Origin: Candidatus Methanomethylophilaceae archaeon
GTDB taxonomy: Archaea > Thermoplasmatota > Thermoplasmata > Methanomassiliicoccales > Methanomethylophilaceae
NCBI GenBank assembly: GCA_050950505.1
Contig: JBMNHS010000001.1
Span: forward strand, 93,687 to 157,686
Direction of reading: 5' to 3'
Length of the DNA: 64,000 bases
The notes below the pieces were generated by a model. It ran no database searches, was not told the origin of the DNA, and worked only from the letters and a program-made list of their open reading frames with translations. This document shows, in pieces, positions 1 to 64,000 of the stretch. Numbering within the stretch: position 1 is the stretch's first letter; each line of letters starts with the position of its first letter. Both the position numbers and the translations under genes were made by a program.

Positions 1-43
1 GGGAATCCCGCGATTGAAACATCTTACCCTGTTTTCAAATCGT

Positions 44-901
44 TCATTCCATACGGGGTTCGCTGTTGTCCATCAGTCTCTGATTCAGAGCCGCGGCGTC
101 CTCGTCGGGCAGCATCATGGTGGCGGCTTCCATCAGGGGGTGTTTGGAACCTTCGATGATTTTAATGTCGTCCAAAGTCCTGAGGCCCCACTTTTCGGCC
201 GTCTTTTCAAGACCCAGTTTAATGTCCAGGTTGTTGGGTTCCAAAACCACTGCTTTGAAAGAGGTCTGTCCCATTTTCTTTGCGGCCATCACTCTGTGGT
301 GTCCGTCGACAACAAGATAACCGTTCCTTCTCTGAATGGCGATGATTGGTTCGTTGAGGCCGCGTTTGATTTCGTACTGCCTTCCGATGAGTTCGTCCAT
401 GTAAACTTCCTTCTGGGAAGGCAAGAGTCTGTTCATGGGAATGTCCCGGTTCACGATTTTCATTCTGATGTTGTTCTGCTGCTCAAGGAAATTCTTGACC
501 ATCATCACTTTGCCCGGTCGGGATTTTTCGATTTGGGATCTCACGATGTCTATGTTTGAGATTATCCCCACGAGTTTTCTGTTCTCATCCACCACCGGCA
601 GATTCCTGAGCCCGTATCTGAAAAGAATCCTCGTGGCGTCTTCGATGGCCATGGACGGAACGGCACACAGAGTACCCCGGTTCATGACTTCCCGCATCTT
701 CGCATCGGGGGTATCGATGTGTTTCAGAAGTTCTTTGGCGGTGATGAACCCCAGCAGATATCCGTTTTCGGCAATGGGAAAACCGTGAAAACTCGATGAG
801 ATTATCTTCTCCCTGACCTCTCTGACGGTCATGCTGGGGGATACGGTCAAAACGTCCCTGATCATATATTCTGCAACTACGGGTCCAGTCAATTCATCCA
901 C
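44..901 (-). CDS. CBS-pair domain protein fused to a ParB/sulfiredoxin-like domain
   Basis: 285-aa ORF. The N-terminal half has tandem CBS-like segments (MIRDVLTV..., LPVVDENRKLVGIISNIDIV). The C-terminal half carries the ParB-fold motif LVVDGHHRVMAAKKMG. TGA stop. Confidence 0.8.
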   Translation of the reverse strand: MDELTGPVVAEYMIRDVLTVSPSMTVREVREKIISSSFHGFPIAENGYLLGFITAKELLKHIDTPDAKMREVMNRGTLCAVPSMAIEDATRILFRYGLRNLPVVDENRKLVGIISNIDIVRSQIEKSRPGKVMMVKNFLEQQNNIRMKIVNRDIPMNRLLPSQKEVYMDELIGRQYEIKRGLNEPIIAIQRRNGYLVVDGHHRVMAAKKMGQTSFKAVVLEPNNLDIKLGLEKTAEKWGLRTLDDIKIIEGSKHPLMEAATMMLPDEDAAALNQRLMDNSEPRME

Positions 902-1014
902 TCCGGAACGGGTATGTACGGATACAGAACATTAAACTTATGAGGTTATCTGGCCGCACAGGCCGAAATCGTCTGATAACCTTATATATTGTTTCATATT
1001 TATGAGTCAATTAC

Positions 1015-1090
1015 GCCCCGGTAGTGTAGTGGCCTATCATGGAGCCCTGTCGAGGCTCCGACCCGGATTCAAATTCCGGCCGGGGCGCCA
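1015..1090 (+). tRNA. tRNA-Asp (GUC), CCA encoded
   Basis: 76 nt. Acceptor GCCCCGG/CCGGGGC, anticodon arm GAGCC-CUGUCGA-GGCUC (anticodon GUC), T-arm CCGGA-UUCAAAU-UCCGG, discriminator G followed by CCA. Confidence 0.93.
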
Positions 1091-1104
1091 CTTTTACACA
1101 AATT

Positions 1105-1899
1105 TCATGATTGTTGGCTGTTTGTCGCCGACCCGTACATCAAAACCATGTTTTTGCCGGTTTTCGGATCCTTCGTCAATTCGGCTTCAACATTGAACAC
1201 CGTGCGCATGTTTTCCGAAGTGAGGACATCTTCCGTTTTCCCCATATCATGAATTTTGTGATTGTGGATCATCATTATTCTGTCGCAGTACCGGGCGGCC
1301 ATCGATAAATCGTGAGACACTATCACCACGGTGAGTCCTTCTTCTTTGGACAGGGCGTGAATCAAATCCAGTATGTCGAACTGCGCGCTTATGTCCAAAT
1401 GCAGCGTGGGTTCGTCCATCAGCAATATTTTCGGAGTCTGGGCGAGGGCCCTCGCAATGATTACTTTCTGCCGTTCTCCGCCGCTCATGGTGTTGATGTA
1501 CCGTTCCGCCATATTGGAAATTCCGGCCTTTTCGATGGCGTCGTCGATTATTGCTATGTCGTCATAGGAATCTCCCTGAAACGCTTCCTGGAAGGGCATT
1601 CTTCCCATGGAAACTATTTCCCTCACGGTAAACGAGAATTTGATTTCGTTGGTTTGAGGTATAACGGCAATTTCCCGGGCGATTTCTTTCTTTTTCAGAT
1701 CTTCCAGATCCGTGTCGTGAATCATCACGCATCCCCCTTTGGGACGGAGATTTTTGTTCAGGTTGCCCAACAGAGTGGTTTTTCCGCAACCGTTGGGGCC
1801 GATGATTCCCAGGATCTCCCCCTGAACGAGATCGAAATTTATGTTTTCCAGCACCGGTTTTTCTTTGTAACTGTAACTGAGGTCTTTTGTGCGCAACAT
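1105..1899 (-). CDS. ABC transporter ATP-binding protein (FepC/BtuD type)
   Basis: Walker A GPNGCGKTT, signature LSGGERQ-like MSGGERQKV, Walker B LLMDEPT. I place the start at MLRTKDL (1899). The longer track ORF to 2154 is an upstream read-through. The TGATG overlap with the permease stop indicates translational coupling. Confidence 0.9.
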   Translation of the reverse strand: MLRTKDLSYSYKEKPVLENINFDLVQGEILGIIGPNGCGKTTLLGNLNKNLRPKGGCVMIHDTDLEDLKKKEIAREIAVIPQTNEIKFSFTVREIVSMGRMPFQEAFQGDSYDDIAIIDDAIEKAGISNMAERYINTMSGGERQKVIIARALAQTPKILLMDEPTLHLDISAQFDILDLIHALSKEEGLTVVIVSHDLSMAARYCDRIMMIHNHKIHDMGKTEDVLTSENMRTVFNVEAELTKDPKTGKNMVLMYGSATNSQQS

Positions 1900-2909
1900 C
1901 ACCAACCGACCTCCCTCTTCCGCCTGCGGAGCAGGTATATGAAGTACGGAGCGCCGATGAGGGCCGTCAGTATGCCGACGGGCAACACGCCCAACGACTG
2001 AGCGATTATGTGGGCAAGGTAATCGCATCCCACCAGAAACACCCCTCCCGCCAGGAAGGAAATCGGAATCAGGGTCCGGTTGTCCGGGCCTATGAGAATT
2101 CTCATGATGTGGGGTATGACCAAGCCGACAAAACCTATGGTTCCCACAAAACACACGGCGGCGGCGGTAAGCATCGAAACGAAAACCAGCAGAGTGAGTC
2201 TTACTTTCTTCACATCCACGCCCAGATTCATGGCGTGGGCGTCACCCATCATCATGGCGTTGATTTCTTTGGAATAATACGTTGCGACGGAGACTCCGAT
2301 TGCCACCAAGGGTATCACGATCATGATTTCCGTCCATCTCACTCCGGAAAGGCTGCCCATTCCCCAGAAGACTATGTCGGCGAGTTTCTCGCCCGCCATA
2401 TACGTCAGCAGAGACACCAGGGCCTGCAACAGGGCGCCGACGGCAATACCCGCAAGAAGCAAAGTTTCCATATGGGTTTCGTTGCCGACTCTGGCAAGTC
2501 TGTAAACCAGCAACATCGTTCCCATGCAGGCTATGAAGGCAAACAGAGGAACGGTCAGCATCAGGGCGGTGGAGGTTGCGACGAACATCATCGCGGTTGC
2601 GGCGCCCAAGGACGCTCCCGAAGAAAGACCGAGGATATACGGCGAAGCCATGGGATTTCTGAAAAGAGCCTGCATGACGGCACCGGAAACGGCCAACGCG
2701 CCTCCCACGAGCAGACCCATGACGACTCGGGTGGCGTTGATGTCCACCACAATCGTGCGGTATGTGCTGTTTTTGACGAAAATAGCGGTCAGAACTTCTT
2801 CAAAGGACAGCCACCACAACGGTGCGTATATCAATTCCAGATAAGCGAAGACGGCAAAAGCGGCGACTAAAACCGCTACGGTGAGAGCCACTTTTGTTTT
2901 CTTGTCCAT
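1899..2909 (-). CDS. FecCD/BtuC-family ABC permease
   Basis: 336-aa polytopic membrane protein with the typical FecCD core (RNPMASPYILGLSSGASLG, LAGIAVGALL, GAPYFIYLL). Confidence 0.9.
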   Translation of the reverse strand: MDKKTKVALTVAVLVAAFAVFAYLELIYAPLWWLSFEEVLTAIFVKNSTYRTIVVDINATRVVMGLLVGGALAVSGAVMQALFRNPMASPYILGLSSGASLGAATAMMFVATSTALMLTVPLFAFIACMGTMLLVYRLARVGNETHMETLLLAGIAVGALLQALVSLLTYMAGEKLADIVFWGMGSLSGVRWTEIMIVIPLVAIGVSVATYYSKEINAMMMGDAHAMNLGVDVKKVRLTLLVFVSMLTAAAVCFVGTIGFVGLVIPHIMRILIGPDNRTLIPISFLAGGVFLVGCDYLAHIIAQSLGVLPVGILTALIGAPYFIYLLRRRKREVGW

Positions 2910-2974
2910 CGTCCGGAATCTCCTGTGAATAAAAAGACGGTAAGATGTTTGTTTTAAATCTTTTTAAACTCCGA

Positions 2975-4039
2975 TCAGGGTTTTCTCATGACGAACAGTC
3001 CGATCAGCACTATGATGAACATGGCACCGGCGGTCAGGATCTTCTCGCTGTTTATGTAGAAAATATCCATCACGGATTGGGTGTGGTCGTATTCCTCAAT
3101 CATCGCATCCGAAACCACGGTCAGTCCTTCAGCCGCGGAAGGACAGTAATTGTTCCAGTCGGCATCCATTTTTATGACGACGATGGAGGCGGTTCTGAGA
3201 ACGTTCTTCTGGAACTCTTTTTCGGACATCGGATAGTTTCCGTCAAGGAATATCACGTCCGGGTTGAGCTGCAGAATCAGGGATGCTTCGGCCTCGTAGT
3301 AATTGGCGGACACGTTGGAATTGTATCCTATGTTGTTTCCGCCCGCCAATTCAATCATGCTGACGGCTATCCCTTTGTTGTAGACTCTGAGCTTGCCCTG
3401 ATATTCGTTTACGTACATTGCGTTGACTTTGTTCTCATCGTCGATTTCACCGGCTCTGTCCGTGGCGAGGTCGAAAGCGTCATACATTTTTTCCAGGGCC
3501 TCGGCGGATTCCTTTCCGATCAGAATTGCGATGTTTTCCACAATGTCCAGCACTTCGTTGTAAGTGTAGGCACCGAAACAGAGAACTTTGAATCCGTCGG
3601 CTTCCAGCATTTCTCTGGTGCCTCCGGCCGCTATGGTTCCGGAATAGTCGTTAATGATGATTACGTCGGTATCGAGGTTGAATTTACCGCTCTGCTCCAC
3701 CTGAACCATGGTGCTGTAAATGTAATCCTTATTCGTCGAATAGGAAGAACCCGCGTTCACGGCTTCGATTCCCGATTCCTTTGCAAAATCGTCGGAATAG
3801 GAATCGTAAGCGACTATCATGTCTTTGCCGCCGAGTTCAACGACGGTTTTCGTGAATCCGTATCCCAGTGTGGCCACCTTTTCGGCGGGGGCGTCCAAAG
3901 TCAGCGTGTAGCCCGTTGAGTCGGTGACGGTGATTGAGTCCGCGTATGCGTCGTCGATGTTCACTGCAAACCCGAAGGCCGAGAATATGAATACCGCGGC
4001 GATTGACGCTACGGTTACACTTTTGAAAATGTTGTTCAT
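2975..4039 (-). CDS. ABC substrate-binding protein (BtuF/FhuD-like class) with N-terminal signal anchor and C-terminal TM anchor
   Basis: 354 aa with an N-terminal hydrophobic segment, a periplasmic-binding-protein-like core (PDVIFLDG...) and a C-terminal hydrophobic tail AGAMFIIVLIGLFVMRKP. It lies upstream of the permease and ATPase on the same strand. Confidence 0.75.
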   Translation of the reverse strand: MNNIFKSVTVASIAAVFIFSAFGFAVNIDDAYADSITVTDSTGYTLTLDAPAEKVATLGYGFTKTVVELGGKDMIVAYDSYSDDFAKESGIEAVNAGSSYSTNKDYIYSTMVQVEQSGKFNLDTDVIIINDYSGTIAAGGTREMLEADGFKVLCFGAYTYNEVLDIVENIAILIGKESAEALEKMYDAFDLATDRAGEIDDENKVNAMYVNEYQGKLRVYNKGIAVSMIELAGGNNIGYNSNVSANYYEAEASLILQLNPDVIFLDGNYPMSEKEFQKNVLRTASIVVIKMDADWNNYCPSAAEGLTVVSDAMIEEYDHTQSVMDIFYINSEKILTAGAMFIIVLIGLFVMRKP

Positions 4040-4183
4040 GGTATCAAAAAAACATAATTCTTACTGACTACTTATGCGTTATTATTAAAAAAGTAATACT
4101 CAGGAGGTTTTACGACAAACGGCGTACGATATATTCGCACAGGAAGGGAAAGTATCTTTAATCAGTAAAGTCGAATCGGGTTC

Positions 4184-4522
4184 ATGCGTTGGATGCTGAG
4201 AGGCAAGATTCACCGCGCTACGGTAACGGATGCCAACCTGGATTACGAAGGCAGCATCACCATAGACGGGGAACTTCTTGATTCCGCAGGCCTGTGGGAA
4301 GGCGAAAAGGTTACCATAGCCGACATCACCAACGGAAACCGCTTCGAAACTTACACCATACGCGGAGAGGACGGATCCGGTGAAATTTGCATAAACGGTG
4401 CCGCCGCACATCTGTGCAAGAAAGGCGATTTGGTAATAATCATGGGATATGAGCTTACCGACAGGCCCATCAAGGCGACCGTCGTCCTTGTGGATGAATC
4501 GAACAAGCCGGTGAGGGGTTGA
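4184..4522 (+). CDS. panD: Aspartate 1-decarboxylase, pyruvoyl-dependent (bacterial PanD type)
   Basis: Collinear with what I recall of E. coli PanD: [12 protein letters not shown], the self-cleavage site [14 protein letters not shown] and INGAAAH. Confidence 0.9.
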
Positions 4523-4926
4523 TTCTGAGGATTTATTCCGACGGGGGTTCCAGGGGAAACCCGGGGCCTTCCGCTTACGGGGTGGTAGTTACCGAAGGCA
4601 GTAAGGTCATTCACGAAGAGTCCGGATTTTTAGGCAGGATGACGAACAACCAAGCCGAGTACCGAGGACTCATCGCGGGAATAGGCAAAGCCCTGGAACT
4701 GGGCGCGGAAGAGGCAGAGTTCATTATGGATTCCCAGCTTGTCATCAAACAGATGAGGGGGGAATACAGAGTGAAGGCTCCCGGCCTCGTTGAATTGCAC
4801 AATGACGCAAAAAACCTGAGTTCACTGATTCCGAAAGTGAAATTCATCAACGTACGCCGTCACGAACTTTTGATTCCGAGAGCCGATGAGCTCGTCAATG
4901 CCGAACTGGACAGACATCAGGATTGA
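4519..4926 (+). CDS. rnhA: Ribonuclease HI (type 1 RNase H)
   Basis: Contains the DEDD-type motifs [22 protein letters not shown] and ADELVN. The start is TTG at 4519, overlapping the panD stop by 4 nt, and is uncertain. Confidence 0.8.
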
Positions 4927-6164
4927 ATTCTGCCGATAAGTTCCGAAATGGGAACAAGAGTTTGTTCGCCGGAGGACATGTCCCTCAGCGTGACCGAATC
5001 GGATTCCAGTTCCTTTGTGCCCACAATCACGGCCTGCCGGGCGCCCACGGATGAAGCATGCTTCATCGCTTTGCCCATTTTTCTTCCCATAATGTCGGTG
5101 TCGCAGGAAATTCCGGCTTTTCTCAGCATGGCGGTGATTTCCGCGGCTTCGGAACGGACGTCGTCCGAAACCGGAACCACGTAAGCGTCGATTCCTTCGT
5201 TTTCGTATTCCAATCCTTCTTTTTCCAAGGCAAGAAGAATTCTGTCAAAACCTATCGCGAATCCCGTGGAAAACACGTCTTCCCCTCCGAAAAGTTCCGA
5301 TAATGAATAGGAACCTCCTCCGAGAATCTGTTTTTCGGCTCCCAAAGCGGGGGCTTCGGCTTCGAAAACCACGCCGGTGTAATAATCCAATCCCCTGACT
5401 ACGCCCAAATCGATGTCAAAGTCTTCGATGCCCATTGCGGTCAGACGGGAAACCAAAGATCTCAGATAGTCTCCCGCATCGCCGGGGACTCTGTCCAGAA
5501 CTTCGATTCCGCCGACGGTATCGGTGAATTCGAAAATTCCGTCCATGACCTCCCGGTCAACTCCGGCGGCTTCCATCAACGGAACGGCTTCTTCGTAAGC
5601 TTTCTTGTCAAGTTTCTGAAGAATTTCCGCCAGGTTTCCGTCAGGTATGCCGGCCTCTTTCAGTTTCTGTCTGAGAACCCCTATGTGTCCCACCTTCAGC
5701 CTGAAATCTTTCAGACCGAGTTCTTCGATCATCGCCGCCGCGAGGGCTATCGCTTCCGCATCGGTGTCCGGAGTCGCCGAACCTATGAGTTCGGCCCCGA
5801 ACTGGAAGAATTCCCGGTATCTGCCGCTCTGCGGCCGTTCATATCTGAAACACTGGCCGAAGTAAAACAGCTTGATGGGCTTGGGATCGTTGCTCATGCT
5901 GTTCACGAACATTCTGATCGTGGGCGCCGTCAGTTCGGGACGGAGGGCTATCTCACGGTCCCCTTTGTCCCTGAAAGCATAAAGTTCGTCCACGATGTTG
6001 GGTCCGCTTCTCAATATGAACAGTTCGGAATCTTCAAAAATCGGCGTGGCCGTTTCTCTGAATCCGAATCTTTTCGCGACGGACCTGAGCTTTCCCTCAT
6101 AGTGTCTGCGTCTTTCCATTTCGTCCGGAAGAAAATCCCTTGTGCCGCGTGGACGTTGGATCAT
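4917..6164 (-). CDS. hisS: Histidyl-tRNA synthetase
   Basis: 415 aa. Class II HisRS motifs: PRGTRDFLP, FRYERPQSGRYREFFQFG, GGGSY and a C-terminal anticodon-binding domain. Confidence 0.95.
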   Translation of the reverse strand: MIQRPRGTRDFLPDEMERRRHYEGKLRSVAKRFGFRETATPIFEDSELFILRSGPNIVDELYAFRDKGDREIALRPELTAPTIRMFVNSMSNDPKPIKLFYFGQCFRYERPQSGRYREFFQFGAELIGSATPDTDAEAIALAAAMIEELGLKDFRLKVGHIGVLRQKLKEAGIPDGNLAEILQKLDKKAYEEAVPLMEAAGVDREVMDGIFEFTDTVGGIEVLDRVPGDAGDYLRSLVSRLTAMGIEDFDIDLGVVRGLDYYTGVVFEAEAPALGAEKQILGGGSYSLSELFGGEDVFSTGFAIGFDRILLALEKEGLEYENEGIDAYVVPVSDDVRSEAAEITAMLRKAGISCDTDIMGRKMGKAMKHASSVGARQAVIVGTKELESDSVTLRDMSSGEQTLVPISELIGRIQS

Positions 6165-6276
6165 AATAATCGCTTATACGGAAATTGATAATAAACGTGT
6201 TGTTCGGATTTTGACCGGATTCCGATTCCGATATCAAAGAAAATATTGAAGTAAATGGTTTGAAAAGATCGATCAA

Positions 6277-6504
6277 TCACTTCTTTGTCAGATAAAACGA
6301 GAGAACGATCGCCGAAAGAACTATCACCGAAGCGAAGGCCAAATCGAAAACTTCCACAACGTATTCGGTCTCTTCTTCGGCATCGTCGTCAGGGTCCGCC
6401 GCATACGCTTCGTCCGTCACGTCTCCGATTGCCCCGAATACGAGCAACGAAAGCACCGCGGCCGAGAACATCATGAGTGCTACTTTGTTTTTGTTCATAG
6501 TCAT
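6277..6504 (-). CDS. Small hypothetical membrane protein (two hydrophobic ends, acidic middle)
   Basis: 75-aa ORF with an N-terminal signal/TM segment, an acidic DPDDDAEEETEY stretch and a C-terminal TM segment. No recognisable family. Confidence 0.45.
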   Translation of the reverse strand: MTMNKNKVALMMFSAAVLSLLVFGAIGDVTDEAYAADPDDDAEEETEYVVEVFDLAFASVIVLSAIVLSFYLTKK

Positions 6505-6571
6505 CCATACCTTCAGGGTATTATATTACTGTGGATAGAAGTGTCTGAATTTAAACGCAACGTTTCGGAAT

Positions 6572-7672
6572 TCACCTTTTCACGATGATTGTAACGATAT
6601 CCTCGTCTTCGACCACGTGATCCATTCCCACGGTCTGCCCCGGGAATTTTGCGCTTTTCCCCCATACCATCGCATACCGGAACTGGTTCCTGAAATCCCT
6701 GTGAATCTGTTCGCAGACGTCACCTATCGTATTGCCCCTTTTGACAATAAGGGGAATTTCCATGTCCGCTTCCTGTCCCTGAGGTTTCAGATAGACACGG
6801 ATCATGTCTATGGTTTCATACAAAGCCTGTTTCAGTTCTTCGATGCCGTATCCCGTGACCGCGGACACCGGCACAAGATGGAAATCCTTGTGAGTTTCCA
6901 GAACCGCTTCCAATTGCCCCGGAATCGCCATATCCACTTTGTTCACCGCCATCATGGATTTGATGTACACCCGGTTTCCGGAAAGAACGTCAAGCATCTG
7001 CTCCACGTCAATGTCCTCACGGACGACTACGGTTGCGTTTATGTGACCGTAGGCTATGGTCATGTCCCGGACTATCTCTTCGGTAATCTTGGTGAGTTTC
7101 AGCGTGGGTTTGACCACCACTCCGCCCTGTGAAGAATGGGTTATCACCACGTCGGGGGCTCTCTGATCCAGACGTATCCCCGAATCGTAAAGTTCCTTGA
7201 ACAGGACTTCGATGTTGGGGTTGAATATATCGATGACGAACAGAATGACATCCGAAGCTCTGGCCGCCGCTATGACTTCACGTCCGCGACCCTTTCCCCG
7301 GGATGCGTCTTTGATCAGACCGGGCATGTCCAGAATCTGTATTCTGGCATGATTGTATTCCAACACGCCCGGAACGATGTCCAGCGTCGTGAAGTGGTAA
7401 GCGCCCGTCTCCGACTTGGCTCCCGTGAGCTTGTTGAGCAAGGTTGATTTACCTACCGAAGGGAATCCTATCAGCGCGACGGTGGAATCCCCCGCTTTTT
7501 TGACATAGAATCCTTTGGTGTTGCCTTTTTTGGAGCGTCTCTTCTCCGCTTCTTCGGTAAGTTTGGCTATTTTGGCCTTAAGCTTGCCTATATGAGCTTG
7601 GGTGGCTTTGTTATACTTTGTGTTGGAGATTTCCTCTTCCAATTCTTTTATCTGTTCTTCAATGGTTGCCAC
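6572..7672 (-). CDS. DRG-family (Obg-like) GTPase with C-terminal TGS domain
   Basis: N-terminal coiled segment, G1 GFPSVGKST, G3 DMPGL, NKVD, and a C-terminal TGS-like end (GKSAKFPGQTVGMDHVVEDEDIVTI). Confidence 0.9.
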   Translation of the reverse strand: MATIEEQIKELEEEISNTKYNKATQAHIGKLKAKIAKLTEEAEKRRSKKGNTKGFYVKKAGDSTVALIGFPSVGKSTLLNKLTGAKSETGAYHFTTLDIVPGVLEYNHARIQILDMPGLIKDASRGKGRGREVIAAARASDVILFVIDIFNPNIEVLFKELYDSGIRLDQRAPDVVITHSSQGGVVVKPTLKLTKITEEIVRDMTIAYGHINATVVVREDIDVEQMLDVLSGNRVYIKSMMAVNKVDMAIPGQLEAVLETHKDFHLVPVSAVTGYGIEELKQALYETIDMIRVYLKPQGQEADMEIPLIVKRGNTIGDVCEQIHRDFRNQFRYAMVWGKSAKFPGQTVGMDHVVEDEDIVTIIVKR

Positions 7673-7785
7673 TTGCAGATCGTTCCTCTGATTGCCCCTT
7701 GATGTTTAAAGGTTATATTAGTTTTGGCAAATCCGAGAGAATATTTCTAGATACTTTTTAATCAGAGAATAGGTTACATTGCCTG

Positions 7786-8901
7786 ATGGTCGGAAATAAA
7801 CCGGATTTCATGATTAATTCTGAAAAGAAAACAAAGCTGAACAACAGGCAGGTATTGGGACTGGGTTTCGGTATTCTGATACCGCTTTGGCTGCTGGTGT
7901 CCGGTTATTTCAGATATTTGGGCGTGTTGTGGATGATAATTCTGCCCGTCATCCTTTATTTGGGCCCCCGCATCACCAAAGTCAGGGATTTGAAATACAT
8001 GATTGCCAACGGCGTGCTGTTCGCAGTCATAGCGATTCTCATCGGAGGTCTGTTCATGTCCCCGGCTTTGATCAATGACAACAACCAGTTCAGGGACGGC
8101 GGAATGTTCAAAGATGCCGTGATAACCCCGACGGAAACAGGATATTCCGTCACGGCGGAATACACCGGTGACGACCTGACACTCACTCCCGTTGCGTTTC
8201 TGATGCAGGTGGAGATGGCGGGATATTGGCTTCCATACGGCAAAGAAGGGGGCACTGAGACTTTTACTGGCACAATGTCCGGGAATACGGTTAGTTACGA
8301 CATAACCGCAAACGACAAGCTCTACATCATGTACTTCTACATGAACGATGACGATGGCGAAAAGGTCTCCGGATCTCAGTCGCCTTCGATGTTCCTGACA
8401 GAAAAAACCTCCTCTTCGGAATTCAACAGAGCGGTGTGGTTGGGAACCGTGTACATAGTCGGCGTCGTGGTGATTCTGTACTTGATGATTACACTGTTCA
8501 CCTATGCCATAAGGTCCAAGGCCAACAAAACCAGGGACCGTATGATTGAACAGGGAAGGTTGTATCCCGACGGATACGGAAGATGCAAAGAATGCGGCGC
8601 CATCGTTCTGCCCGGGGAGATCAGCTGTCTCAAATGCGGCGCTTACATCGACGTCCCCAAAGAACTCAGACCGCACAAAGTGGATTATTTCGAATGCGAA
8701 CAGTGCGGTGCCGAGGTTCCCGAAGATGCCGAAAGGTGTCCCAAATGCAATGCGGAGTTCGACGGATTCGAAGTCGAAGTGGTACGGACCGACGGCACCG
8801 TGGAAGTGGTTCAGGAAACTTTCGAATGTCCCGACTGCAAATCGGAAGTGCCGATTTCATCCAAAACCTGCCCCGTATGCGGAAGAACGTTCAGAAAATG
8901 A
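7786..8901 (+). CDS. Membrane protein with C-terminal triple zinc-ribbon region
   Basis: 371 aa. Several N-terminal TM segments plus a central extracytoplasmic segment. The C-terminal tail has three CxxC...CxxC pairs (CKECG..CLKCG, CEQCG..CPKCN, CPDCK..CPVCG). Confidence 0.6.
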   Translation: MVGNKPDFMINSEKKTKLNNRQVLGLGFGILIPLWLLVSGYFRYLGVLWMIILPVILYLGPRITKVRDLKYMIANGVLFAVIAILIGGLFMSPALINDNNQFRDGGMFKDAVITPTETGYSVTAEYTGDDLTLTPVAFLMQVEMAGYWLPYGKEGGTETFTGTMSGNTVSYDITANDKLYIMYFYMNDDDGEKVSGSQSPSMFLTEKTSSSEFNRAVWLGTVYIVGVVVILYLMITLFTYAIRSKANKTRDRMIEQGRLYPDGYGRCKECGAIVLPGEISCLKCGAYIDVPKELRPHKVDYFECEQCGAEVPEDAERCPKCNAEFDGFEVEVVRTDGTVEVVQETFECPDCKSEVPISSKTCPVCGRTFRK

Positions 8902-8962
8902 ATCCTTACGGGACATAAACACTGATAAAGATTAAAAGTGAATCAGTCATTCAAAGGTTCGG

Positions 8963-11011
8963 ATGCACGCTATTGACAAAGAATCCGGCGCGAAGTCCGG
9001 AAAAGGCGGCAAATCTATTGCCTATGAGCTTGCGGATGCGCAACAGGAAATATCCGTCGCGGAATTCTTCGAGAAGAACAAACAGATACTTGGATTCGAT
9101 TCGCGCTCCAAATCTTTGCTGATGGGTGTCAAAGAAGCCGTGGACAACGCTTTGGACGCCTGCGAAGAAGCGGAGATACTTCCCGAAATAAACGTCTCGA
9201 TAGAACGTTTGGATGAGGACGATTATCGGATAACCGTTGACGACAACGGCCCGGGCATAGTGCACAAAGCGATGCCCAACGTTTACGGAAGATTGCTTTA
9301 CGGTTCAAGATTTCACGCGTACAAACAATCCAGGGGTCAACAGGGTATCGGAATATCCGCGTCGGTGATGTACGGTTACCTTACGACGGGAAAACCCGCG
9401 CATATAATATCCAAAGTGTCCGGGGATGACGAAGTCGCCTGGGAAATGGACATCATCGTTGATACGAAAAACAACCGTCCGAAAATAACCAACGACAGGG
9501 CGTTCACCTGGGACAGGGATCACGGCACGAGTGTGGAATTCTCAATCAAAGGAAGATACATAACCGGAAAACAGTCCATTTTCGAATATCTCAAAAACAC
9601 CGCCATCGTCAACCCGCACGCATTCATTACATTCACCGATCCCGACGGAAAGAAATGGACTTTCGAAAACGCCACCGAAAGCACCCCCATAAAACCGAAA
9701 GAGATCAAACCCCACCCCGAAGGAATGGAAATCGGGGATCTTATGAAGTTTGCCCAATCAAGCAAACAGAATAACGTTCATGCATTCCTGAGACAGGAAT
9801 TCTCCAGAGTCACCAAACGCATTGCGGACGAGATTCTGGAACTTGCCGACGTGAATCCCAAAACTTCGCCCAGGAAGCTTACCCGGGAGGAATGCGCCAA
9901 CATCATCAAAGCCATCGGCAAAGTCAAAATCATGGCGCCGCAGACCGATTGTCTGTCTCCCATCGGAGACACTCTGATCAAGAAAGGTCTGATGCACGTC
10001 ATGGAGGGTCTGCGACCGGATTATTACGCAACGCCGGTCACAAGAACCCCGAAAACCGTCAACGGCAATCCCTTCGTCGTGGAAGCCGGCATAGTTTACG
10101 GCGGAGACATCCCTTCCGACGGCCAGATAACCATCCTGAGATTCGCCAACCGGGTTCCTTTGCTTTATCAGCAGGGAGCCTGCGCCATCACCAAAGCCAT
10201 ATCCGACATGGATTGGAGACGATACGGATTGGAACAGAGAGGCGGAAAGGGGATTCCCTTCGGACCCGCTATAATATTGGTCCATGTGGCCTCCACCAAA
10301 GTTCCCTTCACTTCCGAAGGAAAGGAAGCGATTGCGGGATATCCGGAAATTCTCAACGAGGTGACCGCGGCTCTGAGACTCTGTGCCAGAAATCTTAAAG
10401 GTCACCTGAACAAAATCGAACGCCGTTCGAAGACAAAGGCAAAATTTGATATCGTTCAGAAAATACTTCCGGATCTTGCCAGCAAATCCGCCGAATATCT
10501 CAACCGGCCGGTTCCGAATCTGGACCGGACCATCACGAAAATCATGAACGTCGTCTGGATCGAACCTTCTGTTGAGAAACTGAACAAAACCAACCGCAGA
10601 GTCACCTACACGATTTACAATTACACCGAAAAAGTCCGCAAATTCGGACTCCATGCCCATCTTCCGAAAGAGTCCGTCAATCTGGCGTTGTTCTCAGACC
10701 CGTATTTCAGGGAAATGGACGACATGGGCAGGGTCTTCTGGGAAATCGATGAACTGCAACCTTCGGTTTCCATGACCGTTTCTTTCGAACTGAGCGGCGA
10801 AATGGCCGATACCTTTTCGGAAGAGGACGTTTTCATATCGGGAATCAACTCCGTCATCGTAATGGGTGCGGATCCCCTGCCCGGAGACTGGGGTCTGAAG
10901 GGAATCGAAATTACGGAAGAAGAGGAAGAGATTCACGAAGACACCGAGGAAGAAGATGAAGAAGATGAAATTCTCGAAGATGACGAATACGACAAGGAGG
11001 CCAAAGAATGA
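8963..11011 (+). CDS. top6B: DNA topoisomerase VI subunit B
   Basis: GHKL/Bergerat motifs EAVDNALDA and DNGPGI, followed by a transducer domain. It ends in an acidic tail and overlaps top6A by ATGA. Confidence 0.95.
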   Translation: MHAIDKESGAKSGKGGKSIAYELADAQQEISVAEFFEKNKQILGFDSRSKSLLMGVKEAVDNALDACEEAEILPEINVSIERLDEDDYRITVDDNGPGIVHKAMPNVYGRLLYGSRFHAYKQSRGQQGIGISASVMYGYLTTGKPAHIISKVSGDDEVAWEMDIIVDTKNNRPKITNDRAFTWDRDHGTSVEFSIKGRYITGKQSIFEYLKNTAIVNPHAFITFTDPDGKKWTFENATESTPIKPKEIKPHPEGMEIGDLMKFAQSSKQNNVHAFLRQEFSRVTKRIADEILELADVNPKTSPRKLTREECANIIKAIGKVKIMAPQTDCLSPIGDTLIKKGLMHVMEGLRPDYYATPVTRTPKTVNGNPFVVEAGIVYGGDIPSDGQITILRFANRVPLLYQQGACAITKAISDMDWRRYGLEQRGGKGIPFGPAIILVHVASTKVPFTSEGKEAIAGYPEILNEVTAALRLCARNLKGHLNKIERRSKTKAKFDIVQKILPDLASKSAEYLNRPVPNLDRTITKIMNVVWIEPSVEKLNKTNRRVTYTIYNYTEKVRKFGLHAHLPKESVNLALFSDPYFREMDDMGRVFWEIDELQPSVSMTVSFELSGEMADTFSEEDVFISGINSVIVMGADPLPGDWGLKGIEITEEEEEIHEDTEEEDEEDEILEDDEYDKEAKE

Positions 11012-12096
11012 GCAATAACAAAGGCACTCTGGACAGCCTCGACAAAATCGTCGACGGACTTTACACCCACCTCGACAACGGAAACATTCCCGCCATGGAA
11101 GTTGCGCTGAGATCGAAAAGAAACATCGAATTCAATCCCGGAACAGGAGTTTGGAATTACGGAAACATAACTTCCGCCCGTTCGGCAAAATCCGTGAAAG
11201 GCGCGCTGATGCTGCTCCGTACCGTTTACACCGCTGACTTCATCAAAGGCATGCTGGAATCCAACAAATCATCCACCCTCAGAGAAATGTACTATATCTC
11301 CGAAGGATGGGAATACGCAAAATTCCAGAGTCAGGACGAAAGCGTCATCCTGGCCGAGGATTTGGAGATACTCACGGGATACATGCGGGAGGATTTCAAA
11401 CTCCGTCCGGAAGAAGACGGCGCCAGGATTTACGGTGACCTCACATTGACCGAACTCACCCGGAAAGGCGAAAGGAAGAAAATAAACTGCATCGACGACG
11501 TGGGGGATTCAGGATACGGGATTCCGTACAACGTCGGGCCCGAGAAGATAGAGTTCAAAAAATGCAACGCAAAATTCGTTGTTGCCATAGAAACCGGCGG
11601 TATGTTCGACAGGTTGGTGGAAAACGGTTTCCCCGAGAGGTATGACGCGTTACTCGTTCACCTGAAGGGACAACCCACCAGAGGCACCAGGAGATTCATC
11701 AAAAGACTCAACGAAGAACTGGGTCTTCCCATAACCGTGTTCACCGACGGAGATCCGTGGTCGTTCAGAATTTTCGCATCCGTGGCTTACGGAGCGATCA
11801 AGACCGCCCACATATCCGAATATCTGGCGACTCCGGCGGCACAGTTCATCGGAATCACCCCCTCGGATATTCTTAACTACGATTTGCCCACGGACAAACT
11901 GACCGACAAGGACAAAGGCGCCCTGAAAGCCGAACTTTCGGATCCCAGATTCAAAGACGAGTTCTGGGAGAACGAAATTCAGGCCATGATCGGAATGGGA
12001 AAGAAGGCAGAACAGCAGGCCTTGGCCAAATACGGTCTGGACTTCGTTACCGACACTTATCTTCCCGAGAAGCTCATGGACATGGGAATTCTCTGA
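11008..12096 (+). CDS. top6A: DNA topoisomerase VI subunit A (Spo11 family)
   Basis: 362 aa. Winged-helix region with the catalytic Tyr context LREMYYISE and the Toprim motif [11 protein letters not shown]. Confidence 0.95.
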
Positions 12097-13665
12097 TCAG
12101 TTCGAGGCCTGTATCACCCTGTTGACGACAAAACTCTTGTCCATATCGGCAAGGAAGGTTCCGAGTCTCGGACCGCTCTTCTTGCCGATCAGGATTCTGT
12201 ACATGGTCCCGTAACCGCCTTTGAGGCCGATGGGCGAATCTTTGGCGGTATCGGCGATGACGGAGCCGATGGTCTCGGCGTCCCATCTGCAGTCGTACAA
12301 TCTGACCGCAAGGGCCTGAAGGAAGGCCTTCTCGTTCATGGACAGATCGATGCCGGGCGGCACCGTGGCGCTAACCGAGAATTTTACCATATCGGGTGCG
12401 AATCCGTTAAGCCAGTATCTCACGCATTCGACTCTTTTAGCGAGTCTCTTGGTTTCTGCGGGAGTCATGTCGGACAGGTCTTCGCTGCGGTTGAGAATTT
12501 CCATCACGCCTTCGAAAGTCGGTGCCATCTGTGCGATGTTCACCAGATGTCTGTAAGAAATCTGACGGGGCAGTTTCTGCGGCGTTCTGTTGTGCTGGGA
12601 TATTTCATAAGCCCGGACGGAATCCTCTTCGGACTCCGCGAAACCGCCTTCGAAGAACAGACGTTCCATCCTGTCGTATTCGTCGGCCATGTCCAGAACA
12701 CCCATGGAAGAGTCGTAATCTATGGCCCTTGACGGATTGACCCTCAGGAACAGATAGTTCAGCACTTCGGGAGGGGTCATGTTGATCGCATCGAGTCCCG
12801 TCACCGGGGAACCCAATGACTTGTGCATTTGACCCACGCCTTTCAACTGAACGAATTCGTAAGGTATCGGATAAGGCGGAACTCCTCCGTAAATTTCTTC
12901 GACGATCCTCACCCCGGTTTCGTAAGAACCGCCGGCGGCGGCGTGATCTTTTCCGAAAGGTTCGGCGGAAACCCCGAATATCTTCCACTTGGCCGGCCAT
13001 TCGCACCTCCAGGTGAGTTTTCCCTCCCCTTTGCGGACATCGGCTTTTCCGCTGTTTCCGCAGTCGCAGTTGTATTCGATGTACGGGAACTCGTAGGTTT
13101 CCAGAATCGGCTGGGTGAATCTGCCGCAGGCAGAACAGATGGGGGTGTACGGGGCGTAATCGGGATTTTCCTCTTTGCCCGTGACTTCGCTGAGTATTTT
13201 GATGACCTGTTCCCTCTTGTTCATGGCCATGTCTATGGTTTCCGCGAACAGACCTTGTTCATAAAGCTCGTGAGTCCAGATTATTTCACATCTGACCCCG
13301 AGGGAATCGACGGCGTCCAGGAAGGGCTGCACATAGTGGTGGGCGTAATTTTTGTGTTTGCCGCAGGGACAGGGGAATTCGGAAATGGGCATTCCCACAT
13401 ACTGTTCGAATTCCTTCGGCAGGAAATCGTAACGTCTGCGGAGGGGGTCGTAAGAATCGATAAGATAGATTAATCTGACATTTTTACCGAGGCCTTCCAC
13501 CGCGCTGCGCACGGATTCTCCGGTAATTGCCTCTCTGAGGCTTCCTACATGAATGATTCCGGTGGGGCTTATTCCCGTGGCTATCAGGGGTTCCTCACAA
13601 TTTTTTACGATGTTCTCAGCGATTACGTCCGCCCAATGCATATAAATCAAAGTATCAACAAACAA
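12097..13665 (-). CDS. lysK: Lysyl-tRNA synthetase, class I
   Basis: HIGH-like IHVGSLREA and the KMSKS variant MHKSLGS, with archaeal class-I LysRS architecture. An alternative start is at 13641 (MHWADVI). Confidence 0.9.
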   Translation of the reverse strand: MFVDTLIYMHWADVIAENIVKNCEEPLIATGISPTGIIHVGSLREAITGESVRSAVEGLGKNVRLIYLIDSYDPLRRRYDFLPKEFEQYVGMPISEFPCPCGKHKNYAHHYVQPFLDAVDSLGVRCEIIWTHELYEQGLFAETIDMAMNKREQVIKILSEVTGKEENPDYAPYTPICSACGRFTQPILETYEFPYIEYNCDCGNSGKADVRKGEGKLTWRCEWPAKWKIFGVSAEPFGKDHAAAGGSYETGVRIVEEIYGGVPPYPIPYEFVQLKGVGQMHKSLGSPVTGLDAINMTPPEVLNYLFLRVNPSRAIDYDSSMGVLDMADEYDRMERLFFEGGFAESEEDSVRAYEISQHNRTPQKLPRQISYRHLVNIAQMAPTFEGVMEILNRSEDLSDMTPAETKRLAKRVECVRYWLNGFAPDMVKFSVSATVPPGIDLSMNEKAFLQALAVRLYDCRWDAETIGSVIADTAKDSPIGLKGGYGTMYRILIGKKSGPRLGTFLADMDKSFVVNRVIQASN

Positions 13666-13741
13666 GACCTATTAAGATATTATCCATCAGACTTCCGAAA
13701 AATCAAAAAGCTTTTTATATAAACCTAAGAATGGGGAAATC

Positions 13742-13906
13742 ATGGCGAAAAAGAATCAGGGAGGATTTCAGTCCTCTGCGGGTCTTATGAGATACTTCGA
13801 TTCGGAGACTGACAAGGGTTACAAGATCTCTCCCCGGGGAGTAATCGGTATGGCAATTGCCCTGATAGTCGTCGTTCTCGTGGCTCAGGTCTTCCTGCCT
13901 GTCTGA
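13742..13906 (+). CDS. secG: Preprotein translocase subunit Sec61-beta (archaeal SecG)
   Basis: 54-aa ORF, below the track cutoff: MAKKNQGGFQSSAGLMRYFDSETDKGYKISPRGVIGMAIALIVVVLVAQVFLPV. It has the conserved GLMRYFD motif and a C-terminal TM anchor. The track's antisense ORF 13715..13912 is rejected. Confidence 0.8.
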   Translation: MAKKNQGGFQSSAGLMRYFDSETDKGYKISPRGVIGMAIALIVVVLVAQVFLPV

Positions 13907-14006
13907 AAACAACCCGCAGAACCGTTTTCCGGCAGAGTTTCAATCACAGACTTGAAATGTCCGATTCTGTTTTTCTTCAATAATCCGTTCTGAATGTTCA
14001 TTTTGT

Positions 14007-15302
14007 TCAGGTGGAACAGGATTCTTCCGGTGAATCCTCCGGATATTTCTTCCTGAACGCGCGCTTCAGCAACGGAGGCGCAATTACGGTCGTGACCACG
14101 GACATTAGAATGATCACCGTGTTCATCTCCGACGTAAGGAATCCGCCGGTGAACCCTATTGCGGCTATTATGATGCCCACTTCCGCCCTGGGAACCATTC
14201 CGATACCGATGATTTTTGCGGAGTCTTTCTCAATGGTTTTGTCGGAAATCCTCGCTCCGACATAACAACCGAGATACTTCGTGACGATTGCCACGATTAT
14301 TACGTACAGGGACAGCAACAGCACCGTGGAGCTCATCAGAGACGAGGCTTGAACGTGCATACCCACATTCAGGAAGAACAGGGGGAGGAAGAATGTGGTG
14401 ATCGCATCCACCTTCGGCTTGAGATCCCAGGAGTGGGCGTAATCCGCAAGCATCATTCCCGCAAGGAAAGCTCCGATGATTGCGGCGAGTCCGATGGCTT
14501 GGGAAATAAAAGACATAAACAGACACAAACCGATGGCAAGCATCAGTTTGTCCATTTGGAATTTGCTCTTGGTCGAAGGTTTGGATTCGCACCTGTCACA
14601 GTACCAGCCGTCCAAACGGGGAACACATTTGTCACAGAACACGAACACGGACAGCACGAAGACCACGGTTATCATTATGACACCGATGATTTCTCCGAAT
14701 CCGCCTGCCGCGCCGGTACCGGCAATCATAGCCAGAACTATCATCCCCAACACATCGTCGATGACGGCGGCGCCCAGAATTATGCGGGCTTCTTTCGTGT
14801 TGGTTTTGCGCAGATCCACGAGAACTTTTGCCGTCACTCCCACACTGGTGGCGACCATCGCCGCCGCCATGTACATGGCATGAACCATGTTGCCGTCATA
14901 GAAGAACAGCGTAAGACCCAGAAGGAAGGGGAATACCACACCTAGAATCGCAACCACCAGGGCGGGTTTTCCCACAGACTTCAGATCGCAGGCCCTGGTT
15001 TCCAATCCCACCGAGAACAACAGGAATATCGCACCTATTTCGGCAATTATTTTCAGGAACTGATAACTTTCGGAACCGGAAGAACCGTTTACGGGAAGTT
15101 CGACCCCGATTATACCCAGTAAGCTGCCTTCGCTCAGAATTCCCTCGAAGGCAGAACCGTCCCATATGATGTTGGCCACTATGATTCCCACAAGTATCTG
15201 GCCGATAAGCCCCGGGACTCCGAAACGTTCGAAGATTGTGGAACCCGTGACTGCCAGCACGTAAAGAACCAACAACATCAGAAGGATTGGGAGCAAATCC
15301 AT
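14007..15302 (-). CDS. Cation:proton antiporter (CPA2/Kef-NapA type)
   Basis: 431-aa polytopic membrane protein with a typical Na_H_exchanger core (GQILVGIIV, LLFSVGLE, PRAEVGIIIA). Confidence 0.8.
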   Translation of the reverse strand: MDLLPILLMLLVLYVLAVTGSTIFERFGVPGLIGQILVGIIVANIIWDGSAFEGILSEGSLLGIIGVELPVNGSSGSESYQFLKIIAEIGAIFLLFSVGLETRACDLKSVGKPALVVAILGVVFPFLLGLTLFFYDGNMVHAMYMAAAMVATSVGVTAKVLVDLRKTNTKEARIILGAAVIDDVLGMIVLAMIAGTGAAGGFGEIIGVIMITVVFVLSVFVFCDKCVPRLDGWYCDRCESKPSTKSKFQMDKLMLAIGLCLFMSFISQAIGLAAIIGAFLAGMMLADYAHSWDLKPKVDAITTFFLPLFFLNVGMHVQASSLMSSTVLLLSLYVIIVAIVTKYLGCYVGARISDKTIEKDSAKIIGIGMVPRAEVGIIIAAIGFTGGFLTSEMNTVIILMSVVTTVIAPPLLKRAFRKKYPEDSPEESCST

Positions 15303-15372
15303 AAAATTCTGATAAAACCCGTATTATAAATAGTTATTATAAAAAGGAGAAAGAGGTTTGGATTGTAATAAA

Positions 15373-16797
15373 TCAGTAGAAATTGTGCAACCGGTTTCCG
15401 GTTCCGAACATAAAGGATATCTTCGGTTTGATTTCTGAAGCCGATGAAATCTCATACTTCACGTCCTGAACCGACTCTGTGAATTCCTGATTGTTTTCTT
15501 CAATCGGCAGGTCTGCCCCATCGGTTTTCACGGATTCGCATATGTCGGAAATGCTGAAACCGAAAGATGAATGCAGGATTTCCGGTTCTTCCAAAACCGC
15601 GGAAACTCTACTGCGCGGTTGCCTTCTTTCCGGAGCTGTTGTCTTCGGAAGAAAATCATATCCCGCGAAGTCCGCATAGTTCACGAGACAGCTTTCCGGA
15701 GATGACGTCTCCGTAACCGCCGATTCCCCGGAATCCGCCGAAGAGAACGCTTCGTATCTCCGCAAAGTGCAGTGATCCGTGTCGCAGGTGGAAATAGTCA
15801 TAATGTTGGCAGATACGGAACCGATGCCGGTTTCATGAATTGCCACGGAAATCTTCGCTTCGGGCAACAGAATCACACAGGGCGGATTGGGGAACGTGGA
15901 GTGTTCTATCTCAGAAGGAAGAGCCGGCAGCTCCTTGGGCGATGTCAGTTCGGGATAACGTCTTGTGTAAAGCACGGGACCGTCGTGGAACCTGTCGAAG
16001 TCCTTGACGAAAGTTTCTTCCGACACCGCAACCGGTTCTTCGATTGCCGGAGATTCTTCACTATAATCTGCTTCAACGGATTCTTCCTTCGCGACCGACT
16101 CTGCCGGTCTGACGTTGTCAAGCATGATTTCCAATTCTATGATGAGGGAATCTTTTGCCGTTGACGTATTTTCTTCGATCGCACACTTCTCGTTATCCGA
16201 TGCTTCCGCAACAACCGTTTCCGAAAACACTTCTCCGGAAGATTTCGCAGACGCCGGCGCGGCCGGAAGTCTCTCGACTTCAATTGCCGTTTCGGGTTTC
16301 ATCGCCGCGGATTCCGTACGGTCCGTTTCGGAAACCCCGGTTATGGGTTCCAGTTCATATTCGGGACCGTCTTCGTAATTCAGGCCTTCCGGGATTTCTA
16401 CCCGTGAGGCATCTTTTGAAGAAGTGGAAACCGCCTGAGGTGATGCCGAACAGTAAAGATTGCTTACAAACGGATTATGGTCACAGGTTCTGGGTTTTAC
16501 CAGATTCAATGCTTCCTCGGAGAACCTGCCGCCGCTGTTTATCGGTTTAGGCTCGTCGAATTCAAAAAACAGATCGTCTTCAAGAGTTGCCAGATAAATC
16601 TCGGATCCCGACGGGAGTTCATGTTTGGAATACCCGTAATTCTCGAGTTTTTTGGCGGAACCGCCGAGATTTCCTCTGATCCATCCTCTTTCAAATCCCT
16701 TTTCCCGCTCATTGGAACGGCGTCCGAATTCCGAAAGCCGTTGCTTCAGAGCTCCCCATAGAGTGCTATCGCTATTTTTGCCTGAGTTCACACTCAT
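15373..16797 (-). CDS. Hypothetical acidic, low-complexity protein
   Basis: 474-aa ORF with no TM segments. It is rich in E, S and P, and I recognise no catalytic or binding motif. Confidence 0.5.
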   Translation of the reverse strand: MSVNSGKNSDSTLWGALKQRLSEFGRRSNEREKGFERGWIRGNLGGSAKKLENYGYSKHELPSGSEIYLATLEDDLFFEFDEPKPINSGGRFSEEALNLVKPRTCDHNPFVSNLYCSASPQAVSTSSKDASRVEIPEGLNYEDGPEYELEPITGVSETDRTESAAMKPETAIEVERLPAAPASAKSSGEVFSETVVAEASDNEKCAIEENTSTAKDSLIIELEIMLDNVRPAESVAKEESVEADYSEESPAIEEPVAVSEETFVKDFDRFHDGPVLYTRRYPELTSPKELPALPSEIEHSTFPNPPCVILLPEAKISVAIHETGIGSVSANIMTISTCDTDHCTLRRYEAFSSADSGESAVTETSSPESCLVNYADFAGYDFLPKTTAPERRQPRSRVSAVLEEPEILHSSFGFSISDICESVKTDGADLPIEENNQEFTESVQDVKYEISSASEIKPKISFMFGTGNRLHNFY

Positions 16798-16974
16798 GCT
16801 ATCCCATCCGTTTATTGTTATGATTTGTGTAATATATAAGAATGATTGACGGTGCCCGTGTCACAAGACGAAATTAAACGGATGTGTCCCGATCCGAGAG
16901 GGAAAATACCGTCTTTACGCTCGCATCCGTTTTCATCACAGTTTATATAATATGTTTTGATTGAACGAGTGACT

Positions 16975-17904
16975 ATGTTTGCCGGTGCCGAATCATGGGA
17001 ATGGATCCTCGTTTTCGTACTGTTCATCGCATTGCTCGCTTTGGATATCGGGGTCATAAACCGCAAAGGCAAACACATTACGACAAAGGCCGCGTTGAAG
17101 CAAACCGCGGGATGGATTCTTGTCGCTCTCCTCTTCGGAGTGTACATATGGCACACCCGCGGAGCCCAGACCGGTATGGAATACTATGCCAGTTATGTCA
17201 TTGAAGAGGCGCTCAGCGTCGACAACATGTTTGTGTTCCTTCTGATATTCTCATTGTTTGCGATACCTGACGACTATCAGCACAAAGCCTTGTTCTACGG
17301 TGTAGTGGGAGCCATCGCGTTCCGGTTCATTTTCATATTCGCCGGCGCGGAACTGTTGGACAGATTCGATTTCCTGATGTACTTCTTCGGTGCTTTGCTG
17401 ATATTTGCGGCATTGAGGACGGTTTTCGGAAAGGACGACGGCGGTTCCGGAAGCAAAATGGCAAATTGGCTGTCAAGGCACATGAGTTGCTGTCCCGAAT
17501 TGGACGAAGATAAATTCTTTACCTATCGGGACGGGGTGCGCATGGCAACTCCGCTGTTCATATGCGTCATCGTTCTCGAACTGTCGGATATAATGTTCGC
17601 ATTGGATTCGATTCCGGCCATACTCAGCATAACCACGGACAAGTTCATTCTGTTCACTTCGAACATATTTGCCGTTCTGGGACTCAGATCCCTTTACTTT
17701 GCGGTGAGAGGGGCGTTGACCCACCTCAGATATCTGAAATACGGTCTCGGAGGCATTCTGACCTTCGTTGGAGCAAAGATGATGCTGCACGGTGTTTACG
17801 AATTCGACATCCTGCTCTCACTGTTGTTTGTGATCGGAGTGTTGGCGATTACAATAATCGCATCGCTGGCCGTTGAGAGAAAATCACCTGATAAATCCGT
17901 GTGA
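16975..17904 (+). CDS. TerC-family integral membrane protein
   Basis: TerC signature EEALSVDNMFVFLLIF plus a second DSIPAILSIT repeat. I prefer the ATG at 16975, about 25 nt downstream of the TATA-like tttatataat. The track ORF starts with TTG at 16957. Confidence 0.85.
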   Translation: MFAGAESWEWILVFVLFIALLALDIGVINRKGKHITTKAALKQTAGWILVALLFGVYIWHTRGAQTGMEYYASYVIEEALSVDNMFVFLLIFSLFAIPDDYQHKALFYGVVGAIAFRFIFIFAGAELLDRFDFLMYFFGALLIFAALRTVFGKDDGGSGSKMANWLSRHMSCCPELDEDKFFTYRDGVRMATPLFICVIVLELSDIMFALDSIPAILSITTDKFILFTSNIFAVLGLRSLYFAVRGALTHLRYLKYGLGGILTFVGAKMMLHGVYEFDILLSLLFVIGVLAITIIASLAVERKSPDKSV

Positions 17905-17910
17905 CACCGA

Positions 17911-18735
17911 TTATAAGTTCTCTATGGATCCTTTCTCGGCCCTGTCGCGGTATCTCTTCGGAAGAACGAACAATTCGCCGTCTTTGTCAAAACCCACGGA
18001 AGCGGAAACATCGTAGACGTCTTCGATGAGTTTTGAAGTGATTACTTCTTTGGGAGGCCCTATCGCGACAATGCGGCCTTCTTTCATGATGATGCATCGA
18101 TCGCAATATCTCGCCATCAGCGAAATATCGTGTTCCGCGACGAGAATGGTCATATCCGTTTTGACCATGGCGTAAAGGTATTCCATGACTTCCAGCTTGT
18201 ATTTCATGTCAAGATGTGACGTTGGTTCGTCGACCAACATCAACCTGGGCTCCTGAACGTATGCTTTGGCTATCAGAACACGCTGTCTCTCACCGGAAGA
18301 CAGCATGTTCAACTGTCTGTTTTTCAGATGGGCGACTCCGAATTTAACCAACGTTTCTTCGATCAGGGTTTCATCGTCGTCGGTCTCCCACCATACATGT
18401 TTCAGATGGGGATAACGACCCAACATAACAGTTTCAAAAACCGTCAATCCGAAACTGGCTCTCAGTTCCGCAGGAACATTGGCAACTTTTTTGGCAACCT
18501 CCCTCGGGGGCTTGTCCAACACAGTTTCACTGTCGATGAGAATGTCGCCTGACGATGTGGAATGCAGTCGGTTGATGCATTTCATCATCGTGCTTTTGCC
18601 ACAACCGTTGGGTCCGATGAGACCAACCAGCATACCGGACTCCAGAGAGAACGATACGTCTTTGACCGCATGGAATCCGTTTTCGTAATACTTGTTCAAC
18701 GACTTCAGTTCCAACAACGGAGCATTAACCTTCAT
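17911..18735 (-). CDS. ABC transporter ATP-binding protein (FepC/BtuD type)
   Basis: Walker A GPNGCGKST, signature LSSGERQRV, Walker B LMLVDEPTSHLD. It overlaps the upstream permease-fusion gene by 11 nt. Confidence 0.9.
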   Translation of the reverse strand: MKVNAPLLELKSLNKYYENGFHAVKDVSFSLESGMLVGLIGPNGCGKSTMMKCINRLHSTSSGDILIDSETVLDKPPREVAKKVANVPAELRASFGLTVFETVMLGRYPHLKHVWWETDDDETLIEETLVKFGVAHLKNRQLNMLSSGERQRVLIAKAYVQEPRLMLVDEPTSHLDMKYKLEVMEYLYAMVKTDMTILVAEHDISLMARYCDRCIIMKEGRIVAIGPPKEVITSKLIEDVYDVSASVGFDKDGELFVLPKRYRDRAEKGSIENL

Positions 18736-21700
18736 ACATCCGCCCCCTCTTGATAAGCAAATAAGCGAAAACCGGGACTCCGATCATTGTGGTGATTGCC
18801 CCTACCGGCAATTCCTGCCCGTAGTAAAGCATTCTTGCCGCCAAATCGGCCAACATTACCAGCGCCCCTCCCAAGGCTATGGATGCCGGCAGAACCAGCC
18901 GATGATCGCTTCCCAGAACCATACGGCAAACGTGAGGCACCACAAGACCCACAAATCCTATTATTCCGACGAACGCCACGCACACGGATGTGAGAACAGA
19001 GGCCATAATCAACATTATTCTGTTGAACCGTCTTACATCGAGTCCCATCTGCTGGGCCTGGTCTTCACCGAGCAACACAAGATTGAACTCTTTTGCCCAA
19101 ACCAACGGAATCAGAGATAATGCCAGCACCGGAACCAAAACCAACCAAACCTGTTCCCAGACAACGTTTGCGAATGAGCCGAACAGCCAGGACAGCGCAT
19201 TGCTGACTTTCTGTCCGGCCATGGACAGCATAAGTGTCTGGAAGGCGGAGAATGCCAGTCCCACGACCACACCCGCCAAAACGTAATTGATGGATGCGCC
19301 TCCGGATTTCTCCGCGATCAGCATCGTCATTCCGAATGCCAGTATACCTCCTATGATTGCCGTGAAAGCCGTAAGGTATATGGAATGCGGAGAGAACAGA
19401 CCGAAGAATGTGAAATCAAAAGCAATGACCGCCAATGCAGCAGTTCCCGCACCTGCGGAAACCCCCATTATATATGGATCGACCAGTGGGTTTCTGATGA
19501 TTGCCTGGTACATGCTTCCGGCTATGGACAATCCGATGCCCACGGCAAGAGCGACTATGGTCCTCGGAAGTCTGGATTCGTAAACCATCAGTTCATTGTA
19601 ATCCAGTCCCTTTCCTCCTTTCGATATGGCGGAAAGCAAAGAAGAGAACATCTCCGAAACCGATAACGTGACCGTGGGTCCGATGCAGAGACAGACGATA
19701 AACACGACGACCGTCGTTGCGGCTCCGATCAACATCATCACGAACAGCTTGTGTCTGCTCTTGGTGTTGTGCCTCAAATCGTCTCCGGTCAGATAATGAT
19801 TGAACTTATGCCAGGCGTGTCTGTACGGATTTCTGATTTTCAGAACCAATCTGGCTATAACGTATATCAGAATAAGAATAACAAGAACAATCAGCAGGAA
19901 TTCAATCAGCGTCTGCAGCAATGATTTCTCCTCAACGGGTTCGTAAACATATTCGGGAAGGGTTCCGCTTGAAGCGATGAGTCCCGCGTCATTGCCGTAA
20001 ACCATCAGGCCACCTACGAATATTATAGGGGACATTCCGTAATTTTTGACGGTGGAATCGGAATACCATTCCGAAAGAATCCTGCCGTCCAAGGAAACTT
20101 CATACACCGGGGCGGTGAGCGAGTACGGCGTCATGTATATCGATTCGCCGTTTATGAGTATCGGCGGGCCCTTGGTTGACTTTATTTCGCCGTTCATTAT
20201 CCGGTGTTCGCCGGTGATGCTTATTCTGCACAATCCTTTCGTGGTTACAAAATAAGTTCCTTCGAAATCATCCGTTACCACCGGAATATGATAGTTTCCC
20301 GTGAGTCCCAGTGTATCTTTGTCGGCGATAAGGAATATTTTGCTTAATTCGCCGGTTGAAGGATCGAAATCATAAATCCCGATTCCCCCGACCACCGAAC
20401 TCATACCTCTTCCGTCGCTGACGGAGAAAATTAATCTGTATTTTGATTCATGTTCAAAAACGGACACCGCGGACACATTTCCGAATTCGGTGCCGCCTGC
20501 GGTTAAAGTACGGGTGTAAATTTTTTCATCCGCTATGATTTCACCGTCGGCTTTGTCAATCACGTACAGATGTCCGTTCAGTGCCCCCGCGAACATATAA
20601 TCGTCGTAAACCGTGGGGGACACGTAGTAAACCGAACCTCCCATTTGCCGGGACCAAAGCAAATTCAGATTCAGATCGAAACAGTATGCCATTCCGTTTG
20701 TGGCCGTGCAGTAAATCGCACCGGAATCGTAAACAAGCGATCCGGTTCCTCTGAAACTGTAATTGAATCCCGACAGAGGTTTCGCTTCGGCGGGAATCGC
20801 GTCAGCATCGGTCAGAACGGAAAACGCTTTACCACCGAAAGATGTCACATATTCATTTTCGGATATCTTATTTTCATCGAGTACTCCGGGACCTTCCCTC
20901 CAATTGAATTTGTAAATCATCCCTTCGGAAGAAGAGACGTAAATATTTTCGCCGACGATGACCGGCGTGGATGTTTCGTAACTGTTGACTCCCGGGAACC
21001 GGAATTGCCACACCACGCCGCCGTCAAGGTTGAAACATATCACTCTTGGTTGCCCGTCTTCTCCGTCGGATTCATTCTTCGTGGAGAATTTGGCAAATAT
21101 GAAATCTTCGACATAAGTCACGGCGGCGATTATGCCGCTTATTCCGTCGATTTTGTACTCCCACTGAACTTTGATTTCATCTTCCGGTATGACTACATTG
21201 TCCTGTCTGCCGGTCTGGGCCGCGTCTCCCCGTATCATTGTCCATGAGGATTTGAATTCGGGAGTTTCCACGGGAACTGTTCCGGAAGGATAGAATGCCA
21301 GAGCAAGCCCCTTTCCGTCGTATGCATCGGTTAAATCTGCCGATACCCACTTTTTATCGTCGGTGGAGTCGTCCCACCTGTAAACGTTCCAAACGGAAGT
21401 GGATTTGAATCCTGTGGTTCCGCTCGACTCGAAATTACCCCCTGTGTCAGTGTCGGAACCTATAATCTTCTCGTATACCCCGTCTATCTTCAAAGGTCCC
21501 GAATCATAGGTATGCCCGTTGGCCTCCGCGGTATTTTTCAGAACTTCGTCTATGGTCGATCCGGACTCCGCCTCATACCATGACGTTTTTCCGTTTCCCA
21601 TATCAAACAACACATTGCCTTCGGTTCCTGCGCCGTAAGCATCGGATATGTCGGACACCATCGCGAAGGATGACGAAAGCATCAGCAAGGATACGAAGAG

Positions 21701-21748
21701 TGCGATTACTGTTGATTTTCCTTTAATGTCGGGAGCCTCCTTATTCAA
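18725..21748 (-). CDS. Fusion protein: signal anchor + DUF4430-like domain + PQQ-like beta-propeller + TM + FecCD/BtuC permease
   Basis: 1007 aa. Domain layout by residue:
- aa 12-31: hydrophobic anchor.
- aa ~44-155: small domain (NVLFDMGNGKTSWYEA...) paralogous to the N-termini of the two upstream genes.
- aa ~170-595: repeated propeller-blade-like units (VVWQFRF..IYVSSSEGMIYKF, LLWSRQMGG..HLYVIDKADGEI).
- aa 609-636: TM segment.
- aa ~666-1007: complete FecCD permease (RLPRTIVALAVGIGLSIAGSMYQAIIRNPLVDPYIMGVSAGAG).
The predicted topology is self-consistent. Confidence 0.85.
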   Translation of the reverse strand: MNKEAPDIKGKSTVIALFVSLLMLSSSFAMVSDISDAYGAGTEGNVLFDMGNGKTSWYEAESGSTIDEVLKNTAEANGHTYDSGPLKIDGVYEKIIGSDTDTGGNFESSGTTGFKSTSVWNVYRWDDSTDDKKWVSADLTDAYDGKGLALAFYPSGTVPVETPEFKSSWTMIRGDAAQTGRQDNVVIPEDEIKVQWEYKIDGISGIIAAVTYVEDFIFAKFSTKNESDGEDGQPRVICFNLDGGVVWQFRFPGVNSYETSTPVIVGENIYVSSSEGMIYKFNWREGPGVLDENKISENEYVTSFGGKAFSVLTDADAIPAEAKPLSGFNYSFRGTGSLVYDSGAIYCTATNGMAYCFDLNLNLLWSRQMGGSVYYVSPTVYDDYMFAGALNGHLYVIDKADGEIIADEKIYTRTLTAGGTEFGNVSAVSVFEHESKYRLIFSVSDGRGMSSVVGGIGIYDFDPSTGELSKIFLIADKDTLGLTGNYHIPVVTDDFEGTYFVTTKGLCRISITGEHRIMNGEIKSTKGPPILINGESIYMTPYSLTAPVYEVSLDGRILSEWYSDSTVKNYGMSPIIFVGGLMVYGNDAGLIASSGTLPEYVYEPVEEKSLLQTLIEFLLIVLVILILIYVIARLVLKIRNPYRHAWHKFNHYLTGDDLRHNTKSRHKLFVMMLIGAATTVVVFIVCLCIGPTVTLSVSEMFSSLLSAISKGGKGLDYNELMVYESRLPRTIVALAVGIGLSIAGSMYQAIIRNPLVDPYIMGVSAGAGTAALAVIAFDFTFFGLFSPHSIYLTAFTAIIGGILAFGMTMLIAEKSGGASINYVLAGVVVGLAFSAFQTLMLSMAGQKVSNALSWLFGSFANVVWEQVWLVLVPVLALSLIPLVWAKEFNLVLLGEDQAQQMGLDVRRFNRIMLIMASVLTSVCVAFVGIIGFVGLVVPHVCRMVLGSDHRLVLPASIALGGALVMLADLAARMLYYGQELPVGAITTMIGVPVFAYLLIKRGRMYEG

Positions 21749-23114
21749 ATCCTAAATATTCTGTAATTGTCAGGAAGTCTCTGTAGTTGTCTCCGATATA
21801 GTAAGGAATCGGGTCATCGGGGAACAGAACGTCCTGATATAGTATCAAAGTAATTATTTCCATCAACTGAGCGTATCTGGGTCCCGGCAACTGAGCCATC
21901 TCCGCCAACCCTCCGCTCAATAAGTAAATCTGTCCGTTTTTGTAAGCGTCGGTTTGCTTCCATTCCGCTGACATATTGTTCAGCATTGTTTCGTATTCGG
22001 ATTCGGTCGCAAGATAATCGTCCGTGATTATTATCGCCACGTCGGGATTCGCTTTTGCGATCAATTCGGAATTTGATTGAATCCAGCCGTAACTGGAAGA
22101 AAATACGTTTTCGCTTTGCAACCGGTTGAGGATATCGTCAACGTAAGTATTCGATCCCGATACCCAGGGGGCTTTTGTCGCGGACAGGGAGACCAAAGTC
22201 GATTTCGAATCCGTTTGGTTCATACCGATGAGATCGAGTATCTCCGACTCGGCGGAACCCAATAAATCGATTACATCCGCCGAGCGTATTTCATAACCCA
22301 TCACAACGCCCACGATGTAAATATTGTCGAGGATGGTGTCGATACTTTCACCGGCATACAGCACAATGGAATTCACCGTGGTTTTCCTTACCCTTTCCGC
22401 CAATTCATAATGAGCGTACAGTGAACCGTCACACAGCACCAAGTCGGGATTTGATTTCATTATGAGTTCAAAACTGGGATTCACATAATCCCCGATTTCC
22501 ACTATATCCCCGTTCTTCTTTCCTTCTGCGACGGCATCGGGGTAATTGCTGTATTTGTCGGCGCCGACTATCGCATTTGTAGCATTCAGGGAACCCAAAA
22601 TTTCTGTTATGGAAGGTGACAGAGTCACAATCTTCTTTGCCTGAGGATACCCGTATATGGAACGTCCGAACTGATCCACGCCGACCGTGGGGGCTTCGTC
22701 CTCGCCGCAAAATGCCCACGTGGATACGGAATATTCCGAAATGTCTACGTCTGTGTCGACAAGCTTTGTCCAATTCAATTCTTCTGTTTTGACGACCCAG
22801 AAATTCCAGGTTTTTTCTTCGTCATTTGGTATTCCGTTTATCTCGGTGACTTTATTGTCTTCGATGACGAGTTCGTACCCGACTGCGTTACAGGCATATT
22901 CCAAAATCTTTATGGGATCGTCATATTCTTTGAAATCCGCATCCACCCATTGAACATCCCGGTTTCCGAAATCGATGGCTATGCCCGTTGATTGGTAAGC
23001 GAAAGCAGATTGAGTGTTATTTACGAGAGCGACCGTCAGACCGGCTCCGGACAGGAGCAACACGACTGTCAACAATGTCTTGAGTTTTGTCGGGTCCGAT
23101 CTCATTCGCATCAC
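21741..23114 (-). CDS. Fusion protein: signal peptide + DUF4430-like domain + BtuF/FhuD-type substrate-binding protein
   Basis: 457 aa. Residues ~44-137 (GIAIDFGNRDVQWVDA...EINGIP...WNFWVV) are paralogous to the permease-fusion N-domain. Residues ~160-457 form a periplasmic-binding-protein core (KIVTLSPSITEILGSL, PDLVLCDG). It overlaps the downstream gene by 8 nt. Confidence 0.8.
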   Translation of the reverse strand: MMRMRSDPTKLKTLLTVVLLLSGAGLTVALVNNTQSAFAYQSTGIAIDFGNRDVQWVDADFKEYDDPIKILEYACNAVGYELVIEDNKVTEINGIPNDEEKTWNFWVVKTEELNWTKLVDTDVDISEYSVSTWAFCGEDEAPTVGVDQFGRSIYGYPQAKKIVTLSPSITEILGSLNATNAIVGADKYSNYPDAVAEGKKNGDIVEIGDYVNPSFELIMKSNPDLVLCDGSLYAHYELAERVRKTTVNSIVLYAGESIDTILDNIYIVGVVMGYEIRSADVIDLLGSAESEILDLIGMNQTDSKSTLVSLSATKAPWVSGSNTYVDDILNRLQSENVFSSSYGWIQSNSELIAKANPDVAIIITDDYLATESEYETMLNNMSAEWKQTDAYKNGQIYLLSGGLAEMAQLPGPRYAQLMEIITLILYQDVLFPDDPIPYYIGDNYRDFLTITEYLGFE

Positions 23115-23177
23115 ATTGATTTCTCATAAGGGTGTTTTGTAAGAGGTTTCGAAAAGGTTTGTTTAAGGTATTTGGAT

Positions 23178-23747
23178 TTAAGCCTTGAAGGGGCCTTCGT
23201 TCATCCAATCGTCCACATCAATGGGAGTAGGTGCACTTGAACCCGCATACACCGAAAAGAAGAATATCGTGGAAGTAGACTGTATGATCTTGAACTCCTG
23301 ATCGTCGTCATACCCTCCATGGCCCTTGAAACTCAACCAACCATTTGAACTTGCGAAGTAACCCCATTGATCATCTTCAGGAAAGGTCACACTCGCAAGC
23401 ATTGCTTCTTCGCCGGTATCTGAATACAAATAAGCGTTAACCGACCATGAACCTGTTTCATCAACTGTTGAAAGGTATCCTCCACTGAGTTCATACTCGA
23501 GATTGGCATCTTTCATGGCCTTATCGAAACCCTCGGCAGGATTGGCGCCTTTGGCACTGTACCATCCGTTTCGATCATCGTTTGCATCAAAATACATGTA
23601 GAAATGATATTCCGTGGCATCATCACCGAAATGATATTCCGTGGCATCATCACCGGAGTCCATGAGAACACCGACGCCGTATCCGACACCGACACCCACC
23701 AGCAATCCGATTACTACGAATGCAATCAATTTATTGTCAATATCCAT
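23178..23747 (-). CDS. Membrane-anchored DUF4430-like protein
   Basis: I prefer the start at MDIDNKLIAFVV (23747), which is preceded by ggtgaaata. The track ORF extends to 23813. The protein has an N-terminal TM segment, a duplicated GDDATEYHF nonapeptide, then a domain (YFDANDDRNGWYSAKG...) resembling the N-domains of the two downstream genes. Confidence 0.65.
   Translation of the reverse strand: MDIDNKLIAFVVIGLLVGVGVGYGVGVLMDSGDDATEYHFGDDATEYHFYMYFDANDDRNGWYSAKGANPAEGFDKAMKDANLEYELSGGYLSTVDETGSWSVNAYLYSDTGEEAMLASVTFPEDDQWGYFASSNGWLSFKGHGGYDDDQEFKIIQSTSTIFFFSVYAGSSAPTPIDVDDWMNEGPFKA
23601..23654. repeat. Perfect 27-bp tandem duplication (2 copies), in frame inside the CDS
   Basis: gaaatgatattccgtggcatcatcacc occurs at 23601-23627 and again at 23628-23654. 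On the minus strand it encodes GDDATEYHF twice. Confidence 0.95.
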
Positions 23748-23900
23748 TATTTCACCATTTGGTTGGATAAAATATCCAATGCAGACAAATTGTAAGGGGG
23801 ATATATAATCCAATTGGTTCGAACTTATTTTATTAATAATTCGAAATAAATTAAATACGGCGGAAAGTCAGATTTTAAGATTTCTGAGAAACCTGCCCAA

Positions 23901-23908
23901 TTTAAAAA
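23901..23908 (+). promoter_or_regulatory. TATA-box-like element upstream of the candidate structured RNA
   Basis: tttaaaaa lies about 20-25 nt upstream of the first GC-rich hairpin (23925). The same AT-rich tract could serve the minus strand instead. Confidence 0.25.
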
Positions 23909-23924
23909 GTAATATGCACATTAA

Positions 23925-24190
23925 GGTTCGGAGGATTTGTTCAAACAACCGAACCGTAGCGGGGACCAAAACCGGGCAACGACGGGGAAAAAAATCGCAG
24001 AAACCACTTTGATCGTTTCTTCGGAAACCGGTCGGTGCAGAAACTTGCGCAGTACCCCCTCGTCTTTCGGAGCAGTGCTGACCCTCAACCGAGTGGTCGT
24101 GGAATAAAATGACGCCCGGAATCGGATAAGATCCGTATGATTGGCGCGGCTGAAGGCCGCGCTGATATCAGGAATTCTTACATATTTTAG
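23925..24190 (+). ncRNA. Candidate structured noncoding RNA, unassigned (strand tentative)
   Basis: No ORF longer than 30 aa. The stretch is GC-rich relative to its AT-rich flanks. Nested helices read directly from the sequence:
- GGTTCGG 23925-31 / CCGAACC 23949-55.
- CCGGGC 23972-77 / GCCCGG 24114-19.
- GACGGGG 23981-87 / CCCC-t-CGTC 24056-64.
- A 9-bp UUCG-capped hairpin at 24011-33.
- GGTGC 24034-38 / GTACC 24052-56.
- GACCCTC 24080-86 / GAG-t-GGTC 24091-98.
- CGGAT-aag-ATCCG 24123-35.
- GCGCGGC-tgaag-GCCGCGC 24144-62.
T-runs follow on the plus strand at 24184-87 and 24245-49. Confidence 0.35.
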
Positions 24191-24261
24191 CTGATGCTAT
24201 GTTATTTTGATATACTTTGAAGGTAAATTAGTGGTGCAGACCACTTTTTAAATGGAATAAG

Positions 24262-24334
24262 TGCTCCCGTCGGGATTTGAACCCGAGTCGAAGCCTCGAG
24301 AGGGCTCCATGATTGGCCGCTACACTACGGGAGC
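24262..24334 (-). tRNA. tRNA-Glu (CUC), no encoded CCA
   Basis: 73 nt. Acceptor GCUCCCG/CGGGAGC, anticodon arm GAGCC-CUCUCGA-GGCUU, T-arm UCGGG-UUCAAAU-CCCGA. A TATA-like ttatattaa lies about 30 nt upstream. Confidence 0.9.
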
Positions 24335-24397
24335 TGATACAGCCTTGATTGCAAGCATGTTAATATAACTTATGTGAAGAACGGCGGATATTGCACA

Positions 24398-25219
24398 TCA
24401 GAGGTCCGGGCTCAGAGGCAATTGACGTTTATGTTCCATCGATGCCACAAGCTTCCTGATTTTGACGACTTCGTCAACGGTCAGATTGGCGTCTTCGGCT
24501 ATGGGTCCGTCCTCCAATCCCTCTTCGATGTCCCTGAGGATGACGTCCAGTTCGCCGTAGGAAATTCCCAGTTCGGATTCGTCGGTCTGCCCTTCCCAAA
24601 GTCCGGCGGAGGGGGGCTTGTCGATAATTTCCTGAGGTATTCCGATCAGTGAAGCGATTTGTCTCACCTCGGTTTTGTACAAATTAGCCAGAGGTGTGAA
24701 ATCACAGGCACCGTCACCAAATTTTGTGAAATATCCGGTCATCATCTCACTTTTGTTAGAGGTTCCGGCAACGATGTAATTCCGTTTTTTTGCAAGGTTG
24801 TACAGAACGATCATTCTGCATCTTGCGGCTATGTTTCCTCTTTCCAAAGGGGCTTCCACATCGGACAGCAATACGGAAGTGAGGGCGTCCACCGCGGGTT
24901 GGATATCGACTATTTTGTATTCCGTGCCCCACATCTGACTCAGTTCCCTGGTGGTTTTGTAATCTGCGGCGGGAGTTGTCCTGGAAGGCATGAAAACATT
25001 CAGAATCTGTGACGGGTCCGTGGCATCCGCGGCAAGTTTGGTCACAACGGCGGAATCAATGCCTCCGCTGAGTCCGATTACCAAACCCGAACATCCTGTG
25101 TTTTTCACAATCCCTCTTATGAAATTTTTGATGTGCTCCACATCGTCTTCCGTAATTTTCGGAATCTTCTCCGCCATGTCTGACCCTATGAAGTGAAAGA
25201 TTAAAGAAGTGTCCGTCAC
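24398..25219 (-). CDS. nadE: NH3-dependent NAD+ synthetase
   Basis: PP-loop motif SGGIDSAVV with NadE-like architecture. The start is either GTG at 25219 (GTGA overlap with the upstream gene) or ATG at 25177 (MAEKIPKI). Confidence 0.9.
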   Translation of the reverse strand: MTDTSLIFHFIGSDMAEKIPKITEDDVEHIKNFIRGIVKNTGCSGLVIGLSGGIDSAVVTKLAADATDPSQILNVFMPSRTTPAADYKTTRELSQMWGTEYKIVDIQPAVDALTSVLLSDVEAPLERGNIAARCRMIVLYNLAKKRNYIVAGTSNKSEMMTGYFTKFGDGACDFTPLANLYKTEVRQIASLIGIPQEIIDKPPSAGLWEGQTDESELGISYGELDVILRDIEEGLEDGPIAEDANLTVDEVVKIRKLVASMEHKRQLPLSPDL

Positions 25220-26727
25220 AAATCTTGGAACAGACGGTCCGTGGGGTATTTCGGATCGCAGGTGACGTTGATGCCGAGTTTGCGGAACATCTTTTCTTCT
25301 TCGTCGGGAAGTATTATCGAAGAATGTATGTCACATCCTCTCAGCTCGGGAAGACGGTCCAACACCGCAGTTGCAACGGGGTTCGTGGTGGCGCACACCG
25401 ACAGCGCAATCAGCATTTCCGTGGCCTGCAGACTTGCCGCCGTATCACCGAAATATTTTGTTTTCAGGCTTTGGACGGGTTCTATCACCGACGGCGAAAG
25501 CAAATGCAGTGAATCCGCTATGCCGGCCAAAGTCTTCAGGGCGTTCAGCATCATTGCCGAAGTCGCGGCCAGAAGCGAAGAGGTTTTTCCGGTAACTATG
25601 GTTCCGTCCCGCAATGAAATCGCCGCCACCGGCATTTCGTCCACATGAGGATGTTCATGAACTGCGGCCGCAACCTTCCTGTCCCCGGGATTCACATCCG
25701 CCTGTTTCATGAGAAGCTCGATTCTCCTCACTGCGCCGGAAGATTCTTTTCCGCGTTTCTTAGAGCATACCGCTTTGTAATACCGCCTCAGAATCTCTTC
25801 TTTGGAAGCGTCTGAAACCGCGGTTTCGTCGGTTATGCAGAAACCCGTCATGTTTACCCCCATGTCGGTGGGCGATTTGTAAGGTGATTCTTTGTAAATC
25901 CCTTCGAAAATTGATTTCAAAATGGGGAATATTTCTATGTCCCGATTGTAACTCACGGCGGTGACGCCGTAAGCTTCCAGGTGGAAAGGATCGATCATGT
26001 TGACATCGTCCAATTCCGCCGTGGCCGCCTCGTATGCCAGATTCAAAGGATGTTTGAGAGGCAGATTCCATACCGGGAAGGTTTCGAACTTGGCATAACC
26101 CGAACGGATGCCCCGTTTGCTGTCCTGATATATCTGGGACAAACACACCGCCATCTTGCCGCTTCCGGGTCCGGGTGCGGTCACGGCAACCAAAGAACGG
26201 GTGGTTTCAACGTAATCGTTTTTACCGAACCCTTCGTCACTGATTATATGTTCCAGATCGGAGGGATATCCTTCAATCATATAGTGTTTGTAAACTTTAA
26301 CGTCAAGGGATTCCAGTTTGGAACAGAACGCATCCGCGGATTTCTGTCCTCCGTAGTGAGTGACGACGACACCGCTGACCAGGAGTTCGGCGTCTCTGAA
26401 CATGTCGATCATTCTCAGAACTTCCAAATCGTAAGTGATTCCGATATCATCCCTCAGTTTGCTTCCGTCGATATCCCAGGCACTTATGACCACGACGATT
26501 TCCACATCGTCTTTCATGACGGACAGCATTTCTATTTTGCTGTCGTGAAGAAAACCGGGGAGTACCCTCGACGCATGGTAATCGTCAAAGATTTTGCCTC
26601 CGAATTCGAGATAAAGCTTGCCTCCGAATTCGGAAATTCTTTCCCTTATGCTCTCAGACTGCGATTCCAGATATTTTTGATTGTCAAACCCCGATTTGAC
26701 GGAAGACGGCAGCTGGGCATTTTGCAT
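25216..26727 (-). CDS. UPF0371/DUF1846 family protein
   Basis: 503 aa. The N-terminus GFDNQKYLESQSESIRERI...KLYLEFGGKIFDDYHASRVLPGF matches my memory of the UPF0371 family signature. Confidence 0.75.
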   Translation of the reverse strand: MQNAQLPSSVKSGFDNQKYLESQSESIRERISEFGGKLYLEFGGKIFDDYHASRVLPGFLHDSKIEMLSVMKDDVEIVVVISAWDIDGSKLRDDIGITYDLEVLRMIDMFRDAELLVSGVVVTHYGGQKSADAFCSKLESLDVKVYKHYMIEGYPSDLEHIISDEGFGKNDYVETTRSLVAVTAPGPGSGKMAVCLSQIYQDSKRGIRSGYAKFETFPVWNLPLKHPLNLAYEAATAELDDVNMIDPFHLEAYGVTAVSYNRDIEIFPILKSIFEGIYKESPYKSPTDMGVNMTGFCITDETAVSDASKEEILRRYYKAVCSKKRGKESSGAVRRIELLMKQADVNPGDRKVAAAVHEHPHVDEMPVAAISLRDGTIVTGKTSSLLAATSAMMLNALKTLAGIADSLHLLSPSVIEPVQSLKTKYFGDTAASLQATEMLIALSVCATTNPVATAVLDRLPELRGCDIHSSIILPDEEEKMFRKLGINVTCDPKYPTDRLFQDL

Positions 26728-26920
26728 AACGGAATAACCTTTACGGCAATATTAAACGTATTGGTTCGGAACGGACTCCCGTGCGTAAAAACAACAGGAA
26801 GAATTCTGGCACCGGTTTTTGTTTTGCAATCCGTCGGTGACTGACGTGTAAAGAGTCGCAACGGTATCGAAGGGAAATATCAGAAAGATATTAATGTGAG
26901 TACAAAATGTTCTGTTTGCA

Positions 26921-27006
26921 GCCGAGATAGCCCAGCCCGGTAAGGCGCGAGCCTGGAAAGTTCGTGGCGATTCGCCTCGGGAGTTCAAATCTCCCTCTCG
27001 GCGCCA
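26921..27006 (+). tRNA. tRNA-Ser (GGA), CCA encoded
   Basis: 86-nt type II tRNA. Acceptor GCCGAGA/UCUCGGC, anticodon arm CGAGC-CUGGAAA-GUUCG, long variable arm GGCGAUUCGCC, T-arm GGGAG-UUCAAAU-CUCCC. Confidence 0.92.
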
Positions 27007-27171
27007 TTATTATCCACACTTATGAACGGAGTACTGTGTTCGGTTCACCGGAAACGACGTTATTGATTTTGATTGAATGTTCCAGAAATCCCGTGTCTGC
27101 GATATTGTGATGCCATCGCGGGTGGGAACGATACTATAATTAATATAGGGCAGATATTCAGCAGGATTAAA

Positions 27172-27663
27172 ATGATAGTGAACGCAGAACTGTACGTCAA
27201 GGATCTACCGGGTCGGCTCGTAGGTTCCCTTGAACCCATATCCATGGTTGACGGGAACATAAAAGGGGTCGTCCACGACCGTGAGCAGATCGTCAACAAC
27301 AGGATCTCGCTCAACGTTACATTTGAAGTGGAAGATTCCACAAGACTGAAGGAATTGGAAGAAATATGGAAAGCCAGGGACGTGATAATATCGAGCATAG
27401 ACTCGGTTTACAAAACATATCCCATGGAATACCTGTTGATCGGAAACCTGACCGCGGCTTACATTGAAAACCTGATGGAAGAAGCCGCCAAAAGAGTGAA
27501 GGTTGCCGCCATAGACATGAGATATTCGTCCAAGGATCTTCACGATGACAGGACTGCGATGATATCCGTAAAGGTGCGTGAAAAGGAAGATATCGAAAAA
27601 TTGGACGCTTTCCTGAGAACCGCCTGCAAAGAAGGCAACATGACCTATGTCAGGGGGCTTTGA
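27172..27663 (+). CDS. ACT-domain-like regulatory protein (upstream of hom)
   Basis: I prefer the start at MIVNAELYVKDLPGRL, about 25 nt downstream of the TATA-like taattaatata. The track ORF begins at 27073. The protein has two ACT-like halves, and its stop lies 1 nt before the hom ATG. Confidence 0.6.
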   Translation: MIVNAELYVKDLPGRLVGSLEPISMVDGNIKGVVHDREQIVNNRISLNVTFEVEDSTRLKELEEIWKARDVIISSIDSVYKTYPMEYLLIGNLTAAYIENLMEEAAKRVKVAAIDMRYSSKDLHDDRTAMISVKVREKEDIEKLDAFLRTACKEGNMTYVRGL

Positions 27664-27664
27664 G

Positions 27665-28663
27665 ATGCGCGTGTTCATAGCCGGATTCGGAACCGTCGGA
27701 CAGGGTGTCGCCGAAGTCATAGCTTCCAGGGAAGAGTTCTTCCTCAAACGATACTGCAAAAAAATACAGATTGTCGGTGTGATGGATTCCATCACCTACG
27801 TAACGGATTCCGAAGGATTGGACCCCCTCGGACTGGTATCCGTGAAAAAGGAAACCGGCAAAGTCGGCAAAGAGACCTACACCGATGCTTTGAAAGTCCT
27901 CGATTCCGTGGAATACGACACGTTGATAGAAGTCAGTCCCACGGATTACGACACCGGCGGACAGGGTCTGAAGAACATCGTTCATGCCCTTGAATGCAAA
28001 AAAGACGTGGTGACGACGAACAAAGGACCTCTCGCCATAAAATTCGGCGAACTCATATCGCTTGCGAAGAAGAACAAATGCAAGCTGAAGTTCGAAGGCA
28101 CGGTTGCGGGAGCCATGCCCATAATCAACCTTTGCCACGACAACCTCATCGGAGAGAACATCCACTCGATCAGAGGGATTCTCAACGGTACCTGCAACTA
28201 CATACTCAGCAAGATGGACAGCGGACAGCCTTTCGACCAGGCGTTGAAGGAAGCGCAGCAATTGGGATATGCTGAAACGGACCCCTCAGGGGACGTGGAA
28301 GGATATGACAGTGCCTGCAAAGTCGTCATTCTGGCAAACTCCCTGTTTGACAGAAACGTAACATTGTCCGATGTTTCCATCACAGGCATTACCGGAATCA
28401 CAGAAGAAGCCATATCTCTGGCCAAATCCAGAGACATGGTCATCCGCCTCATAGGAGAGGTCGGCGAAGACGTGTTGGAGGTTGCCCCGCGGCTTGTTCC
28501 GAAGGGTCATCCTCTTTCAGTCTCCGGCACATTGAACGCCGCACAGATCCAGAGCGATCTTGCCGGTCCGATAGCCATATCGGGACGGGGTGCGGGAAAA
28601 ACAGAGACCGCTTCGGCGGTACTCAGCGATCTGATATCAGTGATGGACGACCGAAAGGAGTAA
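27665..28663 (+). CDS. hom: Homoserine dehydrogenase
   Basis: N-terminal Rossmann motif MRVFIAGFGTVGQGV and catalytic region NGTCNYIL..A..LGYAE.DP..D..G.D. Confidence 0.9.
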   Translation: MRVFIAGFGTVGQGVAEVIASREEFFLKRYCKKIQIVGVMDSITYVTDSEGLDPLGLVSVKKETGKVGKETYTDALKVLDSVEYDTLIEVSPTDYDTGGQGLKNIVHALECKKDVVTTNKGPLAIKFGELISLAKKNKCKLKFEGTVAGAMPIINLCHDNLIGENIHSIRGILNGTCNYILSKMDSGQPFDQALKEAQQLGYAETDPSGDVEGYDSACKVVILANSLFDRNVTLSDVSITGITGITEEAISLAKSRDMVIRLIGEVGEDVLEVAPRLVPKGHPLSVSGTLNAAQIQSDLAGPIAISGRGAGKTETASAVLSDLISVMDDRKE

Positions 28664-28666
28664 GCA

Positions 28667-30235
28667 ATGACAGTGATAATCTACGATACCACCCTGCGTG
28701 ACGGCGCACAGGGGGAGGGAATATCCTTCTCTCTGCAGGATCGTATAGAAGTTCTCAGAGAACTTGATGAATTCGGAATAGATTTCGTAGAATGCGGATG
28801 GCCGGGTTCCAATCCCATGACCGACGAGTTGTTTGCCGCCGCAAAAGAAATGAATCTGAAGAACACGAAGATAACAGCCTTCGGCAGCACGAGAAGAAGA
28901 GACATCGAAGCGAAAGACGATGCCAATCTCAACGCCTTAATCGCTTCCGGTGCGAAATGGGCATGTATTTTCGGAAAAACCTGGGATTTCCAGGTGGAAC
29001 AGGTTCTCAACACCACCAAAGAAGAAAATCTCGCCATGATCAGAGACAGCGTTTCCTACCTCACAGAGAACGGAATGCAGGTGATGTTCGACGCGGAACA
29101 TTTCTTTGACGGGTATGCTTCGGATTCCGAATACGCATTGGCGGCCTTGGAGGCGGCGGCGGAGGCCGGCGCCGAATGGTTGGTTCTCTGCGAAACCAAC
29201 GGAGGGGCAATGCCTTACGAAATCGAAGAGGCCGTTTCCGTCGTGAAAGAAAAATTCAAGGACGTGGCCATAGGAATCCACTGTCACAACGATACCGAAA
29301 TGGCGGTTGCCAATTCCATCTCCGCCGTGAAGGCGGGAGCAACCATGGTTCAGGGTTGCATAAACGGAATAGGGGAAAGAACCGGGAACGCGAATCTGTG
29401 TTCCATAATCCCCAACGTCATGTTGAAAATGGGCAGAGAAACCAACGTGAAAGATCTTTCGAAACTTACCGGACTTTCGAAATTCGTCGGAGAAGTCGCG
29501 AACGTTGCGCCTCCGTCTTCGTTGCCGTATGTAGGAGAAAACGCGTTCGCCCACAAGGGTGGCACTCACGTTTCCGCTCTAATGAAAGATACCCGCACTT
29601 ACGAGCACATAGACCCGTCGGTAGTGGGAAACAGAAGGAAGGTATTGATTTCCGATTTGTCCGGAAGAGCCAGCATCCTGGAAAAACTCAGCGAACTGGG
29701 AATAACCGCGGATAAGAGCGACAGCGGACTGATAACGGAAACCGTCAAAGAACTGGAATCCAAGGGATATCAGTTCGAAGGCGCCGATGCGAGTTTCGAA
29801 CTGTTGGTTATGAGAATGAGAGGGGAATTCGAACCTTACTTCAACATAACGGGATTCAGGCTGTTCATCGACGAAGAGGATGACAAATTCACTTCGGAAG
29901 CCAGTATAAAAATCAAGAACAGAGACGGGGAGATAGAGCATACCGCATCCGACGGGGACGGACCCGTCAACGCATTGGACAATGCGCTGAGAAAGGCTCT
30001 GTCCAAGTTCTTCCCGATCATAGACAATATACGCCTTTCCGATTACAAAGTCAGGGTGCTTGACGAAAAATCCGCAACCGCGGCAACGGTGCGGGTCCTG
30101 ATAAGATCCACCGACGGGTCCGACAGTTGGACCACCGTCGGAGTGTCCCAGAACGTCATCGAAGCTTCGCTCATAGCTTTGGTGGACTCCCTGGAATACG
30201 CCATAATGATTAACGAGAGGAAGGCAGTGAAATGA
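28667..30235 (+). CDS. cimA: Citramalate synthase / 2-isopropylmalate synthase family (CimA type)
   Basis: HMGL-like N-terminus YDTTLRDGAQGEG, motifs HCHND and HKGGTH, and a C-terminal LeuA-type regulatory domain. 522 aa. The CimA-versus-LeuA choice is an inference. Confidence 0.8.
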   Translation: MTVIIYDTTLRDGAQGEGISFSLQDRIEVLRELDEFGIDFVECGWPGSNPMTDELFAAAKEMNLKNTKITAFGSTRRRDIEAKDDANLNALIASGAKWACIFGKTWDFQVEQVLNTTKEENLAMIRDSVSYLTENGMQVMFDAEHFFDGYASDSEYALAALEAAAEAGAEWLVLCETNGGAMPYEIEEAVSVVKEKFKDVAIGIHCHNDTEMAVANSISAVKAGATMVQGCINGIGERTGNANLCSIIPNVMLKMGRETNVKDLSKLTGLSKFVGEVANVAPPSSLPYVGENAFAHKGGTHVSALMKDTRTYEHIDPSVVGNRRKVLISDLSGRASILEKLSELGITADKSDSGLITETVKELESKGYQFEGADASFELLVMRMRGEFEPYFNITGFRLFIDEEDDKFTSEASIKIKNRDGEIEHTASDGDGPVNALDNALRKALSKFFPIIDNIRLSDYKVRVLDEKSATAATVRVLIRSTDGSDSWTTVGVSQNVIEASLIALVDSLEYAIMINERKAVK

Positions 30236-30504
30236 ACAAGACCATAGTAACCCTGGTCGGCAAAGACAATGTGGGAATAATCGCCGCCGTGTGCAATTAT
30301 TTCGCGGACAACAATATCAATATTCTTGATATCAAACAGACCACCGTTGACGTTTACATCAACATGATGATGATTGTCGACACGGACAAGTATGAAAAAT
30401 CCTTCGTGGAACTTTCCGAAGATCTCAAGAAAGTCGGAGAAAGCGTGGGGTGCATCATACAGGCACAGCATGAAGACATTTTCAACATGATGCACAGGAT
30501 CTGA
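30232..30504 (+). CDS. ACT domain protein (UPF0237 family)
   Basis: 90 aa. The sequence [29 protein letters not shown] is typical of stand-alone ACT proteins that pair with UPF0210. ATGA overlap with cimA. Confidence 0.75.
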
Positions 30505-30508
30505 TTCC

Positions 30509-31873
30509 ATGGTTGACTTCGAAGAGGTCTTTGAAACCAATGCTATGATCAAGGAAGAGAGTCTGGACGTCAGAACCATAACCATGGGTATCAACCTGTT
30601 GAGTTGCTGCGATTCCGACCCGAACAGACTCTGCGAAAACATTTACAATAAAATCGTCGAGAAAGCAAAAAATCTTGTTTCGGTCGGCGACGCGATAGGT
30701 CTGAAATACGGCATACCGATAACCAACAAACGCGTCTCCGTGACACCGATATCCCTGGTGGGGGCATGCGCCTGCAAAACACCGGAAGATTTCGTCAAAA
30801 TAGCCAAAGCGTTGGACAAAGCGGCGGAAGATGTGGGGATAAACTTCATCGGAGGGTATTCCGCGCTGGTGGAAAAGGGAATGTCCGAAGCCGATAAGCT
30901 GCTTATCGAATCCATACCCGAAGCACTGTCGACCACCGAAAGAGTCTGCAGTTCCGTATCCGTGGCTTCCACAAGAACCGGAATCAATATGGATGCCGTC
31001 CGAAAAATGGGCGATATCATCCGTGAAACCGCCGAACTTACTAAAGACGAAGATTCCATCGGATGCGCTAAACTCGTGGTATTCTGCAATCCTCCCGATG
31101 ACAATCCGTTCATGGCGGGAGCCTTCCACGGAGTCACCGAGCCGGAAACCGTCATCAACGTCGGAGTTTCCGGACCCGGAGTTGTGAAAACTTCCGTGGC
31201 TCAGGTCAAAAACGAAAACTTTGAGGTTCTGTGCGAAACCATAAAGAGAACCGCTTTCAAGGTTACGAGAATGGGTCAGTTGGTCGCGAAAGAAGCGTCT
31301 GCCGAACTCGGTGTGCCTTTCGGCATCGTGGATCTGTCCCTGGCACCCACCCCTGCGATAGGGGATTCCATTGCGGATATCCTCGAAGCGATGGGCATTG
31401 AAAGAACCGGCGCACCGGGTACCACCGCGGCGTTAGCCATACTCAACGACCAGGTAAAGAAAGGGGGCGTGATGGCCTCTTCCTACGTCGGAGGGCTGAG
31501 CGGTGCGTTCATACCCGTATCCGAAGACAGTTCCATGGTGCGGGCAGTGGAATGCGGCGCGTTGACAATAGAAAAATTGGAAGCGATGACCTGTGTGTGC
31601 TCCGTGGGATTGGATATGGTAACGATTCCGGGAGATACGCCGGCAACGACCATTTCGGGAATCATAGCCGATGAAATGGCCATAGGAATGGTTAATAACA
31701 AGACGACTGCGTGCAGACTGATTCCGGTCATAGGAAAAGGACCGGGGGAGTATGCCGAGTTCGGCGGACTGCTGGGGTCCGCGCCGGTGATGAACGTGAG
31801 CAAATTCGGTTGCGAAGGATTCGTCGACAGAGGCGGAAGAATACCGGCCCCGATTCACAGTTTCAAGAACTGA
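30509..31873 (+). CDS. UPF0210/DUF711 family protein
   Basis: 454 aa. The N-terminus [16 protein letters not shown] and the overall length match my memory of the UPF0210 family. It starts 4 nt after the ACT gene. Confidence 0.75.
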
Positions 31874-32155
31874 TCCGTGTTTTCATCGGATATGACATGT
31901 TTTGACCGACAGCGAAAGCTGTCGGTAAGTGAACCCGACTGTCCGAGACGGTATCGTATTCTTCGATGATGTTCGTTTTACCTTTTCCCGCAGCCGGTTG
32001 TCCGTCGGGAAACGGTGCAGGGTACGGTTAGTAAATAATCCGAATGCACAATTCAGAAAATCTGATTTTGGAAAACCTGTCATCGAGGGAAATCGGAATT
32101 GGAATCAATCTCGGTCAGAAGGATGAAAATTTAACAAAGAAGGAAAAGCGTTAAT

Positions 32156-32176
32156 CCCTCTTCGGTTTGAAGAGGG
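32156..32176 (-). terminator. Hairpin plus T-run downstream of tRNA-Trp
   Basis: On the minus strand, CCCUCUUC-aaacc-GAAGAGGG is followed a few nt later by CUUUUCC. It sits about 20 nt past the tRNA-Trp 3' end. Confidence 0.35.
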
Positions 32177-32196
32177 AGGCATCTAAATACGCAAGG

Positions 32197-32367
32197 TGGG
32201 AGCAGAGGGATTTGAACCCCCATCAGCGGGTTTCCACCACGGGGGGAGCGACCCCCCATGAAATTATTGAGTCATCGCTCCAGTTATTCATCATAACTCA
32301 GCCAAACTCAATTCAATCACACTCGATAACTGGAGCCCGCCAGTCTGCCAGGTTAGCCTATACTCCC
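32197..32367 (-). tRNA. tRNA-Trp (CCA) with 98-nt intron at canonical 37/38
   Basis: Exons: GGGAGUA-UA-GGCU-AACCUGGCA-GACU-G-GCGGG-CUCCAG | A-CCCGC-UGAU-GGGGG-UUCAAAU-CCCUC-UGCUCCC-A. The acceptor, anticodon (GCGGG/CCCGC) and T stems all pair. The D-stem is weak (one C.A mismatch, two G.U pairs). No CCA is encoded. Confidence 0.8.
32232..32329 (-). ncRNA. tRNA-Trp intron carrying box C/D sRNA-like elements (guide for C34)
   Basis: Elements read on the minus strand:
- CUGA at 32301-32298, a 3-nt loop, then a perfect AUGAUGA at 32294-32288. This is a D'/C' K-loop-like arrangement.
- An 11-nt guide AUAACUGGAGC (32287-32277), perfectly complementary to G31-G37 plus the first 4 intron nt.
- One nt later, AUGA (32275-32272).
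Counting 5 nt upstream of that box pairs with C34. Confidence 0.6.
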
Positions 32368-32387
32368 GTTGGATGATTGTGAAGTCA

Positions 32388-32495
32388 TCACTGTTTGCGC
32401 ATTTTAGCTGCTCTCTTTCTCCTTCTCATCTTCTTTTTGCGCCATTTCCAGCGTTGATTGCCGGCTTTTTTCCAGGCGCGTGAACTTCTTTTCAT
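32388..32495 (-). CDS. rpl41e: 50S ribosomal protein L41e
   Basis: 35-aa ORF, below the track cutoff: MKRSSRAWKKAGNQRWKWRKKKMRRRKRAAKMRKQ. This is the characteristic RWKW...KK.RR.KR pattern. GGAGG-like gaggag lies 8 nt upstream of the ATG. Confidence 0.75.
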   Translation of the reverse strand: MKRSSRAWKKAGNQRWKWRKKKMRRRKRAAKMRKQ

Positions 32496-32535
32496 GATCT
32501 TCTCCTCTGTTGAATATCTGCCTGTGAGCAGTGCA

Positions 32536-32639
32536 TGGCGGGCCCGTCGGGAATTTCGGTTTCTTTATTGTTGAAACTTTCGAACCCGAGGCGTCTGGCT
32601 TAGAAGGCCAGCGCTATATCCTGGCTAAGCCACAGGCCC
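32536..32639 (-). tRNA. tRNA-Arg (UCU) with 26-nt non-canonical intron in the T-loop (59/60), CCA encoded
   Basis: Acceptor GGGCCUG/CGGGCCC, D-arm GCUU-AGCCAGGAUA-UAGC, anticodon arm CUGGC-CUUCUAA-GCCAG. The T-arm UCGGG-UUCGAA[26 nt]U-CCCGA is interrupted. Discriminator G followed by CCA. Confidence 0.8.
32553..32578 (-). other. tRNA-Arg T-loop intron in an hBHBh' motif
   Basis: Minus-strand fold: the T-stem acts as the outer helix. A 4-bp helix UUCG/CGAA is flanked by 3-nt bulges (AAA on the 5' strand, AUU on the 3' strand). The inner helix is GUUUC/GAAAC with a 9-nt loop. Cutting between the 2nd and 3rd bulge nucleotides removes exactly 26 nt and restores the T-loop UUCGAAU. Confidence 0.7.
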
Positions 32640-32664
32640 GCGAAGATGACAAACGCCTTTACTC

Positions 32665-32671
32665 ATTTAAA
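32665..32671 (-). promoter_or_regulatory. TATA-box-like element for tRNA-Arg (and probably the rpl41e/tRNA-Trp unit)
   Basis: Minus-strand TTTAAAT is centred about 29 nt upstream of the tRNA-Arg 5' end. No comparable element lies in front of rpl41e or tRNA-Trp. Confidence 0.4.
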
Positions 32672-32674
32672 GGT

Positions 32675-33289
32675 TTACATAAAGGATATTATGTTCTCAG
32701 TGTTGACGGAATACTTGAGGTACAGATCGTAAAGTGAACCGTATCCCATGGCTATGCTGACGCCTTCGGCAATGCACAACAGACCCAGAATGAAAAGCAA
32801 CGGCCACCAATTCAGAATTTTGCCGAAAACCTTTATCAGTTCTTCTCCGAAATTGGTGATCATATACACTATCGCACCGACGATTACCGCCACGATTATC
32901 CTGGGCCATCCGTATGCCAGAAATGAAACATCGATTTTCCACAGAACCGAGCCGTCCAGCGAACCCAATAATATGTAACTCAGAATCATTACGAACAATG
33001 CCAGCAGAGCGGCGAAGTGTACGTCCTGAAACGGTCTGATGATTAGCGCAAACCCTCCGACCAGAACAATGACTGCCGTGGCCAGGTTCAATGCGCTCCA
33101 TCCGGCAGCGGCGGCGTATATCATAGCCACACCGACCGCAAAACCCAGGAACATCGCGAATTTGTATTTCGTGGAGTTTTTGTCTTTCAGATAAAAGAAA
33201 ACAACGAATACGGCAATCACTCCGCCTACTATCAGTATCAATTCCGTGAGGTGATTGGTAAGCCATTCCAGAATTGCGTCGGCGTCCAT
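32675..33289 (-). CDS. Hypothetical polytopic membrane protein
   Basis: 204-aa ORF with about 6 hydrophobic helices. No recognisable family. Confidence 0.55.
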   Translation of the reverse strand: MDADAILEWLTNHLTELILIVGGVIAVFVVFFYLKDKNSTKYKFAMFLGFAVGVAMIYAAAAGWSALNLATAVIVLVGGFALIIRPFQDVHFAALLALFVMILSYILLGSLDGSVLWKIDVSFLAYGWPRIIVAVIVGAIVYMITNFGEELIKVFGKILNWWPLLFILGLLCIAEGVSIAMGYGSLYDLYLKYSVNTENIISFM

Positions 33290-33718
33290 ACTGAGATATT
33301 GACCAATTTGATTATAAGCTTTGAGAACGGAATGATTCGATATGCATGAGATTCGCCATCAGTAAAACCAAAAAATCATTTTTTATCACAGATCCGATTA
33401 TAACGCCGAAAAGGATCTTGTTGTTTTCAATCGGATTTTCGACGCAGATTGATGTTGTTTCCCTGTGTTCCGACAATGAATTGAAAATTTACTGCGATTT
33501 ACAGTGAATATTCAGTAAATAATAATTTATCGCGATTGGAAGAAATGGTTTCGTTCACCTTCCGTGTAAAAAATACCTTTTTTCAACAGCCCTCTGCGGA
33601 AACCTGTAATGACGTCATACGGTACGACGGTGGCTTGACGGTGCAAGACATTGTGTTTTGAACCGGATATTCGGGCGTTGGTAGGTAATTATACTTCGGG
33701 TTCCGATAACTTATTGAT

Positions 33719-34036
33719 ATGGATATTCAGAATGTGGATTTCGTGATGAGTGCCGTATTCTTGATTGCTTCGGCATTGCTTGCTTTGATAGGAACTCAGT
33801 TTCAGAGAGGCAAATGGCTTGAGTGCATCACCCTCATCGATGCGAAAAAATACGACCGTGAAGGATTATCTAAAATTTCATCGGCCATGATGTATGCGAT
33901 TGCCGTTGCTTTTTCATTGTGTATTGTGGGTTTTTTGTTGAACAAAGCCGTAATTTTTTTCATTCTTTGCATGACAATCTGTATCGTTACGGTCATCGCC
34001 GGATACCATTACATGTTCAATCTGAAAAAGACATGA
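33719..34036 (+). CDS. Hypothetical small membrane protein
   Basis: 105-aa ORF with 3 hydrophobic helices, preceded by about 430 nt of AT-rich noncoding DNA. Confidence 0.45.
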   Translation: MDIQNVDFVMSAVFLIASALLALIGTQFQRGKWLECITLIDAKKYDREGLSKISSAMMYAIAVAFSLCIVGFLLNKAVIFFILCMTICIVTVIAGYHYMFNLKKT

Positions 34037-34180
34037 CGCATGTAACGGCCCTTTCGGATTCTTCATTGGTTTCCCGTTTGTGTCTCCGATGACCTCTCTG
34101 TTTCAATCTGCCGTATCGGACCGGCAGATATTTTACGAACAGAGAGTTGCGGATTGTTTCTCCGATAAACGTTCACGGTG

Positions 34181-34462
34181 TCAGAACACATGGATGAAAT
34201 GGGTCGGCACAAGCTCGTCGACGGCATCCCAATTCTCCTCGCCCACGGTTGCCCAGATCTTATCCCAACCCCGTCTGTTGAGATTGTGAACGGCTTCTTT
34301 GGTCACATCCCACTGCTCGGCCAAATCCTCAAGATAAGATTTCGGATTCAAAACGGCCACGGCTTCACGGAACGTGAGACCGCAACGATCCTGCAACCTG
34401 TACACGCTCAGCGCGAACTCTTCTTCGCTGGCGCCAAGATACCATTGTAAAACCATAATCAT
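34181..34462 (-). CDS. Hypothetical protein with putative helix-turn-helix segments
   Basis: 93-aa ORF. GLTFREAVAVL and LAEQWDVTKEAVHNLNRRGWDKI resemble sigma-70 region 4 / HTH units. The assignment is weak. Confidence 0.4.
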   Translation of the reverse strand: MIMVLQWYLGASEEEFALSVYRLQDRCGLTFREAVAVLNPKSYLEDLAEQWDVTKEAVHNLNRRGWDKIWATVGEENWDAVDELVPTHFIHVF

Positions 34463-34618
34463 AACAAATATGTTATATTATTTATACTTTTTTGTATCTG
34501 CAAATTTCACGCATACCGATACATCGGAAACACAGGAACACAGCCCGTGAATTGAATCTTTGAAATCCGTTGAACAGTCAGCAAAAAATCGGAAAGGGGC
34601 TCCGATTGAGAAAATAAG

Positions 34619-34691
34619 TGGACAGGGCGAGATTCGAACTCGCGACCTCTACAATGCCAATGTAGCGATCTTCCAACTGATCTACCTGCCC
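34619..34691 (-). tRNA. tRNA-Ala (GGC), no encoded CCA
   Basis: 73 nt. Acceptor GGGCAGG/CCUGUCC with the G3:U70 identity pair. D-arm GAUC/GAUC, anticodon arm CUACA-UUGGCAU-UGUAG, T-arm GCGAG-UUCGAAU-CUCGC. Confidence 0.93.
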
Positions 34692-34754
34692 GGCAATTTG
34701 AGAAGATATAATATTTCTATTAAAGGTTTACCCAGAGGAAGGGTGTATCCGATG

Positions 34755-36164
34755 TCAATAATCCTCTTCGAGAGTGGATTGGTATCTTTGCACCTCACCC
34801 GGAATTATGGTAGGATACTTTCCGGTCAGACATGCGAGGCATAAATCCTTCTCCGGCAAATCGATGGCCTCGATCAGACCGGTGATGCTTATGTAAGCCA
34901 GACTGTCGGCGTTTATTATCCGTCTTATTTCTTCCACGGAATGATCTGCGCCGATAATCTGTTCTCTTGTCTTCATGTCCACCCCGTAATAACAGGGAGC
35001 GATAATCGGAGGGCAACCCACCCGTACATGGACTTCTTTCGCGCCTGCGCCTCTGAGCATGCTTATGAGTTTCTTCAGCGTGGTCCCTCTGACAATGCTG
35101 TCGTCCACTATCAGAATCCGCTTTCCTCTTACGGTGCTCTTGATGGGGTTCATCTTCGTGGACACGGCGACTTCTCTCTGTACCTGATCCGGGAGAATAA
35201 ACGTCCGTTCGGCGAAACGGTTTTTCATGAACCCTTCTTCGTAGGGAATTTTGGATTCGACGGAAAATCCGATTGCATGGGCCCTTCCCGAATCCGGGAT
35301 GGGCATTATCAAATCGACGTCGGCAAGACTTTCTCTTGCAAGAACCTCCCCGATCCGCCTCCTAACGTCATAAACTTCCCTTCCGTCGGATATCGAGTCC
35401 GGTCTTGCGAAGTAGACCCATTCGAACATGCAGTGTGCCTTCGGGGCGTTGAGATTGTAAGGGTAACTTTTCACTTCGTTATGGGTTATTTCCACAATCT
35501 CCCCGGGCATCACGTCTCTTACGAGATCTCCGTTCAGGGCGTCTATCGCCGCGGATTCGGACACAATCATGTAACCGTCTCTGATTTTGCCGATGCAGAG
35601 GGGTTTCATCCCTCTGGGATCCCGGATGCCGAAGAGTCTGTTTCCCATGAGAATGACCAATGAGAACGCTCCGTCCAGTTCCGCGCAGGTTGCTTTGATG
35701 GCCTTTACGGGATCTTCGAAATTAGCCGAATGTTTTCCCAGTATTTTCGTCACGAGTTCGCTGTCGGAATTTGTGAAGAAGGAAGAACCGGTGAAAAGGT
35801 ATTTTTCCTTGAGTTGATCGAAATTCGTTATGTCGCCGTTATGGGCGATGGCCAAGGGGCCGTATCTCGTGGTGGACATCAGAGGTTCGGCGTAAGAACG
35901 GCTTACCCGTCCCGCATTGGGATAACGTACGTGTCCGATGCCGACTTTGCCGTGAAGTTTGCTCAGCATGTGTTTGGGCAACGCGGTCTGAACCAGACCG
36001 CTGTCCTTCACGGTGTCAATGGATCCTTCAGAATTAAAAACTGATATTCCAGCACTTTCCTGTCCTCTGTGCTGGATAATCATAAGAGATTTCTGAATGG
36101 CAGGCACGACATTGTTTTCGGCGCTCATACCGACGACGCCGCAACTGTGTTTCGGCCCGGCCAT
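34755..36164 (-). CDS. purF: Amidophosphoribosyltransferase
   Basis: Ntn-type N-terminus with a short propeptide followed by CGVVGM, a PRTase motif ILIVDDSIVRGTT, and C-terminal Cys residues. Confidence 0.95.
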   Translation of the reverse strand: MAGPKHSCGVVGMSAENNVVPAIQKSLMIIQHRGQESAGISVFNSEGSIDTVKDSGLVQTALPKHMLSKLHGKVGIGHVRYPNAGRVSRSYAEPLMSTTRYGPLAIAHNGDITNFDQLKEKYLFTGSSFFTNSDSELVTKILGKHSANFEDPVKAIKATCAELDGAFSLVILMGNRLFGIRDPRGMKPLCIGKIRDGYMIVSESAAIDALNGDLVRDVMPGEIVEITHNEVKSYPYNLNAPKAHCMFEWVYFARPDSISDGREVYDVRRRIGEVLARESLADVDLIMPIPDSGRAHAIGFSVESKIPYEEGFMKNRFAERTFILPDQVQREVAVSTKMNPIKSTVRGKRILIVDDSIVRGTTLKKLISMLRGAGAKEVHVRVGCPPIIAPCYYGVDMKTREQIIGADHSVEEIRRIINADSLAYISITGLIEAIDLPEKDLCLACLTGKYPTIIPGEVQRYQSTLEEDY

Positions 36165-36172
36165 ACAACCAC

Positions 36173-36343
36173 TTATTCGCGGGCTTTAGCCCAATTGTAG
36201 TTCCTGAGTCTGGCGGTTTTGCCGTAACCGCAGGAAGAACAAGTTTTCTTCCTTATGTGGTACGAACTGTTACCGCACCTGCGGCAAGGGATGTGCACTT
36301 TCTTTGTGTTGGCCCTGCCCTGCGACGCTGTTCCTGCTCCCAT
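36173..36343 (-). CDS. rpl37e: 50S ribosomal protein L37e
   Basis: 56-aa ORF, below the track cutoff: [56 protein letters not shown]. It has a C4 zinc ribbon and sits in the conserved Sm-L37e gene pair. Confidence 0.9.
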
Positions 36344-36354
36344 TATATCACTCC

Positions 36355-36570
36355 TTATGGCGAAATGTAAATTATATTGTCTCCGCGCACCACTGCCATT
36401 TTGTGCTTGGCGACAAGCTGACCTTCCAATAGTTCTTCGGCATTCTTGAGAACCACGTTCATAAACTGATCGTGTCCGTCAAGAACTCCTCTGAATTCCC
36501 TCTTGCCTCTCAGAACTACGATAACATTGTTGTTTATCGACGTTTCCAGGACAGACAATGGTTTTTTCAT
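36355..36570 (-). CDS. Sm-like archaeal protein (LSm/SmAP)
   Basis: Sm1/Sm2 motifs [26 protein letters not shown] and [11 protein letters not shown] prefer the start at MKKPLSVL. The track ORF extends to 36591. Confidence 0.9.
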
Positions 36571-36632
36571 TAAGGTCACCGAATCTCTCATGAGGGGTTT
36601 ACTATTTTAAGGTTTGTTATGTGCGTGCGTGT

Positions 36633-37748
36633 TCATACAAACGAACCTATGGACGGAGCGTCCAAGCGGTCCATGTCATAGAAGATTATTGCTTCTTTGA
36701 TTCCTTCGGCCCCCATTCCAGTTCCCATGAAGTGGTCCAACATGGACGCCCTCCACAGCAGATCCAAAACCGAAACCGCCAACGTTCCGTAATATGCGTT
36801 GGACATGTGGTCTTCGTAACCGAACACGTCCATGTTGTTGAACACACTTCCCGCGAAGCTTTCCCTTCGGTTCAGCAGCGACACGTATTGGGCCAACACG
36901 TCCCGTCCCCCCTCTTCCAGGGGTTTCAGGGATATTTTGGAGGACGACGCGAAAGCTTTGTGATGAATCTCCCCCTCATCATCCATTACGGCCCATTCTA
37001 TGCTGTCGCCGTCGGCCATGAAGATATTCCAGTTCCATTCCCCGTCGCAGTATATCGGCATGCTGAGAGGGTCCTCCGTGGACATGGAACCCATGGCCGC
37101 CGCCCGGGCGGCTTCATCGAGATTTTCGAAATCCGCTTTGGGATCCGGCTTCACGTCCAAAACGGAAACCGCTTCAAAATATTCGGATATGTCCAATACC
37201 CTGCTGAGCTGCGTCGGATCCGTAAATTTTGACAGGGACACGGCGACGGAACTTCTGATTTCCGTGAGGTCTCCCATAATGCCGGCCGCCGCGCAGTTAT
37301 GATAAAATTCTTCATAAATCGATTTGGAATCTTCCAGCACGGAACTTATTCTGGAACGTGCGTTTTCCACCAGTCCTTTGGCTTCTTTTTCCGCATCGGT
37401 ATGCTTGCCGTCCCATGCCCCCCTGCAGGAAAGATCCAGTTCCACGGATACTTTTTCTCCCACGTAAATGTAAAAAGGATATTGTCTGCAGAATGCCGGA
37501 CGGTTTCTGTATATGTCGCATTTCCGGTTGTTCAGAAATATGCAGGACCCTCTTCCTTTCTTGAGTGCCAGAGCCACGTGATCGTCGGGGTGTCTGGCCT
37601 TTACCAAGGCGTAAGGGTGATTTATCTCAAAAAATTCCATCTCCTCCGGAAGCACTTCGGGCTGACAGAGACAGCACATTCCGCATTCCGGATGGCAATC
37701 CACGAATTTGCCTTTGACTTCCGAATAATCCGCTTCAAAATCAGCCAA
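36633..37748 (-). CDS. YkgJ/UPF0153-like cysteine-cluster protein with extended C-terminal domain
   Basis: The N-terminal Cys motifs CHPECGMCCLCQ and GSCIFL..RKCDIYRNRPAFCRQYP are typical of the putative Fe-S/Zn-binding YkgJ family. The C-terminal roughly 250 aa is unassigned. Confidence 0.6.
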   Translation of the reverse strand: MADFEADYSEVKGKFVDCHPECGMCCLCQPEVLPEEMEFFEINHPYALVKARHPDDHVALALKKGRGSCIFLNNRKCDIYRNRPAFCRQYPFYIYVGEKVSVELDLSCRGAWDGKHTDAEKEAKGLVENARSRISSVLEDSKSIYEEFYHNCAAAGIMGDLTEIRSSVAVSLSKFTDPTQLSRVLDISEYFEAVSVLDVKPDPKADFENLDEAARAAAMGSMSTEDPLSMPIYCDGEWNWNIFMADGDSIEWAVMDDEGEIHHKAFASSSKISLKPLEEGGRDVLAQYVSLLNRRESFAGSVFNNMDVFGYEDHMSNAYYGTLAVSVLDLLWRASMLDHFMGTGMGAEGIKEAIIFYDMDRLDAPSIGSFV

Positions 37749-39003
37749 TTATGTCCGCTCCCATAAGTTTTCCGCAGAATTTTCCGTCCCGCAGTTGCAC
37801 GTTGCCTCTCAGTATAACGGTTTCGGGGAACACCGCGTCAAACCCTTCGAAAGGTGTCTGTTCGGCTTTGCTGTGCAATTTTCTTCCTTCGATTTTTGTT
37901 TTTTTGTTAATATCGAAAACGGCGAAATCCCCGTCTTTTCCTATTTCGATCGATCCTTTGTTCATTCCGAAGATTCTTGCCGGAGCCGCAGAACACATGT
38001 CCACCGCACGGGCCAGGGGGAACCTGCCGTCACCGACCATCCCCATGAGAATCGGAAGCGTGGTTTCCACCCCCGGAATCCCGCAGGGTGCGTCATTGAA
38101 CTCCCGGTTTTTCTCATCTGTTGTGTGAGGGGCGTGATCGCTTCCGAACATGATGCCCTTTCCCTTTTCGAAAGTTTTGAACAGGGCCTCCCTTTCGGAT
38201 GCATCCCTCAGGGGAGGGTTCACTTTCATTTTTGTATCCGAACTTTCCTCCGAAGGGAGCAACAGATGATGCAACGTCACTTCGGTTGTGAATCCCAGAG
38301 ACTCCGCAAGATTCAATCCTTCCGAGGTCGAGGTGTGGCAGATGTTGATTTTGTTGCCTTTGAATCCCTCCAGCCTGCGGATTGCGTTCAGCTCGGCCGA
38401 TGTCGGCCGGTTGTTGCGATGGTCAGCGCAATTGTTTTCGTGTTCCTTGGAAATCATGTTGTCGTCTTCGGCATGAACACTCAGAACCTTTCCGGTTTTC
38501 ATGACTTCGGATATTTTTTCTTCTATGATTGCGTCATCGTTGACCAGTATGCTCCCGGTGGTCGAACCCATGTATAATTTGTATCCCGCAACCAAATCGG
38601 CCACTTCGGAAGGTTTCCCGTTTTCCGTGATTGCGGCCATGAGTCCGAAATCACAGTAAGAACGTCCTTTAAGACTTGCTTTTTTTGCAATTACGGAACT
38701 CCGGTCAACAGCAGGGGGTATGGTATTGGGCATGTCCAGCACACAGGTTATCCCTCCATGAATCGCAGATTCGGAACCCGATGTAAAATCTTCTTTGTGA
38801 GTGAGACCGGGATCTCTGAAATGAACGTGTGGGTCTATCCCTCCGGGAAGGATTATGCTGTCTTCGCCCACATCTATACGTTCTTTGCTCTTTCCCGCGG
38901 ACGGGCCGATATAGGATATCTTTCCGTTTTTTATTCCGATTTCAACCTGTTTCAGTCCGCCGTTCACAAAGGCTTTTCCGCTTATTGTCAAATCCGGTGC
39001 CAT
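37741..39003 (-). CDS. pyrC: Dihydroorotase (cyclic amidohydrolase family)
   Basis: Metal ligands GGIDPHVHFRDPG, plus VLDMPNT, VHAED and FGSDHAPH. 420 aa. Confidence 0.85.
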   Translation of the reverse strand: MAPDLTISGKAFVNGGLKQVEIGIKNGKISYIGPSAGKSKERIDVGEDSIILPGGIDPHVHFRDPGLTHKEDFTSGSESAIHGGITCVLDMPNTIPPAVDRSSVIAKKASLKGRSYCDFGLMAAITENGKPSEVADLVAGYKLYMGSTTGSILVNDDAIIEEKISEVMKTGKVLSVHAEDDNMISKEHENNCADHRNNRPTSAELNAIRRLEGFKGNKINICHTSTSEGLNLAESLGFTTEVTLHHLLLPSEESSDTKMKVNPPLRDASEREALFKTFEKGKGIMFGSDHAPHTTDEKNREFNDAPCGIPGVETTLPILMGMVGDGRFPLARAVDMCSAAPARIFGMNKGSIEIGKDGDFAVFDINKKTKIEGRKLHSKAEQTPFEGFDAVFPETVILRGNVQLRDGKFCGKLMGADIIG

Positions 39004-39009
39004 TCAACA

Positions 39010-39591
39010 TCACTTCTTGACTGTTTCGCCGCCGGGAGACGTCTCCGCGAATACCGTCCCGCCGAATCTTTCCATCGTCACCCTCTCTTTTCTCCATATG
39101 TCGGGCGACAATCCCGCTTTCATCGAGAGCTGTTCCAGATACTGAACCGGATTCCAGCTCCATTCCACGGGAACCTGAGGAAGCAAAAGCCCTCTGCGGC
39201 CCCGGTATGACATTATCAATCCGTCCCGTCCGATTTCTATTTTGCCGATCAGGTCTTCCGAAGTGGAATAATCGATCTCTTCGGGGGGTGTGAGGACGGT
39301 TACTTCAAAAACGCATTCTTTGGCTTCTTTTGAGGTCAGGGGAGGGAACCGGGGGTCGTGACATGCCGAACGTGCGGACTGCACAATGGCTTCTCCCAGA
39401 GTGAAAAACGGCTCGGGATACCCTATGCAACCCCTCAGATCGCCGGAGGGATATCGGTTTATCGTCACAAACGCCCCGGAAGGCTCTCCGAATTCATCTG
39501 GGATTGAGGGATCTTCATTTATTCCTTCGGTTTCTGCCTCGGCAGCCAATCTTGCGAGTTTGACCGCTTTGCGGCCGAAATCAGTGTTCAT
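39010..39591 (-). CDS. AMMECR1 domain protein
   Basis: Signature GAFVTI....LRGCIGYPEP and ...DPRFPPL. Confidence 0.9.
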   Translation of the reverse strand: MNTDFGRKAVKLARLAAEAETEGINEDPSIPDEFGEPSGAFVTINRYPSGDLRGCIGYPEPFFTLGEAIVQSARSACHDPRFPPLTSKEAKECVFEVTVLTPPEEIDYSTSEDLIGKIEIGRDGLIMSYRGRRGLLLPQVPVEWSWNPVQYLEQLSMKAGLSPDIWRKERVTMERFGGTVFAETSPGGETVKK

Positions 39592-39622
39592 TTCACTCTT
39601 CGCTCTCTGCGACAGGAGATTT

Positions 39623-40084
39623 TCAGTCTCCGTTATCCTCGGGAGTCCTTATTTTTATGGATTTGGGTGTCGGACGTTGCTCCGCTTCGCGGTCATCGTC
39701 TTCCGGAGGGCGTCTTTCGTATTCGCGGCGATATTCGTACTCGTTGCGATAATCATCCTCATCCCTCATAAAAGGGGGACGAGGCATGGATCTTATCAAC
39801 GAATTGATTCCCATGACGAATTCGAAACCCGCGTTCATGAAGTGACCCTGTACCTTCGGATCCGTAAATGCGTCAAAAGTCTGTTTTGCGGAGCTTTTGG
39901 CTTCCTGTTTGGTTCTGTCGACGCGGTCGCGTACCTTGTCTTTGCCTTTATTGAAGGTTTCTTCGGCGGATTCCTTCTCCCTTCTAATGAGTTCTTCAAG
40001 AGTTTCGAGGTTATCCCTGACGAATTTCTCAAGTTCTGACTCAATGTTACGTTTTTCTTCATCTCCTGTCATGGTTTCACCCAT
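39623..40084 (-). CDS. Hypothetical charged coiled-coil protein
   Basis: 153-aa ORF, highly charged (E/K/R/D), with one amphipathic or hydrophobic patch GHFMNAGFEFVMGINSLI. It overlaps the arsA-like stop by 8 nt. An alternative start is at 40072. Confidence 0.5.
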   Translation of the reverse strand: MGETMTGDEEKRNIESELEKFVRDNLETLEELIRREKESAEETFNKGKDKVRDRVDRTKQEAKSSAKQTFDAFTDPKVQGHFMNAGFEFVMGINSLIRSMPRPPFMRDEDDYRNEYEYRREYERRPPEDDDREAEQRPTPKSIKIRTPEDNGD

Positions 40085-41270
40085 CTAGATTAGCAACGTT
40101 CTTACGCTTTAATCTTACCGTTAATTCTTCGTCGACCAATTCCGCGTCCAATATATCCGCGTCCTTCAGAGTCAGGGGGAGGGTGACCGTTTTCTTGTGG
40201 CTTCCGATCTGTATTATCAACACGTCATTCTCGCCTCTGAACATTTCGATGTCGTCTTTCTTGACAAATGGCATTTTGAGTATGAGTCTGTCCACGCCGC
40301 CTTCCGAATCGAATCTCATCGGACTCTCGTTCGCATAAACTTCGGAAGGATCGGAATCTCCGAACAGCATATCGGCCAAAATATCCAGTTTTTCGGATCC
40401 TCTCAGTTCGGTGGGCATCTGCATGGCATTCAGAATCTTCAGCGGACTGAAAGCGTGGTCTATTTCCTTCAGATATTTTTCCTGCTCTTCCAGTCTGTCT
40501 TTGAAATAGCCCTGTTCCAACCCTTCTCTGGGGTATATTTTGTTGACGATCAGACACTCGACGGTTTTGTTGTAAAGACATGTGTATGTGTAGGTGCGCA
40601 TGGTTTCGTTGATGACCATGCGTTCGGGATTGAGGACCAACCGTATGGTCGTCATATCAGGATTTTCAAGAATGTCCTTGACTTTGATCATCTTGTCCCT
40701 TATTTCATCGATGCTGTTCATCACTTCTTTGCTTGGAAGAGGAAGATTGATGACTTTGGAAACAGTATATCTGGCCACCGACAACAGCTTCTTGAACATC
40801 GAATAGAATCTTTCGATGTACCAATTGGAAATGTCGGGGAAACTCAGCAACTGAAGTGTTTCTCCCGTGGGAGCCGTGTCCATGACTATTACGTCATAGT
40901 CGTCGTTTTCTTCGAACTGCAACACATAGAACAATGCCGCAATCATTTCCATTCCGGGAACGATTGCCATTTCTTCCGCGGTTATGTCGCCCAGGCCTTG
41001 GGAAGTCAGAAATGTGGTCACGTAATCGCTTATATCGGACCATCTCGTGCGCATTTCGTAAATGATGTCGATTTCCAACACATCGAGATTTTCACCTATG
41101 TTGAAGGGGTAATTGGGAAGATCCACATCCAGGGAATCGCCGAGAGAATGGGCGGAATCGGTGCTCATCAACATCGTTCTGTATCCAAGTTTCGCCAATC
41201 TTCGGGCGGTGGCCGCGGAAACCGATGTTTTTCCGACACCGCCTTTACCTGTATAGATTATGATCCTCAT
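40077..41270 (-). CDS. ArsA/Get3-family ATPase with C-terminal HSP20-like domain
   Basis: Deviant Walker A GKGGVGKTSVSAA and the MSTDSAHSLGD switch. The C-terminal roughly 80 aa has a beta-sandwich-like pattern (LILKMPFVKKDDIEMF...LTVRLKR). Confidence 0.85.
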   Translation of the reverse strand: MRIIIYTGKGGVGKTSVSAATARRLAKLGYRTMLMSTDSAHSLGDSLDVDLPNYPFNIGENLDVLEIDIIYEMRTRWSDISDYVTTFLTSQGLGDITAEEMAIVPGMEMIAALFYVLQFEENDDYDVIVMDTAPTGETLQLLSFPDISNWYIERFYSMFKKLLSVARYTVSKVINLPLPSKEVMNSIDEIRDKMIKVKDILENPDMTTIRLVLNPERMVINETMRTYTYTCLYNKTVECLIVNKIYPREGLEQGYFKDRLEEQEKYLKEIDHAFSPLKILNAMQMPTELRGSEKLDILADMLFGDSDPSEVYANESPMRFDSEGGVDRLILKMPFVKKDDIEMFRGENDVLIIQIGSHKKTVTLPLTLKDADILDAELVDEELTVRLKRKNVANLDG

Positions 41271-41354
41271 AAACCGTCAGATAATCCGTGCCTTATAAAA
41301 GGTTATATAATTACGGTTCGACGGCAAAGATGACCCAAAGAGCTCCGTCCGGCA

Positions 41355-41759
41355 TCAGCCGACCAGATGCACCGAGTGGCTTTGTCCCGATCCCACAGTA
41401 ACTTTCTTGAAATCCAGTTTGGCTCCGTCATCCCCTCCGTAAGACACCAGTCTGATTTCCAGACTGTGATCTTTCTTCAGTTTGAAGGATTGGTATTCGT
41501 ACGTTATTTCAAGGGAACCGTCAGGTTCCAGAACGGCACCTTCCAACGCGACGTCGTCGTTTATGTAAATCCATATTTTGGAATCTTCGTGCTCACTGTA
41601 CGGAGTCACCTCTATGGAAATCTCCGACGTGTTGTAGAATACGTTTTTGAGGGCGCTTCCTCCGTACACAAAGATTGCCGCGGAAGCGGATATTATCAGA
41701 ACCGCCGCCAACGCGGCATACATTGTTTTTTTGGAAACGGACATGGGATTATCTCTCAA
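41355..41759 (-). CDS. Hypothetical membrane-anchored or secreted small protein
   Basis: 134-aa ORF with an N-terminal TM or signal segment followed by a beta-rich segment. Confidence 0.45.
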   Translation of the reverse strand: MRDNPMSVSKKTMYAALAAVLIISASAAIFVYGGSALKNVFYNTSEISIEVTPYSEHEDSKIWIYINDDVALEGAVLEPDGSLEITYEYQSFKLKKDHSLEIRLVSYGGDDGAKLDFKKVTVGSGQSHSVHLVG

Positions 41760-41880
41760 GGAACGGTGTTTGCCGGATGGGATGCAGCATACGTATGTTT
41801 TGACATCGCGGACTCCTGCGATATAAGCAGAACGGTATGAAGATAAATAGATTTAGAAGTTAAGGTCGGAGAAGAGGGGG

Positions 41881-41989
41881 TGGTGCCGAGACTGGGGTTC
41901 GAACCCAGGACCTTCGGATTTCCCTGGAAGAGGTCTGTAAGACCAGAACCCTATGAGTCCGACGCTCCACCAGGCTGAGCCATCTCGGC
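41881..41989 (-). tRNA. tRNA-Met (CAU), elongator type, with 32-nt canonical intron; CCA encoded (tRNA-Ile2 not excluded)
   Basis: Acceptor GCCGAGA/UCUCGGC, D-arm GCUC/GAGC, anticodon arm UCGGA-CUCAUA[intron]A-UCCGA, T-arm CUGGG-UUCGAAC-CCCAG. It lacks the A1:U72 pair typical of archaeal initiator tRNA. Confidence 0.85.
41920..41951 (-). other. Canonical 37/38 intron of tRNA-Met(CAU)
   Basis: 32 nt. The inner hairpin is GGUCU-uac-AGACC. The bulge-helix-bulge is relaxed, with one mismatch in the central helix. Confidence 0.75.
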
Positions 41990-42061
41990 ATAATTGGTTT
42001 GTCCGATTATCGGATTAGTGTATAAGTAGTTTTGCGGGGGCCCGGGCCACGGGCCACCGCT

Positions 42062-42814
42062 TCATTCCGAATCTTCGTCCTCGGCTTCTTCTTCGGATTC
42101 CTCGGCAGGCTGCTCTTCTTCCGCTTCTTCGGCGGGTTCTTCGGCAACTTCTTCCTCGGTTTCCTCGTCATCCGTTTCGGGTTTTGCGGGAGCCTCAATT
42201 ATGGATTCCGGCTCTTCCCCTCCGCGGGCCAGGACTTCGGTCTTGCGGATTTCAACCCTCTTGATGGGTATGACGACCCTGCAGGCCCTGGCGACGTTTC
42301 TTGCCAAGTCTCCGGAAATAACGTTCTTGACGAGATCCGCCATGGTCATTTCGGAGCTGAGTTCTTTCACGGTTTCGCCCATGATGCGCCTCATGGCTTC
42401 TTCCTGAGAAGACTGGATGCGCTTTTCGGCGATGCTCATGATTTTGACTCTCATTTCAAAGCCGTCTTTCGTTGTCACATCCACAACGTGATCGGTCTTT
42501 GTCTTCTTTCTGCGGGTAAGTCTCCTTACATAATCCACCGTAAGGTCGTGTCCCGTGAACACCGTCTTTGCGTCGTGTCCGTCAACTTCGTTGACTTTGA
42601 ATTTCAGCTTGATGTGCATTTTTGAGAAATCTCCGGTAAGATCCTGAACGGTGACTTCCACGGTCCTTCCTATAAGGTTGGAGGGGTCAGCCGACGGGGT
42701 GTCGCCGATTTCGATTTCGTTAAACATGCGGGGAGCACGTACCTTGTACCACTCCTTCGATTTCCATTTGTCCCTCACTTTACGGGAGGAACCGCCTTTT
42801 CTACCACCTGACAT
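42062..42814 (-). CDS. rps3ae: 30S ribosomal protein S3Ae (eS1) with acidic C-terminal extension
   Basis: The N-terminus KVRDKWKSKEWYKVRAPRMF is diagnostic of this family. The last roughly 55 aa are E/D/A/P-rich. Confidence 0.92.
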   Translation of the reverse strand: MSGGRKGGSSRKVRDKWKSKEWYKVRAPRMFNEIEIGDTPSADPSNLIGRTVEVTVQDLTGDFSKMHIKLKFKVNEVDGHDAKTVFTGHDLTVDYVRRLTRRKKTKTDHVVDVTTKDGFEMRVKIMSIAEKRIQSSQEEAMRRIMGETVKELSSEMTMADLVKNVISGDLARNVARACRVVIPIKRVEIRKTEVLARGGEEPESIIEAPAKPETDDEETEEEVAEEPAEEAEEEQPAEESEEEAEDEDSE

Positions 42815-43056
42815 TTGATATTACTCCCAATGGAATGTGATGTTGTGAGTGATTCGATATTCCTATTAAAAGCTATGTCAGAGTATTATTATCATGAACA
42901 TAAAATAAATATCATACCCAGTGTTTTTTTATTACCCTTATTGTAAGAATAATTTACAATTAGGTTGATACCGCTATTATATTAAGGTTGCCCATTTTTA
43001 CGTTTTCGGAAAAGCCAAAAAATATAAGAAAGGGGCCGAAGCCCCTGGAAAGGTTT

Positions 43057-43902
43057 TCAGAGCTTGACGGGCACTTTGTGCGCGTCGAGACCGAGTTCGT
43101 TGGCATCCATGCCCATCGCAATTCCGTAGAGCTGCGAAAGGTGAAGCACCGGAAGATTGAATCCGAGTTCATCCTGGCTGGAGTCAAACTGCAGGTGGCA
43201 GAAGGGACAGACGTCCACGATGTATTCCGAACCGCCTGCAACCATGTTCTCAAGGTTCTCTCTGGTGTGCTTGAGAGCGAGTTCACCCTGACCGGATCTT
43301 ACTCCTCCTCCCGCACCGCAGCACATCATCTTCTTGACTCTGGGGACACTCGCAGCGCCGGTGGCCTCAACGAGCTCGTCGAGCATCGTGGGGTTCTCGG
43401 GGTTGTCGATGGTCTTGTGCTTGCTGGGCTTGAGGAAGTGGCAGCCGTAGAATGTGGCGACCTTGTAGTCAACGGGGTTGGTGACTGCTTCCTTGATCTT
43501 CTCGATTCCGACTTCCCTGTACAGAACATCAGCGAAGTGGAACACACTGACGGTTCCCTTGTATTCAAGTCCGATTTCAGCGAGAATCTTGTTGACTTCA
43601 GCAAGTTTCTCCGCATCGTTGTTGAGTTCGTGAGCCGCATCGAAGAGCGAACCATAGCATCCGTTGCAGATGGTTACGATGTCCAGTCCCTTCTTCTCGG
43701 CCAGCGCAAGGTTTCTTGCGGCGGCGGCGAGCCAGGCTTTCTTGCTGAATGCCCTTATGACACCGGGTGCGGGGCAGCAGCTTGCGTCATCGAAATCGAC
43801 AAGTTCGATTCCGAGCTTTTCGCAAACGACCTTGGTCGACTTTTCAATACCGGGGTATCTGAGGGGTGCGATGCATCCCAAAAAGAAAACGTATTTTGCC
43901 AT
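43057..43902 (-). CDS. hdrB: Heterodisulfide reductase subunit B
   Basis: Two CCG-domain Cys motifs (FLGCI...SCCPAPG and GCHF...MMCCGAGGG). 281 aa. It starts 6 nt after the hdrC stop. Confidence 0.88.
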   Translation of the reverse strand: MAKYVFFLGCIAPLRYPGIEKSTKVVCEKLGIELVDFDDASCCPAPGVIRAFSKKAWLAAAARNLALAEKKGLDIVTICNGCYGSLFDAAHELNNDAEKLAEVNKILAEIGLEYKGTVSVFHFADVLYREVGIEKIKEAVTNPVDYKVATFYGCHFLKPSKHKTIDNPENPTMLDELVEATGAASVPRVKKMMCCGAGGGVRSGQGELALKHTRENLENMVAGGSEYIVDVCPFCHLQFDSSQDELGFNLPVLHLSQLYGIAMGMDANELGLDAHKVPVKL

Positions 43903-43908
43903 ATGATA

Positions 43909-44406
43909 TCACTCCACAATCTTGTCGAAGCCAGCAGCATCCAGGATTTTCTTGAGGTCTTCCATTGCCTTGGGATTGTTGAGAACCGTGGGCGGCACGC
44001 CGGGGAGGCCGAGGGCTTCCCTCTTTGCTTTGACCTCATCGTTGAAACTCACGGAGTGACCGATTTCATGCAGGTTCTGCGCGGTCTTCTTGTGGTTGTC
44101 GAACATGTGACCGTCGGCGACAGCCATGTTCCTGAGGGAAATGATTATGTCGACAATGGGCACCTCGCGGGGGCACCTCTCCTCACAGGAGTAACAGGTG
44201 GTGCAATCCCACAAGCCACTACCGTCGGCAAAAATTTCTTCTTTGAGTCCGAGCTGCGTTTGCCTGATGATTTTCCTGATCCTGTAGGAAGTGAACCTAC
44301 CGGAAGGACAGCTGGCAGTGCAGGTACCGCACTGGAAGCATAATTTGGCATCGGCGCAACCGGCCTCAGCCATTTCCTTAGCGAATTCTACGTTAGGTGT
44401 TGCCAT
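43909..44406 (-). CDS. hdrC: Heterodisulfide reductase subunit C
   Basis: Two 4Fe-4S motifs, CFQCGTCTASCP and CTTCYSCEERCP. 165 aa. Confidence 0.88.
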   Translation of the reverse strand: MATPNVEFAKEMAEAGCADAKLCFQCGTCTASCPSGRFTSYRIRKIIRQTQLGLKEEIFADGSGLWDCTTCYSCEERCPREVPIVDIIISLRNMAVADGHMFDNHKKTAQNLHEIGHSVSFNDEVKAKREALGLPGVPPTVLNNPKAMEDLKKILDAAGFDKIVE

Positions 44407-44493
44407 GTGTATTACCTGGAAGTTGCACTATCTTGATTCTATATAATACAACATGGTCAACGGCGGTGAGTATTAACCTTTCTGTTAAACCCA

Positions 44494-45297
44494 TCATTCG
44501 ATCTGTCTGGCAATCAGCGCTTTGTTGAGTCTTGCGATGATTCTCGTCTCTTTGCGGTAAATCGAATTTATGGTGTGTCTCAGCATTTTGGGATCCACGG
44601 CACTCTTGAGCCTCAGTCCCCTTCTCACCAGCAAAAACTCATCGATGAAGAAACTTTTGTTCGATCCCAGCAGTTCCGGCAGGGAATATGTGACGGAATC
44701 TATCTTGTAGTCCCGGTCTTCGGAATCAAGATACATGTACGCAACCCTCTGTGCCCCGTATCTGTATTTTATGAAAGACGGGCCGTTGTCCACCATGACC
44801 ATTCCCATGTAACCGACCTCGGTCCATTCGAACTCTTCCGCCTCGAAGAGATATAACGGATCGTCGAGCAACGCGTAATCCGCAAGACCTTCTTTCATCA
44901 TTCTGAGATTGTTCTCATCATCAGATATTATCAGTTCCGCCTCGGTGAGTTTCAACGCGGACAACACGGACATCATAAGATCCTCGGTCACGGGGCTGCA
45001 GCAAACGGTGAACCTTCTGTCGTTCCTGCATCTGAGTTCGGCGGCGTGATGTTTGTCGATGATGGTCTGCCCGACTTCCGTCAGACGGGTCCCCATGGGA
45101 GTGGATTCGGTAATCGGAACTCCGGCGGCGCTTTCAATCTGAGAAACATATTTGTGGACGGCGGGAACGGATATTTCCAACACGGAGGCGGCGGCGGTCA
45201 TGCTGCCGTGCTTTCCCACTGCGGACAATACCTCGAGCTGCCTGTTGGTAACGGTCTTTCCGTTGATTACCTGATATGTTTCCGTAAAGATATCCAC
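44494..45297 (-). CDS. LysR/ModE-type winged-HTH transcriptional regulator
   Basis: The N-terminal HTH LEVLSAVGKHGSMTAAASVLEISVPAVHKYVSQIE is followed by a roughly 180-aa domain of unknown ligand. Confidence 0.65.
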   Translation of the reverse strand: MDIFTETYQVINGKTVTNRQLEVLSAVGKHGSMTAAASVLEISVPAVHKYVSQIESAAGVPITESTPMGTRLTEVGQTIIDKHHAAELRCRNDRRFTVCCSPVTEDLMMSVLSALKLTEAELIISDDENNLRMMKEGLADYALLDDPLYLFEAEEFEWTEVGYMGMVMVDNGPSFIKYRYGAQRVAYMYLDSEDRDYKIDSVTYSLPELLGSNKSFFIDEFLLVRRGLRLKSAVDPKMLRHTINSIYRKETRIIARLNKALIARQIE

Positions 45298-45378
45298 GTT
45301 CCAATCACTTCTTTGACGGTTTTAACCCTTGCGCACTGCGGAACGGTATTAATCCGATGAACCGTATCCCCGTTCCGA

Positions 45379-45864
45379 ATGACAGAGAAACTGAAAGATA
45401 TCATTCTCGTGATAGGATTGGGAAGTCCGATTATGTGCGACGACGCCGTCGGACTGAGAATCGCCGAAGAAATCGAAAACATGAAAATCCCCGACGTGGA
45501 AACCCGTCAGGAAGCCATCGGAGGATTGGAAATTCTTACCGTGGTCAGAGGTTACCGTTACGTCATCGTCGCCGACTGCATTCAGACCGGAAGCGTGGAA
45601 CCCGGCACCGTGATGATTTTCGATCTTGAGGATTTTGATTCCACCGTGGTCCCCGCCTCCGCCCATGACTTCAATCTGGCCACCGCATTCGCCATCGGAA
45701 GAGACGTGGAACCCGATACCATGCCCGAAATGGTGAAATACGTGGCCGTGGAAGCGGCGGACATCCAGACGCTCAGCGAGACTATGACGCCGGCGGTCGA
45801 AGCCGCGGTGCCCAGTGCGGTGAGCGCGGTTCTTCACATTGCGGAACAGTTCCGTTCGTTCTGA
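45379..45864 (+). CDS. Hydrogenase maturation endopeptidase (HycI/HoxM family)
   Basis: Pattern ILVIGLGSPIMCDDAVG, VIVADCI and SAHDFNL. Confidence 0.8.
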   Translation: MTEKLKDIILVIGLGSPIMCDDAVGLRIAEEIENMKIPDVETRQEAIGGLEILTVVRGYRYVIVADCIQTGSVEPGTVMIFDLEDFDSTVVPASAHDFNLATAFAIGRDVEPDTMPEMVKYVAVEAADIQTLSETMTPAVEAAVPSAVSAVLHIAEQFRSF

Positions 45865-45866
45865 TA

Positions 45867-47144
45867 TCAGATATCAATGGGAATCGGATCTTTCAGTCCG
45901 TCGGTTTCTTTTCCGAGAATTACGGTGTTCAGGTAATCCGGACGGAGTGCTTCGGACGCCGCTTTCATTACGTCCTCTTCCGTGACCGCGTCGATGCCGG
46001 AAAGCTTTTCCTCGAGAACGTACAGGTTGCCGGTCAGCATGTATTCCCCCGCGACGGAGTTCATTCTGCGGGAGGTGGACTCATAACCGCGTATGATGTC
46101 GCCTTTTACCATTCTCTTTACCCTCTCCAGCTCCCCTTCCTCGAATCCTTCGTTGACGAAGGTTTTGATCACTCTGGACGTGGCGTCCAGGGATTTTACG
46201 ACGTTTTCTGAAGTGGAGGACATGAACAGCCCGAGATAGGATGAGTCGGTTGCTCTGAGATGGGAGGAATAAACCGAATAAACAAGAGCGTTTTTCTCCC
46301 TCACTTCCTGGAAAAGTCTGGAAGACACTCCCGAACCCAATGTCGCCGAAAGCAGAGACAGAGGCATTGCATAGTCGGAATCGGCGGGTTCGCATACGGG
46401 AAATCCCAAAGCGACCTGGTAATGGTCCGCGCTGTTGGAGACGAATCTGTATTTCGGTTCCGGTGCCACCGGCGGAGTGCGGGACGGTTTCGATCCCGCT
46501 TTCATGCCGTCAAACTTTTCGGAAGCCCAGCTGACCGCGTCTTCCGCGTCGACGTCCCCGACGGCAAACACGGAAAGGTTCGGGGTTCCGTATCTGTCGG
46601 CATAATATTCGCGGAGGTCTTCGTAAGTCAGTCCTGCGACGATTTCTTCCAATCCCCCGGGGCCCTGTCCCGGCTCCTGGCCTTCCCACAGGGTGTCGCT
46701 GATCAAATCGTGAATGTAATTTTCGGGATCGTTTCTCACCATGCTCAGTTCCTGAAGAACGATCTTTTTCTCCATCTCGGTGTCATTTTCGTTAATCAGG
46801 GGGTTTGCAATGATGTCCGAAACCATTTCCTTGGCCACTTCGGATGTTTCGTTTATCGTTATCCCGTAGTATCCGGTGTATTCCTTGCCGGTGAACGCGT
46901 TCATGGCGCCTCCGGCGCCTTCGATTTCCTTGGACATCTGATACGAAGTGCGGGTTTTGGTGTGCCTGAACACCACATGTTCCAAAAGATGGGATATTCC
47001 GTGAACTTCTTTTCTTTCGTCCCTGGAACCCGTGCGGACCATCACCATGTATCCTGAGCTCCGGCTTCCGGGTATCGGATCCGTAATGACGGGAATTCCC
47101 GCTTCCGTGTGCAAAATGGATATTCTGCTCATGTTGTTCCCCAA
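45867..47144 (-). CDS. M16-family zinc peptidase (insulinase-like)
   Basis: Inverted zinc motif HLLEHVVF (HxxEH) with a downstream E. 425 aa. The start may be at 47132. Confidence 0.85.
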   Translation of the reverse strand: MGNNMSRISILHTEAGIPVITDPIPGSRSSGYMVMVRTGSRDERKEVHGISHLLEHVVFRHTKTRTSYQMSKEIEGAGGAMNAFTGKEYTGYYGITINETSEVAKEMVSDIIANPLINENDTEMEKKIVLQELSMVRNDPENYIHDLISDTLWEGQEPGQGPGGLEEIVAGLTYEDLREYYADRYGTPNLSVFAVGDVDAEDAVSWASEKFDGMKAGSKPSRTPPVAPEPKYRFVSNSADHYQVALGFPVCEPADSDYAMPLSLLSATLGSGVSSRLFQEVREKNALVYSVYSSHLRATDSSYLGLFMSSTSENVVKSLDATSRVIKTFVNEGFEEGELERVKRMVKGDIIRGYESTSRRMNSVAGEYMLTGNLYVLEEKLSGIDAVTEEDVMKAASEALRPDYLNTVILGKETDGLKDPIPIDI

Positions 47145-47183
47145 TGTGAAATAGATTAATAGATTGGCGGTAATCGGTATACC

Positions 47184-47942
47184 ATGTCCGGGCTAAAAGT
47201 CATAAGATACGATGATGAGAACCTGAGCAATGCCACCGCAATCGTGGGATTTCCCACTGTGGGCCTTGTCGGTTCGATAGTGACCAGCTTCATAATCAAA
47301 GAACTCGAAATGCCGGTTTTCAGAGGAATGGCCTCCGCCGACATGAGCCCGTACTGCATACTTTTGAACGGCGAACCTTACCCCCCGATACGGGTTCACG
47401 GATTCTGCCGTGACGAGAACACGGAATCGGATTGCGGGGATTTGATGGTGGTCACTTCGGAGGTTGCCCCGAACGTACAGCAGTGCTATACGCTGACCGA
47501 CGAACTTCTGGACATGTTCGCGGATTACGGCATCCGGAGAATCATCTGCATCGAAGGCATACCGAGATTCAGTGACGAGGATCACATGTACGCCTGCGGA
47601 AGCACCCCCGCAGCCAGGGAAATCGTCGATACTTTCGGCGTGGAATCTTTGGAAAACGGGATGATAAAGGGTCTGACCGGAGTCATGCTGTTCGAAGGCA
47701 AGGACCGAAACATGGATGTGGTGACGCTGCTGTGTCCCGCCGACCAGAAGCTTCCCGATCCCCGGGCGGCGGTGGGAATCGTCGAACAGTTGGCGAAGGT
47801 GGTTCCGGAACTCAAGAACGTGGACACGAATCCTTTGGTCAAGGAAGCGGAAGAACTGGAAAAGCGTATTCTGTCCCATGCCCGGCAGAGTGAGGAAAAC
47901 GATCCCGGGGCGTTGCCTTACGACCAACATCTGTATGGATAA
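47184..47942 (+). CDS. PAC2-family proteasome assembly chaperone (PbaA/PbaB-like)
   Basis: N-terminus AIVGFPTVGLVGSIV. The C-terminus ends in L-Y-G, an HbYX-type motif like those that dock on 20S alpha rings. Confidence 0.8.
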   Translation: MSGLKVIRYDDENLSNATAIVGFPTVGLVGSIVTSFIIKELEMPVFRGMASADMSPYCILLNGEPYPPIRVHGFCRDENTESDCGDLMVVTSEVAPNVQQCYTLTDELLDMFADYGIRRIICIEGIPRFSDEDHMYACGSTPAAREIVDTFGVESLENGMIKGLTGVMLFEGKDRNMDVVTLLCPADQKLPDPRAAVGIVEQLAKVVPELKNVDTNPLVKEAEELEKRILSHARQSEENDPGALPYDQHLYG

Positions 47943-47975
47943 TTGTTAAATCGAAGGTGCACATAGGTTTCGACG

Positions 47976-48449
47976 ATGAATCTTACACCTTCGAAATTCT
48001 TTGTTGCGTCGGGTTCCGCCACCAGTCCCGTTTCTTCTCTTAACGCCTTTGACAGGGCACTGATGAATGCGGAAATCGGGGAGCAGAATCTGGTGTGCGT
48101 ATCGTCGGTGATACCCGTGAACGCAAAACTGACCGAAAACCGCAAACTGCCCATGGGAGCCGTCACCCATTGTGTTCTGGCTCAGATGAGGGGGGTCGAA
48201 GGCGAGACGATTTCGGCCGGGATTGCATACGTCATGCGCAAGGACGGTCACGGAGGTTACGTGGCAGAAGGCCATCTCCACGGTTCAAAAGACTCCCTCG
48301 AAGAAGAACTCCGGAGCAAAATGGAAGAGATGGGAAGGATGCGCGGGGTTGAACTCGGCGAAATTGTTTTTGTCGTCGAAGAGCTGAAGATACCGAAAGG
48401 CGAATACGGTTGCTGCGTCGCGGCGCTTGTGTTCACGGAGTACGAATGA
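47976..48449 (+). CDS. pdaD: Pyruvoyl-dependent arginine decarboxylase
   Basis: NAFDRALMNAEIGEQNLVCVSSVIP with the self-processing Ser-Ser site. 157 aa. Confidence 0.9.
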   Translation: MNLTPSKFFVASGSATSPVSSLNAFDRALMNAEIGEQNLVCVSSVIPVNAKLTENRKLPMGAVTHCVLAQMRGVEGETISAGIAYVMRKDGHGGYVAEGHLHGSKDSLEEELRSKMEEMGRMRGVELGEIVFVVEELKIPKGEYGCCVAALVFTEYE

Positions 48450-48886
48450 GCAGGTTTGCCGTCACTCCCTGCAATTGCGGAAAACTCAGGGTCATCGACC
48501 TGTCTTCCGATACTTCCGCCTGCCCTTACTGCGGAAGAACCGTAAACCACAGTGTTGTCAAAAAACTGTACGCGGACGAAGACCAGAAGGCGGTAAGGGA
48601 CGCTTTGGCCCGGTTGACCGGTTTTGAAATGCCGAAGGAAGACCCGGAAATAAAAAAACGCATCGCGGAAGCCGATCCCTTCTCTTCCCTGGTGTACCGA
48701 TACGAAGAATGCCGGGATATCGAATTCAGAATGGAACTTCTTGCGGAAGGCCTTACGGAACTTTACGGCACGTTTACTTTGGAAGACGTGAAAAGAGTGG
48801 ATGACAAAGACGGGGAAAAAATTCTTAAAGCCATGATTGCCCAATGCGTGGTCTTCGAGCCGGAACCCGGACGTTACAGAGTCTGA
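48446..48886 (+). CDS. Hypothetical zinc-ribbon protein
   Basis: I prefer the start at MSRFAVTPCNCG...CPYCG (ATGA overlap with pdaD). The track ORF starts at 48410. 146 aa. Confidence 0.55.
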   Translation: MSRFAVTPCNCGKLRVIDLSSDTSACPYCGRTVNHSVVKKLYADEDQKAVRDALARLTGFEMPKEDPEIKKRIAEADPFSSLVYRYEECRDIEFRMELLAEGLTELYGTFTLEDVKRVDDKDGEKILKAMIAQCVVFEPEPGRYRV

Positions 48887-49606
48887 TCACTTCGGCAGGT
48901 CGTCCCGTCTGACTCCCTGTTGTCTGAGCACGGATCTGACGACTTCCGGAAGATCCGAGAATGCCGTTTTGTAAAGATATGCTGAAGACAGAACCAAGGC
49001 GCCGATTATTCCGATAACGCCCAGAAGGGTTTCGGGATTCATGAACCAGGGGATCAGAATCAGGTGGAAAATCATGTTCATGAGCATCGCCTGCGAAGTG
49101 AATTCCAATATGCTCAGTCTGGCCACGCCTTCCCCGATGGTCAGGCCGGCGGAAGACAGCATCATGGTTTTCGACACTGTGTACGCAATCAGAATGGCAT
49201 AATCGTAAGCGGTTACGGCTCCTTCCAGGGACGAGGCCGCGGACGTCAGGTAGAATATCATTCCCACCGAAGCTGTGGCTCCGAAACCGAGTCCCAGGCC
49301 GTAACCGTAAAAGACGGTGTCGGAATTTCCGTGGAACCTTTTCAGATTCATGATTACCAGCAATACCATGATTTCCAGTATTCCGAACAGCAGTGCGTTG
49401 ATCACCACATTTCCCCAGAAATATGTGTACACGGCGAAAATAATCGTTCCGGCAATCATCCCCACGACGAACAGCCCGAAAAAGTACGGGTCACTGAAAA
49501 ACGGTTTCTCCACGGCGGGATACGTGTACTTTCTGAGCACGGCATACATGAGAATCATTGCGGGTGCAATGCCTATCAGCGCCGCCAATCCGAAATTCAG
49601 GTCCAT
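48887..49606 (-). CDS. Hypothetical polytopic membrane protein
   Basis: 239 aa with about 7 hydrophobic helices. I see no confident family motif. A PrsW-like identity is possible but unsupported. Confidence 0.5.
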   Translation of the reverse strand: MDLNFGLAALIGIAPAMILMYAVLRKYTYPAVEKPFFSDPYFFGLFVVGMIAGTIIFAVYTYFWGNVVINALLFGILEIMVLLVIMNLKRFHGNSDTVFYGYGLGLGFGATASVGMIFYLTSAASSLEGAVTAYDYAILIAYTVSKTMMLSSAGLTIGEGVARLSILEFTSQAMLMNMIFHLILIPWFMNPETLLGVIGIIGALVLSSAYLYKTAFSDLPEVVRSVLRQQGVRRDDLPK

Positions 49607-49637
49607 AACGAAATCATATGTTTGTTACATATAATCC

Positions 49638-51590
49638 TTAGCGTTTTTTGTTTTCGGAATCTTCCATGAGTCTGTCGTAATAATGGATTACCATGCAGGA
49701 CTTCTCGCAGGCTCCGCAGGAAGTGCATTTGGACGGATCCACCTTCATCCCTCCGGAAATCTTTATCGCATCGGATTTGCAGGCTTTTACGCATATCCCG
49801 CAGGATGTGCACATCATCGCACGGACCATGGCTTTTACCGTTCTTTCGAAAAGTCTTTCCGTTTGCCTCATCGAATCGGACACCACGGAAACCTGACCGC
49901 CGCCGAAGACCTTCGCGGTGCCGTCTTTGTTGTTGACCACCGCTATTTCGAAATCCGGGGAGTATTTTGTCTTGCCCACCGTGGTCAACGCATCCGCCAC
50001 ATAGGAAAAATCGCGGTTTCTCGGCAGGGATATGACCGCTTCCGCAGAATAGCCTCCGGATTCGCACACCGACGCTCCTTTCAGAACATTCATGGAAATT
50101 CCGGATACGTCCGCGGGTGCCAGATGCAGATTCAACCGATCTGCGAGAAGCGTCATTTTGGGCGGCAACACCTTCCATCTCCAGAATCCCATGTCCGCAT
50201 ATTCGGCGGGAAGTTCTCTCTTTTCGGCGTATCCGTGAAGATAGGTTTCCCATTTTTCATACAAATCGGGATGGAGTCTTTCGGTGTTTCTCCATTCGCT
50301 TGACAGGCAGGAAGCACACAGATAGCACCCTATTCGTTCGAAATCGCGGTCGTACAGGGGGTTGTACTTCAATCCGTTCAACCAGATGTAACACCATACT
50401 TCCGCGGAACGCCAATTCCGTATCGGGTTTACGTTGATTTGGTTGGGCACGAAAGGATTTTTTGACATCAGCGGAGTCCGTGAACGCGAAAAAGATTCCA
50501 AAGCCCTGTTTCCTTCCACGGTGACCGTTCCTTCGGGAAATTGCTTTTCGATGAGATTCGAAACCGGACCGAGCTTGCATACTTTGCAGCACCATCTGAA
50601 ATCTTTTGCGGGGGGTCCGAAGGATTCCACGTTTTCCCAAAAAGCGTTGCCGGCTTCGGCAATGCGCAAATCGTAACCTCCCTCGCGGGCGAAGTCTTTC
50701 ACGTATTCCGAAGTCTCGGGATATTCCAGACCTGTGTCGATGAATATCAGAACGGGTTTTCTCCTCAGTGCCTTTTCGGTCAGAGAGCATGCGACAAGGG
50801 AATCTTTACCGCCGGAGAAAGACACCGTGACTTCCCCTCCTCCCCGTGCCGAAGTCTGAATTTCGGACATTGCTATGGTTGTCATCTCCCCCATGTGCCT
50901 GCGGTTGGTTTCTATGAATTCCCTGCGGCCGGAATCCGGGGAAAAAGGACGGTCGTTCCTGGGACTGAGATCCCTTATTTTGAATCCGCGTTTCGCGTCC
51001 TTCATCTCATGGGACGGCACATGAGCCACTCCCGGTCCCACTTTTCCGGATCTTTTGACAATCAGAGATTCGCCCTCGTCAAAATCGCCGACTATTTCCC
51101 CTATCTTGTCTCCGGGCACGTTTTTGCCTTTGAGATGTCCGGACATTCCGGAGAAATGCACGATGTTTTTTGTCGCCTTGTCCGCGAAGAAATCCGCGCC
51201 GGGTTGGCGGAGTTCCACGACAAGTTTGTTGAGCTGCATATCGAATCTGAGAATACCCAGCACTTCCCCGTGGGCGATTATTTCATCGGTTCTGTCTTCC
51301 CCGGGCACTTTGTTGAAAAATACCGCTTTTCCGTCAATGGGTTCCGATGTGCCAAAGGTTTTCCTGAACACTTCCGCAAGTATTTCTTTGGCTTCGGCGA
51401 AACACGGGCGGATGTCGCCCGGGCTGTTTATCTCAAACCTTCTGCCTGCTGAACCGCATCCTGAACAGGATTGGCCCAGAATCAGCGTGCCGCAACCGTC
51501 GCACCAGTAAGCCGCCTCTTTTCCGTGAGCGGCGTTTGTTTGAGACATTTCATCACCTCTGCGTTCAACATACTTCACATTTATAAACAA
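49638..51590 (-). CDS. PAPS-reductase-family PP-loop protein with N-terminal Zn-ribbon/PUA-like region and C-terminal 2x[4Fe-4S] ferredoxin domain
   Basis: PP-loop VSFSGGKDSLVA, an N-terminal CDGCG..CSGCG and a C-terminal CTSCGICVKAC...CTSCGACEKSC. The likely start is MSQTNAAH at 51548. Confidence 0.7.
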   Translation of the reverse strand: MFINVKYVERRGDEMSQTNAAHGKEAAYWCDGCGTLILGQSCSGCGSAGRRFEINSPGDIRPCFAEAKEILAEVFRKTFGTSEPIDGKAVFFNKVPGEDRTDEIIAHGEVLGILRFDMQLNKLVVELRQPGADFFADKATKNIVHFSGMSGHLKGKNVPGDKIGEIVGDFDEGESLIVKRSGKVGPGVAHVPSHEMKDAKRGFKIRDLSPRNDRPFSPDSGRREFIETNRRHMGEMTTIAMSEIQTSARGGGEVTVSFSGGKDSLVACSLTEKALRRKPVLIFIDTGLEYPETSEYVKDFAREGGYDLRIAEAGNAFWENVESFGPPAKDFRWCCKVCKLGPVSNLIEKQFPEGTVTVEGNRALESFSRSRTPLMSKNPFVPNQINVNPIRNWRSAEVWCYIWLNGLKYNPLYDRDFERIGCYLCASCLSSEWRNTERLHPDLYEKWETYLHGYAEKRELPAEYADMGFWRWKVLPPKMTLLADRLNLHLAPADVSGISMNVLKGASVCESGGYSAEAVISLPRNRDFSYVADALTTVGKTKYSPDFEIAVVNNKDGTAKVFGGGQVSVVSDSMRQTERLFERTVKAMVRAMMCTSCGICVKACKSDAIKISGGMKVDPSKCTSCGACEKSCMVIHYYDRLMEDSENKKR

Positions 51591-51607
51591 TAAGCCGATG
51601 TTCGGAC

Positions 51608-52252
51608 ATGGACGGCAGATACAGCATAATCGATCTTACGCCGGGTTACGGGCACGGCAGATTCAGCCGTCTTGAACTGAAACACATCCTGATTTCAGTC
51701 ATCGTTCTTTCTTTCGCGTTCACATTGGTGATGAAAAGAAACTGGTTGGGTTCCGGCAACGTATTGCTCGGATTTCTTATATTCTTCGCAATCAGTTTTT
51801 CGATAATATCCCTGAGTTTCATCCCTCATGAACTGGGACATAAGTTCGTGGCGCAGAAATACGGCGCATGGTCGGAATACAGAATGTCCGAAAGAGGATT
51901 GCTGTTTGCATTGCTGATATCCCTCTTCGGCTTTCTCATCGCGGCTCCCGGCGCCGTGTACATAAGAGGATACATAAACGAGGAACAGAACGGCAAAATA
52001 AGTGCCGCGGGACCTTTGGTGAACATCGTCATAAGCGCGGTTGCGATTGCGTTGTGGGTAACCTTCCCGACGGGCATCGTCGGAGTGGTGTTGTTCATGC
52101 TTGCATACATCAACGCGGTTCTTGCTTTGTTCAACCTGATTCCGATTCCTCCGTTGGACGGATCGAAAGTCGTCAAATGGAACGTGGGGGTTTGGGTTAC
52201 CCTGCTGGTATTGGGCGCATTGGAACTCCTGTTCGTGTTGGGGTTCTTCTGA
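51608..52252 (+). CDS. Site-2 protease family (M50) intramembrane metalloprotease
   Basis: HELGHKFVA (HExxH) lies in a TM segment, with a downstream LFNLIPIPPLDG motif. Confidence 0.85.
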   Translation: MDGRYSIIDLTPGYGHGRFSRLELKHILISVIVLSFAFTLVMKRNWLGSGNVLLGFLIFFAISFSIISLSFIPHELGHKFVAQKYGAWSEYRMSERGLLFALLISLFGFLIAAPGAVYIRGYINEEQNGKISAAGPLVNIVISAVAIALWVTFPTGIVGVVLFMLAYINAVLALFNLIPIPPLDGSKVVKWNVGVWVTLLVLGALELLFVLGFF

Positions 52253-52293
52253 AGAAATAAAAAATTATAAGCGGGCGGAAGCCCGCATGGTTT

Positions 52294-53751
52294 TCACTGG
52301 CATTCTTCGCAGGGGTACCTGAGACCTGCCAGGGGATCTCCTTCGAAATCGAAGGTTTTGCCGGGATTCAGGATGTTGTTGGGATCCATCGCCCTCTTGA
52401 TTTCCTTGTAGGTCTTGATGTTGGAAGCTCTTTCCCTCTTGAAGTCCACCGCTTTGGCGATGCCGACACCATGTTCTCCGGTAACGGTTCCGTCAAGCTC
52501 TATGCACTTCCGGAAGATTTCACTGACCGCGGCCATGCCGCGTTCCCAGTTTTCCCTGCTGTAGGGATCGACCATCATTTTCGTGTGAAGGTTTCCGTCG
52601 GAAGCATGTCCGTAAGTTGCGACAATCACGTCATGCTTGTCGGCGATTTCCCTGAACGCAGTGATTGCTTCGGGGACTCTCGATACGGGAACTCCCATGT
52701 CATCCGCCAGCGACACGGATACGAATCCGGGCTTGAGGGCGGACAGCGACGTCATGACGGATTTCCTTGCGTCGGTCCATTTGGCGATTTCCGTTTTGTC
52801 GTGAGACGCCGTGACGCTGACTGCATTGTTTTCCTTTGCCACTTCCTCGACAATCTTCAGGTCCCTGTCGACTATTTCCTGGGATTCCCCGTCCACTTCG
52901 ACGATAATCAGCGAGTTGCAGTCCGGCAACGGGTTTCCGCGGGCTTTGTTCACCGCGGATATCGCCAGGGAATCCATGATTTCGCAGGATCCGGGAATCA
53001 GGGGTTTGGCAATCAATGCGGCAATGCACTTGCCCGCATCGGCCACATCATCGAATGCACAGATGCAGGATGCGGCGAATTTGGGCTTTGTCGTCAACTT
53101 GAGGGTTACCTCGGTAATCACACCGAGCTGACCTTCGGAACCGCAAAGCAGACGGGCCAATTGGTAACCGGAAGAATCTTTGATTGTTCTGGTTCCCGCA
53201 CGGACGATTTCTCCGTCGGCCTTCACGAAAGTGAGGCCGAGAACCGCGTCCCTGGTGGCGCCGTATTTTACGGCTCTCATTCCGGAAGCGTTGTTTGCAA
53301 CCATGCCTCCGATGGTGCAGGCTTCGCCGGAACCGGGAGACGGAGGGAAAAAGAATCCGTATTTTCCCAATGCTCTGTTAAGATCTTCGTATATGACGCC
53401 GGCTTCGACATCCACCCACAGGTCCGCTACGCTGATCTCTTTAATTTTATTCATATGCTGCAACGAAAGAACGATGCCGCCTTTGATGGGAACGGCCGAG
53501 CCGCACAACCCTGTGCCTCCCCCTCTGGGAGTGACGGGAATCTTTTCCTCGTTGGCGATTTTCATTATTTCCGAAACCTGCTCGGTGGTTGTCGGCTGAA
53601 TCACCATGTCAGGGTTGTTATGATAGATCGAAGCGTCGAATCCGTAGGTGTAAAGAACTGCGGGATCGACGGAATATCCGTTCTTGCCTACGATCTTCTC
53701 AATTTTTTCTATAATTCTTCGGTCCATATTTACACCAACTACCATATTCAT
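52294..53751 (-). CDS. FAD-linked oxidase (GlcD / D-lactate dehydrogenase family)
   Basis: FAD-binding PCMH domain (PRGGGTGLCGSAVP) and a C-terminal GTVTGEHGVGIAK. The likely start is MDRRIIEK at 53727. Confidence 0.85.
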   Translation of the reverse strand: MNMVVGVNMDRRIIEKIEKIVGKNGYSVDPAVLYTYGFDASIYHNNPDMVIQPTTTEQVSEIMKIANEEKIPVTPRGGGTGLCGSAVPIKGGIVLSLQHMNKIKEISVADLWVDVEAGVIYEDLNRALGKYGFFFPPSPGSGEACTIGGMVANNASGMRAVKYGATRDAVLGLTFVKADGEIVRAGTRTIKDSSGYQLARLLCGSEGQLGVITEVTLKLTTKPKFAASCICAFDDVADAGKCIAALIAKPLIPGSCEIMDSLAISAVNKARGNPLPDCNSLIIVEVDGESQEIVDRDLKIVEEVAKENNAVSVTASHDKTEIAKWTDARKSVMTSLSALKPGFVSVSLADDMGVPVSRVPEAITAFREIADKHDVIVATYGHASDGNLHTKMMVDPYSRENWERGMAAVSEIFRKCIELDGTVTGEHGVGIAKAVDFKRERASNIKTYKEIKRAMDPNNILNPGKTFDFEGDPLAGLRYPCEECQ

Positions 53752-54074
53752 CCTTCTGATTTATAAATGATACGTAAATTCACACTGTTAAAAATGATAA
53801 GGACTCACAGTAAATCATCATGGCCACACATACCGGAAATCTTCCGTGATGTGTAACGGGGATTGATTTTCCGTACCCGCCGTCCGCGAAGAATTTCATT
53901 TGTTAGATTTCCGTTTTTATGTGTTGCGGGAGACGTTTTGAATCTGTTTGAAATCCGAGATGTTTTCGTCGAACGTCGGATTTGTTGTTCGGACATCGGT
54001 TTTTCCGTCGGTGCATATTGATTTGACAAAGAATCGACCAGAAGTTAATTTAAATTGTAAACATACGGAATCAC

Positions 54075-54701
54075 ATGAAATCAAAAATAGTTCTTCTGGG
54101 GCCGCCGGGTTCCGGCAAAGGGACTCAGGGTGAAAAACTCAGTTCGGAATTGGGATTCACAAGACTTTCCACCGGTGACATGCTCAGAGAGGCCGTCAGG
54201 AACGGCACTCCCTTGGGACTCAAAGCCAAAGAATACATGGACAGCGGAACCCTGGTTCCGAACAATCTGATAATCGGACTGATGAAGGAAAAGATTGCCG
54301 AAGTTGACGGCGGAGTCATATTCGACGGATTTCCCAGAACCGTTGAACAGGCGGACGCCCTCGCAAAAGAAATCGATGTGGATTTGGCCATCAATTTCGA
54401 CGTGAGCGACGATGAACTTATCATCAGACTCACCGAAAGACGTACCTGTCCCGACTGCAACTGCGTGTTTCATCTCAAATACAACCCGCCCAAGAAGGAC
54501 GGGGTGTGCGACAAATGCGGATGCAAACTTTACCACAGAGACGACGATACCGAAGAAACCGTCAAAAACAGACTCAAGGTTTACAGGGAAAGCACCTTCC
54601 CCCTCATCGATTATTATGACAAACAGGGAATACTCGTCACGATAATCGGCAAAGGCGACATCGGGGAAATCTTTGCCCAGGTGGAAAAGGCGGTACGCTG
54701 A
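54075..54701 (+). CDS. adk: Adenylate kinase (long form with Cys4 zinc LID)
   Basis: P-loop GPPGSGKGTQ. The LID has CPDCNC...CDKCGC. 208 aa. Confidence 0.93.
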   Translation: MKSKIVLLGPPGSGKGTQGEKLSSELGFTRLSTGDMLREAVRNGTPLGLKAKEYMDSGTLVPNNLIIGLMKEKIAEVDGGVIFDGFPRTVEQADALAKEIDVDLAINFDVSDDELIIRLTERRTCPDCNCVFHLKYNPPKKDGVCDKCGCKLYHRDDDTEETVKNRLKVYRESTFPLIDYYDKQGILVTIIGKGDIGEIFAQVEKAVR

Positions 54702-54776
54702 AAACCGAAGAGGGGCACCCGCCCCTCGCTCTTTCTACGAAAACTATTAAAATATCACTGCATTGGGGAAGTCAAC

Positions 54777-54852
54777 AGCCTCGTAGTGTAGTGGTCAATC
54801 ATGCAGGTCTCTGGATCCTGCGACCGTAGTTCGAATCTGCGCGAGGCTACCA
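54777..54852 (+). tRNA. tRNA-Gln (CUG), CCA encoded
   Basis: 76 nt. Acceptor AGCCUCG/CGAGGCU with an A1:U72 pair. Anticodon arm CAGGU-CUCUGGA-UCCUG (31:39 is U.U). T-arm CGUAG-UUCGAAU-CUGCG. Confidence 0.88.
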
Positions 54853-54961
54853 CTTTCCACCCACTTCAGCATTCCGTTTCGGGTTCCGGGGTTTTTCATA
54901 ATAGATTAATACCGCGATCCACTTGGCTGGACAGTGGTAATGTGTCCGAACCGGAAATCTG

Positions 54962-55327
54962 TTGATTGCCGCGCTGTTTGTCGCTTTGGGCGGCGCAGTG
55001 GGGGCGTTGCTTAGATTCGGAGTTTATGAAATAATAGATTCTCACGATTTTCCCTGGGCGACTCTGTCGGTCAACGTGATAGGATGTTTTCTAGCCGCTT
55101 TCCTTATGTTCGGATTCGGGGAGGTCATCCCTTACGGAATGAAGGATTTTCTCTTTGTCGGGGTGTTCGGTGCATTCACGACAATGTCCGCCATGAGTCT
55201 TGACACTTTGAATCTGATAAATTCCGGAAGTCATCTTCTTGCCGCGTCCAACGCTGTGCTGAACGTGATCCTGTGTGTCCTGGGTGCCGTTGCCGGCAGT
55301 GCATTGGCCAACGCCGTGATTGCCTGA
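54962..55327 (+). CDS. crcB: Fluoride ion channel CrcB/Fluc
   Basis: 121 aa with 4 TM segments and the motifs GGAVGALLRF, TLSVNVIGCF and GAFTTMSA. The start is TTG. Confidence 0.88.
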   Translation: MIAALFVALGGAVGALLRFGVYEIIDSHDFPWATLSVNVIGCFLAAFLMFGFGEVIPYGMKDFLFVGVFGAFTTMSAMSLDTLNLINSGSHLLAASNAVLNVILCVLGAVAGSALANAVIA

Positions 55328-55334
55328 TTTTCAA

Positions 55335-57224
55335 TCAGTACTGATCCAGTTCGTGAAGGTCTATGTAACGTCCTTCGATGAATTCGGCAAAACTTTTTGC
55401 GTAAGTGTCCCGCTTTCCGAATTTGGTTTCGCTGGAATCTATGATTGTCCACTCTATGTTCGGGTCTTTTACCGTCGCACAGATGTTTTCCAACTCCCAC
55501 ATCGCGTTCGAACAGGAATATATGGGCATGGTCGCGTGTCCGTCGGTTATGAAAATAACGTAACACTTCTCCCCGGGATGTTTTCTCAGGTAGTTGGTGG
55601 CGTAATCTTTCGCCAGCACCACGGCTTTCGCCAACGGCGTGGATCCTCCCGCAGGAGCCTGTTCCAAAACATCGCAGATGGTTTCCACTGATCTCGTGAA
55701 AGGAACGGTCACTTCCGCGTCACGTTCCCTGAAAGTTATCAGTGCCACCCGGTCTCTTTTCACGTAACTTTCCATCAGCATCGACCTTATCGCATTCTGA
55801 ATGGGTCCCAGCATGCCGCTGTCCACCAGAGAACCGCTGGTATCCACGGCAAATATGAAAGAAGATGAATTGCGCATTGCACGCACTTTTTCCCGAATGT
55901 CCTGTTTTTCTATGTTTATGCTCAGTCCTTTGGAATCCCTCCCTGCCTGATACGGTGCCGCCGCGCGTATGGTTGCGTCGAAAGCCGGATCCGCCGTCTT
56001 CCCTTTGGGAATTCTGAACCCTCTGTATCGGCCTGTGTTTCTTCTGGAAATCATGGCTCTCTTGTGTTTTATTCCTGCGATTTCGTGCAGACGGAGCATT
56101 TCGATTTCGTCAATTTCTTCGAGAAGGTCTTTGGTTTTTTCATAAATGTAACTGAAACGCAGACCTTCGGGGGTCGATTCCTGACCCGTTCCCTTGCCTT
56201 CGTCGGGAAGGAGGGCATTCAGCAGGTTTTCCTCATCCCTTTCTTCATCATCGTCGTCTTCAGGCAAAGGAATCGGCTCTTCGTCCTCTTCCGGCTCGAT
56301 GTATATCGGCTCTTCGTCCTCTTCGGCGTCGATTTTCACTTTGATTACGATTTCGTCTTCGACAACCTGCAACGCCCCTCTTCTGTGGGAAAGACACAAC
56401 ACCAAAGCTTCGGCGATGTGATCTTCGGACACCTGGGTTTCACCGTCCAAAGCGGCGAGGGCCCTTGCGGTTTTTGCGGTGGATATGTCGCCTCTGTATC
56501 CTCTTACGTTGAGGCTCTGGCATATCTTTACGATTGCGTTTACGTCATCTTCGGTGAGAATGACGGAAGGGAGAATTTTCCTTGCCTGCCGTACCGATTC
56601 GATAACGTTCCGGTCTTCTGAAAAGTATTGGGATATGACGCTCTCGGGATCTTCTTCGAACTGAATGTTCGAAGAAATGATTTCCGCTCTGGCATCGGAA
56701 TCGGTTTCCGGAAGAATGGTTACGCAGATATCGAACCTGTCGGCGACACTGTCGGGAAGCTCCCTTTCGGCGGGATCCATGGTTGCCACCGCCGAGGTGT
56801 TCACGGAAAATTCCGCGGAAACGCCTTCACGTTCTACAATAATCCGCCCCGTGTCCACGCTTTCGAGCAACATGTCGAGGATTTTGCCTTCCATCAGATT
56901 GACGTTGTCCACATAGGCCACGTTGCCGTCGGCTTTGCTCAACAGACCTCCGGAAGCAATTGCGTGTCCGTCTTTGATTGCCGTTTCAAAATCCAATCCT
57001 CCGAACAACTGGTCGTCGGTTATGCTCGGAGGCACGTTGATCAATTTCTTTTCCGACGTGAGTCCGAAAAAGGACCGTACCAATACGCTCTTTGCCGTGC
57101 CCGGGGGTCCTTTGATGAGAATACTTTTTATCGTATCGTCCACGGCCATGCACAGAAGCGCCTTTTTGGCCGATTCCAGACCTATGATTGCGGAAAAGGG
57201 CAGACTCAATACTCTTTCAGACAT
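55335..57224 (-). CDS. ChlD/BchD-like chelatase subunit (AAA+ domain, acidic linker, vWA domain)
   Basis: N-terminal AAA+ domain with GPPGTAKS, a D/E/P-rich linker (EEDEEPIYIEPEEDEEPIPLPEDDDDEE) and a C-terminal vWA domain with a MIDAS-like FAVDTSGS. Confidence 0.85.
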   Translation of the reverse strand: MSERVLSLPFSAIIGLESAKKALLCMAVDDTIKSILIKGPPGTAKSVLVRSFFGLTSEKKLINVPPSITDDQLFGGLDFETAIKDGHAIASGGLLSKADGNVAYVDNVNLMEGKILDMLLESVDTGRIIVEREGVSAEFSVNTSAVATMDPAERELPDSVADRFDICVTILPETDSDARAEIISSNIQFEEDPESVISQYFSEDRNVIESVRQARKILPSVILTEDDVNAIVKICQSLNVRGYRGDISTAKTARALAALDGETQVSEDHIAEALVLCLSHRRGALQVVEDEIVIKVKIDAEEDEEPIYIEPEEDEEPIPLPEDDDDEERDEENLLNALLPDEGKGTGQESTPEGLRFSYIYEKTKDLLEEIDEIEMLRLHEIAGIKHKRAMISRRNTGRYRGFRIPKGKTADPAFDATIRAAAPYQAGRDSKGLSINIEKQDIREKVRAMRNSSSFIFAVDTSGSLVDSGMLGPIQNAIRSMLMESYVKRDRVALITFRERDAEVTVPFTRSVETICDVLEQAPAGGSTPLAKAVVLAKDYATNYLRKHPGEKCYVIFITDGHATMPIYSCSNAMWELENICATVKDPNIEWTIIDSSETKFGKRDTYAKSFAEFIEGRYIDLHELDQY

Positions 57225-58237
57225 GCTCTGAGGGCCTCTCTGTCGAGCCCGGTTTTCTCAAAGGGCTTTTTCTTGACACGGTGGGTCAGAACCATGGGAG
57301 CCACAATTCTGAAATCGTCCCGGTCCACCTCATCCTTCCCTTCGAATGCCGCATTGGCTCTTGCGGCTCTTATCATGGTGATATCCGCCCTGTGTCCTTC
57401 CATATTGAAGTTAATGGCAACGTTCGCCGCCACCTTCACAATGTTTTCGCTGACTTCCACATCAAGCAATCTTTCTCTTGCGGAAACTATCTTCTTGCTG
57501 AGTTCTTCGGTTTCTTCGCGGTATTTCTCGATGAATGCTTCCGGGTCCGCGTCGTATTCCAATCTGCGCATGACGACTTCGGCCCGGGACGTGACGTAAA
57601 TGTCTCCGACCACGTCGACGCAGAGACCGAATCTGTCCAGAAGCTGAGGCCTGAGTTCCCCCTCTTCGGGGTTCATCGATCCCACAAGAATGAATTTCGA
57701 AGGGTGAGAGAAGGACACTCCCTCTCTTTCAACGTAGTTGGTTCCCATGGCGGCGGAGTCCAGAAGAAGATCCACGATGTGATCTTCCAGAAGGTTCACT
57801 TCGTCGACGTACAGCATGTTCCGGTTTGCCTGAGCCAGAACTCCGGGTTCGAATTTCTTTTTACCCGTCTGCAAAACGTGTTCCAAATCCAAAGTTCCCG
57901 CTATGCGGTCTTCGGTTGCGCTCAACGGCAATTCCACGACTCGGATGGGGGCCATCCCCGTTTCCAGTTTTTCGCCTTGGTCGATTCTTTCTTTGCAGTC
58001 AGAACACAATCTTTCCGGGCGGGAGGGGTCGCATCTGAATCTGCAGCCTTCGACATATTCGACGTCAGGCAGAATGCTAGCGAGAGACCTCACCGCGGTG
58101 GATTTGGCGGTTCCTTTCTCTCCTCTTATCAAAGCGCCGCCGATGCCGGGGTCAATGATGTTCAGTATGAGTGCCCTTTTCATTTCGTCCTGTTCCACGA
58201 TGGCGACAAAAGGGAAAGTCTGTTCTTTTGATTTCAT
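57206..58237 (-). CDS. ChlI/BchI-like AAA+ chelatase subunit
   Basis: FPFVAIVEQDEMKRALILN, Walker A GEKGTAKST and Walker B LYVDEVNLL. It overlaps the ChlD-like gene by 19 nt. Confidence 0.9.
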   Translation of the reverse strand: MKSKEQTFPFVAIVEQDEMKRALILNIIDPGIGGALIRGEKGTAKSTAVRSLASILPDVEYVEGCRFRCDPSRPERLCSDCKERIDQGEKLETGMAPIRVVELPLSATEDRIAGTLDLEHVLQTGKKKFEPGVLAQANRNMLYVDEVNLLEDHIVDLLLDSAAMGTNYVEREGVSFSHPSKFILVGSMNPEEGELRPQLLDRFGLCVDVVGDIYVTSRAEVVMRRLEYDADPEAFIEKYREETEELSKKIVSARERLLDVEVSENIVKVAANVAINFNMEGHRADITMIRAARANAAFEGKDEVDRDDFRIVAPMVLTHRVKKKPFEKTGLDREALRACLKEY

Positions 58238-58434
58238 GATACCCCGTAGATTGGAAGGGAGTATTAATTTAATTCTGAAAATAACGGCCTTAACGGTCCT
58301 ATGAATATTTTCTGTATTTTACGGAAACCGTCATTTCCGCAACCCTGCGGATTCTGTTGATTGTATACCGTATCCTCATCCGTAACTGACAAATTATATT
58401 ATAGGGGACGGATTACGGAATAAAGAGGGTTAAA

Positions 58435-59592
58435 GTGATTGATAGGGAAACGGTATTGGGAAACCTGGAAAGATACGACCTCAGCAAAGCTGAAATCGGA
58501 GTCATTGGATCTCATTCCGCCTTGGACACATGCGACGGGGCGGTCTCCGAAGGTTTCAGAACCGTCGTGATATGCCAGAAAGGCAGAGACAATACTTTCA
58601 GAAAATATTTTAAGACTCAGAGGGACGCTGACGGAAACGTCATGAGAGGCGTGGTCGACGACACCGTCGTGTTGGATAAATTCAATCATGTTCTCAAAAC
58701 CGAAGTTCAGGAGGACATCATGTCCAGGAATGTTCTGTTCATTCCCAACCGGTCCTTGGTTGCTTACTGCGGAATCGATGCGATTGAAGATGATTTCGCC
58801 GTGCCCATGGTCGGAAGCAGGAATCTGCTTAGATCCGAAGAGAGGGGCGACGAAAGAGATTACTACTGGATTCTCGAAAAGGCGGGACTGCCGTTCCCCA
58901 AAAAGGTCGAAAAACCCGAAGACATCGATGGGTTGACCATCATCAAAGTCCCGCACAAAGAAAAGAAACTGGAACGGGGGTTCTTCACTGTCAAAGATTA
59001 CGAACAGTTCGTCACGAAATCCGAAGAACTGATCAGCCAGGGCGTCATCGAGAAAGATTTCCTCAAGGACGCGAGAATGGAAGAGTACATCATAGGACCT
59101 GTTTTCAACCTGGACTTTTTCTATTCGCCGTTGGAAGAAAAGGGCGAGAAACTGGAATTCATGGGAGTCGACTGGAGATTCGAAAGCTCCCTGGACGGTT
59201 ATGCCAGACTTCCGGGAAAGCAGCAGGTGGAGCTTGAAGAAATGGGCGTCCTGCCCGAATACACCGTCTGCGGCCACAACTCCGCGACAATCAGGGAATC
59301 CCTGCTTGACAAGGCCTTCGGATTGGCCGAAACCTATATCGAAGCCACCAAGAAATATTACGACCCGGGCGTGATCGGACCCTTCTGTCTGCAGACCTGC
59401 GTCGACAAAGATCTGAATTTCAAAATTTATGATGTCGCTCCCCGCATCGGGGGAGGAACGAACGTTCACATGTCCGTCGGACACCCTTACGGAAACACTC
59501 TCTGGAGAAAGGAGATGAGTACCGGAAGAAGATTGGCCATGGAGGTCAGACGCGCAATCGAACAGGAACGCATCGAGGAAATTATTACCTGA
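58435..59592 (+). CDS. purP: 5-formaminoimidazole-4-carboxamide ribonucleotide (FAICAR) synthetase PurP
   Basis: Archaeal ATP-grasp PurP pattern (IGVIGSHSALD, PNRSLVAY, DVAPRIGGGTN). The start is GTG at 58435. Confidence 0.88.
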   Translation: MIDRETVLGNLERYDLSKAEIGVIGSHSALDTCDGAVSEGFRTVVICQKGRDNTFRKYFKTQRDADGNVMRGVVDDTVVLDKFNHVLKTEVQEDIMSRNVLFIPNRSLVAYCGIDAIEDDFAVPMVGSRNLLRSEERGDERDYYWILEKAGLPFPKKVEKPEDIDGLTIIKVPHKEKKLERGFFTVKDYEQFVTKSEELISQGVIEKDFLKDARMEEYIIGPVFNLDFFYSPLEEKGEKLEFMGVDWRFESSLDGYARLPGKQQVELEEMGVLPEYTVCGHNSATIRESLLDKAFGLAETYIEATKKYYDPGVIGPFCLQTCVDKDLNFKIYDVAPRIGGGTNVHMSVGHPYGNTLWRKEMSTGRRLAMEVRRAIEQERIEEIIT

Positions 59593-59601
59593 GGTCATCA
59601 A

Positions 59602-60252
59602 ATGATTGAAAAACGAATATTACTGCCCGTCGTCCTGCTTGTTCTCATCACGGTTCCCGCATTGTCGGTACTGTGCGTGGAAGAAGCTGAGGCTTCACCG
59701 GATTATCTGATAATGGATACCGGTACCCTTTCCAAAGGAAGTTTCGACACCAGAAACAACGCTGACGTGAAAATCACCATCGTCAACAATACCGAAAACA
59801 AAGTAGACGTAAAAGTCTGGATAACTTATCAAAACGAAAGCGGGGTTTTGAAAGAGGTTGACATTGAAGTCGCTTCCGAAGACAAAACCGTTGCCGTGCT
59901 GAACCTGGGATTCGGAAGTCAGGGCACCAAATATCTTACCGTGCACGCCAAATCCGATGATGCGGACTTCTACACCGGCAGTGCGGTGAACGAGGCAAGT
60001 CACAACTTCACAATCCATGTGGACCAATCCGTTTGGTCCAATGCCCTGACTTACGTCGCAATCGTTCTGATTGTTATCGTCATAGCCGTTGCGATATATC
60101 TCAGACAGCGCAATGCTCCGAAGGTCGAACCTCAGATGACCTTCACCGAATTGGAAGAAATGAGAAAGAGCCAGCGGAAAGACGTAGATGTTTCCTCCGG
60201 ATCTTCTCCCGAAAGAAGAAGGTACGAAAGCGACAAACGCAGAAAGAGATGA
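59602..60252 (+). CDS. Hypothetical secreted protein with C-terminal TM anchor and basic tail
   Basis: 216 aa with an N-terminal signal, a beta-rich ectodomain, the TM segment LTYVAIVLIVIVIAVAIYL and a K/R-rich tail. Confidence 0.5.
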   Translation: MIEKRILLPVVLLVLITVPALSVLCVEEAEASPDYLIMDTGTLSKGSFDTRNNADVKITIVNNTENKVDVKVWITYQNESGVLKEVDIEVASEDKTVAVLNLGFGSQGTKYLTVHAKSDDADFYTGSAVNEASHNFTIHVDQSVWSNALTYVAIVLIVIVIAVAIYLRQRNAPKVEPQMTFTELEEMRKSQRKDVDVSSGSSPERRRYESDKRRKR

Positions 60253-60968
60253 AACTCAGATTCCTGTACTCAAAGGGAGTTTCACCCGAGTACGGAGCGG
60301 CGGCGGACGCCGCAATCTTCGAAGAAGTTTCGGAGAAACGTTCGCCGCCGACCCTTTTTGTTTATTCAAGAAACCGACCGACGGTTTCCATGGGACGGTT
60401 CCGGGATCCGAAAGAAGATATCCATATTGATTTTATCAACGGAAACGGTATTTCCGTCGTAAGAAGAATCAGCGGCGGCAGCAGTGTTTTTACCGGTTCT
60501 TCACAGATAATTTATTCCCTGACCGTCAAAGACACCTTCGGAAACAGACAGGAATCCTATTCCGAAATCTGCGGACACATAATGCATGCATTGGAAATGT
60601 TGGGCGCGGAGCCGTCCTTCAAAGAACCCAACGACATCCTCGCGGACGGGAAGAAAATTTCAGGGTCTGCGCAGTACCGTGCCAAAGGGTACCTGATACA
60701 GCACGGAACTCTTATAATCGGGCCGGAACCGCTTATGGACAAAGTTCTGAAACCGGTAAAAAACCGTTCTTACGGCGGTACCGTGTCTTTAGAAGAAATC
60801 CTCGGTCACGGCGTATCGGAAGAAGACGTCGTCCGTGCGGTGAGAGACGCTTTCGGAAAGAATTTTATGGAAACTTACGACGGCGAATTCACCGAAAGAG
60901 AAACCGGACGCATCCGTTCCGAAAAGAAAAATTTCAAAGTTTCAGTTTCGGGTCTTTCAGATCCATGA
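60249..60968 (+). CDS. lplA: Lipoate-protein ligase A, catalytic N-domain only (BPL/LplA/LipB family)
   Basis: I prefer the start at MKLRFLYS (ATGA overlap with the upstream gene). The track ORF begins at 60033. Motifs VVRRISGGSSVF and the catalytic-lysine context GKKISGSAQ are present. At 239 aa it resembles a bipartite LplA. Confidence 0.8.
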   Translation: MKLRFLYSKGVSPEYGAAADAAIFEEVSEKRSPPTLFVYSRNRPTVSMGRFRDPKEDIHIDFINGNGISVVRRISGGSSVFTGSSQIIYSLTVKDTFGNRQESYSEICGHIMHALEMLGAEPSFKEPNDILADGKKISGSAQYRAKGYLIQHGTLIIGPEPLMDKVLKPVKNRSYGGTVSLEEILGHGVSEEDVVRAVRDAFGKNFMETYDGEFTERETGRIRSEKKNFKVSVSGLSDP

Positions 60969-61431
60969 GGGCCACTTCCCTCGGGTCTATGAAGAATCCG
61001 ATTTTCTTGTGAAGCAGTATGGAAGGTGCGTTGTCCGGCTGAATCATGCTGTGAGCCACTTCAGCGCCCATGGCGATTCCTTCCTTGATGCATTCCCTCA
61101 GCAGTCTGTAAGCGACGAGATTCCTTCTGAAATAGGAATGTACGCCCAGGTTTTCAATCCACAGAAGATTCTCCGTATCCGCGATGTTGTGAAGCATCTG
61201 TGCGAAAATGAATCCGATGACTTCCCCGTCTTCCAAGGCAACGAAGCTGAGACCGCTTTCCATATAGGCCCTGAAGTGTTTTTTGCTGCTGGCACCCAGG
61301 TTGTCCCTCCACTCTTCGGGAAGCTCTTCCCATTTGTTTTCGATGGTTTCCGAGAAATACTCCCTGATGCAGGACAGTTCCAGTTCGCGGACACCTTCCA
61401 AATCTTTGAGTTTGAGTTTTCTTATTTCCAT
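60934..61431 (-). CDS. GNAT-family N-acetyltransferase
   Basis: I prefer the start at MEIRKLKLKDL, whose ATG shares 1 nt with the argS stop. The acetyl-CoA-binding-like core is LGVHSYFRRNLVAYRLL. The track ORF extends to 61497. Confidence 0.75.
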   Translation of the reverse strand: MEIRKLKLKDLEGVRELELSCIREYFSETIENKWEELPEEWRDNLGASSKKHFRAYMESGLSFVALEDGEVIGFIFAQMLHNIADTENLLWIENLGVHSYFRRNLVAYRLLRECIKEGIAMGAEVAHSMIQPDNAPSILLHKKIGFFIDPREVALMDLKDPKLKL

Positions 61432-63155
61432 CACATTTCCTCCGGTGCGCCCATTCCCATGCATTCCAGCACGCTTTTCAGAACCGTCCTGGTACACTCC
61501 ACCAAAGTCAGTCTGGCATTGGTGTTTTCACCCGCGGACAGCACCGGAAGCGCGGCATAGAACTGATTGAATGCGGAAGCGACTTCGTGACTGTATGCAG
61601 GAAGCATGTGGACCTTTTTCAGATTGCCGGCTTCCTGGAGCACAGATCTGTACCGCGACAGTGTTTTAACAAGTTTTATTTCATACTCATCAGTGAGTTT
61701 GGAAGAGTCAAAATCATACTCGAAATCCCCGGCTCTGCGAAGCAGGCTGCAGGCTCTGGCATGCACGTACTGAAGATAAGGTCCGCTGTTCCCGTCAAAG
61801 TTCAGAGCATCTTCCCAAGTGAAGACGAACTGTTTCTCCGGTTGAACCCTTACCACGTTGTATCTTATCGCTCCGACTCCGATTATCCGTGCGACTTCCC
61901 GCATCTTCTCCTCGGGCATGTCGTCTCTTCTCTTTTTGATTTCAAGATATGCCCTTTCGACGGCTTCGTCTATGAGATCGTCAAGATAGACAACGACGCC
62001 TCTCCGGGTGGACATTTTTCCCTCGGGGAGGGAAACGAAAGCGTAGAACATCGGTTCGGGCTCCATGGCGCATCCGTATATCTTCAATGCCAGGCTCAAA
62101 TACTGAGCCCCCAGTTTCTGGTCTTCTCCAAGAACGTTGATGACTCTGTCGGATCTGCAGAATTTGTTGAGGTGGTACGCCACGTCCCTTGTGGTGTACA
62201 GCGTGGTTCCGTCAGACCTTGTGAATGTGAATTTTGTGTTTTTGCCCTGAACCCCGAAATAAGCCAGTTCGAGATACCATGCCCCGTCCTCGGTCTGTCC
62301 CGCGTACTGGGTCCCTTTCAGCCGGTTCACCACTTCCACGGCGGAACCGTCGGCTATGAAATCCGACTCCCAGGTATAAACGTCAAGGGATACGTTGAGG
62401 TCGTCCAAAGATCTGTTGAGACCTTCCAACATGGTTTCGGTGGTTCTGCGGACGGCGGAGATGACTTCCTGATCCCCTTTCTCAAACTTGCGGAGCATTT
62501 CGTATATTTCTTCGGAGACTTCCGGGTCTTCCTCCATTCTCCGGTTGGCTTCGCGGTAATAGGCGACCAGTCTGTGATCGTTTTTGTCCCGTTCCTCTTC
62601 TTTCACGGAACCTTCGGGTATGTTCATCACACCCCAGGTCAGAACAACCACCTGTCTGCCCACGTCGTTGACGTAATATTCGGTGGTGACCTCGTTCCCG
62701 CACATCCTCAGGCATCTTGCGAGAGTATCTCCGATAATCGGATTTCTGGCACGTCCCACGTGAATGGGTCCCGTAGGGTTGATTGAAGTGTGTTCCACTA
62801 TGACTCTTACCCCGGTCGGATCCCGTTTTCCGTAATTTTCTCCTTCGGATATTATTTCTTTGAGAGTTTCTTCAACGAGCCGGTCGGTGTCAACGGTGAA
62901 GTTCACATAACCGTTCAGAGCGGAGACCGAACTGACGGTTCCCGAGGGGGTTATGATCGAAGCGATTTTTTCGGCAATGTCCTTCGGAGCGGAACGGAGA
63001 ACCTTCGCCATTGTGAAACAGGGAACCGCAAGATCCGCGTTGCCGACGGAGGGAACTTCGATGACAAAATCCGTCTCGGCACCGAGTTCTTCCAAAGCCT
63101 TCTTCACTGCGATTTCGACTTCAATTCTGAAATCCTCTGCTATCATTTTACACAC
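61431..63155 (-). CDS. argS: Arginyl-tRNA synthetase
   Basis: Class I with HIGH-like INPTGPIHVGRARN, a MSTRRG (KMSK-like) motif and a C-terminal DALR anticodon-binding domain. Confidence 0.95.
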   Translation of the reverse strand: MCKMIAEDFRIEVEIAVKKALEELGAETDFVIEVPSVGNADLAVPCFTMAKVLRSAPKDIAEKIASIITPSGTVSSVSALNGYVNFTVDTDRLVEETLKEIISEGENYGKRDPTGVRVIVEHTSINPTGPIHVGRARNPIIGDTLARCLRMCGNEVTTEYYVNDVGRQVVVLTWGVMNIPEGSVKEEERDKNDHRLVAYYREANRRMEEDPEVSEEIYEMLRKFEKGDQEVISAVRRTTETMLEGLNRSLDDLNVSLDVYTWESDFIADGSAVEVVNRLKGTQYAGQTEDGAWYLELAYFGVQGKNTKFTFTRSDGTTLYTTRDVAYHLNKFCRSDRVINVLGEDQKLGAQYLSLALKIYGCAMEPEPMFYAFVSLPEGKMSTRRGVVVYLDDLIDEAVERAYLEIKKRRDDMPEEKMREVARIIGVGAIRYNVVRVQPEKQFVFTWEDALNFDGNSGPYLQYVHARACSLLRRAGDFEYDFDSSKLTDEYEIKLVKTLSRYRSVLQEAGNLKKVHMLPAYSHEVASAFNQFYAALPVLSAGENTNARLTLVECTRTVLKSVLECMGMGAPEEM

Positions 63156-63160
63156 CTTGG

Positions 63161-64000
63161 TTATGACAATCTGTATCGGAGAATTGCCGCGATTCCGCCG
63201 AAAGCCCTGATGAGGATATCCCCTTCTTCGGATTCGTCGGAAATGATTTGCAGATCCGAAGAGAATTGTTCCGTGATTTCGAAAAACTCATCGACCAAAT
63301 CTTTGTCTTCGGTGACTTCGGCGTTCTGTCCGCATTCGGGACAGGTTTGTTTTTCCTCGGCGTCGTCAACCACCAGATTGTTGACGTGCCCCGCCGGACA
63401 TTCGACGGTGATGTATCTCTTGTTCAGTTTCTCCGACACCAACAGAGTTTCAACGGCACCGAGTTCGGCGGCCTTTCTTACGTCTTCATACCCGTAAGCG
63501 GACAGCCCTCCGTCAGATTTCCTTATTTCGTCAAGAAGCCTCTGAACGTGTTTCTTCTCATCGGTCAGTCTTATGCCTTCCATGACATCCTTGGCCTTTT
63601 CTACGAGTTCCCTTATTCCGGACTCGTCGGTGTTGCCGGTGTCGAAAAGCGGAGAAACTATGATTTTCCTCAGTTCATGGTGAAGATATTCTTCTTTGAC
63701 GAAGAATTCCTTTGTGGCTCCGGGGCCTCCGATTATTATTCCTTTCAATTCGGGTTTGTCCAAGAAGGCTTCCGTGCAGTAGTTTGCCACCTTTTTGTAG
63801 AATTCGTGGGCGGCCAGTTCAATCAGTCTTTCAAAACGTACGGAGGACTGACCTCCCTGGTGGTGTTTGCTGGGGACCAGTGAATCGAAATGTTTCAGAA
63901 CCGTGGTTCTGGAACCGCTGACCATGCCTATCGTGGCCTCCCGCCTGTCTATGGTTATCAGACCGTAGGAAGTCTTGTCTTCCAACATGGACTCCAAAGG
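63161..64000 (-). CDS. prf1: Peptide chain release factor aRF1 (partial; the N-terminus lies beyond the window)
   Basis: The GGQ motif is present (HHQGGQSSVRFERL), along with a C-terminal domain carrying a Cys4 insert. The ORF runs off the window edge. Confidence 0.9.
   Translation of the reverse strand, partial: PLESMLEDKTSYGLITIDRREATIGMVSGSRTTVLKHFDSLVPSKHHQGGQSSVRFERLIELAAHEFYKKVANYCTEAFLDKPELKGIIIGGPGATKEFFVKEEYLHHELRKIIVSPLFDTGNTDESGIRELVEKAKDVMEGIRLTDEKKHVQRLLDEIRKSDGGLSAYGYEDVRKAAELGAVETLLVSEKLNKRYITVECPAGHVNNLVVDDAEEKQTCPECGQNAEVTEDKDLVDEFFEITEQFSSDLQIISDESEEGDILIRAFGGIAAILRYRLS

What the first reader, a model, noticed from the sequence alone, without database searches (positions are those of the whole stretch)
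17911..23813. ABC importer whose permease is fused to a large extracellular DUF4430-like + beta-propeller module, with the same small domain repeated on the binding protein and on a third anchored protein
Four co-directional genes overlap or nearly abut:
- An anchored small-domain protein.
- The small domain fused to a BtuF/FhuD-type binding protein.
- A 1007-aa protein.
- An ATPase.

The 1007-aa protein reads: signal anchor, a small domain of about 110 aa, a region of about 430 aa with PQQ/BamB-like blade repeats, one TM segment, a short cytoplasmic linker, then a complete FecCD/BtuC permease. The predicted topology (out, TM, in, then an N-in permease) is self-consistent, which argues for a real fusion rather than an assembly artefact.

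The three N-terminal small domains are clearly paralogous:
- LFDMGNGKTSWYEA
- AIDFGNRDVQWVDA
- YFDANDDRNGWYSA

They resemble what I recall of DUF4430, the transcobalamin/intrinsic-factor C-terminal-like domain. Surface beta-propeller proteins (BtuG) and other accessory B12 binders are known to feed BtuB in Bacteroides.

My inference is that this locus is an archaeal cell-surface corrinoid (or other tetrapyrrole/metallophore) capture device wired directly onto the permease. I know of no characterised BtuC/FecCD permease carrying its own propeller.
Basis: partly seen in the sequence, partly recalled or inferred. Interest (0 to 1): 0.75.

Follow-up and report, generated by a model that had tools for sequence, protein, structure and literature searches.

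The report
Archaeal B12-type importer with built-in capture module
A gut-type methanogenic archaeon encodes a BtuCDF-like ABC importer whose membrane permease carries a large external domain (a transcobalamin-like fold plus a beta-propeller), probably an undescribed surface machine for scavenging vitamin-B12-type cofactors.

Summary
Four minus-strand, overlapping or nearly abutting genes encode an anchored small protein, an extended Peripla_BP_2 binding protein, a 1007-aa protein and an ABC ATPase. The 1007-aa protein reads TM, ~125-aa domain, PQQ/BamB-like propeller, TM, basic linker, FecCD permease.

The fusion is real. About 88 protein clusters and about 50 species-level Methanomassiliicoccales genomes keep it colinear, with the same cassette around it.

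The three small domains are weakly similar pairwise but homologous by profile comparison (93-95.5% probability; controls below 1%).

Pfam does not call DUF4430 at threshold. However, the AlphaFold model of the binding protein's N-domain (pLDDT 87.5) has transcobalamin and intrinsic-factor beta-domains as its nine best PDB matches. The permease N-domain is a beta-grasp closest by TM-score to 3U7Z, from the same CATH superfamily.

In 10 of 38 loci with enough flank, CobD-CbiB-CbiZ-CobS-CobY genes follow the ATPase directly.

Best reading: a corrinoid-scavenging type II ABC importer with surface capture domains wired to permease and binding protein. Caveats: the transporter cores are not substrate-diagnostic, there is no binding data, and the propeller's role is unknown.

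It is a new variant of a known kind (predicted SLBB B12 scavengers; Bacteroides BtuG/BtuH).

The parts
23814..24260 (-). Non-coding leader and promoter region between tRNA-Glu (24261-24334) and the first gene of the cassette
   Evidence: AT-rich stretch just upstream of the start. No Rfam family, including no cobalamin riboswitch, at gathering or at E<=10.
23178..23813 (-). Gene 1: membrane-anchored small protein (211-aa maximal ORF; probable start at the ATG at 23747 after GGTGA, giving 189 aa)
   Evidence: No Pfam or NCBIfam hit. Family found upstream of the SBP in 28 of 39 loci with enough flank.
23673..23729 (-). TM anchor of the small protein (aa 29-47 of the long ORF)
   Evidence: Kyte-Doolittle peak 2.47; the rest of the protein is acidic.
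23181..23618 (-). Single ~145-aa extracellular module of the small protein (YHFYMYFDAN..GWYSA ... GPFKA). Its N-terminal ~55 residues are homologous to the small domains of the SBP and the permease.
   Evidence: Module alignment of 45 copies; orthologues carry 1 or 2 modules. hhalign vs permease-N: 93.1%, E 3e-7. hhalign vs SBP-N: 93.4%, E 2.5e-7. Controls below 1%.
21741..23114 (-). Gene 2: substrate-binding protein, 457 aa, N-terminally anchored
   Evidence: Adjacent to the fusion gene in 40 of 45 loci with enough flank.
23022..23078 (-). TM anchor or signal sequence of the SBP (aa 13-31)
22665..22994 (-). SBP N-domain (aa 41-150): transcobalamin beta-domain-like (SLBB / beta-grasp) fold
   Evidence: AF2 pLDDT 87.5, pTM 0.82. 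The nine best Foldseek PDB hits are all transcobalamin or intrinsic factor, TMq 0.50-0.58, prob 0.97-1.00, E 0.009-0.09. Sub-threshold DUF4430 hits in 4 of 34 orthologues. Only 48 representatives in 1.84e9 proteins; wherever Pfam domains were checked the domain sits directly before Peripla_BP_2.
21918..22631 (-). Peripla_BP_2 (class III, BtuF/FhuD-type) core of the SBP (aa 162-399)
   Evidence: Pfam E 4e-24. Closest solved relative is 4M7O 'iron-binding protein' (2e-18), then siderophore and heme SBPs.
18725..21748 (-). Gene 3: 1007-aa fusion protein (ectodomain plus FecCD permease)
   Evidence: About 88 orthologous clusters of 960-1010 aa with the same domains. Colinear alignment of 84 sequences.
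21656..21712 (-). TM1 / signal anchor of the fusion protein (aa 13-31)
21254..21625 (-). Permease N-domain (aa 42-165): beta-grasp domain with a ~20-aa Gly/Thr-rich insertion, paralogous to the SBP N-domain
   Evidence: AF2 pLDDT 91.6. Foldseek top hits are beta-grasp folds; best TMq is 3U7Z (0.40/0.53), which is CATH 2.170.130.30 with the transcobalamin beta-domains. hhalign vs SBP-N: 95.5%, E 1.4e-8 over 95 columns.
19949..21241 (-). PQQ/BamB-like beta-propeller (aa ~170-600). Eight blade-like repeats can be read in the family consensus (inference, not modelled).
   Evidence: PQQ_2 33.3 bits above its gathering score; Beta-prop_ACSF4 hit below its cutoff. Profile vs PDB: Cake8/9/10 ~1e-24, 3HXJ 2e-11, BamB 1e-9. 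Consensus.
19853..19909 (-). TM2 (aa 614-632), returning the chain to the cytoplasm
   Evidence: Strongest hydropathy peak, 3.27.
19748..19852 (-). Cytoplasmic basic linker (aa 633-667)
   Evidence: K+R=9, D+E=2, consistent with the positive-inside rule.
18728..19747 (-). FecCD / BtuC-type permease core (aa 668-1007)
   Evidence: Pfam FecCD E 5e-82. NCBIfam best match is archaeal BtuC PRK09535, below its cutoff. PDB: FhuB 7e-51, BtuC 3e-44, HI1471 6e-43, HmuU 1.5e-42.
17911..18735 (-). Gene 4: ABC ATPase (BtuD/FecE-type), 274 aa. Walker A GPNGCGKS, signature LSSGERQR and Walker B LMLVDEP are read directly from the translation.
   Evidence: ABC_tran E 5e-31. Best NCBIfam matches are the F420-0 and corrinoid ABC ATPases, below their cutoffs. 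Present in 43 of 45 loci with enough flank.

Best explanation
This is a type II (BtuCD-F / FecCD-class) ABC importer operon of a Methanomassiliicoccales archaeon, elaborated for capturing corrinoids (cobamides or cobinamide-type precursors) at the cell surface.

Shown:
- The permease carries about 580 extracellular residues, made of a transcobalamin-like beta-grasp (SLBB) domain and a PQQ/BamB-type propeller. This ectodomain is held between a signal anchor and an extra TM helix that returns the chain to the cytoplasm ahead of the normal N-in BtuC core.
- The membrane-anchored binding protein carries a paralogous transcobalamin-like domain directly in front of its BtuF-type core.
- A third anchored protein carries a module whose N-terminal half belongs to the same domain family.

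Inferred mechanism:
- The SLBB domains bind corrinoid, as the beta-domain of transcobalamin and intrinsic factor does, and concentrate it at the membrane.
- The anchored small protein and the SBP's N-domain capture ligand and pass it into the cleft of the SBP core.
- The SBP docks on the permease dimer, which in this genome is a homodimer and so displays two ectodomains flanking the docking site.
- The ATPase dimer drives import.
- In many relatives the imported corrinoid is handed to the adjacent CbiZ/CbiB/CobD/CobY/CobS salvage and remodelling enzymes.
- The propeller most likely acts as a docking or hand-over platform, or as an additional ligand-binding surface. Its exact role is open.
For: Architecture.

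The fusion is genuine: about 88 clusters of 960-1010 aa carry propeller plus FecCD; 84 sequences align colinearly with few gaps; 53 loci were found in species-representative genomes, nearly all Methanomassiliicoccales.

Cassette conservation, among loci with enough flank: SBP 40/45, ATPase 43/45, small protein 28/39.

Paralogy of the three small domains: hhalign 95.5%, 93.1% and 93.4% (E 1.4e-8 to 3e-7), against below 1% for reversed or column-shuffled controls. An intermediate N-domain in L039 matches both profiles.

Fold: the SBP N-domain model (pLDDT 87.5) has nine best PDB matches that are all transcobalamin or intrinsic factor, including the isolated human TC beta-domain bound to cyanocobalamin (5NP4, TMq 0.52 / TMt 0.54); haptocorrin also appears. 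The permease N-domain model (pLDDT 91.6) is a beta-grasp with best TMq to 3U7Z. 3U7Z shares CATH 2.170.130.30 with the cobalamin-binding beta-domains (PMC13385337). DUF4430 is the most recurrent weak Pfam hit.

Substrate context: CobD-CbiB-CbiZ-CobS-CobY lie directly downstream of the ATPase in 10 of 38 loci with at least 5 kb of flank. These include Ca. Methanoplasma termitum and the most divergent orthologues at 33-34% identity.

Domain coupling: the SBP N-domain family has only 48 representatives in 1.84e9 proteins, and wherever Pfam domains were checked it is directly N-terminal to Peripla_BP_2.

Biology, from papers: all catabolic methyltransferases of this order use corrinoid proteins (PMC5011839). 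BtuC paralogues are unusually abundant in the order (PMC10804542). A 94%-complete Methanomassiliicoccus MAG lacks the de novo B12 pathway (PMC7824343). Burroughs et al. predicted surface transcobalamin-like SLBB proteins to scavenge B12 (PMC1796856).
Against: - No binding or transport data exist.
- Pfam DUF4430 is never reached at its gathering score (best 17 bits against 23.8), and 0 of 47 permease N-domains hit it.
- Foldseek E-values are modest (0.009-0.09; none at or below 1e-3).
- The SBP-N model used a mixed MSA dominated by permease N-domains.
- The SBP core is closest to an 'iron-binding protein' and to siderophore and heme SBPs. BtuF is not found at E<=1e-3.
- The permease core is as close to FhuB and HmuU as to BtuC. 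All NCBIfam BtuC/BtuD/BtuF matches are below their cutoffs.
- The window itself has no cobamide genes next to the operon, and 28 of 38 loci lack them.
- There is no cobalamin riboswitch, although none would be expected in archaea.
- For the small protein, only about 55 residues of its ~145-aa module align with the other two domains.
- Burroughs et al. noted that archaeal SLBB proteins might scavenge a different metabolite.
Confidence: 0.6

Rival explanations
1. The same architecture, but the substrate is an iron chelate (siderophore or heme) or another metallated tetrapyrrole or metal chelate rather than a corrinoid. The beta-grasp domains then bind that ligand, or serve only in protein-protein contacts.
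For: Source annotations read 'iron chelate uptake ABC transporter family permease' and 'Fe3+-siderophore transport system'. The SBP core is closest to 4M7O 'iron-binding protein' and to siderophore and heme SBPs. The permease core's best PDB match is FhuB. Most loci (28 of 38) have no cobamide genes nearby. Burroughs et al. raised the possibility of a different metabolite for archaeal SLBB proteins.
Against: Ten loci from diverse lineages place the cassette directly upstream of the CobD-CbiB-CbiZ-CobS-CobY cluster. The nine best structural matches of the SBP N-domain are exclusively cobalamin carriers. FecCD-class sequence similarity is known to be a poor predictor of substrate. The window has a second, plain SBP-FecCD-ATPase system that could serve iron chelates.
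Confidence: 0.2
2. The ectodomain and the extra domains are not ligand-capture devices. They are envelope scaffolds or adhesins that anchor or space the transporter in the archaeal envelope, or attach the cell to partner bacteria. The importer works like an ordinary BtuCDF system.
For: BamB-type PQQ-like propellers are typically protein-interaction scaffolds. Relatives of the SBP N-domain occur in giant proteins with BspA-type LRR, Flg_new and CarboxypepD_reg repeats, which are typical of adhesin-like surface proteins. A paper notes btuCDF next to adhesin-like proteins in one strain (PMC10804542). Burroughs et al. proposed a tethering role for the domains fused to SLBB.
Against: The small domain is always placed directly in front of the SBP core wherever checked, even in the giant proteins. 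That fits a role with the binding site rather than with the stalk. Three paralogous transcobalamin-like domains in one operon are hard to explain by anchoring alone.
Confidence: 0.15
3. The 1007-aa ORF is an assembly or gene-calling artefact that joins a surface propeller protein to a permease.
For: A few loci show the gene split into two ORFs (L030, L037, L044, L045). One shows an exact duplicated module (L018) that looks like an assembly error.
Against: About 88 independent clusters from NCBI, ENA, JGI and Logan, including complete or near-complete chromosomes of 1.49 and 1.59 Mb, keep one uninterrupted ORF of 960-1010 aa. The topology needs the extra TM2 and basic linker, both of which are conserved.
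Confidence: 0.01

Closest known systems
BtuCD-BtuF vitamin B12 importer (type II ABC importer; E. coli BtuC2D2F, and the Halobacterium BtuFCD corrinoid transporter)
   Same: Same three components and gene order logic: a Peripla_BP_2 binding protein, a FecCD permease and an ABC ATPase, translationally coupled. The permease core aligns to BtuC over its whole length at E 3e-44. As in other archaea, the cassette often lies next to the cobinamide salvage gene cbiZ.
   Different: The permease has about 660 extra N-terminal residues: signal anchor, SLBB-like domain, propeller, an extra TM and a linker. The binding protein has an extra ~110-aa N-domain and a membrane anchor. A third anchored paralogue-bearing protein is encoded upstream. 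The cores are not closer to BtuC/BtuF than to FhuB, HmuU or siderophore SBPs.
Transcobalamin / intrinsic factor / haptocorrin beta-domain and its prokaryotic relatives (SLBB transcobalamin-like clade of Burroughs et al. 2007; Pfam DUF4430; CATH 2.170.130.30, e.g. 3U7Z)
   Same: The fold matches: the nine best PDB hits of the SBP N-domain model are these proteins, and 3U7Z is the best TM-score hit of the permease N-domain. The location is extracellular. Paralogous copies occur in one operon, there is a fusion to a beta-propeller, and the context is a transporter with a B12-scavenging role, all as predicted for the prokaryotic clade (PMC1796856).
   Different: No member reaches the Pfam DUF4430 threshold. 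There is no alpha/alpha-toroid partner domain; instead the partner is a BtuF-type SBP core or a propeller. The transporter is of the FecCD/BtuCD type with covalent fusion to permease and SBP, not the CbiO/CbiQ (ECF) operons described in 2007.
Bacteroides BtuG / BtuH / BtuJ surface cobamide-capture lipoproteins working with BtuB
   Same: The concept is the same: extra surface-exposed binders, one of them a beta-propeller, sit on or next to the transporter and feed scavenged cobamides into it in a competitive gut habitat (PMC6143338, PMC10404256, PMC13616437).
   Different: There is no detectable sequence relationship. The propeller here is PQQ/BamB-like, and BtuG is not among the 60 listed of 66 PDB sequence matches. 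The partner is an inner-membrane-type ABC permease in a cell without a bacterial outer membrane, not a TonB-dependent barrel. Here the propeller is covalently fused to the transporter.
BamB and other PQQ-like eight-bladed propellers (Pfam PQQ_2; archaeal surface protein 3HXJ)
   Same: Sequence-level membership of the PQQ-like repeat propeller class.
   Different: It is fused between an SLBB-like domain and a transporter. There is no evidence for PQQ binding or dehydrogenase function, and the function here is unknown.

Membership tests
Type II ABC importer (BtuCD-F / FecCD class) | Permease with a FecCD (PF01032) domain | tested here: met
   E 4.6e-82, profile positions 2-311 of 311. Full-length alignment to BtuC, FhuB, HmuU and HI1471 structures.
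Type II ABC importer (BtuCD-F / FecCD class) | Class III binding protein (Peripla_BP_2, PF01497) encoded with the permease | tested here: met
   E 4.1e-24, profile positions 1-231 of 235. Adjacent in 40 of 45 loci with enough flank.
Type II ABC importer (BtuCD-F / FecCD class) | Cognate ABC ATPase with Walker A, signature and Walker B motifs | tested here: met
   ABC_tran E 4.7e-31. GPNGCGKS, LSSGERQR and LMLVDEP are read in the translation.
BtuCDF sensu stricto (corrinoid-specific) | NCBIfam equivalog scores for BtuC, BtuD or BtuF above the curated cutoffs | tested here: not met
   BtuC PRK09535 scores 214 bits against a cutoff of 461. Corrinoid ATPase PRK09536 scores 214 against 537. BtuF scores 27 against 234.
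BtuCDF sensu stricto (corrinoid-specific) | Transport or binding of cobalamin or other corrinoids | not testable with these tools
   Only contextual support: cobamide salvage genes lie downstream in 10 of 38 loci.
Pfam DUF4430 (PF14478) | HMM score at or above the gathering threshold (23.8 bits) | tested here: not met
   The window proteins give no hit at E<=10. Among orthologues, 4 of 34 SBP N-domains hit sub-threshold (best E 0.0025), one small protein hits at 17 bits, and 0 of 47 permease N-domains hit.
Transcobalamin-like SLBB / CATH 2.170.130.30 fold | Structural similarity to the cobalamin-binding beta-domain of transcobalamin, intrinsic factor or haptocorrin | tested here: met
   SBP N-domain model: the nine best PDB hits are all transcobalamin or intrinsic factor, TMq 0.50-0.58, prob 0.97-1.00, E 0.009-0.09. 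For the permease N-domain the result is weaker: a beta-grasp with best TMq to 3U7Z at 0.40/0.53 and E 0.27.
Transcobalamin-like SLBB / CATH 2.170.130.30 fold | Conservation of the cobalamin-contacting hairpin and residues | not tested
   This needs residue-level superposition of the models on 5NP4 or 2BB5.
PQQ-like / BamB-like beta-propeller | Pfam PQQ_2 above its gathering score, and profile similarity to solved PQQ-like propellers | tested here: met
   33.3 bits against 27.6. Profile against PDB gives E 8e-25 to 1e-9.
PQQ-like / BamB-like beta-propeller | Closed propeller of eight blades | not tested
BtuG family (Bacteroides surface B12-binding propeller) | Sequence homology to BtuG | tested here: not met
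   No BtuG chain appears among the 60 listed of 66 PDB matches at E<=1 for the propeller profile. Any resemblance is functional analogy only.

The most novel reading that the evidence does not exclude
Methanomassiliicoccales possess an order-specific cobamide capture relay built from three paralogous transcobalamin-like domains and a propeller that is covalently part of the ABC permease. If so, this would be, as far as I could find, the first ABC importer whose membrane subunit carries its own extracellular ligand-capture module. It would be convergent with mammalian transcobalamin and with Bacteroides BtuG/BtuH. It would give these corrinoid-hungry methanogens very high-affinity scavenging in the gut, and would offer a specific surface target for methane mitigation.
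Probability: 0.4. Interest if true: 0.8.

Novelty: new variant of a known kind. Interest (0 to 1): 0.62.

Why it matters
Methanomassiliicoccales make methane only through corrinoid-dependent methyltransferases. At least some members appear unable to make the corrin ring, so how they obtain cobamides in the rumen and the human gut bears directly on their fitness and on methane emission.

A published survey of the order noted many BtuC clades, but from a tree built on 281 aligned permease positions. It did not mention that one clade carries a ~580-residue extracellular module.

If the transcobalamin-like domains bind corrinoids, three things would follow:
- The transcobalamin beta-domain fold would be shown to be used for B12 capture in archaea as well as in animals.
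- This would be the first case I could find of a type II ABC permease with a built-in capture domain.
- It would give a tractable set of soluble ectodomains for testing cobamide selectivity, and a surface-exposed, lineage-specific target.

Tried and rejected
- Pairwise BLASTP of the three small domains was too weak to decide paralogy. A profile-vs-sequence HMM placed all four SBPs above 400 shuffles but at only 8-13 bits, and did not separate the small proteins. hhalign was needed.
- Two of the three homologous-protein searches (SBP N-domain as a single sequence, then as an alignment) returned only 1-2 hits because of the word index. The exhaustive search replaced them.
It worked with a 63-column conserved block.
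- Profile searches of both N-domains against PDB sequences gave nothing meaningful: a Kelch-like designer repeat for the permease-N insertion, and RIPK1 at E 0.08 for SBP-N.
- A cobalamin riboswitch or other RNA element in the 430-nt leader: none found.
- Cobamide genes inside the window: none found.
- The 1538-aa 'double ectodomain' variant in L018 was rejected as a likely assembly artefact, because the repeat is residue-identical and N-runs lie nearby.

Full report
**1. What is in the sequence.**

Four co-directional ORFs lie on the minus strand exactly where the finding places them. In order of transcription they are:

| Gene | Coordinates | Length | Product |
|---|---|---|---|
| 1 | 23813..23178 | 211 aa | anchored small protein |
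| 2 | 23114..21741 | 457 aa | extended binding protein (SBP) |
| 3 | 21748..18725 | 1007 aa | ectodomain-permease fusion |
| 4 | 18735..17911 | 274 aa | ABC ATPase |

Genes 2 and 3 overlap by 8 nt and genes 3 and 4 by 11 nt. Gene 1 is separated from gene 2 by 63 nt. Gene 1 most likely starts at the internal ATG at 23747, which follows a GGTGA motif, giving 189 aa.

Pfam finds Peripla_BP_2 in the 457-aa protein (aa 162-399). In the 1007-aa protein it finds FecCD (aa 679-1000, E 5e-82) and PQQ_2 (33.3 bits against a gathering score of 27.6). It finds ABC_tran in the last protein. NCBIfam gives BtuC, FhuB, FecCD and F420-0 type matches, all below their cutoffs. The first protein and the N-terminal ~150 residues of the binding protein have no Pfam or NCBIfam match.

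Surrounding genes are archaeal housekeeping genes: topoisomerase VI-B, class-I LysRS, HisRS, a DRG GTPase and NadE.

**2. Topology.**

A hydropathy and charge analysis gives the following for the 1007-aa protein:
- TM1 at aa 13-31, preceded by a basic N-terminus.
- An acidic stretch of 582 residues (D+E 82, K+R 41).
- A very hydrophobic TM2 at aa 614-632.
- A 35-residue linker with K+R=9 and D+E=2.
- The FecCD core.

The binding protein and the small protein each have one N-terminal TM segment followed by an acidic body.

**3. The fusion is real and conserved.**

I searched the ectodomain alone (aa 1-657) against 5.8 billion proteins. It returned 90 clusters, of which about 88 are 960-1010 aa and nearly all carry precomputed propeller and FecCD Pfam domains. 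They come from NCBI, ENA, JGI and Logan. The named ones are Methanomassiliicoccales, including Ca. Methanoplasma termitum 'BtuC1' on a complete 1.49-Mb chromosome. Eighty-four full-length sequences align colinearly with few gaps from the N-domain to the C-terminus.

A scan of one genome per GTDB species with a conserved blade motif found 53 loci. Nearly all are labelled Methanomassiliicoccales, Methanomethylophilaceae or Thermoplasmata. An assembly artefact is therefore excluded. The few split or duplicated versions (L030, L037, L044, L045, L018) look like MAG errors.

**4. The cassette and its neighbours.**

I annotated all loci with phmmer seeds and counted features among loci with enough flanking sequence.

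| Feature | Loci |
|---|---|
| Extended binding protein directly upstream | 40 of 45 |
| ATPase downstream | 43 of 45 |
| Member of the small-protein family upstream | 28 of 39 |
| Second, plain FecCD gene between fusion and ATPase | 11 of 45 |
| CobD-CbiB-CbiZ-CobS-CobY cluster directly after the ATPase | 10 of 38 |

The second FecCD gene implies a heterodimeric permease with one ectodomain in that subclade. The window's version would be a homodimer with two ectodomains (inference).

The most informative result is the cobamide cluster. It comprises L-threonine-phosphate decarboxylase-like CobD, CbiB, CbiZ, CobS and a CobY-like nucleotidyltransferase, sometimes with CobT. The loci carrying it include Ca. 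M. termitum and the most divergent orthologues at 33-34% identity. These are the archaeal corrinoid salvage and nucleotide-loop enzymes (established knowledge of the pathway). The window itself has no such genes.

**5. The small domains are paralogous.**

Pairwise BLASTP is marginal (E 0.017, 0.057, none). I built alignments of 84 permease N-domains, 42 SBP N-domains and 45 small-protein modules, and hhalign then gave:

| Pair | Probability | E-value | Aligned columns |
|---|---|---|---|
| permease-N vs SBP-N | 95.5% | 1.4e-8 | 95 |
| permease-N vs small-protein module | 93.1% | 3e-7 | 51 |
| SBP-N vs small-protein module | 93.4% | 2.5e-7 | 58 |

Reversed and column-shuffled controls all stayed below 1%.

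The N-domain of a second, divergent cassette in L039 matches both the permease-N profile (59 bits) and the SBP-N profile (E 1.5e-5).

The small proteins consist of a TM anchor plus one or two ~145-aa modules ending in GPFA. Only the first ~55 residues of each module align to the other two classes.

**6. What the small domain is.**

Pfam does not call DUF4430 at threshold anywhere. It is nevertheless the most recurrent weak hit: 4 of 34 SBP N-domains (best E 0.0025), one small protein at 17 bits, and 0 of 47 permease N-domains. Profile searches against PDB sequences were uninformative.

Structure prediction was decisive.
- The permease N-domain model is confident (pLDDT 91.6, pTM 0.82). It matches beta-grasp folds, and its best query TM-score is to 3U7Z (0.40/0.53, 18% identity).
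- 3U7Z belongs to CATH 2.170.130.30 together with the cobalamin-binding beta-domains of transcobalamin-1, transcobalamin-2 and intrinsic factor (PMC13385337).
- The SBP N-domain lacks the ~20-residue Gly/Thr-rich insertion. Its model (pLDDT 87.5, pTM 0.82) has nine best PDB matches that are all transcobalamin or intrinsic factor, with TMq 0.50-0.58 and probability 0.97-1.00.
- Those nine include the isolated human transcobalamin beta-domain bound to cyanocobalamin (5NP4, TMq 0.52 / TMt 0.54). Transcobalamin 2V3N (TMq 0.59) and haptocorrin also appear further down.

E-values are modest (0.009-0.09), and the MSA for this model was dominated by permease N-domains. I therefore treat this as strong fold-level support but not proof of ligand specificity.

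**7. Distribution of the SBP N-domain.**

An exhaustive phmmer search of 1.84 billion representative proteins finds only 48 proteins at E<=1e-3. Most are 440-480 aa.

The larger ones have BspA-type LRRs, Flg_new repeats or CarboxypepD_reg repeats. In every case checked the domain lies directly N-terminal to Peripla_BP_2, and one protein has two tandem [N-domain + SBP] units. The domain is thus a dedicated partner of this kind of binding protein.

**8. The propeller.**

A 22-sequence profile of aa 160-605 matches PQQ-like propellers in the PDB: designer Cake8/9/10 at about 1e-24, the archaeal 3HXJ at 2e-11 and BamB at 1e-9. BtuG does not appear among the 60 listed of 66 matches at E<=1. Eight blade-like repeats can be read in the family consensus; this is an inference, as the propeller was not modelled. 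Its function is open.

**9. Substrate.**

The transporter cores do not discriminate between substrates. The SBP core is closest to 4M7O 'iron-binding protein' and to siderophore and heme SBPs. The permease core is about equally close to FhuB, BtuC, HI1471 and HmuU.

The corrinoid assignment therefore rests on three things:
- The transcobalamin-like fold present in three proteins of the operon.
- The repeated adjacency to cobamide salvage genes.
- The biology of the order. All its methanogenic methyltransferases use corrinoid proteins (PMC5011839). BtuC paralogues are unusually abundant in it (PMC10804542). A 94%-complete Methanomassiliicoccus MAG lacks de novo B12 synthesis (PMC7824343).

I put about 0.6 on a corrinoid-scavenging importer, about 0.2 on another chelate, and about 0.15 on a scaffold or adhesion role for the extra domains.

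**10. Comparison with what is known, and novelty.**

The core is an ordinary type II ABC importer. The idea of surface transcobalamin-like (SLBB) domains scavenging B12 in prokaryotes was predicted in 2007 (PMC1796856). That prediction included paralogous copies in one operon and a beta-propeller fusion, but with CbiO/CbiQ-type transporters.

Bacteroides BtuG, BtuH and BtuJ are experimentally established analogues that work on an outer-membrane transporter.

Three things appear to be undescribed:
- Covalent fusion of the SLBB-plus-propeller module to a FecCD permease through an extra TM helix.
- Fusion of the same domain to the BtuF-type binding protein.
- Conservation of both across an archaeal order.

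The 2024 survey of BtuC in Methanomassiliicoccales does not mention any of this. Eight papers in the library mention DUF4430, none in its title or abstract. I rate the finding as a new variant of a known kind, with interest 0.62.

Noticed in passing
window 1105-4039 (minus strand): A second, plain FecCD-class importer: Peripla_BP_2 SBP (2975-4039), FecCD permease (1899-2909) and ABC ATPase (1105-2154). It has no N-domain and no propeller. It could serve a different chelate, such as iron.
   Followed up: partly
window about 23601-23654 (small protein aa 54-71): A perfect tandem duplication of nine residues, GDDATEYHF-GDDATEYHF, lies between the TM anchor and the module of the small protein. It is not seen in the orthologues inspected.
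   Followed up: no
L008, L010, L019, L020, L022, L049, L051, L053: Contigs carrying this archaeal cassette sit in GTDB species-representative bins labelled Prevotella hominis, Bacteroidaceae, Bifidobacteriaceae, Dialister hominis, Lachnospiraceae, Firmicutes CAG:194 and Eggerthellaceae. This is most likely mis-binned Methanomassiliicoccales DNA rather than horizontal transfer.
   Followed up: no
L018:9044-13660: A 1538-aa version of the fusion contains a residue-identical second copy of the N-domain plus propeller module, on a contig with N-runs nearby. It is probably an assembly artefact, not a real double ectodomain.
   Followed up: partly
L039:525-6073 (opposite strand to the main cassette): A second, divergent cassette: SBP with N-domain, an ectodomain ORF of 634 aa overlapping a FecCD ORF of 523 aa, and an ATPase. 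Its N-domain matches both the permease-N and SBP-N profiles, which suggests that the two domain classes diverged by duplication within this system.
   Followed up: partly
L002/L055, L034, L039, L040, L043, L044, L047, L052, L053, L056 (also L018 and L048): A subclade carries an extra plain FecCD gene between the fusion gene and the ATPase gene. This implies a heterodimeric permease with a single ectodomain, unlike the window's presumed homodimer.
   Followed up: partly
proteins P0104, P0111, P0126, P0131: The SBP N-domain plus Peripla_BP_2 unit also occurs at the C-terminus of giant surface proteins with BspA-type leucine-rich repeats, Flg_new repeats or CarboxypepD_reg repeats. These are binding proteins on long adhesin-like stalks.
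   Followed up: partly
window 15373-16797 (minus strand): A 474-aa acidic, Ser/Glu-rich ORF with no Pfam match lies between the Na+/H+ exchanger-like gene and the TerC-like gene, just downstream of the operon.
   Followed up: no
window 41884-41989 and 32581-32639 (minus strand): Rfam calls a 106-nt tRNA, probably intron-containing, and a 59-nt borderline tRNA (29.6 bits). ARAGORN reports neither. ARAGORN in turn reports a tRNA-Asp at 1015-1090 that is not in the Rfam list.
   Followed up: no
window 23814-24260: An unusually long non-coding leader of about 430 nt lies between tRNA-Glu and the first gene of the cassette. It contains a GC-rich hairpin (GCGCGGCC..GGCCGCGC) and has no Rfam match.
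   Followed up: partly

What the first reader, a model, noticed from the sequence alone, without database searches (positions are those of the whole stretch)
32536..32639. tRNA-Arg(UCU) interrupted by a 26-nt intron in the T-loop (position 59/60) with a textbook hBHBh' motif
All four arms of a normal tRNA-Arg(UCU) are present, but the T-loop reads UUCGAA-[26 nt]-U.

The insert folds so that the T-stem continues into a 4-bp helix (UUCG/CGAA). That helix is flanked by two 3-nt bulges on opposite strands, followed by an inner 5-bp helix. This is exactly the substrate geometry of the archaeal splicing endonuclease. Cutting between the 2nd and 3rd bulge nucleotides regenerates a canonical 7-nt UUCGAAU loop.

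Non-canonical intron positions such as 59/60 are established mainly for Crenarchaeota and a few deep lineages. They are uncommon in euryarchaeal-type genomes, and standard tRNA finders can mis-annotate or miss such a gene.
Basis: partly seen in the sequence, partly recalled or inferred. Interest (0 to 1): 0.6.

Follow-up and report, generated by a model that had tools for sequence, protein, structure and literature searches.

The report
tRNA-Arg gene with T-loop intron
This is a real and probably essential arginine tRNA gene of a gut-type methanogen (order Methanomassiliicoccales) whose T-loop is interrupted by a 26-base archaeal splicing intron; the intron is conserved across the order and beyond, but it is a known kind of intron that current tRNA software already counts in this group.

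Summary
On the minus strand, 32639..32536 encodes tRNA-Arg(UCU). A 26-nt insert sits between T-loop positions 59 and 60, and the lowest-energy fold gives exactly the described hBHBh' motif.

- **Splicing in silico.** Removing the 26 nt gives a 78-nt tRNA-Arg(tct). Intronless orthologues carry exactly that joined T-arm sequence.
- **Need for the gene.** It is the only UCU copy found in the 1.33-Mb genome, and AGA is the commonest arginine codon (38%).
- **Enzymes.** The genome encodes a tandem-repeat (alpha'2-type) EndA and RtcB.
- **Conservation.** The intron is present in all seven families sampled of the order, with compensatory changes in every pair of the inner helix. It also occurs in other Thermoplasmata, often together with a second, canonical 37/38 intron, and in tRNA-Arg(CCG).
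- **Novelty.** Position 59/60 is a listed intron site, and tRNAscan-SE 2.0 already counts 6 noncanonical introns in 3 Methanomassiliicoccales genomes.

The scan noted the same feature before on other genomes (e1-4018507, e1-4938878).

Verdict: a real, functional gene and a new member of a known kind. Its wide conservation in an alpha'2-EndA lineage is mildly interesting.

The parts
32536..32639 (-). Whole tRNA-Arg(UCU) gene: precursor of 104 nt including the encoded CCA (32538-32536) and discriminator G (32539)
   Evidence: Sequence. ARAGORN on the spliced form gives tRNA-Arg(tct).
32579..32639 (-). Exon 1, tRNA positions 1-59 (61 nt); anticodon UCU at 32604-32602
   Evidence: Rfam tRNA partial match. 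BLAST matches to relatives break exactly at query position 61.
32553..32578 (-). 26-nt intron AGUUUCAACAAUAAAGAAACCGAAAU at position 59/60
   Evidence: Absent from intronless orthologues, which read GGGTTCGAATCCCGA.
32536..32552 (-). Exon 2: U60, T-stem 3' strand CCCGA, acceptor 3' strand CGGGCCC, G73, CCA
32547..32589 (-). hBHBh' motif. Outer helix = T stem (32589-32585 with 32551-32547). Central 4-bp helix UUCG/CGAA (32584-32581 with 32558-32555). Bulge AAA (32580-32578), bulge AUU (32554-32552). Inner helix GUUUC/GAAAC (32577-32573 with 32563-32559). Loop 32572-32564.
   Evidence: Lowest-energy fold. Covariation in 33 distinct orthologues.
32665..32678 (-). Archaeal promoter-like element: TATA box TTTAAAT (32671-32665, -32 to -26) preceded by a BRE-like GTAAACC (32678-32672)
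   Evidence: Conserved at the same distance upstream of nearly all orthologues across the order. Transcription itself is inferred.

Best explanation
This is the genome's single functional tRNA-Arg(UCU) gene. It is probably transcribed from its own BRE/TATA promoter as a precursor in which T-loop bases U54-G57 pair with the 3' part of a 26-nt intron, forming a strict 3-4-3 bulge-helix-bulge motif that stacks on the T stem.

The alpha'2-type (tandem-repeat, presumably homodimeric) splicing endonuclease EndA would cut after the second base of each bulge. RtcB would join the exons, giving a 75-nt tRNA plus CCA with the standard UUCGAAU T loop.

Shown here: the gene anatomy, the motif, its conservation and covariation, the uniqueness of the gene, and the presence of both enzymes. 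Inferred: transcription, the cuts, the ligation, and that T-loop modification and D/T-loop docking must follow splicing.
For: **Structure**
- The lowest-energy folds give the hBHBh' motif.
- In silico splicing gives tRNA-Arg(tct).
- Intronless orthologues have exactly the predicted joined T arm, GGGTTCGAATCCCGA, and score 63-64 bits with Rfam against 29.6 bits here.

**Uniqueness and need**
- ARAGORN, Rfam and my motif scan find no other UCU gene. With Arg(CCG) at C1:818001 the standard 46-tRNA set is complete.
- AGA makes up 38% of Arg codons, 19 per 1000 codons.

**Conservation**
- The 59/60 intron (19-28 nt) is present in all 7 families sampled of the order.
- In an alignment of 33 distinct sequences, 99.1% of cells are paired, and all 5 inner-helix pairs show double (compensatory) changes.
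- 0 of 500 shuffles reach the observed values, and sliding the partners drops pairing to 70% or less.
- RNAalifold predicts the same structure independently.

**Enzymes**
- One 347-aa EndA with N-C-N-C domain order. Y287/H295/K326 are present only in the second repeat.
- RtcB scores 591 bits.

**Promoter**
- A promoter motif is conserved upstream.
Against:
- Reviews state that alpha4 and alpha'2 enzymes act on strict motifs at the canonical position (PMC4090602). The position here is non-canonical, although the motif is strict.
- The related genomes are kin, so the shuffle control overstates independence.
Confidence: 0.93

Rival explanations
1. The locus is a decaying pseudogene: a tRNA gene disrupted by a chance insertion and no longer used.
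For: ARAGORN misses it, and Rfam scores it at the threshold (29.6 bits against 29).
Against: It is the only UCU gene, while AGA is the top Arg codon. The exons are 98-100% conserved within the family. The insert keeps a 3-4-3 motif with compensatory changes in 42 genes. The promoter is conserved.
Confidence: 0.02
2. The 26 nt are not removed, and the tRNA works with an extended T arm.
For: Nothing direct; it stands only because splicing was not observed.
Against: In the fold, U54-G57 are locked in a helix, so the T loop could not form its conserved contacts with the D loop (established tRNA architecture). Orthologues in five genera lack the insert precisely and have the normal 7-nt loop. The motif matches the known endonuclease substrate.
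Confidence: 0.01
3. The insert is an assembly or sequencing artefact.
For: None.
Against: Homologous inserts occur at the same position in 36 of the 55 related genomes parsed and in at least 119 named species-level assemblies.
Confidence: 0.005
4. The intron is spliced as described, but is also kept by selection for a second role. Candidates are ordering T-loop modification after splicing, or masking the T-arm region that integrating elements use as an attachment site.
For: It is retained across the order and in other Thermoplasmata families, and in two Arg isoacceptors.
Against: It was lost cleanly in at least five genera with no visible consequence for the gene. Only the pairing is conserved in the intron, not the loop sequence. 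No test of either role was possible.
Confidence: 0.15

Closest known systems
[quoted passage not shown] 2008; reviewed in PMC4090602; the ARMAN-2 tRNA-Cys and tRNA-Pro examples in PMC3239211)
   Same: Same insertion site, same excision logic, and the same strict hBHBh' form as ARMAN-2 pre-tRNA-Pro(GGG).
   Different: Those examples come mostly from lineages with (alpha-beta)2 or epsilon2 endonucleases and many disrupted tRNA genes. In this genome it is the only non-canonical intron found, alongside three canonical ones, and the enzyme is the alpha'2 type.
Noncanonical introns counted in Methanomassiliicoccales by tRNAscan-SE 2.0 (PMC8450103, Supplementary Table S7)
   Same: Same order. The table lists 6 noncanonical and 13 canonical introns in 3 genomes, with one gene holding two introns. 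That matches the single-intron and two-intron tRNA-Arg(UCU) genes seen here.
   Different: The table gives counts only, with no gene, position, conservation or discussion. I could not confirm that those six include tRNA-Arg(UCU) 59/60.
Canonical 37/38 BHB introns of Euryarchaeota, cut by alpha'2 EndA (Archaeoglobus fulgidus, Thermoplasma acidophilum, Haloferax volcanii)
   Same: Same 3-4-3 motif, same enzyme class and same ligase.
   Different: The outer helix is the T stem rather than the anticodon stem, and the central helix uses the invariant T-loop bases U54-G57.

Membership tests
Archaeal bulge-helix-bulge (hBHBh') tRNA intron | Two 3-nt bulges on opposite strands separated by a 4-bp helix | tested here: met
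   Lowest-energy folds. All 42 intron-bearing genes parsed from relatives have 4/4 central pairs and 3-nt bulges.
Archaeal bulge-helix-bulge (hBHBh') tRNA intron | Flanking outer (h) and inner (h') helices | tested here: met
   h is the 5-bp T stem and h' is 5 bp. All five h' pairs show compensatory changes.
Archaeal bulge-helix-bulge (hBHBh') tRNA intron | Removal at the bulges restores a standard cloverleaf tRNA | tested here: met
   ARAGORN calls tRNA-Arg(tct) after removal. Intronless orthologues have the same joined T arm and are 95-99% identical to the spliced product overall.
Archaeal bulge-helix-bulge (hBHBh') tRNA intron | Splicing endonuclease and RNA ligase encoded in the genome | tested here: met
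   EndA (Pfam PF02778 x2 and PF01974 x2). RtcB (PF01139, 591 bits).
Archaeal bulge-helix-bulge (hBHBh') tRNA intron | Intron is excised in vivo (spliced tRNA, free or circular intron) | not testable with these tools
alpha'2 (homodimeric, tandem-repeat) EndA | One polypeptide with two N-terminal plus C-terminal domain repeats | tested here: met
   A single 347-aa open frame with N-C-N-C matches and no second EndA gene.
alpha'2 (homodimeric, tandem-repeat) EndA | Catalytic Tyr/His/Lys only in the C-terminal repeat | tested here: met
   Y287, H295 and K326 align with the motifs that hold the catalytic triad in solved EndAs. The first repeat has R116 at the His position. This is sequence-level evidence only.
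alpha'2 (homodimeric, tandem-repeat) EndA | Forms a homodimer with two active sites | not testable with these tools
   No structure prediction or assay was run.

The most novel reading that the evidence does not exclude
The 59/60 intron of tRNA-Arg(UCU), and of tRNA-Arg(CCG) in relatives, is an ancient intron conserved across much of the class Thermoplasmata. It has been maintained in lineages that have only the narrow-specificity alpha'2 endonuclease. This would imply positive selection for a role beyond being tolerated, such as a maturation checkpoint for the T loop or protection of the T-arm attachment region. It would also contradict the textbook link between non-canonical or multiple introns and broad-specificity endonucleases.
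Probability: 0.15. Interest if true: 0.55.

Novelty: new member of a known kind. Interest (0 to 1): 0.3.

Why it matters
**For annotation.** Simple tRNA finders leave this genome without a decoder for its commonest arginine codon. The gene has to be recovered by intron-aware tools.

**For biology.**
- An alpha'2-EndA lineage carries a stably inherited non-canonical intron, and in several families two introns in one tRNA gene.
- This qualifies the review statement that such Euryarchaeota have only single introns at the canonical position.
- Because the motif is strict, it still fits the known enzyme specificity, so no new mechanism is needed.
- The repeated clean losses and the many compensatory changes make this a neat natural data set for studying intron gain and loss.

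Tried and rejected
- **Literature.** Searches for a description of tRNA introns in Methanomassiliicoccales or Methanomethylophilus found nothing specific. A 2026 Asgard intron preprint does not mention the group.
- **ARAGORN -i on two-intron relatives.** It mis-assigned anticodons. I replaced it with my own stem-based parser.
- **First acceptor-stem parser.** It picked false 3' ends when G-U pairs were allowed and was rewritten.
- **Small ORF downstream.** Pfam and NCBIfam gave no match for the 35-aa ORF, so its eL41 identity rests on resemblance only.
- **A second hidden intron-bearing tRNA (Arg-CCG).** Rejected: that gene exists without an intron at C1:818001-818072, just below the Rfam cut-off.

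Full report
**1. Observation**

Read on the minus strand, window 32639..32536 is GGGCCUGUGGCUUAGCCAGGAUAUAGCGCUGGCCUUCUAAGCCAGACGCCUCGGGUUCGAA-[AGUUUCAACAAUAAAGAAACCGAAAU]-UCCCGACGGGCCCGCCA.

All four arms of a tRNA-Arg(UCU) are present:
- The acceptor stem has seven pairs.
- The D stem has three pairs plus U.U.
- The anticodon stem-loop is CUGGC-CUUCUAA-GCCAG.
- The T stem is UCGGG/CCCGA.
- CCA is encoded.

The T stem encloses 33 nt instead of 7. ARAGORN does not find the gene. Rfam's tRNA model matches only positions 1-45 plus a false 3' strand, at 29.6 bits against a cut-off of 29.

- T stem
- 3-nt bulge AUU on the 3' strand
- 4-bp helix UUCG/CGAA
- 3-nt bulge AAA on the 5' strand
- 5-bp helix GUUUC/GAAAC
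- 9-nt loop

The precursor folds at -41.8 kcal/mol, z = -3.4, and no shuffle in 200 folds as well.

**2. In silico splicing and chance**

Cutting after the second base of each bulge removes 26 nt (32578-32553). This leaves a 78-nt sequence that ARAGORN calls tRNA-Arg(tct), with T loop UUCGAAU.

To ask whether this is more than chance, I listed every strict 3-4-3 motif in the whole genome, requiring outer and inner helices of at least 3 bp and an intron of 11-130 nt. There were 23,095. I spliced each in silico and ran ARAGORN. Five spliced constructs gave a tRNA across the junction:
- One was this gene.
- Two overlap tRNAs that are already found without any splicing.
- Two are implausible: an 89-nt 'Gly', and an alternative 5' end beside the known tRNA-Gln.

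**3. The organism and its tRNA set**

The window lies in a 1.33-Mb, two-contig genome with 49% G+C and 99.6% completeness.

The genome belongs to the order Methanomassiliicoccales. A relative in the same order (G042) has a single contig of 1,931,651 bp. That is the published size of 'Ca. Methanomassiliicoccus intestinalis' (PMC4153887). Named public contigs that carry the same interrupted gene are labelled Methanomethylophilus, Methanoplasma, Methanomassiliicoccaceae, Methanomassiliicoccales or Thermoplasmata.

ARAGORN with intron search finds 44 tRNAs. Compared with the standard archaeal set of 46, the missing ones are Arg(UCU) and Arg(CCG). Arg(CCG) is present without an intron at C1:818001-818072, at 28.5 bits, just under the Rfam cut-off. 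The interrupted gene is therefore the only decoder of AGA.

In 831 long open frames, AGA is the commonest arginine codon: 6,539 codons, 38% of Arg, 19 per 1000. A pseudogene reading is therefore not tenable.

**4. Comparative evidence**

A BLAST search with the 104 nt against 60 relatives matched 55 of them. I fetched the loci not supplied and parsed 55 genes by stem complementarity: 54 tRNA-Arg(UCU) orthologues and one tRNA-Lys(CUU). One further tRNA-Arg(UCU) locus was cut by a contig end and could not be parsed.

Distribution of the 59/60 intron (19-28 nt):
- It is present in all seven families sampled.
- In the window's own family it is present in 16 of the 19 genera sampled.
- It is absent from three genera of that family (g4, g6, g16) and from one genus in each of two other families (g21, g25).
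- The genes that lack it read GGGTTCGAATCCCGA, which is exactly the predicted splice product.
- One intronless orthologue is 99% identical to the spliced window sequence over 77 nt. Intronless orthologues score 63-64 bits with Rfam.

In five families the gene also has a second intron of 20-27 nt at the canonical 37/38 site. In one genus only that canonical intron remains.

Across the 42 intron-bearing genes (41 tRNA-Arg(UCU) and the tRNA-Lys(CUU) of G045):
- The central helix always has 4 of 4 pairs.
- Both bulges are always 3 nt.
- The bases predicted to be exonic (AA of bulge 1, U of bulge 2) never vary. The bases predicted to be intronic do vary: the third base of bulge 1 is A or U, and the first two bases of bulge 2 are AU, AG, AA, AC or UU.
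- This supports the exact cut sites.

A MAFFT alignment of the 33 distinct T-arm-plus-intron sequences of tRNA-Arg(UCU) is in register. On it:
- 99.1% of cells form standard pairs, against 90.7% in shuffles.
- 7 of 14 pairs show changes on both sides, including all five pairs of the inner helix (for example GUUUC/GAAAC, CCUUC/GAAGG, CUCUC/GAGAG, CCCUG/CAGGG).
- 0 of 500 shuffles reach any observed measure.
- Sliding the 3' partners by one column drops pairing to 70% or 56%.
- RNAalifold predicts the same consensus structure on its own.

The sequences are kin, so these numbers overstate independence. Even so, 24 distinct inner helices across the seven families are hard to explain without selection on pairing.

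**5. Beyond the order**

A class-level search and the fetched loci show the same 59/60 intron in tRNA-Arg(UCU) in at least three further Thermoplasmata families (f10, f22, f29). There it has a strict motif and lengths of 22-46 nt.

A fourth family (f16) has T loop UUCAAA and an A.G mismatch in the central helix.

Nearly all are labelled as Thermoplasmata-type or unclassified euryarchaea. Two sit in gut bacterial bins, which is probably bin contamination.

My parser assigns the 119 hits as follows:
- 88 to tRNA-Arg(UCU), of which 44 also carry a 37/38 intron.
- 29 to tRNA-Arg(CCG), of which 24 carry both introns.
- 2 unparsed.

One relative also has a 59/60 intron in tRNA-Lys(CUU).

**6. Processing enzymes**

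The genome has one EndA gene, at C1:443885-444928. It is 347 aa with the domain order N-C-N-C (Pfam PF02778 twice, PF01974 twice). Its best NCBIfam matches are 'tRNA splicing endonuclease' models.

In alignments with solved EndAs, the second repeat carries Y287, H295 and K326 in the motifs that hold the catalytic triad. The first repeat has R116 at the His position. This is the alpha'2 architecture, which the literature describes as needing a strict 3-4-3 hBHBh' motif (PMC3239211; PMC5829648). The T-loop intron meets that requirement.

RtcB is present at 591 bits.

**7. Promoter**

A GTAAACC-TTTAAAT element lies 39 to 26 nt upstream of the mature 5' end (window 32678-32665). It recurs at the same distance in nearly all orthologues of the order. 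This fits an archaeal BRE/TATA promoter. Transcription is inferred, not shown.

**8. Mechanism**

Shown:
- the anatomy of the gene
- the motif
- the covariation
- the uniqueness of the gene
- the codon demand
- the presence of both enzymes

Inferred from the established biochemistry of archaeal EndA and RtcB:
- The dimeric enzyme recognises the two bulges, which are related by pseudo-twofold symmetry.
- It cuts after the second bulge base on each strand, leaving a 2',3'-cyclic phosphate and a 5'-OH.
- RtcB then joins A59 to U60.

In the precursor, U54-G57 are paired with the intron. The T loop's own fold, its contacts with the D loop, and T-loop modifications therefore most likely follow splicing. 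This last point is also inference.

**9. Comparison with what is known**

Position 59/60 is a listed non-canonical site (PMC4090602). ARMAN-2 has 59/60 introns, one of them with a strict motif (PMC3239211).

Reviews state that Euryarchaeota with alpha4 or alpha2 enzymes have only one intron per gene, at the canonical position. This lineage is an exception in both respects.

However, Supplementary Table S7 of tRNAscan-SE 2.0 already counts 13 canonical and 6 noncanonical introns, and one two-intron gene, in 3 Methanomassiliicoccales genomes. For all 144 euryarchaeal genomes it counts 25 noncanonical introns. The phenomenon is therefore catalogued, although I found no paper that describes or discusses it.

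The scan itself has flagged the same feature in two other genomes (e1-4018507, e1-4938878). My data from relatives agree with both notes.

**10. Verdict**

It is a new member of a known kind of intron.

The modest added value lies in four points:
- The intron is conserved across the order and into other Thermoplasmata, in two Arg isoacceptors.
- It is often paired with a canonical intron.
- It sits in a lineage whose only endonuclease is the alpha'2 type.
- It has been lost cleanly several times.

Noticed in passing
window 32195-32367 (-): tRNA-Trp(CCA) with a 98-nt intron at the anticodon loop that contains C/D-box-like motifs (UGAUGA, CUGA). It is found only by ARAGORN with intron search and is missed by Rfam at its gathering score.
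   Followed up: no
window 32388-32495 (-): A 35-aa, very basic ORF (MKRSSRAWKKAGNQRWKWRKKKMRRRKRAAKMRKQ) lies between tRNA-Arg and tRNA-Trp. It has no Pfam or NCBIfam match. It resembles eL41 from memory. The same ORF follows tRNA-Arg(UCU) throughout the order.
   Followed up: partly
window 41884-41989 (-); G000:C1:661038-661148 (-): The canonical introns of tRNA-Met(CAU) and tRNA-Tyr(GUA) did not pass my strict 3-4-3 hBHBh' script. Met has an A.A mismatch in the central helix and only a 2-bp inner helix. The T-loop intron is the most regular BHB of the four introns in this genome.
   Followed up: partly
G000:C1:818001-818072 (+): tRNA-Arg(CCG) scores 28.5 bits, just below the Rfam cut-off. 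It has a U.U mismatch in the anticodon stem and is missed by ARAGORN.
   Followed up: partly
L082-L200 (genome-contig hits): 29 of 119 hits are tRNA-Arg(CCG) genes that also carry a 59/60 intron, and 24 of those have a 37/38 intron as well. Some genomes have both Arg isoacceptors interrupted in this way.
   Followed up: partly
L056 (G045:C9:36131-36477): A tRNA-Lys(CUU) in a related family also has a strict hBHBh' intron of 22 nt at 59/60.
   Followed up: no
L091, L141: Two assemblies labelled as gut bacteria (Faecalibacterium sp. CAG:74, Eggerthellaceae bacterium) hold contigs with this archaeal interrupted tRNA-Arg. This is probably contamination of the bins by Methanomethylophilaceae DNA.
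   Followed up: no
L066-L071, L075, L076, L078 (family f16, same class): The tRNA-Arg(UCU) T loop reads UUCAAA and holds a G+C-rich intron of 28-35 nt. Its central helix would have an A.G mismatch, and RNAfold leaves a 7x7 internal loop instead of a clean BHB.
   Followed up: partly
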